IMG/VR virus record: IMGVR_UViG_3300002056_000074
Length of the DNA stretch: 64,000 nt
Strand: one strand, 5' to 3'
Source: a virus
Shown: in pieces, positions 1-64,000 of the stretch
Layout of the letters: every line of letters starts with the position of its first letter
Position numbering within the stretch: position 1 is the first letter of the stretch
Translations under genes and position numbers: made by a program
The notes under the pieces: generated by a model
The model's input: the letters and a program-made list of their open reading frames with translations, nothing else
Told to the model about the DNA's origin: nothing
Databases searched by the model: none

Positions 1-642
1 TTAACGTCTAAAAAGAAACAAACCATTACCAAAACTCTTTCCACTTCCAACGCCCAACATTTGCAAATCTTTCAAAGAATCACTATCACGAACTCGAATT
101 GTGCCTGTTACATCAACAATTGCTTTTTGTGACTTTCTACGCTTCCCCATTGATTGAACTCCCTTTCTATAAAAAACCACACTATCCAAAAGCTCAAATG
201 CTTCATTTCTTTCACCAACACCACCCAACCAGCGTGGAATGACTGTTTGGGCTGCATCATTAAATGATGTCCCCCGAGTAAACTCATCCGATACTATGGC
301 ATGTGTGACAACATCAGCCTTAGATCGCTTTCCATTTTTATCCCTTATTGTTGTTACTGGGTTTGCACGTAGAGAAAATGATAACAATTCCCCACTATTA
401 ACTGAAAGAGAGTATGGCTTTGTTTGAATGTTAAACATATTTCGAGTATCTGTTGGTTGTTCCTTAGAAAGAACCATAAAAACACCATTGTCTTCACGAA
501 ACAAAAAGTCTCTCTTCTTTTCTGTATCACCCAAAAACAATTGCCAAACAATGTTATGTTTGCCTCCTGCTGTCATCTCTAACAGTGAGAATTTTTCTGT
601 GTCTGAGATGTCATTACGTAGCTTGACCTTACTCAAGAACAT
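1..642 (-). CDS. cas6e: Type I-E CRISPR-associated endoribonuclease Cas6e (CasE/Cse3)
   Basis: N-terminal MFLSKV, HxxVWxLF, RDFLFR, FSLRANP, DVTGTIRVRD and C-terminal Gly loop GVGSGKSFGNGL are all Cas6e hallmarks. No other cas gene lies upstream in the window. Confidence 0.85.
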   Translation of the reverse strand: MFLSKVKLRNDISDTEKFSLLEMTAGGKHNIVWQLFLGDTEKKRDFLFREDNGVFMVLSKEQPTDTRNMFNIQTKPYSLSVNSGELLSFSLRANPVTTIRDKNGKRSKADVVTHAIVSDEFTRGTSFNDAAQTVIPRWLGGVGERNEAFELLDSVVFYRKGVQSMGKRRKSQKAIVDVTGTIRVRDSDSLKDLQMLGVGSGKSFGNGLFLFRR

Positions 643-675
643 GATATTTCTTCCTTTGATTTTAATAGAAGGGAT

Positions 676-718
676 AGTATAATAGTAATTTAGATTAATG
701 AATGTGAACTAGGCCAAG
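676..718 (-). promoter_or_regulatory. cas6e promoter: -10 TATACT with CRP-like half-site at class II spacing
   Basis: TATACT (681-676) lies 21 nt downstream of TCACA (707-703). The distal half-site is poor. Confidence 0.5.
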
Positions 719-729
719 ATTTTTTGATA

Positions 730-1605
730 TTACTTCAAAAAATCATCAATCACACTCAAAACAGAAGAATTTTCAACCAAACACTTTGTCTTCCCACCAA
801 AACGCTTCATCGGTTTATACGAATAATCACATACTTGTTCAACCAATTGTTGTTCCAATGTAAAAGCATCAAACATATTCATATGAACTTCACGAACAAC
901 ATCAACAGTATACCCAACTCTGCGAATTTCGACAGATCGCTTATCAATAGAATTTGTTGTGATTCCATAATTCAAAAATGATTCTTTCTCATTGGAGAGT
1001 CGAATAACATACAACCGACCTTCCCAATCTCTTCGATCACGGTTAACATCGAATGCCTTTTCTGAATAGGCACCAAATGTATTGCCCTGATATTGATCAC
1101 AAGCTGGGCAGGCACCACCACGCAAATGCTTATTGGGAGTTTGCTCAAATTTTCCATGTTCAGAACATGAAATGGTTACTGGTGTGTAATAATTCTTATA
1201 CTCAACATCTGAATAATCATAGGTGTGACCGTGGCGACTTTTTGCCTTTATAATAAATTCTTTGGTATTTGAAAGATTATTTTTTGCTTTTTTCTCATCA
1301 CTACATCGGCTACACCCATGTCCCAACAAATGGCTATCAGGACGTTGCTCAAATTGTCCATGTTTAGGACAGGATAGTTTTACATATGTGCGACTTGTCA
1401 CGTACTCAACTTCAGAATAATCAAAATGATCACCATGAATCAATTTGCTATTGTGGATGAATACAGCTTGTTTATCTGTGCAGGGACAATTTGAAAAATC
1501 GATCCAACGTCCAGAATATTCAGTTGCGTTTGTATCCATCCCCGCGAACCATTTAATTGAGTTCATGCGCAGGGTTTGGATTTCGTCTCTAGTTTTAGTT
1601 TTCAT
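730..1605 (-). CDS. Putative homing endonuclease: DUF723-like Zn repeats plus GIY-YIG-like C-terminus
   Basis: Two YDYS..Y...CPxHGxFxQxPxxHLxGxxCxxC repeats; C-terminal GRLYVIRL...LNYGIT...KR. Confidence 0.65.
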   Translation of the reverse strand: MKTKTRDEIQTLRMNSIKWFAGMDTNATEYSGRWIDFSNCPCTDKQAVFIHNSKLIHGDHFDYSEVEYVTSRTYVKLSCPKHGQFEQRPDSHLLGHGCSRCSDEKKAKNNLSNTKEFIIKAKSRHGHTYDYSDVEYKNYYTPVTISCSEHGKFEQTPNKHLRGGACPACDQYQGNTFGAYSEKAFDVNRDRRDWEGRLYVIRLSNEKESFLNYGITTNSIDKRSVEIRRVGYTVDVVREVHMNMFDAFTLEQQLVEQVCDYSYKPMKRFGGKTKCLVENSSVLSVIDDFLK

Positions 1606-1611
1606 GGAATC

Positions 1612-1654
1612 AGTATAATTAATTTTCAGTATACTGTTAGTGATTTAGTTCACA
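1612..1654 (-). promoter_or_regulatory. Class II CRP-like promoter, probably leaderless
   Basis: AAATGTGAACTAAATCACT (core 1654-1639), 21 nt, then TATACT (1617-1612). Predicted +1 is 1605, the A of the ATG. Confidence 0.6.
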
Positions 1655-1663
1655 TTTATTCAA

Positions 1664-2470
1664 TTAGAGATCAGATAGCTGTACATGCATCCAGTCAAAG
1701 TTACGCTTTCTACCGAGTGACGTAGCACCAACATTTTCCCATGCTTTCCAGAAATCATTATATTCTGGTCGGGCAAGTGATGCCCTAGATGAATCCCATC
1801 GGAGCGAATTTTCTTGCGGTATCCAGTCACAGGAAATTCCAAATGCGTGTGTTGATAGTTTGCTGCCTGATCGCATACGGCGATAATTAAAACAGCCTCC
1901 CCAATAATCTAATTTTAACTCTTCAATACCATCTTTGCCATAAACAGATAAAATTTCTTCCATCGCTTCTCGAAATGGTTCGACAGCTAATTCATGACAG
2001 GTAAATCGTGTTATTGTCGTATCCAAATCCCATGCCAATTTTAGTTTATACGGAGAAGTTACTTTTGATTGTCGTGTTCCGGGTTCACCAAATACAGATT
2101 TGATGTCTCTATATCTAGGCCAACTATATTTTGGTTCTGTGGTTTGCTCATCTCGCCAATTAGAAACACTCCCCTTCGTTCGTAACTCAACCAATGATTC
2201 ATAGGCATACTCCGTATTTGGTCCCCAGAAGCCATCTATAACGATATCGTCTAATTGTGACTCTACCACTGTCAAATACTGCAAAAATCCTACGATACGG
2301 CGTGCGAGAGGCCATGTAGACGGTACTGCGCTAACCAGATTCAGGGCATCTGCTGTATTTCGGCCCATCATCCCATCTACTCGCAAATTACGATTGTATA
2401 AGCGATTCAATTCACTCTGAACAAATTTAATCAGTTGACTTCGTGTTGGTCTTCCCATTTTCACCACCAT
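1664..2470 (-). CDS. Endolysin/peptidoglycan hydrolase: PG-binding repeats plus M15-family peptidase
   Basis: Two DG..GxNT PG-binding motifs; FNYRRMR...LSTHAFGISCD and DWMHVQ Zn-peptidase motifs. Start may be the ATG at 2458 (SD GGTGGTG). Confidence 0.8.
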   Translation of the reverse strand: MVVKMGRPTRSQLIKFVQSELNRLYNRNLRVDGMMGRNTADALNLVSAVPSTWPLARRIVGFLQYLTVVESQLDDIVIDGFWGPNTEYAYESLVELRTKGSVSNWRDEQTTEPKYSWPRYRDIKSVFGEPGTRQSKVTSPYKLKLAWDLDTTITRFTCHELAVEPFREAMEEILSVYGKDGIEELKLDYWGGCFNYRRMRSGSKLSTHAFGISCDWIPQENSLRWDSSRASLARPEYNDFWKAWENVGATSLGRKRNFDWMHVQLSDL

Positions 2471-2495
2471 AAATATAAGAGTCTTATCTGTACTT

Positions 2496-2765
2496 ATGGA
2501 ATTACTTCAATTTATGAGCCAAAAAACAATCCAAACAAAATTGAATTATGTGGATCACACTCCTGATATTAAAAAGAGTATGCTTGGTAGAAAAATATCA
2601 ATTTATCGTCCGGGAATCGATCCAGAGACAGGATTGGCAAATTCAATCACACATAAACTACAAATTATCGATGTCAGGGAAAATGTAGTTAAATGCAACA
2701 CAAAGGATGGTGATGTCGTCTATCTAGACATAGATGAAGTATATCTTGCACTAAAAGGTTCCTAA
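2496..2765 (+). CDS. Hypothetical protein
   Basis: 89-aa ORF with ATAAATA at 2469-2475 upstream. Confidence 0.55.
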   Translation: MELLQFMSQKTIQTKLNYVDHTPDIKKSMLGRKISIYRPGIDPETGLANSITHKLQIIDVRENVVKCNTKDGDVVYLDIDEVYLALKGS

Positions 2766-2822
2766 TCCTAGAGATATGTGTTACTATTGGTCGGTAACAA
2801 AAAAATAACCAAGGATAATAAA

Positions 2823-3137
2823 ATGAAAACATTATTTGCAGCACTGCTATTGACAATATCATCAATTAGCATAGCCAATGGCGCTACTATTAACGGTCGG
2901 GAAGTTGAAGTTCCTAAAGATTCCACATTAGAATCTGAATGTACTGAATTTTCGTGCATCCTATCTAAAAATGGCATTAATTTTATGTCCAGCAATGGTT
3001 TTGAATACGTTATTATTAATGATGGTGAAGCTACCAAGATCTGTGATTTGGCATGGAATAACGGAATGCAAGGTCTTATTTCAACCACTAAATATGTTAA
3101 TGGAGCCGCGTTTACGACTCGTTGTGATTTGCGTTAA
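2823..3137 (+). CDS. Exported hypothetical protein
   Basis: SD AAGGA, then MKTLFAALLLTISSISIANGA signal peptide; four Cys. Confidence 0.6.
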   Translation: MKTLFAALLLTISSISIANGATINGREVEVPKDSTLESECTEFSCILSKNGINFMSSNGFEYVIINDGEATKICDLAWNNGMQGLISTTKYVNGAAFTTRCDLR

Positions 3138-3148
3138 TTTGAAATAAT

Positions 3149-4060
3149 ATGAAGCATGAAGCAATAAAAAAAATATTTGAAAATAAAAAAGAATCTTCCC
3201 CGAAAAGGAAGAAGATGAGTGGCCGACCCAGAAAGAATAACGGCAAAAAACCAATGCCCTATAATGGTATTGGTGCGGGGAAATTTCTAGTCTATGAGCA
3301 GGCTAAATTGTTTTGTCATGCAGCGGAAATTATCACAACAAATTCTGAGTATAAGGAATGGGTCAGGATAAAAAAATATAAATTCTTGCCATTAACCCCC
3401 AATATAACTTATGGTGATAAGTGGGAAGGTTGGGGAGAATATTTGGGTACTGGTACACTACCACCCCAAGAAAGGAAAGATTACAAGAATTATCTCGATG
3501 CGAAATTTTTTGCTCAGAAAATGGCAAAGAAGTATGATATAAACAGTCAGAAAGACTGGCTCAACTTCTTAGATGATCAGGCTCTGTTGCCCATGAACGA
3601 ACGAGACACAACAACTGATGTCTATCGCAACCCAAATTATTACTATGATGAGTGGGAGGGTTGGGATGCGTTCTTGGGCAAGACCATGAAACATACGGTT
3701 GATGCACTCCAACAGAAAGAGAGAATTGAGCAGGAAGTACAGGAAGATTTTTTCTCTCAATATGATAATAAACCATTACTCACGGTATTAGCAAATGTTG
3801 ATTCTGCAAATAAATCTCTCATCCAAGTTATCATCAACAGTGACGGTCTATTGAATATGTTGATGGTGTGCGATAAGTGTGTCGGTGATATTGCAGGGAT
3901 TTTCCACTATAACAACAATCTGAATGATGATATTCTCCATATCTTAACTTCCAAAGGACTTGATCGGGGGAATAGGGTGTTTATGGTAGAAGACATCAAT
4001 TTTGTCATAACTGAATTGGATACTCTTCTAGGGCAGGTGCCTAAAAAACACTACGAATAA
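3149..4060 (+). CDS. Protein with integrase-repeat-like units (PxxxY..WxGWxxFLG)
   Basis: PNITYGDKWEGWGEYLG and NPNYYYDEWEGWDAFLG; basic N-terminus. No recombinase catalytic motif recognised. Confidence 0.55.
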   Translation: MKHEAIKKIFENKKESSPKRKKMSGRPRKNNGKKPMPYNGIGAGKFLVYEQAKLFCHAAEIITTNSEYKEWVRIKKYKFLPLTPNITYGDKWEGWGEYLGTGTLPPQERKDYKNYLDAKFFAQKMAKKYDINSQKDWLNFLDDQALLPMNERDTTTDVYRNPNYYYDEWEGWDAFLGKTMKHTVDALQQKERIEQEVQEDFFSQYDNKPLLTVLANVDSANKSLIQVIINSDGLLNMLMVCDKCVGDIAGIFHYNNNLNDDILHILTSKGLDRGNRVFMVEDINFVITELDTLLGQVPKKHYE

Positions 4061-4422
4061 TTACTATTTTTCATATCATTAATACAAGAACGAAGTTCTA
4101 CTGGAATTTCATCTTTAACCGTAGTGACGACAAAATCATTCATTAGTGTAATAAATCTAAGACTTATATTAGATAACACTCGATCATGATATCGCCTAGA
4201 GAATAAATCAACGATTTTATCTACCTTCTTTCTACTGGTAAAAATGTGAGCTTGGGTGATGTCGTCAACAAATTCTATATTTTCTGAAAAATTCAGATTT
4301 GGAAGCCATTTTCTCTTGTATTTAAAATAGTCGCCCAATAATTCTTCAGTCTCATGACCATTCTCTGCAGCATGATCGTTGACACTTCTAGCAACACTAT
4401 CGATTCTTTTTATGATAAACAT
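4051..4422 (-). CDS. Hypothetical protein
   Basis: 123-aa ORF filling the gap. Confidence 0.55.
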   Translation of the reverse strand: MFIIKRIDSVARSVNDHAAENGHETEELLGDYFKYKRKWLPNLNFSENIEFVDDITQAHIFTSRKKVDKIVDLFSRRYHDRVLSNISLRFITLMNDFVVTTVKDEIPVELRSCINDMKNSNYS

Positions 4423-4507
4423 ACTATTATATTATTCGGTTTTAAATTAGTGTAACACAACATTATTACAGTTTCAACACTTGAAATCATAATAAATTTT
4501 GTCAAAA

Positions 4508-4819
4508 ATGTCCTATTTTTATGATAAAAGATTAAATCGTATAAAATTTTGGCCTTTGGAGCATAGATACTTATATGAAGAAATTTTTGGAGCGGTAGTA
4601 ATGTACTTTTTACTTTTTGACGATAGAACCAAGCAATATTACCATGAATTTGATGGTTGGGTAGATCATATTGTGTTGGCATCATTTTTTAATTATCTCA
4701 GTCAAGCTGAGGAAGTTATAATTAAGAAAAATGTTGGGCACCTTATTATATTGACAGAAGTTGAAGATCACTCTAAAATTGATATCCGTAAAATAGTAAA
4801 AAATTTGAAGGAACTATAA
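4508..4819 (+). CDS. Hypothetical protein
   Basis: ORF coupled to the next gene by a TAATG overlap. Confidence 0.55.
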   Translation: MSYFYDKRLNRIKFWPLEHRYLYEEIFGAVVMYFLLFDDRTKQYYHEFDGWVDHIVLASFFNYLSQAEEVIIKKNVGHLIILTEVEDHSKIDIRKIVKNLKEL

Positions 4820-5205
4820 TGCAGGAATTCTCGTTTACTAAAGAAGATTTTACTCTAGAATGGTTTTCGGGAACCGGACCCGGTGGACAAAATCGGAATA
4901 AAAAAATGGCTTGTTGTAGAATAACACACAAACAAACTGGTCTTAAATCACAATCAACCAAACATCGAAATCGTGTTGCGAATCAAAAGGATGCCTTTGA
5001 GCAACTGGCTCAATTGATTATAGAGCATTATCGTGCCCTAGATCGCGTAGAGCGCGACATAAATACTAATACGATCAGGACGTATCATGTGGAAAGAAAT
5101 GAGGTTAGAGATCATTTAAGTGGTGTTAGGCGTCCATTTGATGTTATCGAAGATAATTTAGATATTATGATAAAATCTAGAAAACTAGCAACCAACGATG
5201 GATAA
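4819..5205 (+). CDS. Truncated class I peptide chain release factor-like protein (GGQ peptidyl-tRNA hydrolase domain)
   Basis: SGTGPGGQNRNK, RITHKQTG, NQKDAF and IRTY..ERNEVRDH; only 128 aa, with no PxT/SPF codon-reading region. Confidence 0.85.
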   Translation: MQEFSFTKEDFTLEWFSGTGPGGQNRNKKMACCRITHKQTGLKSQSTKHRNRVANQKDAFEQLAQLIIEHYRALDRVERDINTNTIRTYHVERNEVRDHLSGVRRPFDVIEDNLDIMIKSRKLATNDG

Positions 5206-5219
5206 TTTGGAGAAACGGT

Positions 5220-5549
5220 ATGAAATGTGAAAAAACCAAAGACGATTCATTGAAGAATTTTCTAGTATCATCCGATGGAGATTTTCTATTAAATCAAGTT
5301 ACCACGAAACATATCCTAGCTTATAATGTTTATTACTTAGATTTGAATAAAAAAATAGGTACGATATCTTTCATTGATCGAGATCCTACTATTGAATGTA
5401 TATTTTCTAGTGTTGATCTTGATGATGATCTGATTTTATCGAATGATAATTTCATATCCGAAGATGGGAAAGTTAAATTGGTCTGGGGTAGTGGGGTTAA
5501 TTTTATGGTGAGGGAGATTCAGAAAAGGTTAAAATTGAAAAAAGGGTAA
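5220..5549 (+). CDS. Hypothetical protein
   Basis: 109-aa ORF with GGAG SD. Confidence 0.6.
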   Translation: MKCEKTKDDSLKNFLVSSDGDFLLNQVTTKHILAYNVYYLDLNKKIGTISFIDRDPTIECIFSSVDLDDDLILSNDNFISEDGKVKLVWGSGVNFMVREIQKRLKLKKG

Positions 5550-5591
5550 TAACCATTTTAATAAATTATACAATATAGAAAGTTTCAAAAT

Positions 5592-5634
5592 TGTGAATTA
5601 GTTCAATTTATTGATCATCTAAAATATGTATGGT
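5592..5634 (+). promoter_or_regulatory. Class II CRP-like promoter
   Basis: TGTGA-ATTAGT-TCAAT (5592-5607), 21 nt, then TATGGT (5629-5634). Confidence 0.5.
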
Positions 5635-5655
5635 AATTAATCACAAAAAACAACA

Positions 5656-6267
5656 ATGATAATTATCATGACAAGCAAAAAAATAGAATATTTCACAAAA
5701 ACACAATTAAAAGAGCGAGGATGGACTGAGGGGAGTATTAAAAAATTCATGCCAAGCCCCTCTGTTACAAAAACAAATCCCAGATTTAGTGGTGGACATC
5801 CGATGAAATTGTATTGTGTGGAACAAGTTAATAATATAGAACTCTCTACATCATTTCAGCAATGGTATCAAAAAACGATAGTTAGTAGACGGAAAAAATC
5901 AAACGCAGCGACTAAAACAGTAAAAAATAAGAAAGATACTATCATCAGAGAGTTTAATTCGATCAACATCACTCTTAAAAAAATTTCATACGAAGAGGTG
6001 ATAAGGCGTGCAAAAAATAACTACTGTGAGTATAACAACATTCCCAATTCTTATTTGAATGAAGCAGATGATAATTTCATCCATAGAATTTCTGTAAATT
6101 GGCTCCGACACTCTGTTTCCAATTACGATTATAATGTTGGAAATTTATCTGGCCGTATTGGTAAACAAGAGGCGTATGCTATAATAAAAAATAGAATTTT
6201 AGATTTGATTGCAGAAAAATATCCAATATTGGAGAATGAGGCTCTCCGTCAGAAAAAGTGTGTTTAG
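5656..6267 (+). CDS. Hypothetical basic protein
   Basis: 203-aa Lys-rich ORF; LKERGWT..IKKF N-terminus. Confidence 0.65.
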   Translation: MIIIMTSKKIEYFTKTQLKERGWTEGSIKKFMPSPSVTKTNPRFSGGHPMKLYCVEQVNNIELSTSFQQWYQKTIVSRRKKSNAATKTVKNKKDTIIREFNSINITLKKISYEEVIRRAKNNYCEYNNIPNSYLNEADDNFIHRISVNWLRHSVSNYDYNVGNLSGRIGKQEAYAIIKNRILDLIAEKYPILENEALRQKKCV

Positions 6268-6500
6268 AGTAAATTTTTCTCTTCAAGAACTTCAAACACA
6301 TTTTTTAATGTATCCGACATTAACTCATCTGTTAAATTTTCAGGATCAACCACTAAAATAATTGGCGTCCCCCGAGTGGGTATTGTAAAAAATGCATGTT
6401 TATCAGTCTTATTTCTGTGGAATGCGTTATTACAAAGATATGCCGTTTTACCAGAGGGTGATGTCATTGTTATTGGTGCAGACATGATGATATCATTCAT
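6264..6500 (-). CDS. Hypothetical protein
   Basis: Small ORF with ATGA-type overlap with the upstream gene. Confidence 0.55.
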   Translation of the reverse strand: MNDIIMSAPITMTSPSGKTAYLCNNAFHRNKTDKHAFFTIPTRGTPIILVVDPENLTDELMSDTLKNVFEVLEEKNLL

Positions 6501-6712
6501 AATGTTTTTAGTCGGTTAATCACCCTTTTTACTGACTCAATTTTAGCTAACTGATCCTCATACATAATATAATTTCTAGATAACTGATCTGATAAATCGA
6601 CTCTGACTACATAGGTATTTTCGGAGTAGTTCATGATTGCGTGCAACGAAACGATTTCACCAATTACATTACTCGAATTTATTCTAACTGTAGATCCCAC
6701 GTTAAATTTCAT
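6497..6712 (-). CDS. Small SH3/KOW-like hypothetical protein
   Basis: MKFNVGSTVRI...GEIV...YVVRV pattern. Confidence 0.5.
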   Translation of the reverse strand: MKFNVGSTVRINSSNVIGEIVSLHAIMNYSENTYVVRVDLSDQLSRNYIMYEDQLAKIESVKRVINRLKTL

Positions 6713-6715
6713 ATA

Positions 6716-6952
6716 TTATACAACTCTCCATATGTGAGTGATTTGATTGTTTGAAATTTTGAAATAACCAGACTTATTTTTTACTGCCACAGTATACATG
6801 GGATTGCGTCCATTTTGCTCAACTTCCTTTACTACCCCAGAATATTTAGCCCTATAGTAACCACCACATGGGGTTCCATTATCATCTGTTGCAACACGCA
6901 TAATCGTAAAATTGATTCTATGGCCGGGGGCAATAATAGTATTTTTTATCAT
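6716..6952 (-). CDS. Hypothetical protein, late and probably leaderless
   Basis: ATAAATA (6964-6958) lies 5 nt before the ATG. Confidence 0.55.
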   Translation of the reverse strand: MIKNTIIAPGHRINFTIMRVATDDNGTPCGGYYRAKYSGVVKEVEQNGRNPMYTVAVKNKSGYFKISNNQITHIWRVV

Positions 6953-6960
6953 AATACTAT

Positions 6961-7192
6961 TTATGATTTTTTAATAGCCTTCAATCTTTGAATGGATGGA
7001 TCAAAATCATTTATTTTGTAAGTGTCGTTTGGTTGCAATTCAAGAATTTCATTAGGATATTGATTATAGATATATGTAATTCCCGTGGGAATATGGAAAA
7101 ATACATCACCATTATCAAATTTAGAAAGATCAATATCATCTAACTCGTGGTAGACATTAGTTACTTTTATTTTGGGGGGTAATAATTGGCAT
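6961..7192 (-). pseudogene. Unannotated ~76-aa gene interrupted by a +1 frameshift at a C6 run
   Basis: ATG at 7192 (TAATG coupling) stops after 11 codons. Removing one C at 7174-7179 gives MPIITPKIKVTNVYHELDD...AIKKS*, ending at 6961. Confidence 0.55.
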
Positions 7193-7389
7193 TATGTTTT
7201 TATACTACTAATAGTTTTAGAACGACTTACAAAGCCCTTAATATCTTCATAATCTTCCAATCTCAACATTGGAAAAATTGTGACTAAATTGTTATTTACT
7301 GTCTCCCACTCTCCATCAACTGGGGTGTAAGAAACCAAATTTCCGGGTTCATCCTGAACAAAAATCAAATCACCACTCAAGTCATTCAT
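7192..7389 (-). CDS. Hypothetical protein
   Basis: Likely start MNDLSGD at 7389, overlapping the stop of the upstream gene; the ORF track extends it to 7503. Confidence 0.5.
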   Translation of the reverse strand: MNDLSGDLIFVQDEPGNLVSYTPVDGEWETVNNNLVTIFPMLRLEDYEDIKGFVSRSKTISSIKT

Positions 7390-7726
7390 CTTCAGAACCC
7401 CGACCAAGATTGTGTTGGTAGACTTTGAATTTCCTGTCAGTTTTATATTCCCCAATCCTTTGGACCGTATATTGATAAACAAAGAATAAGTGTGTATGGA
7501 CATTTAATACAACCACTCTACTATCTTCATCCTCTTTATTATTAATAATATTATTTCGTATTCGTAAATCATCCCACTCTAAAATATCACCAATTGCATA
7601 CTTCGGCTTGCTTAAATCTAGACCCTCCCTCTTTCTCACCCTCATCATAATATTTAATGTAAAAATAAACATTATTATAATAATCAGTGCAAAAACAAGA
7701 GGAAGAATCCAGATTAGGTTATTCAT
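7382..7726 (-). CDS. Membrane-anchored hypothetical protein
   Basis: N-terminal hydrophobic helix followed by basic residues. Confidence 0.6.
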   Translation of the reverse strand: MNNLIWILPLVFALIIIIMFIFTLNIMMRVRKREGLDLSKPKYAIGDILEWDDLRIRNNIINNKEDEDSRVVVLNVHTHLFFVYQYTVQRIGEYKTDRKFKVYQHNLGRGSEDE

Positions 7727-7735
7727 TACATATTC

Positions 7736-10399
7736 CTAGTTTGCGTTGTCGTCAATGAAGGGATCAATGTCTTCATCATTATTGAGTCCAATGAAGTGAC
7801 TATACCTTACCACAACATCATGTGGATCAGTGTCAATAACATCCTCGTTAAAGATGTCAACTACGGAGATAGCTTGTAAATCCGTACTAGGAGATGCCAT
7901 ATTAATATATTCAATAACTGCTGATACATTATCGGTTAGACCTCGAACCCAAACCAAATTTCCTGTGACAATCGTGTTAATCCAGCGTTCTCCAACATCT
8001 ACAATATTATCAGATGTAACGGAATTTGAATTAATCACAAGATCACCTACGGATTTGGTACTTCTCGTAGCAATTCGGTTTTGGATAGCAAAGGGTGTAA
8101 AATCCCACTTCGGTCCCAAGACTGCACATCCTGATCTGCCTTGATCTACACGACCGGGACACCCACCATTATAATCTTCATCACCATTATCGTTAGCTGG
8201 GCCATGACCACACTGGACATCATTATAAATGGGATCACCCGATCTACGTGGCCTATAATCCGGGTGAGATTTAAGTAAATCACTAATCTGAGGCACAGTT
8301 AGGGAACCACGCACTCCAGTATCGTAGCGAGTTGTTCTTATTCCGTGATCATAAGTACTATCAACAAAGCAGTGATTATTAGCCATGTAACTATCAGCCC
8401 AAGAAAGTCCATTAGGTGATCCCGCACCAGTTCCTTTAATTGGATTACGTGTAGTAATACCACTATTTGTTGTTTCTGTTACTGGTGGCGGCTCTGGTGT
8501 TGGAGTAGGTGTTGGAGTAGGTGTTGGAGCTACTACCACAACGTCACTGGGAGTAGAAGGTGCTGAACCCCCTATCACACCACTAGAACACGCAACCTCA
8601 TTGCCCTCACGGTCACAATCTCGGCGGTCATGGCCCGCTGTAGCACACTCATCATCAAACAGACTATGAGCAATAGCTACAGATGATGCTACAACTGTAC
8701 ATGCACCCTCTTCCAGAACAAAGTTTGCAAAAATATCTACCTCTTCTTCAACGACTGGCTCGGGGGCAGGAAGTACCACTGGGGTTTCTGGCACATCACC
8801 ACTAACTTCAAATTCTAAAACATGTACATCATCAGTTGATATGGATGACGTTGGAATCCCACCACCACCAACAATCAATTCATTTCCAATGATTCGAGCT
8901 GTAGGTGAGAGTAGACGACGCTTCATAGTAGAAATCACTTCCCATGAGTCTTCAACGGGATCATATCGGAGTACGTTTGCTGATCTACCACTCTGCCCAC
9001 CCACAACATAAATGTAATTACCGTGTGTGAATGTCCCTGCCTCACTATGAGATTCGACATAAGGTAAATCGGCTACCCGAGTCCAAGTATCCGCGCTTGG
9101 ATCATAATAATGTACATCATCTACATTAATACCATTAGTTGATAGTGTGCAATTACCACCTCTATCATGATTGTGTTGGCCACCAATTGCATAAATTCGT
9201 CCGTTCCATACTGTAGTCGAAAAATGGTTTCTGGCACTGGGCATAGGTGCGGCATTAGAACGCCATTCTGCATCAGGATCAGTTAGGTCTAGGGTTAAAT
9301 GTGTTGCAACATCACACTGTGCATTACGATCAAATCCACCAAAGTAATGCAAAGTATTATTGACTACGGCGGCACCACCACCCGCACCTGCAGTCGGTAG
9401 GGATGGTCCAGTTCGAAACGTATTTGTTGTGGTATCAAAGACCCACACTCTATTGGAAACATTACCGGGATGACTACCAATTCGGCCACCAACAATCCAA
9501 ACGTTTGTTCCATCAACAGCAATACCATTATGAGTTACTGCAGTTCCTATGGACCCTACTGCGGTGGTATCTGCAACAATTTCCCATGTTCTGGAACTTG
9601 GATCATATCGCTCAACCGTCTCCTCAATTCTAGTCTGTTGTCCAAATCCATTAAATGAATATATGAATCCATTCACCAGCGCAGTAGAAGATTCATTTCG
9701 TGCTCGTTCCATATCAGTCTGTTTGACCCATTCATTATCTGTAATTGGGGTCAATAGAGCAGCAGGTTCTCCAGTAACAGGAACTTCATCTACAGGAGTT
9801 TCTGGTGTAACAATTGCGGAAATACCTTCCCCTCCCTCAGCAACGGGGTCTTCGGCTGTAGGATCTTCATCAACTGGAGTTTCAGTTGCAGGATCTTCCG
9901 GCGTAACTATTACAGAAATACCCTCTTCCTCTTCCACAACAGGATCAACAGGATCAACAGGATCAACAGGATCAACAGGAATTTCAATATTTTCAACTTC
10001 CACAACATCGAATAAATGATGAATTACACCATTAGATGCAAATACATCAGGTATTTCAATTCGAGAATCTGAAATATAAACAAACCCATCAATAATTTCT
10101 ACCGATAAAACACCATCCCCCACAGTCGAAAGTAACTGACCATCCATAGTTAATAATGTTTCTAATGGAAAATTACCCAATACTATATAATCAGATACAA
10201 ATTCAACTAATTCGGGAATTGATGCACTCTCAATAGCACCAGAATCAATAAGGGCTGTATTCATGGGAGCAAACACCGTAAAACTTGTATTATCATCAAA
10301 CAATTCATTAACCAAAACTCCCGAGTTAACAACCGCCAAACTAAACTCAATAAATTGACTATCTGGGCTAGTTCTTGCTGATGTTAAAATATCCCCCAA
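7736..10399 (-). CDS. Fasciclin (FAS1) plus Kelch beta-propeller plus Cys-rich C-terminal domains; C-terminal part of a frameshifted lipoprotein
   Basis: FTVFAPMN and DVFASNGVIH FAS1 motifs; about six Kelch repeats (IYAIGG...YDP...W); PVD and PT linkers; SWADSY...YNDVQCGHGPAND...CPGRVD domain. Confidence 0.8.
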   Translation of the reverse strand: MGDILTSARTSPDSQFIEFSLAVVNSGVLVNELFDDNTSFTVFAPMNTALIDSGAIESASIPELVEFVSDYIVLGNFPLETLLTMDGQLLSTVGDGVLSVEIIDGFVYISDSRIEIPDVFASNGVIHHLFDVVEVENIEIPVDPVDPVDPVDPVVEEEEGISVIVTPEDPATETPVDEDPTAEDPVAEGGEGISAIVTPETPVDEVPVTGEPAALLTPITDNEWVKQTDMERARNESSTALVNGFIYSFNGFGQQTRIEETVERYDPSSRTWEIVADTTAVGSIGTAVTHNGIAVDGTNVWIVGGRIGSHPGNVSNRVWVFDTTTNTFRTGPSLPTAGAGGGAAVVNNTLHYFGGFDRNAQCDVATHLTLDLTDPDAEWRSNAAPMPSARNHFSTTVWNGRIYAIGGQHNHDRGGNCTLSTNGINVDDVHYYDPSADTWTRVADLPYVESHSEAGTFTHGNYIYVVGGQSGRSANVLRYDPVEDSWEVISTMKRRLLSPTARIIGNELIVGGGGIPTSSISTDDVHVLEFEVSGDVPETPVVLPAPEPVVEEEVDIFANFVLEEGACTVVASSVAIAHSLFDDECATAGHDRRDCDREGNEVACSSGVIGGSAPSTPSDVVVVAPTPTPTPTPTPEPPPVTETTNSGITTRNPIKGTGAGSPNGLSWADSYMANNHCFVDSTYDHGIRTTRYDTGVRGSLTVPQISDLLKSHPDYRPRRSGDPIYNDVQCGHGPANDNGDEDYNGGCPGRVDQGRSGCAVLGPKWDFTPFAIQNRIATRSTKSVGDLVINSNSVTSDNIVDVGERWINTIVTGNLVWVRGLTDNVSAVIEYINMASPSTDLQAISVVDIFNEDVIDTDPHDVVVRYSHFIGLNNDEDIDPFIDDNAN
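9938..9980. repeat. 9-bp tandem repeat (ACAGGATCA)n encoding a PVD linker
   Basis: About 4.5 copies seen directly. Confidence 0.85.
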
Positions 10400-10404
10400 C
10401 GAGA

Positions 10405-10617
10405 TTAATTCTTCAACAACTGGATCTTCAACAACTGGATCTTCAACAACTGGATCTTAGTTTGTGCTGGTAATAGCTCAATAATATAACCCCCCTCCTC
10501 AGTTTGTGCTGGTAATACCTCAATAGTATAACCGCCTTCGGAATTTTGAAACCCCTCTCCACAAGCTGTTAATACTAATGTACTTAACATACAAATTAAC
10601 AAATATCGTTTTTTCAT
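10405..10617 (-). CDS. Lipoprotein N-terminal fragment of the FAS1-Kelch gene
   Basis: SD GAGG; MKKRYLLICMLSTLVLTA-C lipobox; the frame is lost at about 10458. Confidence 0.7.
   Translation of the reverse strand: MKKRYLLICMLSTLVLTACGEGFQNSEGGYTIEVLPAQTEEGGYIIELLPAQTKIQLLKIQLLKIQLLKN
10411..10536. repeat. 15-bp x3 and 42-bp-period x2 tandem repeats
   Basis: (CTTCAACAACTGGAT)x3 at 10411-10455; AGTTTGTGCTGGTAATA... starts at 10459 and 10501. Confidence 0.85.
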
Positions 10618-10681
10618 TTTTATAAATCCCTCAAGGGTGTTAGTAGTTTCTAGATAGAACTCTAAGAGAAGAAATGTGTGG

Positions 10682-10972
10682 TTAAATTTCTGAAGCTTTG
10701 AAATCTTCATCAATTCGTTTATTAATAAATTCTTGATAATCTTCGGGTGGCTCTTGTTCCTGTTCAGCAAACGATTCTGTATACAAATCATAAGCACGCT
10801 GAAATCGACCTGCTGATAACAATCTTTCAATTTCTCTATTCAAGAATACATCCCCCTTAGATTCAGTTTGTCGCTCCATTAAAAAATCCTCCAACAAGAA
10901 ATGCATTTTTTGTGTTGGTTGCCTATTGTTTGACATATTATTTTTGGGAAAATTACTAATATTACTATTCAT
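10682..10972 (-). CDS. Hypothetical protein
   Basis: ORF; the true start is probably MERQT after GGAGGA. Confidence 0.55.
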   Translation of the reverse strand: MNSNISNFPKNNMSNNRQPTQKMHFLLEDFLMERQTESKGDVFLNREIERLLSAGRFQRAYDLYTESFAEQEQEPPEDYQEFINKRIDEDFKASEI

Positions 10973-11009
10973 ATATAAGACTCAAAGTTAAACTACTGGT
11001 TAAAGTGGA

Positions 11010-11041
11010 AGACTATCCTAGAAAACTGTCTAATTCTGTGA
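11010..11041 (-). promoter_or_regulatory. Possible class II-type promoter (half-site only)
   Basis: TCACA (11041-11037), 21 nt, then TAGTCT (11015-11010). Confidence 0.35.
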
Positions 11042-11074
11042 TGCTATCTAGCTTCTAACTATTTTTTGTAAAAA

Positions 11075-12136
11075 CTATGAATCACCGAAAATTGTATTTA
11101 ATTGATTGTTGACAACTCTAAAAGTTGTTCGTTTGCTAAGACTTTTTAAATTTCTAGAACCAACATAAGTACATGCTGATCGGATACCACCCAAAATATC
11201 TTGAATTGTATTATCTAAGGATGGTTTGACTGGAATTAAGACACGCTTGCCTTCTGATGCTCTATATGTTGCAACACCATTTGCATGTTTATTCATGGCT
11301 TCTTTAGAAGACATTCCATAAAACTCCATATACTCACCCCCCTCATGCCGAACAATGGGTAATCCGGTTTCTCGATGACCAGCAAACATACCACCCATCA
11401 TAGTGAAATCCGCACCTGCTGCGAAAGCCTTTACAACATCGCCCGGAATGGTCATTCCACCATCAGAACATATATGGCCCGATAGCCCATGTGCAGCATC
11501 AGCACATTCAATTGTTGCCGTAAGTTGTGGCAAACCCACTCCAGTCATTTTTCTGGTGGTGCAAACACTACCATTTCCCAGCCCACATTTTACTATATCT
11601 GCCCCAGACATGATCAATTGTTCTGTTGCTTCTGGGCTAACAACGTTGCCCGCCATAATAACAGTGTGAGGAAACATATCCCGCAACCTAGAAACAGCAG
11701 AGTGAAATTTTTCAGTATATCCATTGGCATTGTCCATACAGACATATGAAATATCCATCTCACCAAACAACCTATCATTGATTCGCTCTAAACGATTGAA
11801 TTCCTCATCCGAACTTCCCATCGTATAAAACACTGGAACTCTAGTATCAGACTTCAAATACAATGAATTGAAATAATCAACATATTCATCTTCAGTATAA
11901 TGCTTATGAAGTGCTGTGCTTATATTATACTTAATTAGTGCATCTGCAAATTCAAATGTTGCCACTTGATCCATATTAGCAGCAATGATTGGGATATGGT
12001 TGTGCCATTTAGCACCACTATTTACGAAAGTAAAATCTCTCTCAACATTAACCTCAGATCGTGATGAAAGTTTTGATCGCTTTGGTTGAATTAAAACATC
12101 ACTAAAATCTAGTGCTGGTTCTGTAATAAGTCGCAT
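11075..12136 (-). CDS. guaC: GMP reductase
   Basis: LDFSDVLIQPKRSKLSSRSEV, IPIIAANMD, ANGY, GSVCTTR, FYGMSS, YRASEGK, LSKRTTF. Confidence 0.95.
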   Translation of the reverse strand: MRLITEPALDFSDVLIQPKRSKLSSRSEVNVERDFTFVNSGAKWHNHIPIIAANMDQVATFEFADALIKYNISTALHKHYTEDEYVDYFNSLYLKSDTRVPVFYTMGSSDEEFNRLERINDRLFGEMDISYVCMDNANGYTEKFHSAVSRLRDMFPHTVIMAGNVVSPEATEQLIMSGADIVKCGLGNGSVCTTRKMTGVGLPQLTATIECADAAHGLSGHICSDGGMTIPGDVVKAFAAGADFTMMGGMFAGHRETGLPIVRHEGGEYMEFYGMSSKEAMNKHANGVATYRASEGKRVLIPVKPSLDNTIQDILGGIRSACTYVGSRNLKSLSKRTTFRVVNNQLNTIFGDS

Positions 12137-12142
12137 TCGGAC

Positions 12143-12162
12143 ATCCCCCGTTATTGGGGGAT
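12143..12162 (-). promoter_or_regulatory. Hairpin masking the guaC SD; resembles a single type I-E repeat
   Basis: ATCCCCC-AATAAC-GGGGGAT ends 6 nt before the ATG. Confidence 0.6.
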
Positions 12163-12189
12163 TATATCATTTCTATTATGATGTGTCCA
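12161..12189 (-). promoter_or_regulatory. sigma70-type promoter of guaC
   Basis: TGGACA-17 nt-TATAAT with an extended TG. Confidence 0.7.
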
Positions 12190-12316
12190 CGACTTTTGCC
12201 GTTGTTTTGTAGTCGGCCCCCTGTCTTCGCCACTACATACCAACCAAAAATGGTTGATGACTGATCTCTAGCGTGTTTACCACGTAATATTAATCAATCT
12301 TACCCAATTATTTCGT
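12189..12316 (-). ncRNA. Candidate structured RNA (four adjacent hairpins) from a late promoter
   Basis: Stems at 12259-12299, 12239-12258, 12208-12237 and 12189-12202, several with G-U pairs on the minus strand; no sizeable ORF; TATAAATA upstream. Confidence 0.5.
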
Positions 12317-12321
12317 TATTC

Positions 12322-12329
12322 TATTTATA
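12322..12329 (-). promoter_or_regulatory. T4-type late promoter TATAAATA
   Basis: Exact match, overlapping the stop of 12325..12558. Confidence 0.6.
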
Positions 12330-12558
12330 CCTTAGAAAATTTTTCTACGGGAAAACTTTTTTTCTTTGAATTTGTTTTACCGTCTTCAACACCAGAATTA
12401 TATGCAGCAACAACAGCCTCGCGCACCAATTCATCCAATTCCTTGAAAAAATGTTGTGTTGGTAATGGTTGCCTTGATGAAATAGATTGCAGGCGTGAAA
12501 GACCATCCTCAAGCATGGTAGCTTCCAAAACTTCATTAACAATTTTCTTTTTCATCAC
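12325..12558 (-). CDS. Hypothetical protein
   Basis: GGAG SD and its own promoter. Confidence 0.6.
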   Translation of the reverse strand: MMKKKIVNEVLEATMLEDGLSRLQSISSRQPLPTQHFFKELDELVREAVVAAYNSGVEDGKTNSKKKSFPVEKFSKV

Positions 12559-12583
12559 TAATCTCCAACAGCTAAGAGGTGTG

Positions 12584-12612
12584 ATTATACTACGTGTTTG
12601 TTATATAAGCAA
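12584..12612 (-). promoter_or_regulatory. sigma70-type promoter
   Basis: TTGCTT-17 nt-TATAAT. Confidence 0.65.
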
Positions 12613-12625
12613 GTATTATTTCAAA

Positions 12626-13291
12626 TCAAAGATCGTAAACTGACTTCCCTTCAAAATCTTTTGGCTTTGGAAGTTTTGCCCAATCAATATCAACTACATC
12701 ACCAGCACGATTTTTTACTGTTGCAAAAGATCTACCATCCTTTTTAGTGTTTGGATTTGTTACTAACCAGACTTGACCATTCTTACGAATTACATCACCC
12801 TTTTCTGGTCCCATTTTAGCCCCTAGATCGGTAGGTTTTTTGGTTTCCATTTGGGAAAGTAATAATGACACCCAAATTTCATAATCCGGCCTTGACATCC
12901 CAGCTGGGATTTTTGGTAGTTTTCCATTTACTAATTTAGCAACACCAAATTCCTTATTAATTTGTGCTAACAATCCAGAGTTATCCTTCCCACCTTTAAC
13001 AGATGATTCCTTATTCGCATTACCTCTACTACTCTTACCACGTGCTACTGCCCTTGCGCGAGCTTCACGTTCCTTCTTTTTTTGACTGGAACCAAAAAAT
13101 TCATTTAGTTGCTCAGACTCACTCAATTCTTCATCATTAATAGTTCCCTGAATAACAAAATAGCTATCTAGTGAGAATCGTTTTTCTGGCAACATAGATT
13201 CAATTTCGGAAGCCTCTTCAACTGCAGCTAGGGCGAGGGCATCTTCTTCATTATTTTTAATAGTTTTATTGATATCCTTAATAAAATTCAT
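12626..13291 (-). CDS. Late hypothetical protein, possibly an internal head protein
   Basis: Late promoter upstream; acidic N-terminal third ending LSE/LNE, followed by a basic region. Confidence 0.6.
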   Translation of the reverse strand: MNFIKDINKTIKNNEEDALALAAVEEASEIESMLPEKRFSLDSYFVIQGTINDEELSESEQLNEFFGSSQKKKEREARARAVARGKSSRGNANKESSVKGGKDNSGLLAQINKEFGVAKLVNGKLPKIPAGMSRPDYEIWVSLLLSQMETKKPTDLGAKMGPEKGDVIRKNGQVWLVTNPNTKKDGRSFATVKNRAGDVVDIDWAKLPKPKDFEGKSVYDL

Positions 13292-13323
13292 ACTTACTAC
13301 TCCAATAAATATTATCTATATCT

Positions 13324-13331
13324 TATTTATA
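13324..13331 (-). promoter_or_regulatory. Late promoter TATAAATA
   Basis: Exact match in intergenic DNA. Confidence 0.65.
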
Positions 13332-13362
13332 AGAATTTAAATTATTGTTAAATATTTTATTG

Positions 13363-14496
13363 CTATAGATTTCGTACTCCCTTATAGACTTGTTTGACAA
13401 CCGGAAATCTTAAATTTCCATCAGGAGTTCTTCCAAAGAATTGTATGGTTGCTTGGCTTCCTCTATATTCTTCGAACTCCTCCAAAAACTCGGCTAAAAA
13501 TTCTCTGGTTCCAGTCATTGTTGCGGTTGCCGTATTCCCATCAGCCATCGTAACATCAATTGTTTTTGGTAATCCAGAAAAATTACCATTACCAAGTGAA
13601 TATGATTCTATAATACCCTCTTCATCATCAAATGTTTTATATTTCAGTAATGCATTAGAGCGCTTCCCCTTAGCATATGGCTCTGGAAGTCTAATTATAG
13701 ACCCTTCATATCCCTCAGACAAATAAAGACTGTGGAAATTATCACACTCATCCTCGTTTTGTATTTTGTCAGTCTGCACAAGAACAAGTTTTTTCATCGG
13801 ATAGTTGCGGATTGAAAATAAAACATCAAGCTCTTGAGTTCGTTTTGGAAATGGTTGGGTTGCCACAGAACCCTCAGCAATATCATATATGTGGTATTCA
13901 ATTTTTTCGGCAGATTCCTTTATATCTTCAATAGTTGGCTTTGTTTTGCGAACCAATGAAATTAATTTATTGAAGTCAGCTTTGAGGTGATGATTATATA
14001 ACTCTCCATCAAGTACAATATCTGGATACATCCCAAAAAAATCTTTTAACTCTTCCATGATATGGGGGACTGCAACAATTTCTTTTCCCGTTCTAGAAAA
14101 TAAACCATGTTTACTGGCAATAAGTCTTACACCATCCAACTTCGGCTGAATCATTACATCAACCCAATCAATTTTATTTTTTCTCTTCTCATAATCAACA
14201 GCAAGCATTGGCTTGAAAGTTTTGAACGAGTCAACATCATCAATACTTTCATGATAATCAACATCTAATTTTTTCTTATATTGTGCTTTAACCTCAATAA
14301 GTGCTTGCTCCTCACCTGTAGTCTCATTTAATTTTCCAATATTTTTTCCGGAAGCAACAGTCCATTCAGAAGTAACTAAATTACCTTCATGGATACCAGC
14401 AATAGTCCTATACTTATCACCATCAAGTTCCATACGCCAAGATCGAATCTTACCAGTGCTATCTTTTTTGTAAAGGGTTGGAAATATCTTATTCAT
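13363..14496 (-). CDS. ATP-dependent DNA ligase
   Basis: KPMLA, QPKLDGVR, LDGELY, YHIYD, GYEGSIIR, LLKYK, LRFPV. Confidence 0.93.
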   Translation of the reverse strand: MNKIFPTLYKKDSTGKIRSWRMELDGDKYRTIAGIHEGNLVTSEWTVASGKNIGKLNETTGEEQALIEVKAQYKKKLDVDYHESIDDVDSFKTFKPMLAVDYEKRKNKIDWVDVMIQPKLDGVRLIASKHGLFSRTGKEIVAVPHIMEELKDFFGMYPDIVLDGELYNHHLKADFNKLISLVRKTKPTIEDIKESAEKIEYHIYDIAEGSVATQPFPKRTQELDVLFSIRNYPMKKLVLVQTDKIQNEDECDNFHSLYLSEGYEGSIIRLPEPYAKGKRSNALLKYKTFDDEEGIIESYSLGNGNFSGLPKTIDVTMADGNTATATMTGTREFLAEFLEEFEEYRGSQATIQFFGRTPDGNLRFPVVKQVYKGVRNL

Positions 14497-15208
14497 TTAT
14501 TTTAATCTCCTGTTCATCTTCTTCGATGGATAACTCTTCTTTCCATGTCCAATAATTTTCGACAAACTTATATATTTTATCCCATGACCATTTTTGATTT
14601 CCCTTTAATTCGAGATGTTCAAAAACGGTTTCTTTGATGTAGTACATATCAGAACTACTTAGATAAGAATTGATCTCATCTGAAATTACACTATCGGAGT
14701 ATCCTGCATCTTTCAACATTTTAGTTACTGCAGAGACTTCTGCTTTATTGAGGGTTTTGAGGAGTTTTTCTGCATCCCGCCTATAGTCAGAGTATAAATA
14801 AAATATTGCGTGACAAATCTCGTGGTCATTATATAAGTCTGAGCAACTACCAATGAGATAGAATTTGTCATCTATTTTAGCATTTTCTTCTTGATCTAAG
14901 ACTTTCTGTAAAGTGTCAAATAAAATCTTTTCTCGTGCTGTAAAATCATGTTTATACATTTCAATAAATGATAAGACAGCAGTTGAAGGTACGTTAAACC
15001 CGCCCCAATCTTCCAAATAAGAAAATTTTCCAGAGTGACCGCTTTCTCTATAATTTTCAATTACCTCGTCCAGTGTGTAAAAATTACCTTGACGAGATTC
15101 ATCGCGATGTTCATAAAATTCCTGCAGTCGCATAAATGCATATGAAATCTCAAATTGAGATTCTTCTTGAATTAGTATAACACCCGGAATTGGTATTTTT
15201 ATTTTCAT
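14489..15208 (-). CDS. Hypothetical protein with HExxH motif
   Basis: FMRLQEFYE, WGGFNVP, DHEICHA and a downstream DE. Confidence 0.65.
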   Translation of the reverse strand: MKIKIPIPGVILIQEESQFEISYAFMRLQEFYEHRDESRQGNFYTLDEVIENYRESGHSGKFSYLEDWGGFNVPSTAVLSFIEMYKHDFTAREKILFDTLQKVLDQEENAKIDDKFYLIGSCSDLYNDHEICHAIFYLYSDYRRDAEKLLKTLNKAEVSAVTKMLKDAGYSDSVISDEINSYLSSSDMYYIKETVFEHLELKGNQKWSWDKIYKFVENYWTWKEELSIEEDEQEIKINE

Positions 15209-15217
15209 ATAAAGTCC

Positions 15218-15258
15218 TCCACACCATCAAATAATACATTTTGATGGTGTGGATTATA
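15218..15258 (-). promoter_or_regulatory. Extended -10 promoter abutting a 14-bp perfect hairpin that overlaps the SD
   Basis: TGATATAAT; TCCACACCATCAAA/TTTGATGGTGTGGA (15218-15253); SD GGAGGA at 15220-15215. Confidence 0.6.
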
Positions 15259-15264
15259 TCACAT

Positions 15265-16410
15265 TTATCCTACAAATTTGAATTCAATATTGTTAATCAT
15301 TCCACCAGAATTGTTAATCGCATCCTCGATTTGGGCTTCTGTAAAAGTCACATATCTAGCAGCTTCTGCAGCATCAGTATAATAAAAAACTCGGGGTGGA
15401 TATGTGCTTAAATCAGTCACCTTCAGTCGTCCAACATTTACTGGCGGTAGTGCAGTTGGTTGACTTGGGAGTGATGATCCATAAGAAATTGATGTTTCAG
15501 GACGCACATAATAGCCGTCATCTTCATCATCTTCATCATCTTCATCATCTTCATCATCTTCATCATCTTCATCTTCATAATTTTCAACATACAGATCACG
15601 AAGATCAAAATCTTCATCATCTTCATCATCTTCATCATCCATGTTAAGCTGATCATAATCATATGTACCATAATCTGATACCAGACCCTCTATGCGCTCA
15701 TCTTTCCAATCAGTAAGCTCTCGCAAAACTTCATATCGACACGCTCTACCCTTGCTATTATTGTAATCCGATGGAATAGACACAACATCTCGTGGATTAA
15801 TTTTTAATACCACAACACGCTGACCAGAAAAATGTGGGAGATAATCATATGAACAGAAGTGAAGACCTGTAGAACACGTTTGATCCTTATCTTCATTCAC
15901 TGCATTGCGTGGCATACTGACTACTGAACCAATGGAATTATCCATTGTTCCTGTATAAACATCTGTATAATCATGACTGATTCTCTTATATGCCAGAAAA
16001 TGACCATCAGAAGTAATTGGAAGTTTTCCATGCTCCAAAAATCCATACAATTCAGAAACTGCTCGATATGATGTATTATCCATCAAGTTAACCAAAAAAT
16101 TTTCCAACGAAGAAATATCCAGTCCATTGGAAGACATATCAATCATTCGTTCTGTTAAGGTATTGTCAATTTGATTCCCATCAAAATGGAATATACCATT
16201 CTCGATAGTAAACCGTCCATTTTGTGAACGATAAACGTAATCTATCAATTTAGATTTAACATCTAAAATATCGAGAATTTCAGTATAGCGACCCTGAGTT
16301 GCTAGTGTAGCAATCTTTGAATATTGTGGGTGATTAGTCTCAATGGTTCGCTGCGAACCATCTGAATCGAAATAAATCGATACGCCTGTGCTAGTGATAA
16401 TGTATGACAT
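15265..16410 (-). CDS. rIIB: rIIB-like protein
   Basis: ELYGFL..LPITSDGHFLAYK, VSMPRNAV, CSTGLHFCS, VVSIPSDYN..KGRACRYEV; follows rIIA. Confidence 0.85.
   Translation of the reverse strand: MSYIITSTGVSIYFDSDGSQRTIETNHPQYSKIATLATQGRYTEILDILDVKSKLIDYVYRSQNGRFTIENGIFHFDGNQIDNTLTERMIDMSSNGLDISSLENFLVNLMDNTSYRAVSELYGFLEHGKLPITSDGHFLAYKRISHDYTDVYTGTMDNSIGSVVSMPRNAVNEDKDQTCSTGLHFCSYDYLPHFSGQRVVVLKINPRDVVSIPSDYNNSKGRACRYEVLRELTDWKDERIEGLVSDYGTYDYDQLNMDDEDDEDDEDFDLRDLYVENYEDEDDEDDEDDEDDEDDEDDGYYVRPETSISYGSSLPSQPTALPPVNVGRLKVTDLSTYPPRVFYYTDAAEAARYVTFTEAQIEDAINNSGGMINNIEFKFVG
15518..15577. repeat. (TCATCTTCA)n repeat encoding a poly-D/E tract
   Basis: 9-bp periodic tract; a second shorter tract lies at 15611-15639. 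Confidence 0.85.
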
Positions 16411-16428
16411 TGGATTTCCTATTTAAAT

Positions 16429-16458
16429 TTTTAATTTTAATTTTAATTTTAATTTTAA
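16429..16458. repeat. (TTTTAA)x5 intergenic microsatellite
   Basis: Lies between the rIIA stop and the rIIB SD. Confidence 0.85.
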
Positions 16459-16464
16459 TTTCAA

Positions 16465-18786
16465 TTAGTCTTGATTTGCTTGTTCAACCATTTTAATGTA
16501 TTCAGTAACCATTTGCAAGCTTGATGGTTCAGTTATATCAAAGTTATATGACAAATTTTGAAGTAGTGGGTATTTTTTACTCGCGGCTTCAACAAGTTTG
16601 TGATATTCAGAATCGATATCATCTGTGTTTACATGTGGATCTACATCAATATTAAGAGTAGAAAGATAATTTTCACAATATATCAAATCTGAATCTAAAT
16701 CATCGAGATTGATTTTTGCATTATACTTCTCATTAACAAAATCGAATGCCTCACCCATTGTAGTACCAGAAAGATCAACATTTGGTAATCCCAATAACTC
16801 ATGAATAATACCAGAAATATAATTAAATCTGTAATCAATATTATCTTGAAGTGTAGCGAAATTCTTATTTTTGATTGCAAATTCTCGTACCATAGTTCTT
16901 ATGTGATCTTCTTTCTCTTCTACTTCCGTATTAACAACATCAAATATATTGACCCAATTAGAAGCTTTATCAAACTTCTTAATATCAGCAGCAGATACAC
17001 CATATACAGAATCCAAACCAAGATCAGTATCAGAAACATTATTATATACATTCAATAATTTCTGCATATTACTACTCCCAACCACAGGTTTGTATATCTG
17101 CCTCCCTTTAGTGCTACTACCCATAAAGGCCCGCTTTCCACCCGCAAAAAAGAAATATACGCCACCTTGAGAGAAATCAAATTCTGTATTAACCACTAGA
17201 TTACCATTAGTAGTATAACCAAATACTGTCCCACCCATAGCTTGAGCACCTGAAGATGTTGCTCGTGGTTTACTTGGTGCTGGAGCGAGTGTGCTGGAGC
17301 GAGTAATATCTGCACCACCCAACATAGTTCTCGCAAGTTCAATACGCTCTTCCAATTCAATCGCTGTCAAATTCTTAATATCTGGAATTGACAGTACCAC
17401 ATTATAGTTTGTAGTAATATTGAGATAATCTTCTTTAACTTTTGCAATACCACCACGAGCCTCATCAATTATATAAAACTTATAATCTATATTGCCTGCA
17501 ATTGATGCGGATGATACGGTTTTAACATTACGAATCTTGAGACCACTTGCGCCTCTTCCATAATACTCATCCAATGCAGATGCTGCGAATTTGTCTCTAT
17601 AAGTTTTAGTACCCAACTGCTTGCGGATGTTACGATTCCAAGAAATCCCCCATGAATTAACGGTCATGTAATTCGGCAGTTGCTTGTAGGCTTCACAATC
17701 AACCGCATTCAAATCAAGACTTCGGAAGAAAGCATCATTGCGATTAAATACATCATTGTAAAGATAATTAACCGTCTTATAAACAGAATCATTATGTTCA
17801 AAATTTTCAACCAATGTTGTTACAATTGAATCAAATTTTGTATACATCTCAGTGATGCGAGCAGCAAATGATTTTAGTGTGTGTTCGTTATACTTCAACT
17901 CCTCACGGTTTGCTGTAATTCGCAATGCACCGATATCAAAAATGAATACGATATCATTGGCATAATTCTTATAGAATTCCATCGCCTCAATAGTCAAATA
18001 CTGTTCTGTATTATCGATGATTTGTTCCTTATTAACCGGATAGGGAACTTGTCCATAAACAGCACCAATTTTGATGTTTGAATATCGATTAGAATCGCTT
18101 GCCATGAACCATTTACCGTCTTCATTCAAAGCAGATTCCTTAGCATCCCTAGCATAACTGTAGAGATTCTCACTATCATAAGAACCAATATTGAGTACAT
18201 TGGGCTTAACTTTGAAATATGCCAGATACCAAGAAACTGCCTTCAGAAAACGCTCTCCCTCTTCAGAATTAATGCGAACCTCAAGACCATTAGGTTGATC
18301 AGTAATATTTTCGGCCATCAATGCTACTGATGGAACACCATTCTCATTAACAAACACGGCATATTTGTATTCTACACCATTGAACCAAGATGTAACCTGA
18401 TAATTTTGTGTGTATGAAAAGGGTGTTTTTGAACCAAGGCCCATCGCACCAATGAAATCATCACTGGTATCTTTTGTGGACTCAAAATAGGTAGAATAGA
18501 GGCCCAACACCTGATCGTGAGAAAGGCCAGTGCCATAATCACGAATATAAAAATACGGATCAAGACGTGATGGGATATGGATGTCAAAGGGCTTATCAGG
18601 ATTTCCTGCTGCTACATGCGAATCATACGCATTTGCAGACAATTCACGCACAACCGCATTAACAGAATCAGTATAGAGACCAGAGCTAAGAATTTCAAAC
18701 GCTTCAGCACTCGCCTTAATCTGCAATTGTGATTCAACTGACACACCACCACGAATAACGGGCTGCTTTTCAGTATGGAGTTTCAT
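16465..18786 (-). CDS. rIIA: rIIA-like protein (GHKL ATPase N-terminus)
   Basis: LYTD...VVRELSANAYDSH, IRDYGTGL, STK...IGAMGLGSKTPFSY, TANREEL. Confidence 0.88.
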   Translation of the reverse strand: MKLHTEKQPVIRGGVSVESQLQIKASAEAFEILSSGLYTDSVNAVVRELSANAYDSHVAAGNPDKPFDIHIPSRLDPYFYIRDYGTGLSHDQVLGLYSTYFESTKDTSDDFIGAMGLGSKTPFSYTQNYQVTSWFNGVEYKYAVFVNENGVPSVALMAENITDQPNGLEVRINSEEGERFLKAVSWYLAYFKVKPNVLNIGSYDSENLYSYARDAKESALNEDGKWFMASDSNRYSNIKIGAVYGQVPYPVNKEQIIDNTEQYLTIEAMEFYKNYANDIVFIFDIGALRITANREELKYNEHTLKSFAARITEMYTKFDSIVTTLVENFEHNDSVYKTVNYLYNDVFNRNDAFFRSLDLNAVDCEAYKQLPNYMTVNSWGISWNRNIRKQLGTKTYRDKFAASALDEYYGRGASGLKIRNVKTVSSASIAGNIDYKFYIIDEARGGIAKVKEDYLNITTNYNVVLSIPDIKNLTAIELEERIELARTMLGGADITRSSTLAPAPSKPRATSSGAQAMGGTVFGYTTNGNLVVNTEFDFSQGGVYFFFAGGKRAFMGSSTKGRQIYKPVVGSSNMQKLLNVYNNVSDTDLGLDSVYGVSAADIKKFDKASNWVNIFDVVNTEVEEKEDHIRTMVREFAIKNKNFATLQDNIDYRFNYISGIIHELLGLPNVDLSGTTMGEAFDFVNEKYNAKINLDDLDSDLIYCENYLSTLNIDVDPHVNTDDIDSEYHKLVEAASKKYPLLQNLSYNFDITEPSSLQMVTEYIKMVEQANQD

Positions 18787-18841
18787 GATATTTTTATTGG
18801 ATAATTTATTTTGGTGAAGCCATTATAACAAAGATCGAAAT

Positions 18842-19264
18842 TTAATTTGTGTCAGAATCCTCATTTTTGGATTCAATTTTTTCAATCTCTGTTTTTATTT
18901 GTTGGATGATATGGTATTGGCTGGGTCTTCCGAGACTTCTAAATTCTTTCTCAGATAACCATCCAACCATTTTACCCTCAGCAGGCAATCCAAACCCGGT
19001 AACATCTATCATTTTTGCAACAAAAATATCATTATTTCCAAAATTGCCCAAATCTACTGGCTCGTCAATACTCCCCAAGAATAATCCTAATTGTCCTGTA
19101 GCCTCATATAATTTTTCCTCCCCTTCATGAGCATTCTCAAATAATTCTCCCGATGCAATCTCCCATCTAGGTTCCGTTCCTTCTTCAGCTACAAATAACA
19201 TCCTTATATCATCATCAACAATCATATACGGGATTAATGAATATTTTTTATCAGCTTTCATCAT
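18842..19264 (-). CDS. Nudix-like protein with degenerate Nudix box
   Basis: LIPY...MLFV...WEIASGE...LYEATGQLG; the canonical REUXEE is absent. Confidence 0.45.
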   Translation of the reverse strand: MMKADKKYSLIPYMIVDDDIRMLFVAEEGTEPRWEIASGELFENAHEGEEKLYEATGQLGLFLGSIDEPVDLGNFGNNDIFVAKMIDVTGFGLPAEGKMVGWLSEKEFRSLGRPSQYHIIQQIKTEIEKIESKNEDSDTN

Positions 19265-19715
19265 TACTTCTCCATACCATAAGCCTGTTTGTTTTCATAT
19301 CCTTCCTAACAAAAACCTGACCACCCATATTTGTTTTATCAAATCGTTTGTGTTGCCTAAGAACTGATATAGAAATATTGTGATTTTTAGCAAAAATTTC
19401 AGCGGGTACTGGCTTAGTTGGAATAGATGAAAATGCTCTAACTATATTAAGTCCCGGCCTACCGCGAGGTCGTTTATATCTGGTTGCTGTTCTAGGTGCC
19501 TGAACCTTACTACTCGCATCAATAAAAATCGATTCATATTTGATTGGATCAATACTAACAGTATCGGGTCGAAAATTCTCATTAGATAAATTTTTTATTT
19601 TTTCTAATGTTATCGAATCCACTTTAAATAAATCCTTGGCAACAATATCCAACGGCTTAAAATGGTTGTGTAAAATAACTTGTTCTGGAATAGATAATTT
19701 TTCAATTGATTTCAT
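19251..19715 (-). CDS. Hypothetical basic protein
   Basis: RPRGRPG AT-hook-like motif; VLRQHKRFD. Confidence 0.65.
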   Translation of the reverse strand: MKSIEKLSIPEQVILHNHFKPLDIVAKDLFKVDSITLEKIKNLSNENFRPDTVSIDPIKYESIFIDASSKVQAPRTATRYKRPRGRPGLNIVRAFSSIPTKPVPAEIFAKNHNISISVLRQHKRFDKTNMGGQVFVRKDMKTNRLMVWRSNDES

Positions 19716-19735
19716 ATATTAACCCTCAACTAAGA

Positions 19736-19764
19736 ATTTTATCATATGAAATTATTTTTATCAA
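19736..19764 (-). promoter_or_regulatory. sigma70-type promoter
   Basis: TTGATA-17 nt-TAAAAT with an extended TG. Confidence 0.6.
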
Positions 19765-20009
19765 TAATCTCTAACTTCCTTTTTCCAATTCTTTTTCTGA
19801 CGAGATCGTGATGCCTTCTTTCCATTTTTTTCTTGATGTGCACCACCAACATTCCCAGCCAAGTGAGAATTTTTTGCTGCGAAGTTTCCAGTAGCGGGTT
19901 TTCCTACTTCATCCTTATCTGCTTTATCAATTTTAGATAAAAGAGATTTGGTCTTACCCTTTCCCCTTTTAGCTTCTGTGATCATGACCAACTCTCTCAA
20001 TAATTTCAT
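19761..20009 (-). CDS. Small basic late protein
   Basis: MKLLREL..ITE N-terminus; NFAAKN..GGAH; ATAAATA at 20048-20042. Confidence 0.6.
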   Translation of the reverse strand: MKLLRELVMITEAKRGKGKTKSLLSKIDKADKDEVGKPATGNFAAKNSHLAGNVGGAHQEKNGKKASRSRQKKNWKKEVRDY

Positions 20010-20040
20010 TTAGGGCATCCAAAATAATTAAATTACTCCC

Positions 20041-20697
20041 TTATTTATTATCAAGCATCTCTTCAAACAAATTTCTCGTAACTCGCACTGCCTGTAGTGT
20101 CAATTTTATATCTTCAAGTGCATTATGATCGGTTCGCTCAGTTCCTGATGTGATGGAAAAAAGTTCATCCGAATCGTATGCTCGCCAATTAGTAAATCCT
20201 AGTGTAAAGGAATCAACGTTTCGCTGACTATATTTAAAGGGTAAATCGTACCTCTCCAGTAAATCACGCAAAAAATAGCGATCAAACTGAACATTATGCC
20301 CAAGCATAGATATAGGAGAGTCTGTCCCCCAATATTTGACGATAAGGTTTGCAATCTGCTCAACCGCTTCTTCTTCAAAGACACCACTATTTTCGAGATA
20401 TTCTAAGGAAAGGCCATGAATTTTTTCAGCAAATGAACCAAAGTTATCATTCATTTCAAGTTGATTGAATGATTCATCATTCCATTTAATTTCAACATAT
20501 AATTCATCAACGATTTCGAGAGTTTCACCATCAATGACTAGAAAGCCACCAGAAACTGCCTGATGTCGCTCCCCCGTCTTCACATTAAAGACGGGGTTCT
20601 CCTGACCCATACATACTCCGGTAGTCTCAAAATCTACACCCAATAAATATTTAAAATTATTTCTTTCCATATCTAGCCTCATCCCACCCATAATCAT
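20041..20697 (-). CDS. DEDDh 3'-5' exonuclease (DnaQ/RNase T-like)
   Basis: VDFETTG, LGHNVQFD, HNALED. Start is probably MERNN. Confidence 0.9.
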   Translation of the reverse strand: MIMGGMRLDMERNNFKYLLGVDFETTGVCMGQENPVFNVKTGERHQAVSGGFLVIDGETLEIVDELYVEIKWNDESFNQLEMNDNFGSFAEKIHGLSLEYLENSGVFEEEAVEQIANLIVKYWGTDSPISMLGHNVQFDRYFLRDLLERYDLPFKYSQRNVDSFTLGFTNWRAYDSDELFSITSGTERTDHNALEDIKLTLQAVRVTRNLFEEMLDNK

Positions 20698-22012
20698 TTA
20701 GATCAAATGATCTACTGCCCGGAGTAATGGAGCTATGTGTTCCATTTGGGGTCAAGAACCAAAACCATCGGTTTGGTCGTTGTGCAGTTACTTGTGTGGC
20801 TTCGCCATCAGTAAAGACGAATACCGCATCATAATAATCCAGCTCCTCTTCAACATGTTGACGAATACATTCAAAACATGTTCCACCACCACAATCAATA
20901 GTATATGGAGGCTTTGTAGACATAGGCTTTACCCGAGTATCAAACGTAAAATATCGTGTCTCAAACAAGTCCTTCGGAAGTGATAGAGCATGGGTCAGAA
21001 AGAATCTAGTATCTTCTACACACGATCCGGATACATCCAGATATACAGCTACCTTAGTCTTCTTTGGTGATTGTGTCTTATACTCACCCGGAAGATTAAC
21101 GCCTGTGTTAAGAAGGGCCATTTTATTATCAATAAATGCCCAATGCGTAGATACGGATAAATCATGAATACTACGGCAAATTGTTTTGTACAATTTTTTC
21201 CAATGCCGTTTCTTCACCATTGGAACATCATGTGTTTTTGTGGTGCCACTTACTACATTTCCTGCTCGCTTTGCTTTCTTATAGGAGAGGCGCTTAGAGG
21301 CTTTTTTAACCTCTTCATTATCAGGATTTTCAGCCTCCAATTCTTCTAAGGCGTCTTCGATAGCATCACGAACCACTGAAGGTATATTCGATTGATTATT
21401 ACCCTCACCGTCATCATAATCATGTTGATCAACTGTCTGTTGACCCTCACCGGGAATTTGCATCCCTTCACCATCCTCAAAAGTAATGTCACCATCCTCA
21501 ATCATCTTCTTGATTTTTTGAGTCATTTGTTCCTTGGCGGACATAAGAATTGAATAATAATATTCAGCAGTTTCATTATCAGAAACTTTAAAATTATAAT
21601 GCTCCTCTGGAAAGACAGTATCAAGCCAGCAATAATTTTCATGATTGGGGAGATCCGTTTTCTCAAACGAATAATTGCGAATCAGCATTTCATTGATTGC
21701 AACATCTGCTGCAATATTTTTTAGCTGTGCATTACCCTTATCAAAACTTAGACGTGCAAAGTGGTTATTCAATAGATGCAACTGTTCATGACACACAATA
21801 AACAATCTACCCATCACGGAAAGAGAATCCCAAAAATCTCGGTTGAATAGGAATTGAATACGCTCACCACGAATAGTTACTGCTGCAGTGGGGAGATCAT
21901 CTGACCAATAAATATCAGAAATTGCCCAAAATTTTCTGAAAAACATTCCCTTCTCTTCGAGAAGATCAATAATTTCAAATTTTTCACTATCTGGTATTTT
22001 TTTCATCGTCAT
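20657..22012 (-). CDS. Metallopeptidase plus vWA domain protein (DUF2201-like)
   Basis: PTAAV, HEQLH, NIAADVAIN; DVSGS MIDAS motif, GGGT, FTDG. Confidence 0.85.
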   Translation of the reverse strand: MTMKKIPDSEKFEIIDLLEEKGMFFRKFWAISDIYWSDDLPTAAVTIRGERIQFLFNRDFWDSLSVMGRLFIVCHEQLHLLNNHFARLSFDKGNAQLKNIAADVAINEMLIRNYSFEKTDLPNHENYCWLDTVFPEEHYNFKVSDNETAEYYYSILMSAKEQMTQKIKKMIEDGDITFEDGEGMQIPGEGQQTVDQHDYDDGEGNNQSNIPSVVRDAIEDALEELEAENPDNEEVKKASKRLSYKKAKRAGNVVSGTTKTHDVPMVKKRHWKKLYKTICRSIHDLSVSTHWAFIDNKMALLNTGVNLPGEYKTQSPKKTKVAVYLDVSGSCVEDTRFFLTHALSLPKDLFETRYFTFDTRVKPMSTKPPYTIDCGGGTCFECIRQHVEEELDYYDAVFVFTDGEATQVTAQRPNRWFWFLTPNGTHSSITPGSRSFDLNDYGWDEARYGKK

Positions 22013-22044
22013 TATCGAATGTATCTCTTTTAAGTGTTGGAATA

Positions 22045-22081
22045 AAATCCATCTGATTCTGTCGCGGAATCAGATGGATTT
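22045..22081 (-). terminator. 15-bp perfect inverted repeat (terminator, attenuator or processing site)
   Basis: AAATCCATCTGATTC-7 nt-GAATCAGATGGATTT, with a U-rich tail on the minus strand. Confidence 0.55.
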
Positions 22082-22088
22082 ATATTTC

Positions 22089-23375
22089 TTACGGTGTTGG
22101 TGCAGAGAATAGCACCTTTGCAACATCTTTGTATGATGTTCGTACCAAATCTCGCAGGATTGCAGGACTGGTATTCTCATATGCAGCCTTAATCACATTC
22201 CCTGACGTTTCAGAGTCCTCATTATTCAATGACCAGAGAACAATGATTGAATAATCTAGACCCGTATGTGCAGTTTCAAGCATTTTTTCGATATTTTTTT
22301 CCTTATATGCTTCTGCAAAGTCTTCCGTAAATTCATCCTCAATTCCATTGAGCATAAATTGCACATGTTGTTCAGGGAATTGTGTTTCCTCCAATATGGT
22401 CTCAACCGACTTATCATTAGGGCCATTGTAGTTACGAAGTAGAATGTCTACGTGACCACCCTCACTATCAGCAATTTTCCTAATTTGCTCAGGAAGTAGT
22501 TTGCCAGAATAATCTACAGCTTGATCCATCGAAAGTTTTTTGAGTTCAGCAAAAGCTTCCACCACATCAACTTCAGTGGGATTAACACGATCTGTAATTT
22601 CATCCAGATAACCTTCAGCATCTGTCATCCATCGGTCAATGTGTGATCCTTCATCACCAGAAAAGCTTTTGAGAGCTGTTAGGAGTGCATCGGGGCGCGT
22701 ATTTTCAGCAAGAACATCCTTAATATCGCCACCCAACTGCCACATACCAAGAGCATAATCAAGACGACGGGGGGATGTATCCTGACGATAATCTTCAGGG
22801 ATTTTATTCCACCACTTCAGCGCGATTTTTGACACACGCTCACCAAATTTATCAGTGAAGTAATCAGAGCTTGGCTCAAATGGGATTTTGTATTGCACCT
22901 GAAAGCGATCTTTTTGTGCGGGATCAAGTTCGGTAACATGGAACGATTCATTATCGTCATAAGGATTCACAGCAGCCCACACAGCCTTCAAATTTGGCAG
23001 CTTGACGCCATTGATAGACTTAAATTGGATAAGCTCCATCAGCGCGTTTAGGACTGGTTTGGGACTACGATTAAGCTCATCAATAAAGAGAAATTCGATG
23101 CCCAAATCTTCATCACTGGAAAATTCCAATGGCTTGATGTAATCAAGATAGCTATTACCATCCTCATCCGTAGCTTCACGTGGGACACCCACCAACGTTA
23201 GGTAAGGGTCGATGAGTGATCCACTGAAATACTTATAATTCAGGTTGTTACGTTTGGCCATAGCCTCAATAAGTGCAGACTTTCCAACACCCTGCTGGCC
23301 TTCAAGTAGGACATTAAGACCATTTTTGATCCAGAAGTCCATTTTTTTATCTAGTTCTGTAAGTTGTTCACTCAT
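22089..23375 (-). CDS. MoxR-like AAA+ ATPase
   Basis: NVLLEGQQGVGKS, LFIDELNR, AAVNP, LDPAQKDRF, SPRR. Confidence 0.88.
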   Translation of the reverse strand: MSEQLTELDKKMDFWIKNGLNVLLEGQQGVGKSALIEAMAKRNNLNYKYFSGSLIDPYLTLVGVPREATDEDGNSYLDYIKPLEFSSDEDLGIEFLFIDELNRSPKPVLNALMELIQFKSINGVKLPNLKAVWAAVNPYDDNESFHVTELDPAQKDRFQVQYKIPFEPSSDYFTDKFGERVSKIALKWWNKIPEDYRQDTSPRRLDYALGMWQLGGDIKDVLAENTRPDALLTALKSFSGDEGSHIDRWMTDAEGYLDEITDRVNPTEVDVVEAFAELKKLSMDQAVDYSGKLLPEQIRKIADSEGGHVDILLRNYNGPNDKSVETILEETQFPEQHVQFMLNGIEDEFTEDFAEAYKEKNIEKMLETAHTGLDYSIIVLWSLNNEDSETSGNVIKAAYENTSPAILRDLVRTSYKDVAKVLFSAPTP

Positions 23376-23416
23376 TAGTAATTAAATCTCTTGTGGTTAA
23401 TGGTTAGGAAGTTCGT

Positions 23417-23448
23417 ACTATAGGTCTACTATAAACTATTTTCTGTGA
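23417..23448 (-). promoter_or_regulatory. Possible class II-type promoter (half-site only)
   Basis: TCACA (23448-23444), 21 nt, then TATAGT (23422-23417). Confidence 0.4.
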
Positions 23449-24412
23449 TGATGTCGGCTATTTCTGAAATAATTCTATTTTTTTCATCTAATCGTTGTTG
23501 CTCATCCATCACCTGATTGTATTGCCAATATGGTATTACAATTAATTTAACATTATTCTTATCAGCCCATAATTTTTTCTCGTTATCGTAAGCCTGTTGC
23601 TGCTCAAATAATTCAATTTGACCTCGATGAAAAAAATTATTGTATGTATAATGTTGAATACCATTGTATTCTACTGCAATTTTAAAATCTGGTATCCATA
23701 TATCAATTTCTAACTTTGTTTTCGAGATTCTTGATGGGACAATTCTTTGGTTAAATAGTATAGTAGCATCAGAAAAGTAATTTGATATGCCATTCCGTAA
23801 ATCAATTTCAGATCTAGCCTTGGAACCACAGGTTGGACAACCATAGCCCCGCAAGTGATCATTTGGTGTCTGTAAAAATTCTCCGTGTTGGGGACATAAA
23901 ATTTTGACTTTCTGTTTTGCATTTTTATAACTCACGTTACTATAATCATATTTGTTACCATGCTTAATTATTGCCGTTTCCTCAAAACATAGTTTGCTAT
24001 TTTCTACTCTAATCTTGGCCCGCCTAATTTTCGCACACTCGGTACACCCAACTCCAACTAAATGAGAATTTGGCATAATTAAATTATTTCCATGAATTGG
24101 GCAGATGATATTTAATTTAGTTTTTTGGTTGATGTAGATGGTATTCGTATAATCATATCTATCATCATGTGCATACTTTGCAGATTGTATGAATTGATCA
24201 GTAGTTATTCTTATTCCACCGTTGCATTGTGTACAACCCCTTCCACGCAAATGTGTTTTTGGTAATTGTTTAAACTCTCCGTGCTTAGGACATGTTATTA
24301 AAATTGGTACATCATTCTTGATATAGACAGCATTATTATATGAATAGTAGTGATCATGTACTATTTCAGCCTTTTTAATAAATTCCTCTGTTTTATAATT
24401 TTTTATAGTCAA
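23429..24412 (-). CDS. Putative homing endonuclease: three DUF723-like Zn repeats plus PD-(D/E)XK domain
   Basis: CPxHG repeats; LEIDIWIP..KIAVEYNGIQHY...K...LIVIPYW. TTG start at 24412 is preferred because the longer ORF runs through a terminator. Confidence 0.7.
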   Translation of the reverse strand: MTIKNYKTEEFIKKAEIVHDHYYSYNNAVYIKNDVPILITCPKHGEFKQLPKTHLRGRGCTQCNGGIRITTDQFIQSAKYAHDDRYDYTNTIYINQKTKLNIICPIHGNNLIMPNSHLVGVGCTECAKIRRAKIRVENSKLCFEETAIIKHGNKYDYSNVSYKNAKQKVKILCPQHGEFLQTPNDHLRGYGCPTCGSKARSEIDLRNGISNYFSDATILFNQRIVPSRISKTKLEIDIWIPDFKIAVEYNGIQHYTYNNFFHRGQIELFEQQQAYDNEKKLWADKNNVKLIVIPYWQYNQVMDEQQRLDEKNRIISEIADIITENSL

Positions 24413-24440
24413 AATAAAAAACGGGCCTAATGGCCCGCTT
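24411..24440 (-). terminator. Rho-independent terminator
   Basis: CGGGCC-ATTA-GGCCCG followed by TTTTTTATTTT. Confidence 0.85.
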
Positions 24441-24464
24441 CTCCATGCAATCAATCATGATTAC

Positions 24465-24686
24465 TTATGCGGGTTCTACCCATACATGATTATTCCCTAC
24501 ATAACCACCACCAGCATTAAGGCGGCGACGGATTGAAGTGGATAGGCGATCAGAGCCATTACCACTCAGTGCTCGTGATGCACTGCGGATGGATGAGAAT
24601 CGAGTTTCCGTACCAGACTCGTAAATTGCGAGAACTGCTTTGGAAGTTGCTGCTGTTGCTGCTGTTGCTGCTTTGGTTGTAGTCAT
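24465..24686 (-). CDS. Small basic protein with NUMOD1-like HTH
   Basis: SD AGGAG; FSSIRSASRAL...SIRRRL; own promoter and terminator. Confidence 0.65.
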   Translation of the reverse strand: MTTTKAATAATAATSKAVLAIYESGTETRFSSIRSASRALSGNGSDRLSTSIRRRLNAGGGYVGNNHVWVEPA

Positions 24687-24739
24687 AAAATATCTCCTAA
24701 TATCAGTTAAATTACACTCCCAAATATAGGAGTTAATGA

Positions 24740-24768
24740 ATGTTAACCAATCCACATTTATTTGTCAA
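24740..24768 (-). promoter_or_regulatory. sigma70-type promoter
   Basis: TTGACA-17 nt-TAACAT. Confidence 0.65.
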
Positions 24769-25339
24769 GATTATTTTTGGTCTGAATTGCAACTCTTTCT
24801 ATATAATCAGCTCGCTCAATAATAGAATGTTCGTTTACGTCGTATAACCGATCTGCCATAGTCTTCCGTAGAAAATTCTTAAGCACAACGTCAATGGATT
24901 CTGTATAGAGACGATTGGGATTGCGAACGCCGTCATCTTCGATTGGAAATTTTCCGAAAGGGAGAACAAAAACAGATGTATAATTTTTATCATACTCAAC
25001 GCATGTGTTATAGTATGTATCAATATTGTCACTAAATTTGGTTCTACACCCGAAAGTGTACATATAATACACAAATGAGTCTAGGTAGGTTCTCTCAGTA
25101 AAATAAATTTTATTACTCTCAACTGCAGGTTTTTCATCTTGAAATTTTCTCAATAAAATTTCATCTTGGAATTTTAGTGATAATTCTTCATCAGAATTAA
25201 CTTCATTTAATGATACGTTCCAATCGGATAAAATAGAACGACTAATTTTGCGCTTAAGGATATTAAATCCCCTACTTTCCAACTCTTTCAAAACCGAAGA
25301 TTTTCCTGATCCTTGACTACCTGATATTGCGTATAACAT
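24758..25339 (-). CDS. P-loop nucleotide kinase-like protein (AAA_28/NadR-Ttd14 type)
   Basis: AISGSQGSGKS, FTERTYLD, EDDGVR. Confidence 0.75.
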   Translation of the reverse strand: MLYAISGSQGSGKSSVLKELESRGFNILKRKISRSILSDWNVSLNEVNSDEELSLKFQDEILLRKFQDEKPAVESNKIYFTERTYLDSFVYYMYTFGCRTKFSDNIDTYYNTCVEYDKNYTSVFVLPFGKFPIEDDGVRNPNRLYTESIDVVLKNFLRKTMADRLYDVNEHSIIERADYIERVAIQTKNNLDK

Positions 25340-25340
25340 T

Positions 25341-25865
25341 TTAATTCTCTCCAGTGATGTTGTAATCCCAATAAAACCCCGGTTCAGTTGATGGCAACTT
25401 TCTTAATAGTTTTGTTGCAATTTCCAATTGCTCATGATCAATCTTAACACAGTCCATAACAATTAGAATATCGATTATATTAACTTGAATATGTGGTTTT
25501 ATATATACGAATTTGGGAATTATCTTTTCTATTTTTTTATGAATAGTTTCATAATATTCCTCACTATCATCCTCCACACCCTCACCCATAGAATCTAGAA
25601 CATAATCAAATGCTAATTCATATCGATGTTGTTCTAATGTAACAATTTCTATAGTTGTTGCTGAGTCTGGCACTTCATCAAACATCTCATCTTTATCAAA
25701 TTGCTCATTCAAATCTAAGCTATCTAAATCAGCACCAGCCAATAACTTTAATGAATGTGGCACCAATAAATATTTTGATGTATAGTCTGAAATATTCATA
25801 TTATGAAACGTTTTGTGTAGAGATGTTATTTTCGTTTTCAGAAAAAACAACTTCTGACTCATCAT
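25341..25865 (-). CDS. Hypothetical acidic protein
   Basis: ORF; the true start is probably MNISDY near 25799. Confidence 0.6.
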   Translation of the reverse strand: MMSQKLFFLKTKITSLHKTFHNMNISDYTSKYLLVPHSLKLLAGADLDSLDLNEQFDKDEMFDEVPDSATTIEIVTLEQHRYELAFDYVLDSMGEGVEDDSEEYYETIHKKIEKIIPKFVYIKPHIQVNIIDILIVMDCVKIDHEQLEIATKLLRKLPSTEPGFYWDYNITGEN

Positions 25866-26130
25866 TAATACTTCGAATGATTGATAATTTTTCTATCATG
25901 ATAAGAACTCTAATAGCTTCATCATTATTCTTTTCTAATTTATTGGAATAGTATTTTCGCTTAGTTTCTGTTTGGGAATTATCAACTTGTTCTTTCAATT
26001 CAATCGCCCGGTTGGACAATTCAATAAAATATTGTTTTGCAGTATCTAAGGCTGCTGAACTATTAATCCCTCTATCAACATTTTCACTATTATTAATATC
26101 TTCATTGTATTCATTGTATTCATTATTCAT
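25801..26130 (-). CDS. Hypothetical coiled-coil protein
   Basis: ORF with its own promoter. Confidence 0.6.
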   Translation of the reverse strand: MNNEYNEYNEDINNSENVDRGINSSAALDTAKQYFIELSNRAIELKEQVDNSQTETKRKYYSNKLEKNNDEAIRVLIMIEKLSIIRSINDESEVVFSENENNISTQNVS

Positions 26131-26156
26131 ATAATATTACCCCTAATATGGGTTTT

Positions 26157-26185
26157 ATTATACGACATTAATTATTTTTTTGCAA
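26157..26185 (-). promoter_or_regulatory. sigma70-type promoter
   Basis: TTGCAA-17 nt-TATAAT. Confidence 0.7.
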
Positions 26186-26188
26186 ATA

Positions 26189-26848
26189 TTATTGTGGCAA
26201 ATTAGTAACATGAAGAAATGTTACATCACCAAGAACCTGTAATGAATATTTTTGTGAACCATCTTCTGATTGCATGGCGCGGGGTGGAATATCAGTTGCT
26301 GATAAAATATCTTTTTTAATAGCTAATGTTGTTCCATATTCTTGACTGGTGTTATATATCCACAACTCATCATACAAACCAGCATCATTTTGGCGCTTAT
26401 ATACTAAGTGAGCATTGCGAACAACTCTAATAACTCCTGCCCGATTTTTGTTGGTAATCTCTGGATCAGTTTCGTCATCATAATCACCATATCCCATTAT
26501 ACCATCACCATATGAAATATCCCCTATACTATCTTGTACCTCATCAGGAAGTTCAGGTTTATTACTTTCCGGTTCAGATGAATTTCCAGTAGAGTCACCA
26601 AAATCAAAATCATCAATTTCCTCACCATCAACATCAGTATGATGATCTTCCATGTTGAGTTCTTTAACTATCATGTGATAGTAAGTTTTTGCAGTAGTGT
26701 CTTTAATATCTAAAGATTTCTGCATTTTATCCATTATTTGATGTGACGAGAATTGCTTATTCATAAGCATGGGTTTAATCATCATGCGGGCACGATCAAA
26801 CTTCGTTCTCCCTTCTTCCGCTAATAATTCTTTGATCAGTGAGGTCAT
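26189..26848 (-). CDS. Late hypothetical protein
   Basis: ATAAATA at 26888-26882; GVIRVVRNAHLVYKR...ELWIYN C-terminal domain. Confidence 0.7.
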   Translation of the reverse strand: MTSLIKELLAEEGRTKFDRARMMIKPMLMNKQFSSHQIMDKMQKSLDIKDTTAKTYYHMIVKELNMEDHHTDVDGEEIDDFDFGDSTGNSSEPESNKPELPDEVQDSIGDISYGDGIMGYGDYDDETDPEITNKNRAGVIRVVRNAHLVYKRQNDAGLYDELWIYNTSQEYGTTLAIKKDILSATDIPPRAMQSEDGSQKYSLQVLGDVTFLHVTNLPQ

Positions 26849-26918
26849 GTAATTATATTCGTATATAGTATTAGTCTATTGTATTTATGTTTTCACATCA
26901 TTTAACTCAATAAAGAGT

Positions 26919-26968
26919 GTGTTTCTCATCTTCTTTTTTGAATATAAATAAAAGAAGATGAGAAACAC
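26919..26968 (+). promoter_or_regulatory. 19-bp perfect inverted repeat with a late promoter in its loop
   Basis: GTGTTTCTCATCTTCTTTT/AAAAGAAGATGAGAAACAC; TATAAATA at 26943-26950. Confidence 0.7.
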
Positions 26969-26974
26969 GAAAAT

Positions 26975-27397
26975 ATGACGCATAAAAAAATAACAAAATT
27001 AATTCGAGAAGATTATCCTAGTAATTATACAGGTTATAATTTTATAACATTAATCCAATTTAATGGTGAAAAATCCCTGTCCATTGTAGACAGAGTAACT
27101 GAAAAAAATATTAATGTCTATCTTCTAGATTTATGTCTTGCTAAAAATGTTGATGAACAGGAAGTTTTGCAAATAGCATTAGATTGGTCAGAATCGGATA
27201 GGAAAAACTTTCCCATATCATTCGAATTTGCTCGATTAAATAGAACAGATGATATGTCTAAAATATATCGAGTATTCAATATCGATTTCGTTGAACGAAT
27301 TATTGGACCATTACCCGAACGGGAAGTTATCAAGACGGTAATTAAGCGGAAAAAGCGGAAGAAAATTCCCAAAAATACTCAAGTCAACATCAAATAA
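26975..27397 (+). CDS. Late hypothetical protein
   Basis: Lone plus-strand gene in the region; basic C-terminus. Confidence 0.7.
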   Translation: MTHKKITKLIREDYPSNYTGYNFITLIQFNGEKSLSIVDRVTEKNINVYLLDLCLAKNVDEQEVLQIALDWSESDRKNFPISFEFARLNRTDDMSKIYRVFNIDFVERIIGPLPEREVIKTVIKRKKRKKIPKNTQVNIK

Positions 27398-27708
27398 TCT
27401 TTAAATGTCATAGATTCTTTTATTTTATTATCGTTGCCGATAACAGCGCCCTCTCCATCAGAAGTTAAAGACCCTGAATCATCAATAATATTTTCGTTCT
27501 TAGCAAATTTTTCACCCGTGGGAGTCAACACATACAAATCACGTTCCGAATTTCTAACCATTTTCAATTTAATCAATTGGCGGAGCGCACCTTCTAAATT
27601 TGGCGAGGATGCTAAAGTATCATCAGCAACACCTGCACCATCAGATTGAATTATAGTTGCAATAATTGATTTTTGGTTTGTCGTTAAATGTATATTTTCT
27701 GTTCTCAT
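27379..27708 (-). CDS. Late hypothetical protein (wHTH-like), probably leaderless
   Basis: ATAAATA (27720-27714) lies 5 nt before the ATG; LRQLIKLKMV...LTPTG. Confidence 0.6.
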   Translation of the reverse strand: MRTENIHLTTNQKSIIATIIQSDGAGVADDTLASSPNLEGALRQLIKLKMVRNSERDLYVLTPTGEKFAKNENIIDDSGSLTSDGEGAVIGNDNKIKESMTFKDYLMLT

Positions 27709-27716
27709 AGAAGTAT

Positions 27717-28295
27717 TTATTCTGATAGATAGTGAAGTTGTAGCATTATTGTAAGTGCATAAGCATGGGCATGACTTTTTTTGAAGTAATATGCACCACC
27801 TTCTGGTTTTATATAAAGAAGTTTTCTAATTTTCTTACGCTCTTCTTTTTTTGCATTAATATACGGCTCTAATAACTGTCTTTGGCCGGGACGAATCAAT
27901 GCAATACAATCAGCCAATTCGGGGATAGATGTTGGTTTTATTCTACTCACTATTGAGTAATGCCGACTTATTTGAAATAATTGTGGATAATTGTTTTTAT
28001 TTTCTAGTAGTGACCAATCGGGTTCCAATTTTAATAGTGTTCTAATCTCTTGCTTACTTCCAAAGTCGTCAAGTAGTCCAAGATGTAGAAAATCTATTTT
28101 GTAGAAACCATAGTCCTCTGCTTCCTTAAATGGTATAGCAGACAGTTTGGTTATCGGATCAGTCGGAATATTTTGAAAATAAACACCAGCAAGATGTTTT
28201 TTAATTTCATTATCTTGAAACATTGATGCCCTTATTATTTCAGGGAATAAATCTTCTGGTATGAATGAAGTTTTAGTATCTATATCAATATCCAC
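27717..28295 (-). CDS. Split miniature DnaE (Pol III alpha-like), C-terminal half
   Basis: DIDID, KHLAGVY, GFYKIDFL, ALIRPG, YYFKKSHAHAYA. Confidence 0.85.
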   Translation of the reverse strand: MDIDIDTKTSFIPEDLFPEIIRASMFQDNEIKKHLAGVYFQNIPTDPITKLSAIPFKEAEDYGFYKIDFLHLGLLDDFGSKQEIRTLLKLEPDWSLLENKNNYPQLFQISRHYSIVSRIKPTSIPELADCIALIRPGQRQLLEPYINAKKEERKKIRKLLYIKPEGGAYYFKKSHAHAYALTIMLQLHYLSE

Positions 28296-28323
28296 GATTT
28301 TAACCTATTGAAAATTCAAGATG

Positions 28324-28352
28324 ATGATAACATGATAAACATCCCAAAACAA
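28324..28352 (-). promoter_or_regulatory. sigma70-type promoter
   Basis: TTGTTT-17 nt-TATCAT with an extended TG. Confidence 0.5.
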
Positions 28353-28376
28353 CAGATCACTTACGATTAGAATATA

Positions 28377-30800
28377 TTAGTCTGTTGTAATCAACCACTC
28401 AATTCCATCAATTTGAACATAGGTAAAATTATCAAACGTTGGTTCTGCTGTGCTATTTGTACTATTAGTATTTTGTACTGGGCCGAAATAATTGGGGTTT
28501 ATTCTAAGATGAATGGTAGCTCCGGGTGTGTGTGAAAATCTGCGAGATATATGCACATTACCTGAAGATAATTCTTCACCATCAGTAACTGGGATTTTGG
28601 TAGATGCTAATTTAGTATATGATGTTCCACCATCAACACTATATTGCAATTCAACTTCTGGGAAGTCACTTATTGTACCATCTGTATTACCAACATATCT
28701 GAGGATATAGGAACAATTAAAATTTATCATAGAAAATACTAAACTCGAAGAGAGTTTTTGTGTATATGAATTTACATCAGAATTACTAACATATGAGGTA
28801 TCTAAATCTGCTATGCTTATCAGACCACCTCCTGTGGAGGCAGATGTATCATACCAAAGGCCAAAGTTCGTCCCACGCTCAAATCTCCTACCTGTTTGTG
28901 ATCGTAATACATAATTTGGATCTACCTTCACATCAACATAATCCTTAGTCGTTAATGTTAGATCGTTATCTGTAGATTCAGTACTAGCGGCCATTCGAAT
29001 TTTATCACTGGCAGTGATTATTCCACCATTATTCAAAAATAAACTAGAAGCTATTGCTGTTCCAGCAGAATTATATGATTCTAATCCTATACCACCCGTT
29101 AAATTAACACTATTAATTTGTGAAGCAAGTGTTCCATCTTCTCGCGTAAACATTAAATTGGCGTTATCATCATTAACGAAAGTCATCATATTCACATTTG
29201 CGCCGCCTACATCATCACGAATGATGGTGATTGGTTTAGTGAATTCGGTGTCATTAGCTCCCAACTTAAGTTCATTTTGGATATTATTGATCCCCGCTCC
29301 CAAGCGATTTCGAATTAATAATTTATCATCGCCTGTTGGTGAATTTTGCTGCAATATAATATCGCCCCGAACGCTACCATCCGTATCGAAAATTAATCCA
29401 CCAGCTGTTTCAGATGTCGCATCCAAGACAATTTGGGGATTATCACCTGTCAATCTAATTGATGGGTTATTAGCTTTAACGATTCCCAAAGAACCAACCA
29501 ATGTTCCACCTTCATTTCTTAAGAATTCATTCTTTGCAGTTTGCACATTAAGGAAACGACGATTGACACTGGGTTCACCCGTTGGCGTATTATCAATATC
29601 AAATGCCGCCAAATCACCATATATAATTCCTGAACTTACGCCCAACTCTCCCGCTATTTGAATAGAATCACTGAATACGTTAAAATCATTTAAGTTAGCA
29701 AAATTATTCTTCGCAGTTGTAACATCAAGTAATCTATTCGCAGTAGTTGGGGTTGCAGCAAAATCAGTATCAATATCAAAATCAACATCGTCCACAAATA
29801 CAGGCTTTAATGATGATGTAAAGGCGTCCGCAATTGTAACATTATTAAATATTGTGCCACCACTAGAGGGTTGCTTCACCAACTCAACAGTATCAGCATT
29901 GGAGTTAGCATCCTGTACCAATCGCATTTGAAATTTTTCAGCCGACCCATCCGCCAACACAAATGAGCTATTACTAAGCTGATCCAATGATTTAGCGATT
30001 ATTTTAGCATCATTTCGCTCAACGGTAATATTTTGAGAGACTACACCACCATCAAATGCATTTGAAGCAATTTGTCCATCAACATATAACTTTGTAGTTA
30101 GTGTCCGATCATCTTCGGTTCCACTAGTAATATGATCTGTGTGAATTTTTGCATTAGGTCCAACCGCATCAATAAAATTATCACGGAGTACTAATTCATT
30201 AACTATAGTAGCATTAATTCTTTTCTGTAATCGAACAGTATCAACGTTTGATGTACCACCCTCCTGCTCAATAAGCAATCTACCCTTTAGGCCGGAAGAA
30301 TCAATTAAATTAATAGCTACGTCTGATGTATTATCCTGTGCTACCATATCAATTGATACTGCAGTTCCTGCTGAGCGAGTGAGGCGCAATTGGCCAGTCA
30401 TTTCACTTCCTTCCAATTTTACAAAGCGATTTTCACCATCAATCTCCCAAATAGCCTCACCAGTTTCATCTCGTCCAATGCACGTATAAAGGCGTCGGTT
30501 TGATTTATTGAACCAGTTCTGACCAATTAATGGTTTTTTGATTCCTTTATTCAGTATTCCTTCATTGAGTGGTCGTTGATTTGCATCAGGTATATTTGAA
30601 TCTTCTGCCTCAATCGCCCAATTCTCAGTTAGGCGATATAGATTTTGTATAACTCCACTACCCCAATCAAAAGAACCACGACCATACAAGAGTAAATCTG
30701 TGTCATTGTTAACCGCGCCGACAAAATCACCATTCTTCGATCCGGCGTCTATTGTGATCGATTCTGTATGATCAGTAGATGTAATGATATAATTAGTCAT
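28377..30800 (-). CDS. Virion fibre/baseplate-associated protein
   Basis: LYGRG...QNLYRLTENWA...GQNWFN N-terminus; LTTKxYVD repeats; late promoter. Confidence 0.7.
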   Translation of the reverse strand: MTNYIITSTDHTESITIDAGSKNGDFVGAVNNDTDLLLYGRGSFDWGSGVIQNLYRLTENWAIEAEDSNIPDANQRPLNEGILNKGIKKPLIGQNWFNKSNRRLYTCIGRDETGEAIWEIDGENRFVKLEGSEMTGQLRLTRSAGTAVSIDMVAQDNTSDVAINLIDSSGLKGRLLIEQEGGTSNVDTVRLQKRINATIVNELVLRDNFIDAVGPNAKIHTDHITSGTEDDRTLTTKLYVDGQIASNAFDGGVVSQNITVERNDAKIIAKSLDQLSNSSFVLADGSAEKFQMRLVQDANSNADTVELVKQPSSGGTIFNNVTIADAFTSSLKPVFVDDVDFDIDTDFAATPTTANRLLDVTTAKNNFANLNDFNVFSDSIQIAGELGVSSGIIYGDLAAFDIDNTPTGEPSVNRRFLNVQTAKNEFLRNEGGTLVGSLGIVKANNPSIRLTGDNPQIVLDATSETAGGLIFDTDGSVRGDIILQQNSPTGDDKLLIRNRLGAGINNIQNELKLGANDTEFTKPITIIRDDVGGANVNMMTFVNDDNANLMFTREDGTLASQINSVNLTGGIGLESYNSAGTAIASSLFLNNGGIITASDKIRMAASTESTDNDLTLTTKDYVDVKVDPNYVLRSQTGRRFERGTNFGLWYDTSASTGGGLISIADLDTSYVSNSDVNSYTQKLSSSLVFSMINFNCSYILRYVGNTDGTISDFPEVELQYSVDGGTSYTKLASTKIPVTDGEELSSGNVHISRRFSHTPGATIHLRINPNYFGPVQNTNSTNSTAEPTFDNFTYVQIDGIEWLITTD

Positions 30801-30838
30801 ATTGCCATATTACCTAGAGATATGTATTTCAATATCCT

Positions 30839-30846
30839 TATTTATA
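30839..30846 (-). promoter_or_regulatory. Late promoter TATAAATA
   Basis: Exact match upstream of the fibre gene. Confidence 0.65.
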
Positions 30847-30857
30847 ATATAAGCAGA

Positions 30858-31538
30858 TTATAACTGCATTTCATTAACCACCTTTTCCATATTAGTAACT
30901 TCTTGTTGGCGTTTAGAGAATTTATTTTTCCAAGCACTAGGAGAATGTATGTTATCTAATATCTTCCTCTGTTCAGATGATAATTTATTTTTATAATATA
31001 TTTCAAATTTCTTACTATTAAATAATATCCAAGGAGACAAGCGGCGCTTCAATATCATTTTTATAAGGTTATTGGGTGGGATATAATCAAAAAAATCAGA
31101 AGAATTAATGTCATTAACCTCACACCAATCGAAAATACTATCCACGGTAATAGATGCCTGTTGATTCGATCCAACTCTCTTATCCATATAATCGATATAA
31201 TATGAATAGGCGATATCATTTACCCAAATTGATGGTTGTAAATCCTTCTCAACCATAATTTTCATATAGAGTTTAATATTCGGCAAATCAACCTTTCTGG
31301 AAAATGAATCAAATACAAAAAAACTATTATAAGTAGGTGCTGCAATAAATTGATCTAATGATAATATCCTGCGACCACGCAACTTATTCCATTCTTGGAA
31401 ATAAGCAAACGCTCGTTGTCCCTCTATAGTAGATGCCTGCTCGGATCTAATCATTTCCTTGCAGGTATGTGCATCAAAAAATTTCTCATTCTTATATCGC
31501 TTATCACAGTAGGGGCACCGAAATTTAAATGGCCTCAT
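30858..31538 (-). CDS. Zn-finger-like protein in the replication cluster
   Basis: FRCPYCDKRY...HTC N-terminus; LSPWIL. Confidence 0.65.
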   Translation of the reverse strand: MRPFKFRCPYCDKRYKNEKFFDAHTCKEMIRSEQASTIEGQRAFAYFQEWNKLRGRRILSLDQFIAAPTYNSFFVFDSFSRKVDLPNIKLYMKIMVEKDLQPSIWVNDIAYSYYIDYMDKRVGSNQQASITVDSIFDWCEVNDINSSDFFDYIPPNNLIKMILKRRLSPWILFNSKKFEIYYKNKLSSEQRKILDNIHSPSAWKNKFSKRQQEVTNMEKVVNEMQL

Positions 31539-32011
31539 AGCAATTTTAGTTCCTTTTCAAGAATTTTCATATCATCTTTTTGATATCCAAGTGATTCGGC
31601 ATGTTGCCTAATTGTGTCAGGTGTTAGAATATGAATTACCGATAGTGCATGTCTATTATTGTAATTATAATACTGCTTTATTATCTTCGTGATCATAGGA
31701 AATTTTGGTGCCTGTTTAACCCGCTTAAGCCATGTGTAACGTTGAAATTTGCCATCAGTAGTGACAGTCATTAAATTCAATAATAACTGCTTATGGTTGG
31801 AAAATTGAAAACAATAGCGGTTTACAAATTCATTGAGAAAAAATACCTGACGAATATTAGTTGTTCCTGACAACCAACGCATAACAACCATAGGCTGTAT
31901 GGCCTTCATTTCTTCATCAGAAAAATTGTAGTCCTTTTTAGAAATTCTACCTAAGATATTGAATATATCTAAGCTGAATTTCCCCCTATCACTCTTCTTC
32001 GTCACTAACAT
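31535..32011 (-). CDS. Clamp loader small subunit (gp62-like)
   Basis: LDIF..L..I..K, PMVVMRWLS, NEFVN, IKQYYNYN...A; near the large subunit. Confidence 0.6.
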   Translation of the reverse strand: MLVTKKSDRGKFSLDIFNILGRISKKDYNFSDEEMKAIQPMVVMRWLSGTTNIRQVFFLNEFVNRYCFQFSNHKQLLLNLMTVTTDGKFQRYTWLKRVKQAPKFPMITKIIKQYYNYNNRHALSVIHILTPDTIRQHAESLGYQKDDMKILEKELKLL

Positions 32012-32303
32012 CCTGCCCAAATAAACCCAAAGATCGTTCACAAAATTTACAATACATGGTTGCATCACCTCGGATAATTAAATGATCTTCCGGATGAACA
32101 CACTCTAATACCATCTGTGCTCTAATAACTGCAATCTTATCTAAAATTTCATTTTTCTCAACCATCAATTCTAGAATATTCTCTTGGATTGGTTCTAATT
32201 TAGTTATCAATGCTTTGATATTCTTATCCTTTCGCTTCCAAGAAACTTTCTCGTAACTCGTATAATTAGATGATAATTTAGTCTTTATGTCCTGTTCTGT
32301 CAT
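31989..32303 (-). CDS. Coiled-coil plus CxH/CxxC protein
   Basis: ECVHP...YCKFCE. Confidence 0.6.
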   Translation of the reverse strand: MTEQDIKTKLSSNYTSYEKVSWKRKDKNIKALITKLEPIQENILELMVEKNEILDKIAVIRAQMVLECVHPEDHLIIRGDATMYCKFCERSLGLFGQDVSDEEE

Positions 32304-32314
32304 TTCGTTAACCT

Positions 32315-33256
32315 TTATATTTGTTTCAATTTTATGAATAGTGCAGATAGATTTATTTCTGGATCAGCAACCAGTGAATGCATATATAGATGTTGTGCAA
32401 TTTCAATTTGTCCGGCTTCCCATTTGTCAGAATTAGAAAACTTTTTAGATTTATCTAGATTCATATATAAAAATCTGAAAATTGATTCAATTTCATCATT
32501 AGAAACATTACCACAGACAACCTTTCTTGCCGAGTTCCAATCATCCTTTGCTATATGATCTAATAAACTTATATTATAATCATCAGATGATGATTCAGTA
32601 TTAGTCACGTTCATCAATGAATTATTGGATATACTAGACTGGATAGTGTTTATGATTTTTCGTATATCAGGGTAATCAATCCTGATATAATCATCCAACT
32701 CATCAAGATCAAAATCAATGTTTTCTGAGACTAAAATCTTAGCCACAAATTCTGCAATATCATCCTTGTCAGATGCCTTAAACTTAAAATGTTGGCACCT
32801 AGACTTAAGTGATGGTTTTAATTTATTTTCGTTATTTGCAGTAATGATAAAGCGACTATCATCAGCATAATCTTCCATCAATCGAAGTAGAACTTGCTGT
32901 CCACTATGTGATATATAATCACCCTCTTCCAAGACTACCACTTTAAAACCAGTACTTCCAAATCCATATGAGGAAACAAAGGTTTTTATTTTATCTCGCA
33001 TGACATCAACTGAATTTTCGTCTGATGCGTTGATAATGAGAGTATCGGCTGGATCAACATTTATTTCATTAATTAAAATTTGGGCAATACTAGTTTTTCC
33101 GGAACCTTGGACACCAGATAACAATAGATGTGGAATGGACTTATCCCGAATAAAGGATTTGAACGCCACTCTATGATGATCATTATCAAAAATATAATCT
33201 TTTAATTTCTTAGGTCGATATTTTTCAACCCAAAGTTCTTTAAATTTAGTTCCCAT
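32315..33256 (-). CDS. Sliding clamp loader large subunit (gp44/RFC-like)
   Basis: LWVEKYRP, HLLLSGVQGSGKT, INASDE, SRC, PDIRK. Confidence 0.93.
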   Translation of the reverse strand: MGTKFKELWVEKYRPKKLKDYIFDNDHHRVAFKSFIRDKSIPHLLLSGVQGSGKTSIAQILINEINVDPADTLIINASDENSVDVMRDKIKTFVSSYGFGSTGFKVVVLEEGDYISHSGQQVLLRLMEDYADDSRFIITANNENKLKPSLKSRCQHFKFKASDKDDIAEFVAKILVSENIDFDLDELDDYIRIDYPDIRKIINTIQSSISNNSLMNVTNTESSSDDYNISLLDHIAKDDWNSARKVVCGNVSNDEIESIFRFLYMNLDKSKKFSNSDKWEAGQIEIAQHLYMHSLVADPEINLSALFIKLKQI

Positions 33257-33261
33257 ATACA

Positions 33262-33306
33262 CTCCCATATACAGATATCATACAGTATATGATAGGAGAA
33301 AGCCAA
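33262..33306 (-). promoter_or_regulatory. Promoter whose -10 lies in the loop of an SD-masking hairpin
   Basis: TTGGCT-18 nt-TATGAT; CTCC-TAT-CATATAC...GTATATG-GGAG pairing over 33262-33298. Confidence 0.45.
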
Positions 33307-33308
33307 TT

Positions 33309-33617
33309 TTATTCTCTTACAACCAAAACCTTTTCATCATTAGTTCGCCAAAAATCTTCCCCATCCAACGTAGAACGTTCCGTCCATTGAAGTGCCTCTA
33401 CACAGATCATAGATCCCGTTTTGATTTCCGGTGTTACGTCTGGTCCAACTTCGAGTACTTCTACCCACCGATTTGACTTTGCGGAATCATCATAATTTCC
33501 CATCATAACAATACCATTTTCACTTACTGTTTCAAACACTCTATTATCTGATTGGTCAGTAACAAGTTTATCTACAAATTTAAAAAATATATTATTCTTT
33601 ATTGGCTTCAATTTCAT
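33309..33617 (-). CDS. GroES-like co-chaperonin
   Basis: MKLKPIKNNI, SENGIV, EVLEVGPDV..IKTG, EKVLVV. Confidence 0.75.
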   Translation of the reverse strand: MKLKPIKNNIFFKFVDKLVTDQSDNRVFETVSENGIVMMGNYDDSAKSNRWVEVLEVGPDVTPEIKTGSMICVEALQWTERSTLDGEDFWRTNDEKVLVVRE

Positions 33618-33984
33618 CTTTCTGTGCCTCCTTTTCAATCTCTGTATTAATTTTCGGTTTGGGTTTAGTTCGCTGTCTCGTTCGTTTAGATTTTGGTGGG
33701 GATTCGATTGTTACTTCTTCCAATTCATCATTGGTATCATAATCAATATTCTCCTCAACAACCACTTCGGGAGTTGGTGATAATTGAACTTTTTCTGGTG
33801 TTTTAGATGGTGTTTTAATCTCAACTTCTGGGATGCCCAGAGTAGCCATACGGCGGCGCAACCGCTTATCAATAGATGATTGCCTCTCCTGAACCCTTGA
33901 AGGTGGTGGAGTTGATCCCAATTCCTGTTTGGCTTTATATAGATCAAAATCTATATCTTCTCCCTTTGCAGTTCGTCTACTCAT
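33592..33984 (-). CDS. Hypothetical protein
   Basis: RTAKGEDIDFD N-terminus; low-complexity tail. Confidence 0.65.
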   Translation of the reverse strand: MSRRTAKGEDIDFDLYKAKQELGSTPPPSRVQERQSSIDKRLRRRMATLGIPEVEIKTPSKTPEKVQLSPTPEVVVEENIDYDTNDELEEVTIESPPKSKRTRQRTKPKPKINTEIEKEAQKDEIEANKE

Positions 33985-33992
33985 AATAATTC

Positions 33993-34532
33993 CTATTTTA
34001 TAAATTCATTAAAATCAAGTTCATATAGAACACTATCAACATCATGTAAACCCATAAGATATAATATATAAGAACTAGTGGAGCTGCCCCGACCAACTCC
34101 CCAAACAGTATGGGATTCTTCAAATTTATTTATCACATATAAAATAGTATATAAAAGTGAGTGAAAGTTATGTTGTGTGAATATCTCATATTCCATAGCA
34201 ACCCGATTTTCACGCTCAATGATTTCTTGTTTAGAAAAATTATTCTCAGACAATTCATCATCCAATTTAGATAAAATATGATCCAATAGATCAATCTTTA
34301 GAATGTTATTAGGTATATTCCATGATGGATCAATCTCACGATCATTGACTCGGGTATTAATTTTATTTGTACTGTGTTTATTATATTCAATAATATCTGA
34401 GGTTAATACGTCACAATAAATAGAATCTGAATCAACATATTCAATAAAATCTTCTATATTATCCGCAGGAACTGTTGTAGTCCCATCGAACCACAATATA
34501 CGATCCTTTAATTCTGAAAAATTAGATTGCAT
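33993..34532 (-). CDS. Split miniature DnaE (Pol III alpha-like), N-terminal half
   Basis: RVAMEY...WGVGRGSSTSSYILYLMGLHDVD...LDFNEF, matching the DnaE GRGS block. Confidence 0.85.
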   Translation of the reverse strand: MQSNFSELKDRILWFDGTTTVPADNIEDFIEYVDSDSIYCDVLTSDIIEYNKHSTNKINTRVNDREIDPSWNIPNNILKIDLLDHILSKLDDELSENNFSKQEIIERENRVAMEYEIFTQHNFHSLLYTILYVINKFEESHTVWGVGRGSSTSSYILYLMGLHDVDSVLYELDFNEFIK

Positions 34533-34952
34533 TTAACTAAACGACGACGAATATTCACCATCGGCTGGGATTGAGGGTGCTCGGATTCCTGAATCCGAAT
34601 CATTAAATCCCTGAAGCGTCGGTTGTGAATTAGCTTGCAATTGATCAATATCAACAGGGGGAGGGGGAGGAATCAATGATGGTGGCATAAGTTCGCCACT
34701 AGGTGAACGCTGAATGGGTGGTAAATCTCTCCGTGGTACTAGTGGAGCAGGTTGGGGTGGTGGTGATGGTTCTGGAGTAGTTTGTTGGATTGGTGGTGGT
34801 GCCTCTTTAATCATTTCAATCTGATCTAGAATCATAGTCCACTGTTCTTTATTTGGATGCCAATCCTCCTTTTGCATAGACTGTACACCAGTTAACCATA
34901 ACTTGAACTCGGATAACGTGATTTTCTTTTTTGTTTTTCTCTTCTGAGCCAT
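34533..34952 (-). CDS. Hypothetical Pro-rich protein
   Basis: ITLSEFKLWL...WHPNKEQW, followed by a Pro-rich region. Confidence 0.65.
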   Translation of the reverse strand: MAQKRKTKKKITLSEFKLWLTGVQSMQKEDWHPNKEQWTMILDQIEMIKEAPPPIQQTTPEPSPPPQPAPLVPRRDLPPIQRSPSGELMPPSLIPPPPPVDIDQLQANSQPTLQGFNDSDSGIRAPSIPADGEYSSSFS

Positions 34953-35440
34953 TAAATTATATCTCCAGTAAGTATAGTATTTCTGAAATGTTTATTATAA
35001 GAGTCCGCAGGAGACACATTTATCCACCTAGTTTCATCAATGGGATGACACAACATATGATTCTTACTTAACGATGGAGAAAATGATTCGTGCATCGGAT
35101 GGTAATCTATCGCCTCTATTACATGATGTTCTGGCATATAAGATTTGAATCCATACGAAAACGCATGAAACTTTTTTCCTAAAACAGATGCGACATCTGA
35201 AATATCAAGCTCTGATGTTTCGGGATCTACAATCATTATATTCCATGCTGCCGGAACAATAAAGGAAAAGTTATCAACTAATAATTCAATACCCGGTGAT
35301 GTTATTGATTCAATAACATTGAGTGGTGTCAATGTAAAATCTCGCATCTCCAGATCCAATACCCAGAAATAATCTTCCAATAGAATTGGTTTTATGGTGT
35401 CTATAATTGATACCGACTCAGATTCTTGAAATATCAACAT
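34952..35440 (-). CDS. Hypothetical protein
   Basis: 162-aa ORF with SD and promoter. Confidence 0.65.
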   Translation of the reverse strand: MLIFQESESVSIIDTIKPILLEDYFWVLDLEMRDFTLTPLNVIESITSPGIELLVDNFSFIVPAAWNIMIVDPETSELDISDVASVLGKKFHAFSYGFKSYMPEHHVIEAIDYHPMHESFSPSLSKNHMLCHPIDETRWINVSPADSYNKHFRNTILTGDII

Positions 35441-35467
35441 GGGTGGAACCTCTCATTATAGGTTTTT

Positions 35468-35496
35468 ATTATACATGAATATATTTTATTATGCAA
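35468..35496 (-). promoter_or_regulatory. sigma70-type promoter
   Basis: TTGCAT-17 nt-TATAAT. Confidence 0.7.
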
Positions 35497-37015
35497 ATAA
35501 ATCATTATCCATATCACTAAATTTTATTTTCTGTTTAGAATATGGATATTCAGCCTCTTTATAAAATTTAATCCGTTCGCCCGTATGTCGTCTTGAAAAC
35601 TTTAAGTCATTCGTAAAATCATATACCTTAACTCGATCTTTATCATCCCCCATACGAAGTCCTCGCCCAATTGATTGAATTACCTTAATTCCTGACTTTC
35701 CAAAATTAACAAATCCCAATAGAAAAATTCTATCAATACTTAATCCTGTTGATGCAATTTGTGCAGTTGCATATAATATTATGCCATCTTCCGTTTGATA
35801 GCGTTGATAAATTTGTTCCCTAGTTTTTGCACTATCCTTACCCGATAAGAACAATCCATTTTGTGTTGCATCACAAAGGCGTTGTCCATGCTTAACACCA
35901 TCCACCAAACATAGGACATTGCCATAAGCATGACTAGCAATTTCAAGCTTATTGGCAACCCAATTTATATGATCTGTGTGTTGTTGATTATAGTTTTTCT
36001 CACTCGTCCAATCGGGCAAATATCCGTATTTAAAATCCATATAACTTAATGGAGTAGGTCTGGATAGAGTTTTTGTAAAGTCTCTTTTATATTTTGCATA
36101 TTCGGTTTCAAAGTTATGCTCAAGTTCATAAATCTCAATATCTAAATTTGAAACAATTTTCTTGTCAATTAATTCTCGTGCCTTAACCGATACTAGAACC
36201 TCACCAATAGCAACTCTAATAGCCATTAAATCAATGTCTTCCTTGGGCATTGTGCCGGTTACACCGAACCGATAGGGTATGTTTCTACCATGTTTATTTA
36301 AAAGCTCTTGTAGGACCGCTCCTTTGGCCTGATGTACCTCATCTACAATAACTACATCATAGTCCTTCATCATATGTGGTGCATTTTTTAATGACTGCCA
36401 TGTGGAAACAAGATGCATATGATTTGTTTCCTTTTTATCACCATAAAATATACCAGCATCTAAATTCAACAGCATATAATCTGTGTGTGTTTGTCTAACC
36501 AATGTCTTATTTGGGACAATAGTAAGGACTCGCAAATCATCCAAATCTTCATATATTTTTGTCATCGTTCCGGTCATCAATGTTTTTCCTGAACTCGTGC
36601 TAGCCTCTCCGATGCCGGAACCCTCTCGTGTTAATTTGTTTATAACTCGGACTTGATGTTCTCGTAAAACAAGAGGGCTTCCCTTGTATTCAATAGTATC
36701 CTTCCAATAATTTTCATCAATCTCATCGGGAATGGGTAAATTATTTAATCGCTTATCATCTACTTTAATTTTGTAATTATATCCCGTTAATATGGGAACA
36801 ATTTCATCTAATAGATTTATATAAGTTGATCCTTCCAGTGTAAAAAATGCAATTGTTCCATCCCAAACACCCAATTTAAATTTTGCATTATAAAAGCGGG
36901 TCGGAACCAAAATTGAAAATTTCTTCTTTAAGAGCTTTAAGTGCTCGTCATCAAGACCTAATATAGAACAATTGACCTCATCTTTGAGAAGAATAGTACA
37001 GGAGCGTTTCTTCAT
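35489..37015 (-). CDS. uvsW: UvsW-like SF2 DNA helicase
   Basis: WDG, LREHQ, STSSGKT, STWQS, VDEVH, GVTGT, QSIGRGLR. Confidence 0.9.
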   Translation of the reverse strand: MKKRSCTILLKDEVNCSILGLDDEHLKLLKKKFSILVPTRFYNAKFKLGVWDGTIAFFTLEGSTYINLLDEIVPILTGYNYKIKVDDKRLNNLPIPDEIDENYWKDTIEYKGSPLVLREHQVRVINKLTREGSGIGEASTSSGKTLMTGTMTKIYEDLDDLRVLTIVPNKTLVRQTHTDYMLLNLDAGIFYGDKKETNHMHLVSTWQSLKNAPHMMKDYDVVIVDEVHQAKGAVLQELLNKHGRNIPYRFGVTGTMPKEDIDLMAIRVAIGEVLVSVKARELIDKKIVSNLDIEIYELEHNFETEYAKYKRDFTKTLSRPTPLSYMDFKYGYLPDWTSEKNYNQQHTDHINWVANKLEIASHAYGNVLCLVDGVKHGQRLCDATQNGLFLSGKDSAKTREQIYQRYQTEDGIILYATAQIASTGLSIDRIFLLGFVNFGKSGIKVIQSIGRGLRMGDDKDRVKVYDFTNDLKFSRRHTGERIKFYKEAEYPYSKQKIKFSDMDNDLFA

Positions 37016-37470
37016 AAAGTAATATCTTCTAGTCCAGCGACACGAATTCTAGTAATATTGTTCATCGCATATCCAACATTACGAAAATTTTCAACTGCTG
37101 ATGCAAACAGGTCATGCAATTCCTTTACTTCCAACATAAGAATATAGACATTAATGTACGCCTCATCTGCATCGATATATTTTTGAATTTCTCTCTCACC
37201 CAATGATACATTACTACCCTTCTTAATACCTTTATATAGCACACCTCTTATTTGGGAAACCCTAGCTTCCATATAAGCAAGTATTTTTTTCAATTCTGTA
37301 TGGCGTTCTGAATAATAGGCGAACCAAGATGGATTTTCCATATTAATTTGCTCTAGAGTTTTATTTTTCATATTGATATGTTCTTTATAATTGGCATATT
37401 CAACGTCATAACGCTCTAGAACATCTGGCAATCTTTCGTACTTCTCACCGAGATCTATATCACCGGCCAT
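37012..37470 (-). CDS. uvsY: UvsY-like recombination mediator
   Basis: Helical protein next to uvsW; IQKYIDAD and NNITRIRVAGLE. Confidence 0.7.
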   Translation of the reverse strand: MAGDIDLGEKYERLPDVLERYDVEYANYKEHINMKNKTLEQINMENPSWFAYYSERHTELKKILAYMEARVSQIRGVLYKGIKKGSNVSLGEREIQKYIDADEAYINVYILMLEVKELHDLFASAVENFRNVGYAMNNITRIRVAGLEDITL

Positions 37471-37471
37471 A

Positions 37472-38056
37472 TCAGTTTAGTTTACCGGGAACATTACTAA
37501 CACTCTCAAGTAATCTAGATAAGTATTCTTTATCTTCCTTTTCATTCTCAGATAAATTATTAAGAATTGATTCCAAATTATCTCCAGCATCTACAATATC
37601 CGTTAACTCGGGATCGTTGAGTAATTCATCAACCAAATCACTCGATAAGTTTGTTCCCTGAACAGCAGTCATGGTCAGTAGATATTCAAGTGTAAAATCA
37701 ACATCGTTTCTATCAACAACTTCTCTACTCAACATGATATTAATACTTTTGGTCCCCCTATCCATTGTGGTCTGGTCAACTACCTTTATTTTATTTCCAT
37801 TAATATCAGTAACCATCTTCCCCATTGGGGGTATTGCAGATAGGGATACTAACATTCCACCATCGCCAATATCACCCTCAACATCAATAACGGCGTTAAT
37901 AAATTCTAATTTATAATCACTTGATATAATGTCTTGAATAATGGCATATTCTTCGATTGCTCGGCAGATAGGAGCAATCTCAACAAAAATTAATTCATTA
38001 CTTTTATTATAGTCCCTATATCGTTTTAACATCAAATCTCTCACTTTTTGTGTCAT
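37472..38056 (-). CDS. Hypothetical protein
   Basis: 194-aa ORF in the operon. Confidence 0.65.
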   Translation of the reverse strand: MTQKVRDLMLKRYRDYNKSNELIFVEIAPICRAIEEYAIIQDIISSDYKLEFINAVIDVEGDIGDGGMLVSLSAIPPMGKMVTDINGNKIKVVDQTTMDRGTKSINIMLSREVVDRNDVDFTLEYLLTMTAVQGTNLSSDLVDELLNDPELTDIVDAGDNLESILNNLSENEKEDKEYLSRLLESVSNVPGKLN

Positions 38057-39108
38057 GTTTTACTCCAAACCATCTCTTGCATACGCATCATTACGGCTGC
38101 TATATATTTCACATCAATATGCTCTCTAAGAGTAGTCTTATTATACATATCTTTTATTTTTTTGTCTAGATCATCTGCATATTTTAATAATTCATCATAT
38201 TGCATAGATCCATTTCGAATTGCCAGTAATTCATCAGCATCCTCTCTAAAAACATTAACTTTATGTGTATCAAGAATTTCATAACTCATCCTCAACAACC
38301 TAACAAGATGGCTCGCATTCTTACAATCGTAACTATACTTCTCTTCTAAAATAGACCTTTGTGGATTTCTATTCTTTTTCCATTCCCAATAATTCTTATG
38401 CTTGTTTTTAGATTTTTGGTACTCCTCGCGATTAAATTTGAAAATCGCCAATGGATTTAATGTAGTTCTATCAAAATTCGGGTGCTTAATGAACGAGCCG
38501 TCCTTTCGTGAAAGATATTCGCCCTTCATTTCATACAACCCATAAATATCATTTCCATATGGGACTGCAATGTGATCTTTAATATAATGGTGAATGGCAA
38601 ATGTTGAGGGTAACATTTTTTTATCACCAAACCATTGAACCAATGAAACATGATCTCTCTGTTTTGGGGGGGTTTTTGGTGTTGGTATGGATATCCATTT
38701 TGCATGACTTTTCATTTTATGAAGTTCACCATTTGCGTAACCTGCTGTTGATCTAGCTGCTGCAGAGGATAGTAGATTGCCTCGAACACTTCTAATGTAT
38801 TCGTATGCAGGACTTGTCTCGATGATATCTTGATCGCGGACCCACAATAGTTGAAGAATGTTTGGGTTTTGGGTGTAGAGGAGATTCATAAAATGCTTTA
38901 ATTCAAAATATTTTGTATCTTCCTCGGTTTCAATATCAATTTCTTTAATATTAAAGAATGGTGTTAGATAACTTTTCTGATCAGCGCAGAAGATGCCACG
39001 CATATCAACATCAGATGTCTCTATTGCAGTTCCATATGCATGAGATCCTTCTAAAACTTTACAAATTTTACAAATTTTATTGCGTTCTAATAATTCATTG
39101 GTGTTCAT
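38053..39108 (-). CDS. Pol-beta superfamily nucleotidyltransferase (RlaP-like)
   Basis: GSHAYG...SDVDMRGIF, QNPNILQLLW, YDCKNASHLVRLL, LLAIRNG. Confidence 0.85.
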   Translation of the reverse strand: MNTNELLERNKICKICKVLEGSHAYGTAIETSDVDMRGIFCADQKSYLTPFFNIKEIDIETEEDTKYFELKHFMNLLYTQNPNILQLLWVRDQDIIETSPAYEYIRSVRGNLLSSAAARSTAGYANGELHKMKSHAKWISIPTPKTPPKQRDHVSLVQWFGDKKMLPSTFAIHHYIKDHIAVPYGNDIYGLYEMKGEYLSRKDGSFIKHPNFDRTTLNPLAIFKFNREEYQKSKNKHKNYWEWKKNRNPQRSILEEKYSYDCKNASHLVRLLRMSYEILDTHKVNVFREDADELLAIRNGSMQYDELLKYADDLDKKIKDMYNKTTLREHIDVKYIAAVMMRMQEMVWSKT

Positions 39109-39118
39109 TGAATTTTAC

Positions 39119-40564
39119 TCAATATAAATGTTTAGTATATTCAAATTTTAGTTTACCACAATCCCATATTCTATACAAACCAGCATTATCACAGTTTTCT
39201 CTTTCGGTTAATTTTGGGTTGTAGTTTTTAATTTTATTTTTTAGATTTTTATGACGATAACCAAATTTATGCTTTCTTTTATTTTTTCCCGATGAATAAA
39301 AATATGTTGGTGGAACTTGGCCTATTAATTTCCATTCCGTATCATTATATAATTTCCCATCACTCCATCTAAGATCAGCATAAGTTATAAGGCTTTTATT
39401 TGAATGTTCTTTGGTGAAGGCTTTTATTATTTTGGAGAAACCGCCCACTACACTACAGTTAGTTGCATAACGACTCAAATTATAGACAGATTTAGTTTCT
39501 TCGAACAGTGCTAATGCTACTAAATTACCGTCACAATCTTCCAAGCCAATATTTTTTGTCCCCCTACCATTTCCCTGTATATGATTTTTATCAAAAAATG
39601 TTTTTCTTTTATAATAATTTATATTTGTTATTATATTACTATTTCTTCCATATATTTTATGGGCATTAGAGATTCCCAAAACATGTAAAATTTTTTTAAT
39701 TACCAAATCTTCATTTAGTAATATTTCATCTTCAAATATAGTTAATAGTCGATAGCCTGCCTTATTAGCATCAAGTAATTTTGTAGCATGATAATGTTTA
39801 TCTTTGCCTGCTTGCTCTGAATGGTAATATAACCCACAGATTTCGATAGCAATTGATTTATTTGGTATTACTATATCAAGTTCTTGTTTAGAAGAAAGAA
39901 TAGACCGATCATTTACCAAATAACTTACATTATGAAAATCTAATATTGAACATATCCGTTTTTCGTATGATGATCTGGGATATCGAACCGTTTTAATTCC
40001 ACGCATTTTCATATACACACCAACTGTTGAATCTTGAACATTCAACTCTTTGGATATTTCTATTAGACTTTTTTTAAATTGGTGATGTTGTTTTTTTAAC
40101 CATTTAACATCATCTAATTTTCTCTGTACATCATCTAGTAATGCATTTGGATGTACAAACATCTCCTTATTACATTTAGGACAGCCGATTTTCTTGGATA
40201 TATGACTTGCTAATGGTAATTCAAATTTTCCATGTTTTGGGCAAATGATAGGTATTACATCATTGTAATTTTTACGTTCCACCCACAAAGAATAATCATA
40301 TTGATTATTGTGTTTTTTTACTGCTTCGCGTTTATAGGAATCAAGTGATCTTCTCGGGGTTCTACATTTTTTGCACCCAGATCCTCTCATATGATTTGCC
40401 ACCGAGCATAGAAAAAGTCCATGTTCTGGGCAAATAACTGGAGTATCTTTTCTATGATAATCTTTACTGGTCCCACCATAAGTAACCCATAGTGAGTAAT
40501 CATATTTATTGCTATGAATTATGTTTAGTCTTTCTATAAATTTTTTTATTTTCTCTTCATTCAT
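39119..40564 (-). CDS. Hef-like putative homing endonuclease: Zn repeats, PD-(D/E)XK and GNAT-like C-terminal domain
   Basis: CPxHG repeats; ELDIVIP..IAIEICGLYYHSE; LLTIFEDE; NHIQG...LSRYA...VVGGFSK...TYADLRWSDG...IWDCG. Confidence 0.75.
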   Translation of the reverse strand: MNEEKIKKFIERLNIIHSNKYDYSLWVTYGGTSKDYHRKDTPVICPEHGLFLCSVANHMRGSGCKKCRTPRRSLDSYKREAVKKHNNQYDYSLWVERKNYNDVIPIICPKHGKFELPLASHISKKIGCPKCNKEMFVHPNALLDDVQRKLDDVKWLKKQHHQFKKSLIEISKELNVQDSTVGVYMKMRGIKTVRYPRSSYEKRICSILDFHNVSYLVNDRSILSSKQELDIVIPNKSIAIEICGLYYHSEQAGKDKHYHATKLLDANKAGYRLLTIFEDEILLNEDLVIKKILHVLGISNAHKIYGRNSNIITNINYYKRKTFFDKNHIQGNGRGTKNIGLEDCDGNLVALALFEETKSVYNLSRYATNCSVVGGFSKIIKAFTKEHSNKSLITYADLRWSDGKLYNDTEWKLIGQVPPTYFYSSGKNKRKHKFGYRHKNLKNKIKNYNPKLTERENCDNAGLYRIWDCGKLKFEYTKHLY

Positions 40565-40574
40565 TTAAACAATA

Positions 40575-41681
40575 TTAATCATCTTCAAGAAGAATATTTT
40601 CGTCAAATTTCTCTTTACGTCTCGCCTTCATGGTTTTCCCGTCACCAACATCTTCAGATTCGACATCATCTGCAATAATAGCTTCTAGGTGAACCGAACT
40701 AGCCAATTTTTCACATTCATCAAGAATATCATCTTGATATTTAGAAAAATTCTTCGATTGAAATTTATCACCAGTTTTCGAAAAAGTATACCATGCACCC
40801 GTTTTAGTTACGACTCCCAATGATTCAGCGATGGCCAACAAGCCATTGAACGGGTCCATACCAGCCTCATACGGAACTTCAATAGTAACAGATTCGAAAG
40901 GTTTAGCGAATCGAGTTTTATATCCGTAACATTTCATCCTAATACCAGTAATTACGTTATCAATCTTATCTTTTAGATTCAATTTAGTGACAAGAACAAT
41001 TTGACTACACGAATATTGTAAACTGTCGTTTACAACCCACACACCCTTACCGTTCTTTAAATCCTGATTAGCATATACCTGAGCAGTAACTGCAATTGTA
41101 ATATCGGTGCCACGAATATTATTCGTAAATGACTGAAGCATTGACTTAACTTGTTTTGATTTCTGCCCTTGATCTCCTTTATTCTCACCCTTTTCAAATT
41201 GGTCCTGCTCATTATCAGTCATTAACATGTTTATACTATCAATAACAATCAATACTTTCTCTCTATCTTCTTCATTCACACCATCATATTCTTTCTTCCA
41301 GCCTTGAATAATAGATGACACAGTTTTTTTACATTCAGCAATCGTTCCTGCTGCGACATACGAGTAATTATTTTCTGTATCTACACCCAATTTGGATACA
41401 AAATCATCATCTAGTGCATTTTCAGAATCAACTGCAACTACATACAATCCCATATTTTGTGCTTCTCTCATTAGATTAGCAACATTGAATGATTTCCCTG
41501 ATTGTGATGGTCCAGTAAATGCAGTGATTCTACCTTGTGGTATACCCCGAATAAATGATCCAGAAATAATCTTATTGAGAGCATAATTTCCAGTTGGAAT
41601 CCAATATGTTGGTGGTTCAGATTTACCTACTGAAATTCCAGCCTTTTCAATCTTGGTCATTGCGTCTTTCATAAATTTCAT
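40575..41681 (-). CDS. uvsX: UvsX/RecA-like recombinase
   Basis: IPTGNYALN, GIPQGR, GPSQSGKS, DSENALD, VIDS, GDQG, KTRFAKPF. Confidence 0.92.
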   Translation of the reverse strand: MKFMKDAMTKIEKAGISVGKSEPPTYWIPTGNYALNKIISGSFIRGIPQGRITAFTGPSQSGKSFNVANLMREAQNMGLYVVAVDSENALDDDFVSKLGVDTENNYSYVAAGTIAECKKTVSSIIQGWKKEYDGVNEEDREKVLIVIDSINMLMTDNEQDQFEKGENKGDQGQKSKQVKSMLQSFTNNIRGTDITIAVTAQVYANQDLKNGKGVWVVNDSLQYSCSQIVLVTKLNLKDKIDNVITGIRMKCYGYKTRFAKPFESVTIEVPYEAGMDPFNGLLAIAESLGVVTKTGAWYTFSKTGDKFQSKNFSKYQDDILDECEKLASSVHLEAIIADDVESEDVGDGKTMKARRKEKFDENILLEDD

Positions 41682-41728
41682 AAAAATTATACTCTCAATT
41701 ATTGTGGATGATTTAAAATAAAATAATA

Positions 41729-42718
41729 TTACTTATTTTTTGCAGCGGCCCTACGAGCCTTGATTCTAGCAATAACTGCATTACCATCATCCTCATCCTC
41801 ATCCTCATCCTCATCCTCATCCTCATCGTCTTCTGGCTCTTCTACAACCTTTTTTCGGCGCGATGATGGCTTACTAACAACTTCCTCTTCATCATCTTCT
41901 TCATCATCTTCTTCATTCTCTACCTCTTCTACAACCTTTTTTCGGGTGGTAGTAGGTTTACGGCGAGGGCGAATTTCTTCCCCTTCTTCGTCAGCATCCT
42001 CTTCTTCCTCATAAGCGGTGCCAGTCATTGCTGCCTTTAATTTGGCCTGAACACTCTCTAAACTAGGTTTTTCTGGAAGTAGGGTGGATAAATCAATCAA
42101 TTCCTTTTCGACCAACTCAAGTTCATCATCCGTCAAAGCAGTTTCTTTGCGAGCAAATTTCGTCCCCAGAGCATAATCAGACCACTTACCCTTCTTTCCT
42201 TTGGTGATAATGAAATCGGAACCTTCCTCATAATCAAAGGGAATTTCATCAAGATCTGCAAACCCTGAAACCATGATTGCATGAATCTGGGGACCAATGA
42301 CTACTGCCTTTACCTTCCCCTCACATGTATCATCAGGATTATCATATGATATTGGATCTTCCTTGACTAAAACTTGTGCCAAATGCGAAACTTTTCGGTA
42401 GAATTTACCACCATTAACCTCATCATCTTCATTATAGAAGCTCTGTGCAACATCACAAATTGGGCAATCTTCACCATACATCTTGAGGCATGGGACTGTT
42501 TCCTTCTTCCCATTAATTTCGAGTTTATGGACATGCTTTTCTACTAAAAACCCCCTCGGATTATCAGTATTTGCATCTGGGAGAAAACGAATGGTGCAAG
42601 AATCATCGAACTCCATATTGAAGAAATTATAATATTTCCCCTTAGAACTATTTCCACCCGATTTCCCACCACTAGCAAAGGCACTTTTCAGGTCATCTAA
42701 ACTAAATTTTTTAGCCAT
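41729..42718 (-). CDS. Single-stranded DNA-binding protein (gp32-like)
   Basis: IRFLPD, H...CLKMYGEDCPIC, G.DFIITK, acidic tail; next to uvsX. Confidence 0.85.
   Translation of the reverse strand: MAKKFSLDDLKSAFASGGKSGGNSSKGKYYNFFNMEFDDSCTIRFLPDANTDNPRGFLVEKHVHKLEINGKKETVPCLKMYGEDCPICDVAQSFYNEDDEVNGGKFYRKVSHLAQVLVKEDPISYDNPDDTCEGKVKAVVIGPQIHAIMVSGFADLDEIPFDYEEGSDFIITKGKKGKWSDYALGTKFARKETALTDDELELVEKELIDLSTLLPEKPSLESVQAKLKAAMTGTAYEEEEDADEEGEEIRPRRKPTTTRKKVVEEVENEEDDEEDDEEEVVSKPSSRRKKVVEEPEDDEDEDEDEDEDEDDGNAVIARIKARRAAAKNK
41787..41822. repeat. (TCATCC)x6 encoding ED repeats
   Basis: Seen directly in the SSB tail. Confidence 0.85.
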
Positions 42719-42758
42719 GTATTTTTCTCCAAATAAACACGTTTTTATTGTGTGATGA

Positions 42759-42787
42759 AGTATATGCTCTTAAAATCTAATTGTCAA
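42759..42787 (-). promoter_or_regulatory. Strong sigma70-type promoter of the SSB-uvsX operon
   Basis: TTGACA-17 nt-TATACT. Confidence 0.8.
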
Positions 42788-42793
42788 ATGTTT

Positions 42794-44203
42794 TTACGGT
42801 GTATACCACTCCATTGTTATTGTCTGACCGGATGTTGAAGCAACTCGCATAACTTGTCCAGCGGTCGGCCTATTTGGGGGCATAATCATTGTATAACTTT
42901 CAGTCATCACTGGAGACGATGCAACACGAGTTTGAAAAGTATTAGTACCAGTGTATGAAAATAACTCAAGCTCTGCAGTTGCAGATGTTCCCGCAGCAAC
43001 TGGTTGATTTCGTATAGAAAGTTTATTGGTGGTATTAAATGTTCCAACACTGGTATGAACTGACCCATCAAGTCTAACATTTACTTGCGTATCATTCAAT
43101 AATATGTCAGAATTACTACCATGACTAAAAAAACTTACGCTTCCGTTATTACCAACATCGGTTCTTGTATTGCCAGTGCCGCCATCAATAGTTATTTTAG
43201 ATACTCCACCATCATTAGGTATATTGATTTCAGAGGCAGTAAGTTGAATTAAATCATCTTGAAGTCTTATACCCGAAACCTCATTATTATTTCTTCGCAT
43301 AATAATATTACCAGAAGAATTTATAGAATCTGAGTTAAATAATATGTCAGCAATAATGGGGCTGGTGTCAATATCAAGTGTTAGGCCAGTATTAGTGCTT
43401 ATTCTCCCATTAACATTAATATTCTCAGCTTCTAAATTATCAACATTTATATCTTCGACATTTACGATGCCTACAATAGTTTGGGGAGAAGTATCCGTTT
43501 TATCTAAATAATCACCCAAATGTTGTGTAACACTACTAGCCGATATTCTTACATTTGCAAATGTTCCGGTAGTAATATCGGCAGCATCATGAACATGGGC
43601 TGTTGGTGCCCTTGAGTTTGTCAATCTTGGATCATTATCAAGAACAATTGCCTCCTCAAACGTACTTCCAACACTTACCCGCCAATCATCAGTACTCTCT
43701 TTCCAGAATAATGATGTATTAACTTGACTCCCACGCTCGATTTCAATTCCACCATTTTCAGTAGGTGTTCCAGTAGCATCTGAATTCAACACAATAACAT
43801 TATCACCAATATTAACTTCGGTGCTATTAATTGATGTAGTAGTACCTTGTACTGTTAAATTACCACTAACAATAACATTATCATCAAATGTTTTATTCCC
43901 TCCAATTGCCTGTGGCCCCGTTAAGTTAACAGTATTGTCTTCCATATATTCTAAATGTACTAGATCATTAGGGTTCGTTGGTAGTGTGTTAACGCTGGTG
44001 ATTCGTGGGATGTTATTGAAAGTTTTTAGTCCTGTTATAGTTTGTGTTGTACCTATAGTGACTAAATTACTGGCTGTTGTGTCAACATATCCCTTAGTAA
44101 TTAACTGATTATCATTGTTTGGTGCTGATGTTGATGATGTTAATGCCACCAATTGTTTGCGATGTAGATAAATTAACACTTTTCTCAAATTCACCATCAA
44201 CAT
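42794..44203 (-). CDS. Tail-fibre-like protein, C-terminal fragment (frameshifted)
   Basis: QTIxGxKTF and LxTKGYVD repeats, GNLTVQGTTT..DNVIVLN, AHVHDAADI. The first ~20 aa appear out of register. Confidence 0.7.
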   Translation of the reverse strand: MLMVNLRKVLIYLHRKQLVALTSSTSAPNNDNQLITKGYVDTTASNLVTIGTTQTITGLKTFNNIPRITSVNTLPTNPNDLVHLEYMEDNTVNLTGPQAIGGNKTFDDNVIVSGNLTVQGTTTSINSTEVNIGDNVIVLNSDATGTPTENGGIEIERGSQVNTSLFWKESTDDWRVSVGSTFEEAIVLDNDPRLTNSRAPTAHVHDAADITTGTFANVRISASSVTQHLGDYLDKTDTSPQTIVGIVNVEDINVDNLEAENINVNGRISTNTGLTLDIDTSPIIADILFNSDSINSSGNIIMRRNNNEVSGIRLQDDLIQLTASEINIPNDGGVSKITIDGGTGNTRTDVGNNGSVSFFSHGSNSDILLNDTQVNVRLDGSVHTSVGTFNTTNKLSIRNQPVAAGTSATAELELFSYTGTNTFQTRVASSPVMTESYTMIMPPNRPTAGQVMRVASTSGQTITMEWYTP

Positions 44204-45227
44204 ACCCTTTAGTTGTTAATTGTGCATCTACAGTTGGGGTGACTGTTGATGATGACATTTGTGGCAAAATAGTAAATGTCTTATTTCCACCAATCGTTTG
44301 CGATGTAGATCTATCAATAAAATTCGAAGTATTTACAGATTGATCATCAACATATCCCTTAGTAGCCAAGTGGCGATCATTAGTTGGATCTGTATTGGAT
44401 GACATTATTGGCCAATTGGCGGTTGAAAATGTTTTAACACTTAAAATTGTTTGTGGATCATTCAAAGTAACAAAATCGGTTGAATCAACCACTAATGAAT
44501 CAACATAACCTTTAGTTGTTAATGTTTGATCATTGTTTTGTGATGTAGTTGGAATTCCAAATACTGGCTTATTCACTGAAATACTATCATCTAATAAAAA
44601 AATATTAGTATGATCTGTACTAGTAGTATGTTGGTGTCTTATTAAAAGTGAATTACCCACATCCTCTATGCTTGCTTTGAGATCACCTACTCTCTGAAAA
44701 AACATCGCAGGATTTGAGGATGATGAGTCTATTATTAACTTGGGACTCGTATTTTCAATTTTTAAATCATTGGTAATTGTTCCACCATTAAACGGTGGGC
44801 TAATATTTGCGGCGATTTCAGTATCAACGTATCCCTTATTGATTAAATCATTATCATCCACAATAGAATTAATCGCGGAAGTCTCCATTCTCACTGGTGC
44901 AGCTGAAAGTATAAAACTCTCAACGTCTGTACTAATACTGTCTGTAGATACAATTCCCTTAAATTTTGTATTATCTGAAAACGTCTTAACGCCACCAACC
45001 AATTGATTGGTATTAACAGTAACAAAGTTATTAGATAAGAAAGATTCTGTAGGAACAGGTTCCCATGTATTTGTCGAATCCCAAACAAACGCCTGATCAA
45101 GATCAGTATCATATACTAGAGTAGCAACTCTTTGGGGTACAAATAATAATCGCTCAGCCGTTGTGTAATGAGCTAAACTAAAACCCGTTTCACTATATGA
45201 TTCACCCTTCAGTTCAAACTCTGACAT
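44112..45227 (-). CDS. Tail-fibre-like protein, N-terminal fragment
   Basis: Same repeats; ends mid-repeat at QTIGGI. Confidence 0.7.
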   Translation of the reverse strand: MSEFELKGESYSETGFSLAHYTTAERLLFVPQRVATLVYDTDLDQAFVWDSTNTWEPVPTESFLSNNFVTVNTNQLVGGVKTFSDNTKFKGIVSTDSISTDVESFILSAAPVRMETSAINSIVDDNDLINKGYVDTEIAANISPPFNGGTITNDLKIENTSPKLIIDSSSSNPAMFFQRVGDLKASIEDVGNSLLIRHQHTTSTDHTNIFLLDDSISVNKPVFGIPTTSQNNDQTLTTKGYVDSLVVDSTDFVTLNDPQTILSVKTFSTANWPIMSSNTDPTNDRHLATKGYVDDQSVNTSNFIDRSTSQTIGGNKTFTILPQMSSSTVTPTVDAQLTTKGYVDGEFEKSVNLSTSQTIGGINIINISTKQ

Positions 45228-45257
45228 CTACAGTCTCCACCATCCACATATTAACTT

Positions 45258-45265
45258 TATTTATA
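45258..45265 (-). promoter_or_regulatory. Late promoter TATAAATA
   Basis: Exact match upstream of the fibre gene. Confidence 0.65.
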
Positions 45266-45276
45266 TATTTTAATAG

Positions 45277-45312
45277 GGAGTTCTCTCCCACCAATAAGTG
45301 AGAGAGAACTCC
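45277..45312 (-). terminator. Intergenic hairpin (terminator or stabiliser)
   Basis: GGAGTTCTCTCTCAC-TTATTG-GTGGGAGAGAACTCC with one G-U pair; no clear U-tract. Confidence 0.55.
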
Positions 45313-45325
45313 ATGTAATTAAAAA

Positions 45326-47821
45326 TTATGTTGAGACGGAAATTGCTCCAGCAAAAGGTTGGCCTGTGGTGATTAGGGATACATCACCAGTAGTTGCATC
45401 AACTTCCTTAACAATACCAACTTCCCGATTTCCATCAAATGCGGTTAGACGATAAATGGGTCGAATGGGTAGTTTGTGAGTAGTTTGAGCTACGACAAGT
45501 GTACTTACGCCAGCCACTGTCGTCCAATCTGCTGCAGTAAACGACTCAAAGTAAGATGTTGCAACTTCCAGAAGAGCGGTAGAAGTTCCCACTTTCCATA
45601 AATCATCTGTCTCGTCAAAAAGTATTGATGTATTTTCTTCAGTCCCACGATCAACCTCGAAGCCTGATGTACCAGAAGTTACGCCAGCACCTACCTCACC
45701 AGAATTCAATACAATTGTATTATCTGCAACTGTAACTTCAGTGCTATTAACTGTGGTTGTTGTACCATCAACTGTTAGGTTTCCTGAGATAATAACATCA
45801 TCAGAGAATGTCTTAACCCCAGCGATAGATTCATCACCAAATGTATGTACATAATCTGTTTCCACAAAATTGGAAACATCATTTTTGACTAATGCACGAT
45901 TTTTGAAGCTTGCGGTATCATGAATTAAAACGTGGCCATCTGCAGCTGAGGTAACATCCACATCGTTGAGTTCATTAAGTTCTTTTGCACCAACATTAGC
46001 ATCAACATAAGATTTAATTACATATGCTCTATCAGAATTTTCCTGTGTACCAACAGATGAATAGATAGGCTTATGGTATGTCCATCGATCAAGTGAATCT
46101 TGGTATCGTAACAAAAATGTGTTGCCATCTCTGACAGTGATATTTGAATCACTTGAATCCATCTCAATTATCATGCCTGCGCTACTACCGGCTTGTAGTA
46201 AGATATCATTACTTGCTTCTAACGCTATGTTACTAGTGTTTGACTGTAATTCAAGTTTCCCTTCAGCTCGACCAACTGTGACGGTATCAGATTCTTGATA
46301 CAATCGGAATGCAATTGCATCAGCATCAGTGTGTACTCCCAAATAACCCTCACTAACTGATAAATTACCACCACCATTTACTTTGACATTAGCATCATCA
46401 AAAGTCTTATTTTGGGTAATCGTTTGCGTTCCCGCACCAGCTATTGTTACAAAATTTGTTGTGTCAACAGAAATATCAGCTGGTTTAAATTCTCCATCTA
46501 CATCATCCCATACTAATGCTTGGCCAGCCGTGGGTGCCACGGTGGACGTATTAACATCCGAAAGATCATCTAATTCAGTGGGGGTAACTAAATCTACATA
46601 TTTCTTGGTAGTTAATGTCCCTTCATCTGCATTGGCTGCAATATCAACAGAAGTTGTTACAATTGGAGCATTTGTATTAATTACTGTTGGTAATGTGTTT
46701 CCGGCTGTCTCTGGTGCTGTCGAAATTCCACCACCAAGAGTAATAAACGCACCATCGGTTTTTTCTAGGGTTAGACGCTCAGCGTCATAGTACATAGTAG
46801 CAGCACCGGGCATCGCTAGTAGACCACCACCTCCACCACCCCACTGAATCATTCCAGTAGAATCAGTGGTTATCTCCCCATCACTATCTTCTAGGGCAAA
46901 AATGATACCAGCAGCGCCTGCAGCACTAATATTAAGAGTAGTTCTGTTTACATCAAAGGTACTATCTTCTATTGTTAATGATCCACCATCCAATACAACC
47001 GGAGTTCCAAGTAAATCAAGTTTTCCAAAGCTTCCATTGGCTGCTTCCAACACTAAATCACCAGTGACCGTACCACCTGTTCGCTGTAAAGCACCATCAG
47101 CTAATGCACCTTGCGCTGCAGTTGCGTAATCACCATCACTAAAATCAGTAACATCAGATTTTACGATTGCTCGATTAACAAAATTAGTTCCATCAAATAG
47201 TAATGCATGTCCGGTTGCTGGAGTAGTTAATGTAACATCATCAAGATCATTGAGTTCATTTGCAGGATCATAATCAGAGATATCAGCAGTCGTAAGAATT
47301 CGGTTTACAAATTCAGTTCCATTATGAACAAGAAAATGATCTACTGCAGGAGTAGTAACTGTAATATCACTTAGATCACTCAACTCAGTTGCAGGATCAT
47401 ATAAAACATTTACAAATTCAGTTCCATCATGAATAAGAAAGTGATCTTGGACGGGTGAAGTTAATGTAACATCATCAAGATCGTTGAGTTCTGATGCAGC
47501 CTCGCCTGATGCGATTTGAACTGCACCATCAACATATTGCTTAGTTGCAGCTTCTAAGGGATTCGATGGATCAGCATGTAAGACTAGTGCACCAGTCATG
47601 GTATCACCGGCCAGATCAACCTTTCCATTTACTACAGAACTTAGTGCAAGCTCTTCCCAGCCTTGACCAACAGTATAAACATTAACTCGCTTAGTATCAG
47701 TATTATAAACTTTATAACCATCTCTAGGTGGTGTATACGCATCTACCTCAATTTGATTCTTGTGTGGTAATCCAAAGCCATCTTCTACGAAAAATTGGCC
47801 TTTCCATTCATATGCACTCAT
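45326..47821 (-). CDS. Fibre-like virion protein
   Basis: GDTMTGAL..P..LEAATKQYVD; five LxDLxDV-like repeats; GNLTVDGTTT block. Confidence 0.75.
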   Translation of the reverse strand: MSAYEWKGQFFVEDGFGLPHKNQIEVDAYTPPRDGYKVYNTDTKRVNVYTVGQGWEELALSSVVNGKVDLAGDTMTGALVLHADPSNPLEAATKQYVDGAVQIASGEAASELNDLDDVTLTSPVQDHFLIHDGTEFVNVLYDPATELSDLSDITVTTPAVDHFLVHNGTEFVNRILTTADISDYDPANELNDLDDVTLTTPATGHALLFDGTNFVNRAIVKSDVTDFSDGDYATAAQGALADGALQRTGGTVTGDLVLEAANGSFGKLDLLGTPVVLDGGSLTIEDSTFDVNRTTLNISAAGAAGIIFALEDSDGEITTDSTGMIQWGGGGGGLLAMPGAATMYYDAERLTLEKTDGAFITLGGGISTAPETAGNTLPTVINTNAPIVTTSVDIAANADEGTLTTKKYVDLVTPTELDDLSDVNTSTVAPTAGQALVWDDVDGEFKPADISVDTTNFVTIAGAGTQTITQNKTFDDANVKVNGGGNLSVSEGYLGVHTDADAIAFRLYQESDTVTVGRAEGKLELQSNTSNIALEASNDILLQAGSSAGMIIEMDSSDSNITVRDGNTFLLRYQDSLDRWTYHKPIYSSVGTQENSDRAYVIKSYVDANVGAKELNELNDVDVTSAADGHVLIHDTASFKNRALVKNDVSNFVETDYVHTFGDESIAGVKTFSDDVIISGNLTVDGTTTTVNSTEVTVADNTIVLNSGEVGAGVTSGTSGFEVDRGTEENTSILFDETDDLWKVGTSTALLEVATSYFESFTAADWTTVAGVSTLVVAQTTHKLPIRPIYRLTAFDGNREVGIVKEVDATTGDVSLITTGQPFAGAISVST

Positions 47822-47859
47822 AATTCAGTTCTCGTTGTTTAGTTGTTTAGTTGTGATGT

Positions 47860-49395
47860 TTATCGTATTCTAATTTTTCCAGAAAAAGGTTCGCCAGAGG
47901 TAATTAATGTTATAAGACCTGATGATTCATTTACTGAATAGGAGGTTGAAATTCTTTGTCCCGAATCATTAAACAAAATGACATCATATAATGTATTTAG
48001 TGGTAAACCATGAATTGCGGCAGGTATTTGATATCTAAATTCTGCGCCAAAAACAGTCCAACCATTTAAATTAATATTTAATTGTATTCCCCGAAAGGTA
48101 GATGTAACATATTCACGGTTAACTGCGTGAAAATTGGTTGTAGGTGGTCCATCTAAAATAAGTGGTCCAGTCAATGTTCCACCAGAAATATTTAACTTAT
48201 TATCTAATGTAGTTTGGATGCCAATAATATCCTGAGTTGCAGAATCAACTTGATTATTAAGAGTTGAAATACTGGAACTTACAATAGATAAATTTCCATT
48301 TATAGTAGAAATAGATTCACTATTGTTTGTTATTTGACTCAATTGAGCAGCACTCAACGCATTACCATTAACCATTGATTCTACAGTTAATTGTGGAAAT
48401 AATCTGGGAGCAAAATAAATTTGTTTTTTTCCTATTACAATTCCAACTGGGGCGCGGGTTGAAGCAGATTTCGTTAGAATTATTTCACCCGTATTCGAAA
48501 TATAAATCGGATTATTTACTGTAGCGCCAGCAGCTTCCCAGTCCCATTGTTCATTATATATCAGACCTTCCAATGTTAATGTTGCTGACTCCCCAACATC
48601 TAAATCAATATCAACAATACCAAATATTCGCTCACCTTGAGTAGTAGGTTTAGCTAGTACAATCTCATTGTAATTTTTGAACTCAACAACATGAAATGCT
48701 GCTATTGGTTCAACCGCCCTACCATTAATAATCCTATTTGCAATTTTATTACTTGCACCCGTTGGAGCACCAGTTAAAAATGTATCTTCTGTTGTGAAAA
48801 ATTGGTCGTCCTTCCCACTCTTAATCGCGAGACCATCACTATTAAATACCAATGATCCAACGTTCTTAGAAAATCGATCACCCAACATTATATCAACTTG
48901 AGTTCCACCAAATGATTCATTGGGAGTAACGCTGAGACTTTCAAATGAGTTTCCAACATTATATTTTGCAGCAAATACTCGTATTACTTGTATCCAAACC
49001 TCTCCGGAATATTCAAACCATATATTTCTTCTTGTATTGAACCACATCTGTCCCTGAACTCGCCTATTTTTAGCGGGTTGCCTAGATGAAATTATTGGAA
49101 GTAAATCAGTCTGGCCCCTAGTAACCACACCAGTAATAGTATCCATATCCCAATACAGATATTGAATTTGGGCTGATGAAAAATTTGACCATGCAGAATT
49201 TATATTTACAAGCTCAGTATATAGGTAATCAGCTTTACCATGTACAAATGTAATTAAGACGGGATCACTGGAAGTTCCAGTGTTAACAACCAAATTAACA
49301 TCTTGACCATCCCCAACTTCCAAGAAAGTCTGAGACCCATCAATCTCATTTCGTGGATAGTTTATAATACCTTGACGAAATGAGATTCTTGCCAT
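47860..49395 (-). CDS. Virion structural/fibre protein
   Basis: RISFRQGI N-terminus paralogous to 54871..57582; coiled coil; C-terminal GEPFSG domain similar to 45326..47821; TAAATA at 49433-49428. Confidence 0.72.
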   Translation of the reverse strand: MARISFRQGIINYPRNEIDGSQTFLEVGDGQDVNLVVNTGTSSDPVLITFVHGKADYLYTELVNINSAWSNFSSAQIQYLYWDMDTITGVVTRGQTDLLPIISSRQPAKNRRVQGQMWFNTRRNIWFEYSGEVWIQVIRVFAAKYNVGNSFESLSVTPNESFGGTQVDIMLGDRFSKNVGSLVFNSDGLAIKSGKDDQFFTTEDTFLTGAPTGASNKIANRIINGRAVEPIAAFHVVEFKNYNEIVLAKPTTQGERIFGIVDIDLDVGESATLTLEGLIYNEQWDWEAAGATVNNPIYISNTGEIILTKSASTRAPVGIVIGKKQIYFAPRLFPQLTVESMVNGNALSAAQLSQITNNSESISTINGNLSIVSSSISTLNNQVDSATQDIIGIQTTLDNKLNISGGTLTGPLILDGPPTTNFHAVNREYVTSTFRGIQLNINLNGWTVFGAEFRYQIPAAIHGLPLNTLYDVILFNDSGQRISTSYSVNESSGLITLITSGEPFSGKIRIR

Positions 49396-49470
49396 TTACA
49401 ATTACCCTAAATTAATACTTATTTTAGTATTTAGGTATCTTTCTTATTTTGACTATCATAAATTAATCAA

Positions 49471-52400
49471 TTATTGATCATATATAACCGTTACCCTACC
49501 TGTTACTACTTTCCCAATATCATCAGAATGGAAAAACATGTATCCAGTTCTACTATCAATAATAACTTCCAATGGTGCTGGATTTGGTGTATTAATCAAT
49601 AGGTCATAATCAATCATAGTTACCGTAGCATCCACGCCATCAATTTGAATTGATTGTGCAGCTACGTCATCACCCTCCAATCGATACCAGTTATTGTTAT
49701 ACCATCCTGTTAATGTTACCTCATTACCAACTCTCATAGTATTATCATAAGAAGTATAGTTAACGACAACATCAATCATTCCAGTTCCAGCATAAGGCAT
49801 AACAGCAGCACCATGAATGGTTCCAGTAGAAGCCACTGCACTAGTGTAAATTACAGTGTCATTTCCGCTGCTATCAATAATATGATATGTAATTACTGTC
49901 CCAACCCGTGCAACCTTAAACGTATCAGTTAATGTATATGATGCGATATCAACAGCGACTACATTGCCGGATTCTCGTATAGAAACATTTCCATTTGGCA
50001 ACAGTTCTATTGCAAATCGCATTGTCTGTTGACCCGCAGAACCAGTGATAGTGGTATTAAAATAAAAATTCTCATTGGGAACATCAGTAAATCCAAATAA
50101 TACATGATTGTCAGTGGCTATTGCCTTACCCTCAATATACCCATCTGCTGTTATATACTGAGATATTTTAGCTCCCCCACTAAAACGATCCCAATTCGAT
50201 TGTACTGCATTGCTTCTATTATAATATACCTTTCCCGGAAACCAATCCATCACATTATATTCAGAAAAACTGGGACCAGTTGTAGCAGAATATGTATCTC
50301 GTATAATTGATCCATCACCATTTGTGAATAGTGCCTTTTCAGTAATTTGATCAGTAACACTTCCCGGAATCGTAGCCATTCCTTGAGTATTTGTAAATTC
50401 AGAAAATTGATAATCTACAGGTTTATGGTAAATAGAAGATCGCCTACTCATAGAAAGAGAATTGTCCTTCAAGATACCATCAACAACACCAAAGGTATAA
50501 TAATCAGTTGCCACGAAAGCAGTAGGATTCGCTCCATTAGAAAATGATATTTCAATACCTTCATCCATTTCTTCTGATGTAATATGAGTTGGGCGTGTCT
50601 CTAACCCCTCCAATGATTCAGTTAATTCATAATGGGCCAATAGATTGGTAGCTGGCTTAGAAGTTATAACTCCCGTGATATCCGCAAAATCATTAGCAAT
50701 ATCAGTATCATCCCAAGCAACATTCCAGAATTGAATATTCTCCATAAAGCCTCTAAAGTGTTCCCCCTGATTAAGAGAGTGTTTCCACATATCTGACCAA
50801 TCATATACTCTAGAACTAACAAAAGCATAGAGATCGCTTGATGTATTTGACCAGTCATAAGAGTTCTGTAGTGTAACACTTGATCCTATTTGAACACCAT
50901 CCAAGTAAACCTTGAGGAGCGTTCCCGAAACAGTAACCACCAACCGATAAAAACCTGATGTAATATTAACTGGTGTATTTGCAATTACGTGGGAGGTATC
51001 ATTTTCTAGAATCAGGAGTTCATCAGATGATCGATTTCGCCAACGAATCTGCAATCGATTTTGCTTGTCTGAAATCTCAAGTAATGTCGTATCTGCTTCC
51101 TGTTTTTTAACCCTTAGAAAGTGATAAGTACCACCGTTCTGGGTAGAATCTTCTTTCTGCTCTGGTTGCAAATTAAACGCGAATGTTGCGTTAGCACTGG
51201 TTCCAAAATTGCCGGTCGTAAATACATCAGTAACATCTATCATGGATCTGCCCGTAAAAAAATGACTTTCCGTATCGAAATTATGTCGCTTTGCTGAATA
51301 GTTCCCTGTGCTATCAACAGCATCTACAAAATAATTCTTTTCCCATGCAGTTCCATTCCAATGAAACTTATCCCAAATAACTTCCTGAACAGGAGAATGT
51401 TGCCCATCGAGAGAATCTAAGTATTCTAGTGCGTCATCAGCACCTTGACCCATTGCATGTAAGCTTTTTGGGTCAGATCCACTTTTATATCCAACTGTAC
51501 TATATGAATTAGATCCGGATTGAAACATTCCACTGGCGCGAGGATCTTGCCATACCAATCCAAGCGTCTGAGAAGTTATTCTAGGATGTGGTGTGTAATG
51601 AACTCTTTTAGTGGATGATATCATTGAATGCCCAACCTTATTTGATGTAGATGTCCCAGCTACGTAATAAGTAGTCTCACTGAAAAAATATGGAGTATCA
51701 TAATAATCATACATAAATGACATTTTAGCAAAACCGCCAGCCGATCTAAACCCAACATCAACTGCAACATCAGATGACCATTGCAATTTTTGAAGCTCAT
51801 CATCAAAATTGGGGCCATGTCTCCCCCATAGGTTTCCTCGCTGTGAAACATCAACAGAACCCCATTGATTACCATCCTGCCAATCATAAGTTGAATTAAC
51901 ATAATTACTAGATTGTGGTCCCTCGTAAGAAACGCCTGCTAAAGACCACCAAACAATCTGTTCAGTATTATTATCATTATACATAATGGCCATTTCTTGA
52001 TCTGGAGTGTTTCGATCAACTCGCATATATTTTACCAAATTCCAATTACCATCAGTTAACCCGGTATAATCAAATGCTGTCGTTGAGAGTGGTTCATAAT
52101 TTACGAAGACAGGAACTGTGTCGTATGGATTTGTGGTATATGATAGAGCACCTTCAAAAACAGCCCATAAAGAATCTCCGGTGCCGGGTGCTACTGCATA
52201 ACAACGATTACCAGATGCTGAAAATAAACTATTATCAACTTCTGTCATTTTAGTGACAGTAGCTGACGCTTTATTAGTTGGGTCAGTTAATCTATATAAT
52301 CCGGTATTTCTGCAGGACATCCAAATGTCACCATTATCCATAACAGCAATTTGTGTAATATTAGTTGCAGGGATAGTTGGTGTACTTTCGTTTCCATAAG

Positions 52401-53811
52401 AAATTATCTTAGTATCATTAACGAAGTGGATATTAATACCCGTCTGATCCCAAGACACATAAGAATCCGGGCCATACTCTTCGTTTAATTTCAATTCATG
52501 TAATCCGTGTGGATTATTGGCAGTGTGTCTTCCGGGGCGCTGTTGTGAAGTATGATCTGCTATCATTCTTGCAGAATGTGGTTCATATGAATTATTAACA
52601 AATCCAATAAATCGCTTATTCCTAAAAAAATAATTAGAGTCACCAACATCACCCGTTTTAGAAATTTCAACTCTCCAAAATTCTGACCAATCTGGATTGG
52701 TCCAATTTGACCCATCGACTGAAATCGAGCCTTGTCCACTCGCTAGATAATCAACATCAAGTCCCCATTCAATAGCATCTTTACTGTGATTTTGAATCGG
52801 TTGGATAGGCTTAAATGCAAAATCATTATCAACAAAATCAGTCATTAGTTGAGCTGAGGCATATGTTTCGGGCGCACCATCGGTTCGAGATATATTATTA
52901 TTATTAAAAAATGTAGTAACGTAATCAGATCCATATGATACACCTCTAATTATATTACCAATTAGATCATTCTTCTCTAACACAATATTAAATTCAGATT
53001 TGAAGTGGCCCACTTTATTTGTCAGTGGCTCGGTAGTCCCAGTACCGAAAAGACTATTTGTTTTAGATGAATTGTTGCCAATTACAATTTTAGACAAGTC
53101 ATTATCTGGGGTGTTGATTGGTGATTTAGTGTGGAATGGTTGAGCGTATGAAGGGAATGCACTAAATCTATCTGAATCTATACGATTTGCTATATAAGAA
53201 TTTTTAAAGAAATCATCTCCAATAAAAACATTATCTGAGTTAACGACCTGATCAAAAAATTGAATACGGTAAGTTATATCAAGAACTTCCCCCGGTTCCT
53301 GTATACATGGGGTGTTTAATGAAATTGCAGTTGCTATAAAGTTAATATTGTTATCTAAGTTAGTTGGTAAGCCATTATATGGGGTGGTGTAAATGCTATT
53401 AATGGTTTTAGTTTCTGTGGGTGCTGAAAATCGATAAGTAGTTTCAAGGTAAGGTGGATTTCCATCAAAATATTCCCATGTACTGACTCTTTGGTCAGGT
53501 AGAATTAAATCATAATTATCAGGATATGGTGCGGTATTCGATGGATATGTTATGTGTGAACCACCAAACCCCAAGACTTTATTACCGGGGGCAATTTGTC
53601 GCTGAGAGGCATGTATTTTTCCGGGGACTGCTCTACTAGTTGATGAGTCTATCCATTGGGTGGTATTAATATCAGGTCGAAAAATATCATTAACTTCCAT
53701 ATATGCCAAAATAACATTGTTTTCTTCGTAAGATCGCTTAAGTTCTCCTGTCTCAGCATCAGATATTTGTAATAAGACACGACCTTTCATATTATGTTGC
53801 ATATCAACCAA
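49471..53811 (-). CDS. Large virion protein with beta-propeller-like and LamG-like regions
   Basis: LVVTVSGTLLKVYLDG...FRGFMENIQFWNVAW; ATAAATA at 53837-53831. Confidence 0.72.
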   Translation of the reverse strand: MVDMQHNMKGRVLLQISDAETGELKRSYEENNVILAYMEVNDIFRPDINTTQWIDSSTSRAVPGKIHASQRQIAPGNKVLGFGGSHITYPSNTAPYPDNYDLILPDQRVSTWEYFDGNPPYLETTYRFSAPTETKTINSIYTTPYNGLPTNLDNNINFIATAISLNTPCIQEPGEVLDITYRIQFFDQVVNSDNVFIGDDFFKNSYIANRIDSDRFSAFPSYAQPFHTKSPINTPDNDLSKIVIGNNSSKTNSLFGTGTTEPLTNKVGHFKSEFNIVLEKNDLIGNIIRGVSYGSDYVTTFFNNNNISRTDGAPETYASAQLMTDFVDNDFAFKPIQPIQNHSKDAIEWGLDVDYLASGQGSISVDGSNWTNPDWSEFWRVEISKTGDVGDSNYFFRNKRFIGFVNNSYEPHSARMIADHTSQQRPGRHTANNPHGLHELKLNEEYGPDSYVSWDQTGINIHFVNDTKIISYGNESTPTIPATNITQIAVMDNGDIWMSCRNTGLYRLTDPTNKASATVTKMTEVDNSLFSASGNRCYAVAPGTGDSLWAVFEGALSYTTNPYDTVPVFVNYEPLSTTAFDYTGLTDGNWNLVKYMRVDRNTPDQEMAIMYNDNNTEQIVWWSLAGVSYEGPQSSNYVNSTYDWQDGNQWGSVDVSQRGNLWGRHGPNFDDELQKLQWSSDVAVDVGFRSAGGFAKMSFMYDYYDTPYFFSETTYYVAGTSTSNKVGHSMISSTKRVHYTPHPRITSQTLGLVWQDPRASGMFQSGSNSYSTVGYKSGSDPKSLHAMGQGADDALEYLDSLDGQHSPVQEVIWDKFHWNGTAWEKNYFVDAVDSTGNYSAKRHNFDTESHFFTGRSMIDVTDVFTTGNFGTSANATFAFNLQPEQKEDSTQNGGTYHFLRVKKQEADTTLLEISDKQNRLQIRWRNRSSDELLILENDTSHVIANTPVNITSGFYRLVVTVSGTLLKVYLDGVQIGSSVTLQNSYDWSNTSSDLYAFVSSRVYDWSDMWKHSLNQGEHFRGFMENIQFWNVAWDDTDIANDFADITGVITSKPATNLLAHYELTESLEGLETRPTHITSEEMDEGIEISFSNGANPTAFVATDYYTFGVVDGILKDNSLSMSRRSSIYHKPVDYQFSEFTNTQGMATIPGSVTDQITEKALFTNGDGSIIRDTYSATTGPSFSEYNVMDWFPGKVYYNRSNAVQSNWDRFSGGAKISQYITADGYIEGKAIATDNHVLFGFTDVPNENFYFNTTITGSAGQQTMRFAIELLPNGNVSIRESGNVVAVDIASYTLTDTFKVARVGTVITYHIIDSSGNDTVIYTSAVASTGTIHGAAVMPYAGTGMIDVVVNYTSYDNTMRVGNEVTLTGWYNNNWYRLEGDDVAAQSIQIDGVDATVTMIDYDLLINTPNPAPLEVIIDSRTGYMFFHSDDIGKVVTGRVTVIYDQ

Positions 53812-53836
53812 CTCTCTTGTATATGTTTAGTATTTA

Positions 53837-54871
53837 TCATCCACCAACAACAGTACCCGTCAAAGTCGTTACATCATAATCAGAAATAATAATATTTACA
53901 GAATCTGTTGTGATATTAGATCCCGTAAATACATCAACCTCAGTTGGTTTTTCGGTTATAAAAAATACATCAACATCATAATCAGAAATAGTAATAGTAC
54001 TATTGTCAGAAGTTGGTGGTGTGGCATCGCGCGCATCGAGGGGAATATTATGAGATATGACCACTAATTTATCAACATCATAATCACTTATATTAATGAT
54101 ATTACCATTCACATTTGATGTATATAATTTAGCTTCGGATAATTCTATAATTTGATTGTTTAAAAATCCTCCAGACGCCCAAATAATATTAGATAGGTGT
54201 TGACCAACATATGAATTATCAAATCTAACAATTGCAGAAATTTGATAAGATCTTCCTAGTGTCACCGAACCGAAAAAATAATCGGTTGGTAATAAAGAGG
54301 CGATATCATTCCATACTCCAGTTGAATTATCCCTCTCCCTTACAATATAACCTAATATTTCATGTTCAATATCTAAAAACTCCCATGTTAATGTTGCCTC
54401 TTCTGCACTATACGATTTACATATAGCAGCATCAGAATTTTCTTCAATTGGGTAATTTGTAATTAAACGTAATGTAAAATCATCATCTCTAAATATTTCA
54501 GAAGCATGAATATTAATTAAATTATTATGTGATGATTGTGTATGTTTAATGATATCTACTGGAGATCCATACACGACTACATCATCAAATTTTTCAAATC
54601 CAGTTCCTCTGTTTATAAAAAACCTAAACGTCTTATCATCAAAGATAGTTTGACTATAAGAAACTGATAGTTCATTTAGTGGAGTAGTGAATGTTACTGG
54701 TGAACCACTTATCTGTTGCCACTCGAACGTATTACCTTGAATATCACCAATTATTTCTGCGGTTAATGTGAAATCTAAATCACAGACGGCCACACCATCC
54801 TTTCCAGCACTAAAAAATTGAATAATGCCTGCCGGTACAGCATTTTGACTGAATATAACCTGAAACGGCAT
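53837..54871 (-). CDS. Virion protein with Ig-like (PKD/FN3-like) domains
   Basis: AGKD...FEWQQISG; TLTW...GYIVRER...YQISA. Confidence 0.65.
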   Translation of the reverse strand: MPFQVIFSQNAVPAGIIQFFSAGKDGVAVCDLDFTLTAEIIGDIQGNTFEWQQISGSPVTFTTPLNELSVSYSQTIFDDKTFRFFINRGTGFEKFDDVVVYGSPVDIIKHTQSSHNNLINIHASEIFRDDDFTLRLITNYPIEENSDAAICKSYSAEEATLTWEFLDIEHEILGYIVRERDNSTGVWNDIASLLPTDYFFGSVTLGRSYQISAIVRFDNSYVGQHLSNIIWASGGFLNNQIIELSEAKLYTSNVNGNIINISDYDVDKLVVISHNIPLDARDATPPTSDNSTITISDYDVDVFFITEKPTEVDVFTGSNITTDSVNIIISDYDVTTLTGTVVGG

Positions 54872-57582
54872 TATGGTGTTCCGGTGTTAGCGATGCCCAC
54901 AATAACTAATGCCAAATCAGAAATAGATGAATCTATATCTTGTGGTGATATCAAATCAATATAATCACCCGCACTTAAGATGAAATTTTCAGCACCAGTA
55001 TCACCATTAACAAATAGACCACCGTTGATGGTGGGTGCAAAAGTAATAGAAATGGCCGATAACACACCATTAACTGCAATCTGAAAACTAACAGAATTTG
55101 ATGGTGGATTAATTACCCTAGCATATAATTCAGAATTGGGTGGGATTTGGACAGCGCGGGGAACAATTATTCGAGTCATTATTCGACCACTTTCAATAGC
55201 AACTGGTCCTGATGCGAAAAATGATAAATCATAATTAATTCTATGTTCATGATTTTGAACGGTTCCATCGTTTAGAGCTGCCTCTACCCACTCTGTACCA
55301 ATACCATATTTTATTTTATTATCATCTAATGTTAGTACACTTGTTCCCTGAGATGTTAACACATTTGGTAACTCAGTTTCTGTTGCATAATAAGGTTGTC
55401 TGAGTGCCTTAACATCCAATAATTCCGCAAGACTGCTTCGCACATTCAAAGAATTTAATTGCGATCCCACCGTAGTATTTGCGGGTGTTCCATGTAAAGT
55501 GGTTGTTATTGGTGCGGGGTCAATAACAACATCTATTGCCTTATGTGTATGCCCCAACTGCGAATATGTAGTATCGTGATTATGTGTAATATCTGCAAAT
55601 AATGTGGCAGCATCAACACCACGATATGTAGCGGCATCGACTGTACCACCATTAGCAAAACTTACAGTAGAGATGATGTTGCCATTTTGTTTTATAGTCA
55701 CATCATCTACAGATAATCCATTTTGTGAACCGCCTGTTTGTCGCCAGATACCATCACCTTCATTATACACATACTGATTGAATGCGGCTGATGAAAATGC
55801 ATTACAGACGTATATAGCATTAGTATCAACAGGTGTTTCATAACTATCTACTGTTCCATTGGGTGCATAATTTACAATCTCTCGCTCCCTTCCAGTGAAG
55901 CTACCAGATGCCGGTGTGTCACTAGTTCCCGCGATAACAAACCGCATTTCTGGAAATGATATAGCGTCTAATTGTCCACCAAGAATCCAACCACTATCAT
56001 CAGACCATCTAACAACATCATTTGCGACAAACCCTACCCAATCACCCGAACCAGCACCAGATAATATATAAGCATCACCATTATTGGGACTTGTTGGTGG
56101 ATCATTTACAGCATCAGATATCAAATTGGCCAGACATACTGGATCTATCCACATTAACCCACTTGTTCTATTATCTACGTATCTTTTTGTTACAGCTTCC
56201 AATGGATTTACAGGGTCAGTTGATAGTGTTACTGCGTTATTAAATAATGCATTACCCGTAACATCAATTCCATTGGACTGAATGGTTAGCTTGTCAGCTA
56301 CATTCACTACGCCATCAATATCTAAATTTCCAGTTACTGTCCCACCAGAAGAGTTTAATTTACTAACTTCTAAATCCGAAATGGCATCCTGTACGGTTGG
56401 TGAAATCAAACTTCCGGTGGGAGTAAATGCGATATCTACAGCATCATGACCATGTATCTGACTAGCAAATGGACCACCTTGCAATCTAGGATCATTGTTG
56501 GATACTACTATAGGTCTGTTTGCCAATGCTGGTGGAGTTGATAATAAAACTGCGCCTAATGAATCTGTTGCAGCAGTTGGTAAATTCTCAATAGAGCCGG
56601 TTGGTCCCCTTGGTCCAACACCACCTAAACCTTGATCAAAAATAATACTATTTCTACTTAATACCTTTGCTACTGGCACTTGTGAAATAGGATATGTTGC
56701 AGGCATTGATAAATGTGGATCTACGGTAGTCAATTCACCATTCAATACCCATAATCTAGTTCCAGCTCCATGTGCAGAAAAATCCCATTCTGGGTTAGTG
56801 ACAGTTCCTTGTAAAATTAAATTGCCTATCTCACCAAATAAAATATCTTCACCCAATACCGCAATTACACTATCCTGTGTTTGGTTGTATTGGGCTGTAT
56901 CGATTGTTCCATCAGTTTTGACTGCAACAATTTGAAATTTCGCAAGTGATGTACCTGATGCCTTGGCTCGAATAACACTAGATTCTAATCGGACACCAAT
57001 AACCTGAGATTGATTGTTGAAAAATTGATCTTCTGTAGTTATAAATGAGCCATCATCTCGAACGATAGGAGAGCCAAATTCAGTATATAAAATACTACCT
57101 GTTAGGACGCTACTAGTATCACCCATTTGAGTTCCAGTAAATAATGGAAAATCTTTACTGACACTTGAAAAGATAGTTCCACTTAACTTAGCAACAAAGA
57201 CTCGATGAACTCGCCTAAAGGCCACTCCAATGAATTCTTTCTGTTGATTCCTGTTGGTATCATACCAAGTCTGACCCACTTCTGGATTACTTGGGCGGGA
57301 GTTAGCAATTATTGGCGCATATTCCGATACACCAAAACTCCGCTCAAATGTTAATGGATCAAAGTCCATATAAAGATAATAATCCGTGCCTGATAAAAAT
57401 GGTCCTACCCATGCATCAACTACGGTATTGTCTTCGGTGTGAGTATAGTTGTACTTACCATCTGCGATAGATACGGTGAATGATCTATTATTAGCTAATA
57501 GATTTACGTTTCCGCCCGGATTCAATTGCAGAAAGGTTCCTGCCTGCTTTGATACAATACCATGTCTGAACGAAATACGCAT
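54871..57582 (-). CDS. Virion structural/fibre protein with DUF2793-like region
   Basis: MRISFRHGI; EAVTKRYVD; PPTSPNNGDAYI..GDWVG; HxH motifs; TAAATA at 57614-57609. Confidence 0.72.
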   Translation of the reverse strand: MRISFRHGIVSKQAGTFLQLNPGGNVNLLANNRSFTVSIADGKYNYTHTEDNTVVDAWVGPFLSGTDYYLYMDFDPLTFERSFGVSEYAPIIANSRPSNPEVGQTWYDTNRNQQKEFIGVAFRRVHRVFVAKLSGTIFSSVSKDFPLFTGTQMGDTSSVLTGSILYTEFGSPIVRDDGSFITTEDQFFNNQSQVIGVRLESSVIRAKASGTSLAKFQIVAVKTDGTIDTAQYNQTQDSVIAVLGEDILFGEIGNLILQGTVTNPEWDFSAHGAGTRLWVLNGELTTVDPHLSMPATYPISQVPVAKVLSRNSIIFDQGLGGVGPRGPTGSIENLPTAATDSLGAVLLSTPPALANRPIVVSNNDPRLQGGPFASQIHGHDAVDIAFTPTGSLISPTVQDAISDLEVSKLNSSGGTVTGNLDIDGVVNVADKLTIQSNGIDVTGNALFNNAVTLSTDPVNPLEAVTKRYVDNRTSGLMWIDPVCLANLISDAVNDPPTSPNNGDAYILSGAGSGDWVGFVANDVVRWSDDSGWILGGQLDAISFPEMRFVIAGTSDTPASGSFTGREREIVNYAPNGTVDSYETPVDTNAIYVCNAFSSAAFNQYVYNEGDGIWRQTGGSQNGLSVDDVTIKQNGNIISTVSFANGGTVDAATYRGVDAATLFADITHNHDTTYSQLGHTHKAIDVVIDPAPITTTLHGTPANTTVGSQLNSLNVRSSLAELLDVKALRQPYYATETELPNVLTSQGTSVLTLDDNKIKYGIGTEWVEAALNDGTVQNHEHRINYDLSFFASGPVAIESGRIMTRIIVPRAVQIPPNSELYARVINPPSNSVSFQIAVNGVLSAISITFAPTINGGLFVNGDTGAENFILSAGDYIDLISPQDIDSSISDLALVIVGIANTGTP

Positions 57583-57631
57583 TATAATCTTTCCTCTACC
57601 AATCTAAGTATTTAGTGGGAAAGTTAAATAT

Positions 57632-58573
57632 TTACTCGTTGAAACTAATCTTGGCTTGTTCAAAAATATTCAATATGGCTTCGGAGAAAACAAATGTTTC
57701 TGTGATACCATCAAAATTTGGCAAATCAGTTGGTTCTGATTGATTATATACATTCTTAATTTGAGATAATATATCTGCTTCAACTACATACCGGAATTTG
57801 GATGAAACCTGAAAAAAATTAATTAGTTTAATATCAAATATATCTTTGGTATTTTTATTAATTCTTTGTATTGGGTCTTGCCTAATAGTCAATCCGACTT
57901 TCAAATATTTTTTCTGAGTCAACTTCTCTCGAAATTCCATAATATAAATATTGGAATATTCTGGTATGTCACGGATACATTCTGGGCACCCTTGCCCCTG
58001 TTTATGAACATAGGGGACTTTGAAAAAACTACCATGTTGTTTACACAATATCTTTACTTTTGTGTGAGAGTCTACGTATTCGACTTCAGAATAATTATAC
58101 TTGTTATTATGTATTATAGTAGATTCTTCAATAAATTGTTTCGTATCTAATTTTTTATTACCACCACATTTAAGACAGCCATGTCCTGCTAAGTGATCCT
58201 CTGCTCGCTGTGAGAAAGTTGAATGTATGGGGCATATAATATCAACCATAGATTTTCCATTCAAATAAACAGACTCAGAATAATCATATTTATTTTTATG
58301 GATATCTGAAGATCTCATAATAAAATCCTCTTGGGTTAATTTTTTTCTATTGCTACACAGAGCGCAACCATATCCACCATTTATGTGGTTTGTGGGGGAT
58401 TGCCAAAAAGATCCATGTACCGGGCAAATAATCTCAATTTTTCTACTGGCTGCAATATACTTGGATTTTTCGTATGAAAATTTATTATTATGTACTAATT
58501 TTGCATTATGAATAAATTTTCTGGTTTTTTCTTTTATTGAATCTACTCTACCTATTCGTAACTTTTTGGTCAT
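57632..58573 (-). CDS. Putative homing endonuclease: three DUF723-like Zn repeats plus GIY-YIG-like domain
   Basis: CPxH repeats; NIYIMEF...YLKVGLT...R...E...GITE; lies among structural genes. Confidence 0.68.
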   Translation of the reverse strand: MTKKLRIGRVDSIKEKTRKFIHNAKLVHNNKFSYEKSKYIAASRKIEIICPVHGSFWQSPTNHINGGYGCALCSNRKKLTQEDFIMRSSDIHKNKYDYSESVYLNGKSMVDIICPIHSTFSQRAEDHLAGHGCLKCGGNKKLDTKQFIEESTIIHNNKYNYSEVEYVDSHTKVKILCKQHGSFFKVPYVHKQGQGCPECIRDIPEYSNIYIMEFREKLTQKKYLKVGLTIRQDPIQRINKNTKDIFDIKLINFFQVSSKFRYVVEADILSQIKNVYNQSEPTDLPNFDGITETFVFSEAILNIFEQAKISFNE

Positions 58574-59563
58574 TTACTCACTAAAAGTAGTTTCTCTATA
58601 AAGTTCCATTATACCAGATAAATGCCATACAGTATTAGATATATTATGCGCAGTCATACGAGCATAATAATTAGGCCACACACGACTCGTTTCATCAGAA
58701 GATAGTGAGATATACGAACTACAATCACCATAACATGATATTTTATTAATAAATCGTTGGACAGGTTTATCATTAGTAGACATTTTATATAATCCAGTGC
58801 CAGTGAAGTTGGGTTTCAAATCACCAGCAGCATCTAAGTCCCAATCACCATCCTTTTGGTGAGATCTAGTTATTAGAGACACTTTATTAGGATCAGCAAA
58901 TCCATGAGTTCCGGTTCCGGGGCCGGTTGGTGAATATTTTATAAAATCTCCATCCAAAATCAAATCTAAATAAGCGGCTTGCTGCAGTGGGACACCGGAT
59001 GCCATAATTGTTGCTGACATATAATCACCAATCCCACCTCCCGTAAATTTAATATAAGCCTCGTGCATCCAACATTTACCAAAAATAGGATTAAATTTTA
59101 CATCTACATGGGTTTCGAGGACATCAATCTCAGTATGTAGTTGAAGTAATGGTCCATTACCACAACCATTAATGGGATCTGACATATCATCACCAGCGCC
59201 TGTCCATATAGCATAAGTTTCGACGCCATCTACTTGTGGTTTATATGATGTATGAACCGCTAATTTCTTGCCGTCGATTGGAGATTTTGAAAAAGTATCG
59301 GCGATATTAACAGTGATTGAATTACCATTATCATCCAATAATTCCTGCCCACCATCATCAATAATATCCTTCTCGGCCTGTGTCATTTCAATTACTTTCG
59401 AATTAACGTCATCCCATTTCCAATATAATCTTGGTTCGTCGGCAACATCATCAATGTTTGGGTTGTGTGCCCATTCAGACTCTGGATATTCCGAAAGATC
59501 AACATTAATAAGAAATTCATATTTTCCGAATTCATTTGGTGTTTTTTTAATTACATTTGTCAT
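58574..59563 (-). CDS. Putative virion protein
   Basis: Within the structural cluster; YWKW...EMTQAEKD. Confidence 0.6.
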   Translation of the reverse strand: MTNVIKKTPNEFGKYEFLINVDLSEYPESEWAHNPNIDDVADEPRLYWKWDDVNSKVIEMTQAEKDIIDDGGQELLDDNGNSITVNIADTFSKSPIDGKKLAVHTSYKPQVDGVETYAIWTGAGDDMSDPINGCGNGPLLQLHTEIDVLETHVDVKFNPIFGKCWMHEAYIKFTGGGIGDYMSATIMASGVPLQQAAYLDLILDGDFIKYSPTGPGTGTHGFADPNKVSLITRSHQKDGDWDLDAAGDLKPNFTGTGLYKMSTNDKPVQRFINKISCYGDCSSYISLSSDETSRVWPNYYARMTAHNISNTVWHLSGIMELYRETTFSE

Positions 59564-59577
59564 TGTTCGTTATCCTG

Positions 59578-60339
59578 TTAAGATGTTAGAAAACTAAATC
59601 TTATATTTGCATAAAAATATCGTGTTGCAGTCATAGTTCCTAGAGGTCTAAGATATAACCTCAATTCTGAGTCAAATTCAACATGGTGGTCAATATCAAT
59701 CTTGCGCCTCATTTTATCGTTAGATGCTCCAGTAAGGGGTATCCCAGATGAATTATTCTTGAAAAAATCTCTATAAATAACTTCATTAATCATTTCAGCA
59801 TCATTATCAATACCTGTCTCCCAGCGTGTTATGGGATTGGGAGTTGATTTAACAAGCACCATTTCAACGTCAGTAACAGTTACGTGATTCATTCTACCCA
59901 CTATAATAAAATCTCTCACTATATCTCCAGCCTTTAGGAATGTTCCTTGATGCTCCCATTCAATCAATGGATTTTCTTGGGTTCCACAATTCTCTACCCA
60001 TTGATAATATGTGTCGGTGTATAAATCATCATTCGGCGTTACCCATCGCTTATCAGTGTAGCAATACATTCGTCCACCCATACTACGCACATATAAATCA
60101 GAACTATCTGATTGGTATAGTGGATCGGGGACTACATAACTTGTTAATATAGCATCAAGAGCTACATTTTCAGTTGTGGTGAGTGGTCCTGCTCCTGCAA
60201 ATGTTAATGATAATAAATCTGTTCCATCTGTAATTTGAATACTTTCAAGTGATGCTGTTATATCCGTTGACTCCGATATTAATCGCTCTAAATATGCAGG
60301 ATCAGGAATAGTGGCTGTTTTAATTATGGTAAAAGACAT
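59578..60339 (-). CDS. Putative virion protein
   Basis: Within the structural cluster. Confidence 0.6.
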   Translation of the reverse strand: MSFTIIKTATIPDPAYLERLISESTDITASLESIQITDGTDLLSLTFAGAGPLTTTENVALDAILTSYVVPDPLYQSDSSDLYVRSMGGRMYCYTDKRWVTPNDDLYTDTYYQWVENCGTQENPLIEWEHQGTFLKAGDIVRDFIIVGRMNHVTVTDVEMVLVKSTPNPITRWETGIDNDAEMINEVIYRDFFKNNSSGIPLTGASNDKMRRKIDIDHHVEFDSELRLYLRPLGTMTATRYFYANIRFSFLTS

Positions 60340-60340
60340 A

Positions 60341-62797
60341 TTATATTACCGATTGAATGTTTAGACGACAGGAATTTGCAAGTGTTGTTAGTGTTCCACC
60401 TCCGTTATATCGCCGGGATTGAATTCTGAGTTGTTGGCCTGTTGTAACGACTAAAAGAAATTTTGCATGGGCAGTATCTGCACCGGGTGCTGATTGTCTG
60501 TGGTATCCCCACGCCTTTGATCCCGTAACCTCAACATTATTGAGTGTTGCGCGTGTTTCAGACCCACATCGACTTGAACCAGCTAAAACAGTAATTGATA
60601 CATCGTATTCAATTTCATATGTACCGGCTCTGGTAAATGTAACAACTCCATTAGATTCTATGTAACCCACATCCTGTCTTACTTGCGTATTAAAATTTAT
60701 CGTAGTGAATGTTGTGATGAATGTTTGTGTTGTTCCACCATTATGGTAATAAGCACGGCGAGGAATTAAGCTCTCATTATTTATTCTATAATCAGCGGCA
60801 GTACCGATAACATTCATTACGCCTGCTTGGAGTGTAGTAACTTCCGTGCCATTCTCTTTCCAAGAAAATCCATTGGTTGCAGAGGCAACTGCACCAGCGC
60901 CACCAAATTCATTAGAAAATTGTGGGTTTGCTTCTGTACCATTACCAATAACATTAAAATCTATATAAGGTGAATCATCATCCTCATCAACCAATTTTAT
61001 ACTGGGTGTATTACCATCATAATCATAAGTTATCCAACCATTTATTCCCGGCGTACTACGGTTGAAATAGGTACGCATTCCTTCTGCAACCCCAGTAGTG
61101 ACAACTTCAACATACAGTGCTGCGTTAGTATCAGCTGCTACAACTTGTGTATCACCCCCAACAGTTAATTGGTTGGTTGCTGGGGTTCCACGTATATGAA
61201 TACGACGGTTTAATTCATCACGTAAGAAGTCTGCGGAGCCATCAAAATCACCATCAGTATTGAATTGGATGCTGTTCAATGGTGCGGATGGAGTTCCGCC
61301 GCCGGGATCACCCTTGTCACCTTTAACCCCATCTAATTTAACGATAGCCATTGTCGCGTTAGTATAGGCTGTTAAAGTATCACCAGTACGTCTCAACTGT
61401 AGTGTTACAAAATCACCTGCTGATAAAGTTACGAAAAATTGATTAGATAAATGATCATCTACAGCTGGGCCACCGGCACCACTCAAAGAGGAATCTGATA
61501 CAGCTGCTGTCCGGGCATTTGAACCATTTAATACAGTTGAATCATTTACTCGAATTCGACCAAATGCCTGAGCTGTTGAATTTGGTGTTGGGCTGTTGAT
61601 ACTGACGTTATATGTTATTAAATATATTCCATCAGCTTTTACTTCTATTCTGTCAGCAGTTGCGCTATTATGTTCTAGGGTAGTGGCATCTGTTTCTTCA
61701 TCTGGTGTAGCATTCCAAGTAATATCCGCATATGTTGTAGTCAATGTATATGCTGATGTTCTCCTAACTTGAACAACTGCTAATGGAGATCCTTCCGCTC
61801 CAGCGACTATATCTCCATATTGGAGAACTCCATTGTCATCAACATACAATGCTTTAGACGTAGATCCATCATCTCTGGTATTTGGATACTCAGGAAATTC
61901 AATATCACCATTATCTTTAAGAGAAATGTCATATCTCGTAACACCACCCGTAGCTGCTAAATTTAAGTTACCATCTTGAAAAAATATAGTAGCCGAGTTT
62001 GTTGATCCATTTGGTCCACCCGTATCAGTATTATTAAATCCAATTCTAGGTGAACCTGACCCAAAAGCATTATTTGATGTCAATATGATACCATCGTTAT
62101 TGAATATTGTTGTTTCTTCGCCTCTAGTAGCAACTGATAATTGATTTGGTCCTTTACTAAAAAATCCAGTATCAGAATCTCTAAAGTAAATAGTTGGTTC
62201 TAATGCTGTACCTTGTGGAACATCTATAGGTGTTAAAAATTGCGTTGAGTCTTCAACCATTCTAGCAACTTGTGTACCATTCACTTGATAAGTTATTATT
62301 GGAAAATCTATGGCAATATTATTATCAACTTTGATATTAGTTGTACCATCAGCGTCAATTATTTCCCAAGCATTGTGACCACCTACAATATTGGAAATAT
62401 CTATTGATGATTCAATTTCAGATGCTAAATCTTCTGGGGTTTGTCGTGTGAATGTGGCCCCGTCAAACTTCAGAAACGTGCCGGGTGAAGATAGATCCAC
62501 ATCAATGGCGTCTGCAATTCTGGCACCGATTGGCATCCTAAAATGGGGTTCATTATGTGATTTAACTAGATTAATAGCATCTGTAGTAGATAAGTTAGTT
62601 GTTATATCTATTGGATCTTTAACAACAATATTGCCACTACTAATAAGTTGATTTAAATCACCGTCAACACTACCACTAACAGTAACGTCGGCGGCATTAC
62701 CTTCGGTTGCTAGATCGATACTTTGATTGGGTGAAAGGGATAAACCAAGATCGTTTATATCTACCTCTACACCTGAAACATTTTCGATTATTAACAT
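60341..62797 (-). CDS. Fibre-like protein with two C1q/BclA-like domains
   Basis: IEVKADGIYLITYNV...LSAGDFVTL and TFTRAGTYEIEY; short GxxGxx stretch; TAAATA at 62831-62826. Confidence 0.68.
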   Translation of the reverse strand: MLIIENVSGVEVDINDLGLSLSPNQSIDLATEGNAADVTVSGSVDGDLNQLISSGNIVVKDPIDITTNLSTTDAINLVKSHNEPHFRMPIGARIADAIDVDLSSPGTFLKFDGATFTRQTPEDLASEIESSIDISNIVGGHNAWEIIDADGTTNIKVDNNIAIDFPIITYQVNGTQVARMVEDSTQFLTPIDVPQGTALEPTIYFRDSDTGFFSKGPNQLSVATRGEETTIFNNDGIILTSNNAFGSGSPRIGFNNTDTGGPNGSTNSATIFFQDGNLNLAATGGVTRYDISLKDNGDIEFPEYPNTRDDGSTSKALYVDDNGVLQYGDIVAGAEGSPLAVVQVRRTSAYTLTTTYADITWNATPDEETDATTLEHNSATADRIEVKADGIYLITYNVSINSPTPNSTAQAFGRIRVNDSTVLNGSNARTAAVSDSSLSGAGGPAVDDHLSNQFFVTLSAGDFVTLQLRRTGDTLTAYTNATMAIVKLDGVKGDKGDPGGGTPSAPLNSIQFNTDGDFDGSADFLRDELNRRIHIRGTPATNQLTVGGDTQVVAADTNAALYVEVVTTGVAEGMRTYFNRSTPGINGWITYDYDGNTPSIKLVDEDDDSPYIDFNVIGNGTEANPQFSNEFGGAGAVASATNGFSWKENGTEVTTLQAGVMNVIGTAADYRINNESLIPRRAYYHNGGTTQTFITTFTTINFNTQVRQDVGYIESNGVVTFTRAGTYEIEYDVSITVLAGSSRCGSETRATLNNVEVTGSKAWGYHRQSAPGADTAHAKFLLVVTTGQQLRIQSRRYNGGGTLTTLANSCRLNIQSVI

Positions 62798-62897
62798 ATT
62801 TTTTCAAACTCACAATGTATAATCATATTTAGTCTGAAGTATTGTTATTCCTTAAGTTAACTGAATTTATTACAGTATCGAAAGCGTAATGGTGTGT

Positions 62898-64000
62898 TTA
62901 AGCACGCCATTTTACGAAAATAGAAACCGCAGTATCTCTGAGATTTCCCCCCACATTTCGGAGGCGGATGCGATCTCCCTGATTAAAATCGACGTTAAGG
63001 GTAGTATTAACAAATTGTGCATTAGGGCTGACAACAAAACTTCCAGCAGCAGCTACTGGTGTTGTAGATGCACCATTGTAAATATTGATGGTGCTAGCCT
63101 CTTGAGCATTCTCACAATGTGCGGTTGCCATGACAATAGTTCCATCCAATGGCATAATATATCCAGAATCTGCATCTCTTGCGCCTGCAATTTCAATCCA
63201 ATCGTTGTTAGATAGTGCGTTTTCAGACCACATAAAGGTATTTGAATCAACAGACAATTCTTTATCTGCACGAGTACTATCTGGAATAGTTGCAATTTGT
63301 TGGCCATTAATATCCGACATTGAAATATCAGGAATTCCTAATATGGCTGCAACACCATCAGCTAATTGTTGACCAGACATTGATACATTATCGATACCAT
63401 TGAAAGCTGCTAATTCGTCAGTAGCAGATAATTCATCTGTAGAGTCAGTCAAATTATCAATATCAAGACCAATAGTAGGATTGGATGGGTCAGTATTATC
63501 AATTACAATTCCCTGTTCTCCTGCTGCGGTTGAAATAGAAACGGAACCAACCAAATCAAGATCATTAACAAGATCGTCAAATGTTACTTTAGTAACTTCA
63601 CCTGTTGTTGGATTTACAACCAACAATTCATCTGTTCCAGAAACATCACTCGCTATCGGATCTACTGAATTACCATTTAGGGAGAAGCGCAGCTCACTAT
63701 CCGCATTATTAACATCAAGTGATAGGCCACCATCTGCTCCAATAGTAAATGTATCATTTGCCTGATCTGCTACAATATTCACATCACCAGTTGTATTACC
63801 ATCTGCAACAATAGTAACAAAAGCATTTGCAGTTGCCGATTCTGCGATTTCATTAATCGTATATGTTCTATTTTCATCCGCAGAAACATCATAAACAATA
63901 ACAAGATCGTCTGATGCTATAGCATCTCTACTAGGTGTATTCTGGATATCCAAGCCAATAACAGGATTGTTTGCAACACCATCGCCATCCGAGATGACTA
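62898..64000 (-). CDS. Virion structural protein (5' end outside the window)
   Basis: Frame stays open to the window edge; acidic repeats (NPxIGLDI). Confidence 0.65.
   Translation of the reverse strand, partial: VISDGDGVANNPVIGLDIQNTPSRDAIASDDLVIVYDVSADENRTYTINEIAESATANAFVTIVADGNTTGDVNIVADQANDTFTIGADGGLSLDVNNADSELRFSLNGNSVDPIASDVSGTDELLVVNPTTGEVTKVTFDDLVNDLDLVGSVSISTAAGEQGIVIDNTDPSNPTIGLDIDNLTDSTDELSATDELAAFNGIDNVSMSGQQLADGVAAILGIPDISMSDINGQQIATIPDSTRADKELSVDSNTFMWSENALSNNDWIEIAGARDADSGYIMPLDGTIVMATAHCENAQEASTINIYNGASTTPVAAAGSFVVSPNAQFVNTTLNVDFNQGDRIRLRNVGGNLRDTAVSIFVKWRA

Follow-up and report, generated by a model that had tools for sequence, protein, structure and literature searches.

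In bacterial and phage mRNAs, 3' stabilizing stem-loops and Shine-Dalgarno (SD)-like stabilizers, that is, non-coding hairpins or purine tracts, prolong the life of the message; such stabilizers usually consist of a single hairpin or a short tract and show no conservation at the level of families. The leaders that harbor purine riboswitches (guanine/adenine, 2'-dG, xanthine, ZTP, PRPP and ppGpp ykkC) are ORF-free, structured stretches that precede purine genes. Phage T4 produces the RNAs rnaC and rnaD (species 1 and 2), which are small, structured and without known function. In addition, the T4 genes e, soc, 49 and I-TevI are subject to translational locks, where the internal promoter is a late one (PMC3014915).

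The locus analysed here is part of a 64-kb stretch of viral DNA (hereinafter, the window) from an uncultured jumbo phage with T4-like features that carries its own CRISPR-Cas system and whose nearest cultured relatives, by comparison of the helicase, are XacN1, Xoo-sp13 and RAS14 (about 38% amino acid identity). A preliminary description of this DNA proposed that the gap upstream of guaC, the GMP reductase gene, encodes a new structured RNA composed of four stems, either a late non-coding RNA or a nucleotide-sensing leader. The first part of this interpretation stands, in that the gap contains a real and probably new structured RNA that has no Rfam match and is kept in a second phage lineage; the nucleotide-sensing guaC leader does not. 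The best explanation, to which we assign a probability of about one half, is that the element is a functional, uncatalogued structured RNA of about 100 nt (12208-12306, minus strand) that is not tied to guaC. As a motif, this orphan RNA is new and has a narrow distribution, its general kind being a familiar one, and its functional module would comprise a single-stranded UGGGUAA sequence and, after it, P1 to P3, three hairpins that abut one another (Table 1).

Table 1. Genes, predicted signals and RNA helices in and around the structured element; positions are those of the window.
Feature	Position	Strand	Details
rIIA	16465-18786	minus	
rIIB	15265-16410	minus	
ATP-dependent DNA ligase	13363-14496	minus	
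221-aa ORF, unknown	12626-13291	minus	
Small conserved ORF	12325-12558	minus	77 aa from GTG, 76 aa from ATG 12555
TATAAATA, T4-type late-promoter box	12322-12329	minus	overlaps the stop codon of the small ORF
UGGGUAAGAUU, 5' motif, 11 nt	12296-12306	minus	UGGGUAA single-stranded, GAUU opens P1
P1	12259-12299	minus	8-bp conserved basal helix and variable apical part
P2	12239-12258	minus	8-bp hairpin directly abutting P1
P3	12208-12237	minus	6 bp, one-purine 3' bulge, then 3 G-C pairs
P4	12189-12202	minus	5-bp hairpin, window only
Sigma-70-type guaC promoter	12161-12189	minus	TGGACA, 17-nt spacer, TG-n-TATAAT; consensus match
SD-masking hairpin AUCCCCC/GGGGGAU before guaC	12143-12162	minus	adjoins the element, separate from it
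guaC (GMP reductase, IMPDH/GMPR family)	11075-12136	minus	Pfam PF00478, E 2.6e-66; phrog_9582, E 4e-106

The gap between the small ORF and guaC (12137-12324) contains no ORF, and its GC content of 0.404 is the highest among the 18 intergenic gaps of at least 60 nt in the window, the other 17 being in the range of 0.14 to 0.35; on both counts, the preliminary description was accurate. It also placed the four stems correctly: they are present in both the minimum free energy (MFE) structure and the centroid structure obtained with RNAfold for the gene strand (-38.1 kcal/mol), and the fold is more stable than shuffled controls, as the description had required of it (z -4.88, with 0 of 200 shuffles as stable). 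The opposite strand folds less well (z -2.43). The core of the element alone reaches z -4.57, and the whole gap z -5.8 against a background mean of -0.7 (sd 1.45).

P1 is formed by GAUUGAUU (12299-12292) and GAUCAGUC (12266-12259), with an apical stem CGUG/CACG (12284-12281/12275-12272) that is seen in the window only, and P2 by AUCAACCA (12258-12251) and UGGUUGGU (12246-12239). In P3, UGUAGUGGC (12237-12229) pairs with GCC (12217-12215) and ACUACA (12213-12208), with G12214 bulged out and a purine-rich loop of 11 nt that has GA at its start and a G-run at its end. P4 joins ACGGC (12202-12198) with GUCGU (12193-12189), and its final base is the first base of the -35 box of the guaC promoter.

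Strong structure as such is not unique to this gap, given that three other gaps in the window show z <= -4.6 on the gene strand. The stretch 45007-45325 is also strongly structured on the gene strand (z -4.6), and a 110-nt piece of it (45211-45320), which includes the TATAAATA box preceding the gene that starts at 45227, has a folding energy of -35.6 kcal/mol despite a GC content of only 35%.

Past the hairpins P1 to P4, the sequence continues with AUC, AUG, AAAAC and GGACA, respectively, so that there is no U-tract after any of them, and no terminator-like site is present on the minus strand in 11000-13500. An intrinsic (Rho-independent) terminator was accordingly dropped as a candidate. In another part of the window, the 76-nt gap 22013-22088 contains a long hairpin of equal stability on the two strands (z -5.0 and -6.0), which is followed by a U-run and is probably a bidirectional intrinsic terminator, which indicates that canonical terminators are in use elsewhere in this phage.

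A guaC-anchored scan of IMG/VR yielded two loci, and one of these, L001, contains a second member of the family. L001 is a 43-kb fragment, and the same sequence is found on a 302-kb JGI contig (L004). The gene order is the same as in the window, namely, ligase, unknown gene, small ORF (47% identical) and then guaC, which a 108-aa ORF separates from the element. The UGGGUAAGAUU motif and the first three hairpins recur in L001, right after the stop codon of the small ORF. The window sequence alone was used to build a covariance model (R1); in a search of 81 kb of related DNA, this model had a sole other match, L001:2506-2599 (reported again as the identical L004), at E 0.024, a value that refers to 162 kb of search space. 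This match lies in the syntenic gap, on the right strand and 25 nt past the stop codon of the small ORF; the window element starts 18 nt past it.

When folded alone with RNAfold, the L001 sequence adopts the same three hairpins, with a P1 of 7 bp, a P2 of 8 bp that nearly abuts P1, and a P3 in which a one-purine 3' bulge separates 6 bp from 3 G-C pairs, with a 13-nt purine loop of the form GA...G-run. The stability of this fold is only modestly above that of shuffled sequences (z -2.0). P4 has no counterpart in L001, and L001 has an extra GC hairpin between the stop codon and the element.

Judging from the alignment of the two sequences, what the window and L001 keep appears to be structure, not sequence. 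The coding DNA that flanks the gap is about 68% identical between the two phages, and UGGGUAAGAUU is the only identical 11-nt block; BLASTN of the window against L001 aligned nothing in the gap besides this 11-mer. All 48 scorable pair cells contain standard pairs, both partners having changed in 9 pairs and a single partner in 2, these counts being derived from two distinct sequences and an alignment fitted to the structure model; slid controls gave 0-1 such changed pairs. In P1, two pairs are changed on both sides, one is changed on one side and none is broken. P2 has two pairs changed on both sides, and its core CAAC/GUUG is kept in sequence and does not covary. The greatest turnover is in P3, where 5 of the 9 pairs are changed on both sides, with the character of the bulge and the loop kept. 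RNAalifold recovered all three helices, with a covariation term of -3.15 and the register of P2 shifted by two pairs (6 of 8 shared).

Several lines of search were pursued for known families and for additional members. Rfam 15, including the curated riboswitch classes, gave no matches at gathering thresholds in the 64-kb window and none overlapping 12189-12321 even at E up to 10, in agreement with the earlier remark that the element is not a recognised riboswitch motif, and ARAGORN detected no tRNA or tmRNA genes in the window. BLASTN against 50,697 phage records returned a match to the guaC coding sequence only; the small ORF had no tblastn match in these records, and scans of IMG/VR, JGI metagenomes and GTDB genomes with a profile of the small ORF recovered the L001/L004 lineage only. 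Two DNA-pattern scans of IMG/VR produced 6 and 76 stretches, among which only the contig of L001 passed the model. The covariance model R2 gave no new match in six ligase-anchored loci, no match in L002, L010 and L009, each searched over the whole record, in 21 further T4-like IMG/VR records or in T4, XacN1, Xoo-sp13 and RAS14, and no second copy in the window. The only sequencing runs listed are DNA runs of the probable source sample, and their contigs show no variants. The conservation in relatives on which the preliminary description had made its proposal depend is thus found in one other lineage (L001/L004), with no further members.

The small number of members has to be weighed against the pattern of changes between them. 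If the element had no function, being either hairpin-rich intergenic DNA that is alike by chance in two related phages or a decaying remnant, one could account for the existence of two members only, for the weak z value of L001, and for the failure of the model to match anything in about 30 further phage records. A chance match in a single syntenic 130-nt gap, on the right strand, is nevertheless very unlikely (E 0.024 for 162 kb), and nine double changes without a broken pair, at about 68% coding identity, are unexpected under neutral drift. We consider the absence of function quite unlikely.

All non-Watson-Crick pairs are G-U pairs on the gene strand, as had been stated initially in favor of the minus strand, and the sense strand folds 7 to 11 kcal/mol better than the antisense strand (-33.8 vs -23.0 kcal/mol in the window and -23.2 vs -16.1 kcal/mol in L001). 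Together, these one-strand G-U pairs and the difference in energy point to the folded element acting as an RNA of the gene strand. The same observations bear on the alternative under which the inverted repeats are a DNA-level element, namely, operators for a dimeric phage or host regulator of the adjacent promoters. Such a role is compatible with the near-perfect palindrome of P2, in which the half-site core CAAC...GTTG is conserved, and with the location of the element just upstream of promoter-like sites in both phages. However, the imperfections are all G-T on one strand, an RNA signature; the arms of P3 are almost fully replaced and still complementary (the five doubly changed pairs above); and the downstream -35 box overlaps P3 in L001 but is located 19 nt past P3 in the window, all of which makes operators a very unlikely explanation.

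Additional shared features were sought in the two sequences. There is no micro-ORF common to the window and L001: a 33-codon frame (L001:2510-2611, starting with MGKI...) spans the whole element in L001 and stops after 5 codons in the window, so that a conserved micro-ORF was rejected, and the L001 frame is unlikely to be coding. A cloverleaf or closing helix was also rejected, with 5 bp in the L001 MFE structure and only 3 bp possible in the window. A conserved pseudoknot linking the P3 loop to other loops or junctions was not found by inspection. The junction between P1 and P2 in L001 (2534-2556; UAAUCCC...GGGGAUUGU) resembles the SD-masking sequence of the window at 12165-12141 (UAAUCCCCC...GGGGGAUGU). 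This junction could form an alternative hairpin to P2, and the likeness may reflect coincidence or a shared repeat-like module.

The relationship between the element and guaC hinges on the sequences that separate them. The guaC promoter, which is located between the element and the gene, matches 11 of the 12 positions of the sigma-70 consensus and has an extended -10 box (TGGACA-17-TGnTATAAT). Transcription from this promoter is predicted, from the consensus match, to start near 12154, just past CCCCC, so that the promoter-derived guaC RNA would lack both the element and the anti-SD arm. In an RNA that starts at 12154, there is no SD hairpin and most of the G-run of the SD sequence is unpaired. 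By contrast, in read-through RNA, the AUCCCCC/GGGGGAU hairpin forms with pair probabilities of 0.998-1.0. This hairpin is best read as a putative translational lock of the T4 type, a reading that accounts for CCCCC without the element. Only a read-through or late RNA would carry the element and guaC on one molecule.

The preliminary description had correctly located GGGGG (12221-12217) and CCCCC (12160-12156) and suggested that the two form an expression platform: as a nucleotide-sensing riboswitch, the element would respond to its ligand by letting the GGGGG of P3 pair with CCCCC, thereby freeing the guaC ribosome-binding site. Apart from the presence of both runs, this proposal is compatible with the conservation of the G-run in the P3 loop, with the masking of the SD sequence in read-through RNA and with the TATAAATA box, from which a late guaC transcript would have a 185-nt leader containing the element. 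The platform fails on energetic grounds and on comparison with the relatives. The lock forms with a probability of about 1.0, and forcing the GGGGG:CCCCC pairing changes the energy from -66.0 to -51.4 kcal/mol, at a cost of 14.6 kcal/mol; moreover, G12217 is itself paired within P3. The intervening promoter would yield an unlocked mRNA that does not include the element. In L001, the P3 loop still has its G-run, but there is no C-run anywhere between the element and guaC, another ORF intervenes, and guaC is preceded by a promoter-like site of its own and by no lock. In L002, a complete record of 312 kb, guaC (54% identical) belongs to a purB-purA-guaC array with a 1-nt gap in front of guaC and has no leader, and the element is absent from the entire record. 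Furthermore, the shape, three independent abutting hairpins, lacks a multi-helix junction, and likewise a conserved pseudoknot, in which a ligand could be enclosed; the Rfam search at E up to 10 gave no riboswitch match; and exclusive pairings that are conserved together with the regulated gene, the hallmark of an expression platform, were not found. Given the promoter, the stable lock, the costly pairing, the layout of L001, the evidence from L002 and the lack of a ligand-pocket shape, the element is probably not a nucleotide-sensing switch for guaC, and ligand-induced pairing of GGGGG with CCCCC appears extremely unlikely. The 108-aa ORF of L001 may be a later insertion, in which case the element could ancestrally have been located directly before guaC.

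With respect to the purine genes themselves, L002:544-4053 contains the genes for adenylosuccinate lyase, adenylosuccinate synthetase and GMP reductase in direct succession, with the ends overlapping or 1 nt apart, which by gene content would make a full module for the conversion of GMP to IMP to AMP. The L002 record has terminal repeats.

How the element is transcribed can be predicted from the signals that surround it. The TATAAATA box noted in the preliminary description is present on the minus strand at 12329-12322, 15 nt upstream of the conserved 5' motif and 185 nt from the next start codon. On the coding strand, four other boxes of the TATAAATA type precede gene starts in the window by 24-38 nt, and nine minus-strand gene starts have a TAAATA core 25-44 nt ahead of them; overall, the TATAAATA motif is not enriched (8 found vs 9.9 expected). 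In L001, ATTAAATA precedes the 5' motif by 29 nt, so that a TAAATA box is common to both phages. Upstream of the small ORF, there is a TTGCTT-17-TATAAT site that was read by eye and is not listed by the promoter scan. We infer that the element is transcribed from this site as the 3' UTR of the small gene; the absence of a terminator between the two implies that the element is made together with the mRNA of that gene. In the window phage, the element could also be transcribed separately, from the TATAAATA box, and a discrete late RNA, the other half of the original interpretation, is plausible on this basis. Transcripts that read through into guaC would be held untranslated by the SD-masking hairpin, and guaC itself would be expressed from its own promoter downstream of the element.

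In L001, a promoter-like sequence (2579-2617; TTGAGG-18-TG-n-TAGAAT) extends from inside the P3 loop to 6 nt before the ATG of the 108-aa ORF, and this ORF has no visible SD sequence. Given these two features, the mRNA of the 108-aa ORF may be leaderless.

The distribution of the element follows that of the small ORF. Both genomes with the small ORF, those of the window phage and L001, have the element, and it is absent from L002, the one accessible guaC-bearing relative without a detected homologue of the small ORF; on this pattern of co-occurrence, the element probably belongs to the small upstream gene, not to guaC. The small protein has no match in Pfam, PHROG or PDB, its atlas hits gave no information on its function, and its AF2 model is a low-confidence two-helix hairpin (mean pLDDT 64). 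Five relatives of the small ORF were identified in a protein database of ENA and Logan assemblies (P0004-P0008). In L004:2467-2485 (L001 about 2262-2280), the sequence CUCCCU...AGGGAG can fold over the ribosome-binding site belonging to the small ORF and, as read from the sequence, would be another SD-masking hairpin.

As regards the mode of action, the free variation of the helix sequences suggests that the helices are likely a scaffold. This scaffold would display two conserved purine-rich strands, UGGGUAA and the SD-like loop of P3 (GA...GGGG), whose most likely binding partner would be a protein or the 30S subunit, not a metabolite, and the tight hairpins might also shield the 3' side of the transcript from exonucleases. 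This specific binding mechanism is put forward with less confidence than the functional RNA itself, at less than even odds. As a seed target, the complement of the 5' motif occurs at chance level only, and the search identified no binding partner for the element.

Protection without a specific partner has to be considered as well: the element might be a passive module at the mRNA end that protects the mRNA of the small gene from 3' exonucleases or serves as a spacer or insulator. Such a module would be expected in the interval that runs from the small ORF's stop codon to a promoter-like site serving the next gene, where the element is located in both phages; it would tolerate the observed free variation of stem sequences and loop sizes, and the GC hairpin that L001 adds right after the stop codon would fit as well. 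A passive role leaves unaccounted for the conservation of the exact 11-nt single-stranded motif, of the bulged purine and of the P3 loop (GA...GGGG), and the hairpins lack a U-tract even though the phage has U-tract terminator-like hairpins elsewhere; we view it as a possible but unlikely explanation.

A more far-reaching version of the functional RNA is that the two sequences represent the first members of a novel class of regulatory RNAs in jumbo phages, which would capture a factor with the SD-like loop and UGGGUAA and in this way reprogram translation or counter defence. We regard this as a long shot. If it is true, the RNA would be discrete, either driven by the late promoter or derived from the 3' UTR; the captured factor would be the 30S subunit, an RNA-binding regulator or a defence protein, of the host or of the phage; and relief of the guaC lock, in trans or in cis, would be possible in the window phage. 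At about 100 nt, the element would be a small and concrete target for pull-down and deletion work.

Compared with the 3' stabilizers of bacterial and phage mRNAs, the functional RNA proposed here is more elaborate, with three helices, a bulge and two single-stranded motifs kept at about 68% coding identity. With the purine riboswitch leaders, it shares an ORF-free, structured location before a purine gene, with a sequestered ribosome-binding site adjoining it, but it differs from them in having no Rfam match, in consisting of three independent hairpins, in the promoter before guaC and in the non-conserved linkage to guaC. The riboswitch-like look, that is, hairpins next to a metabolic gene along with a masked ribosome-binding site, is therefore misleading: synteny and the promoter show no tie to guaC. 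The SD-masking hairpin resembles the T4 locks in that it hides the SD sequence on read-through RNA and is bypassed by transcription that starts past its 5' arm, and differs from them in that the internal promoter is of the sigma-70 type, not late. The three-hairpin element is not part of this lock, the hairpin of which is located 46 nt downstream of P3. Finally, T4 rnaC and rnaD are similar to the element as small structured RNAs of T4-type phages without known function, but they are encoded inside a tRNA cluster, whereas the window has no tRNA genes, and their folds are different, with no match of R2 to L173:4909-5172 even with filters off. The element would extend this short list of orphan phage RNAs with one from the genome of an uncultured, XacN1-related jumbo phage.
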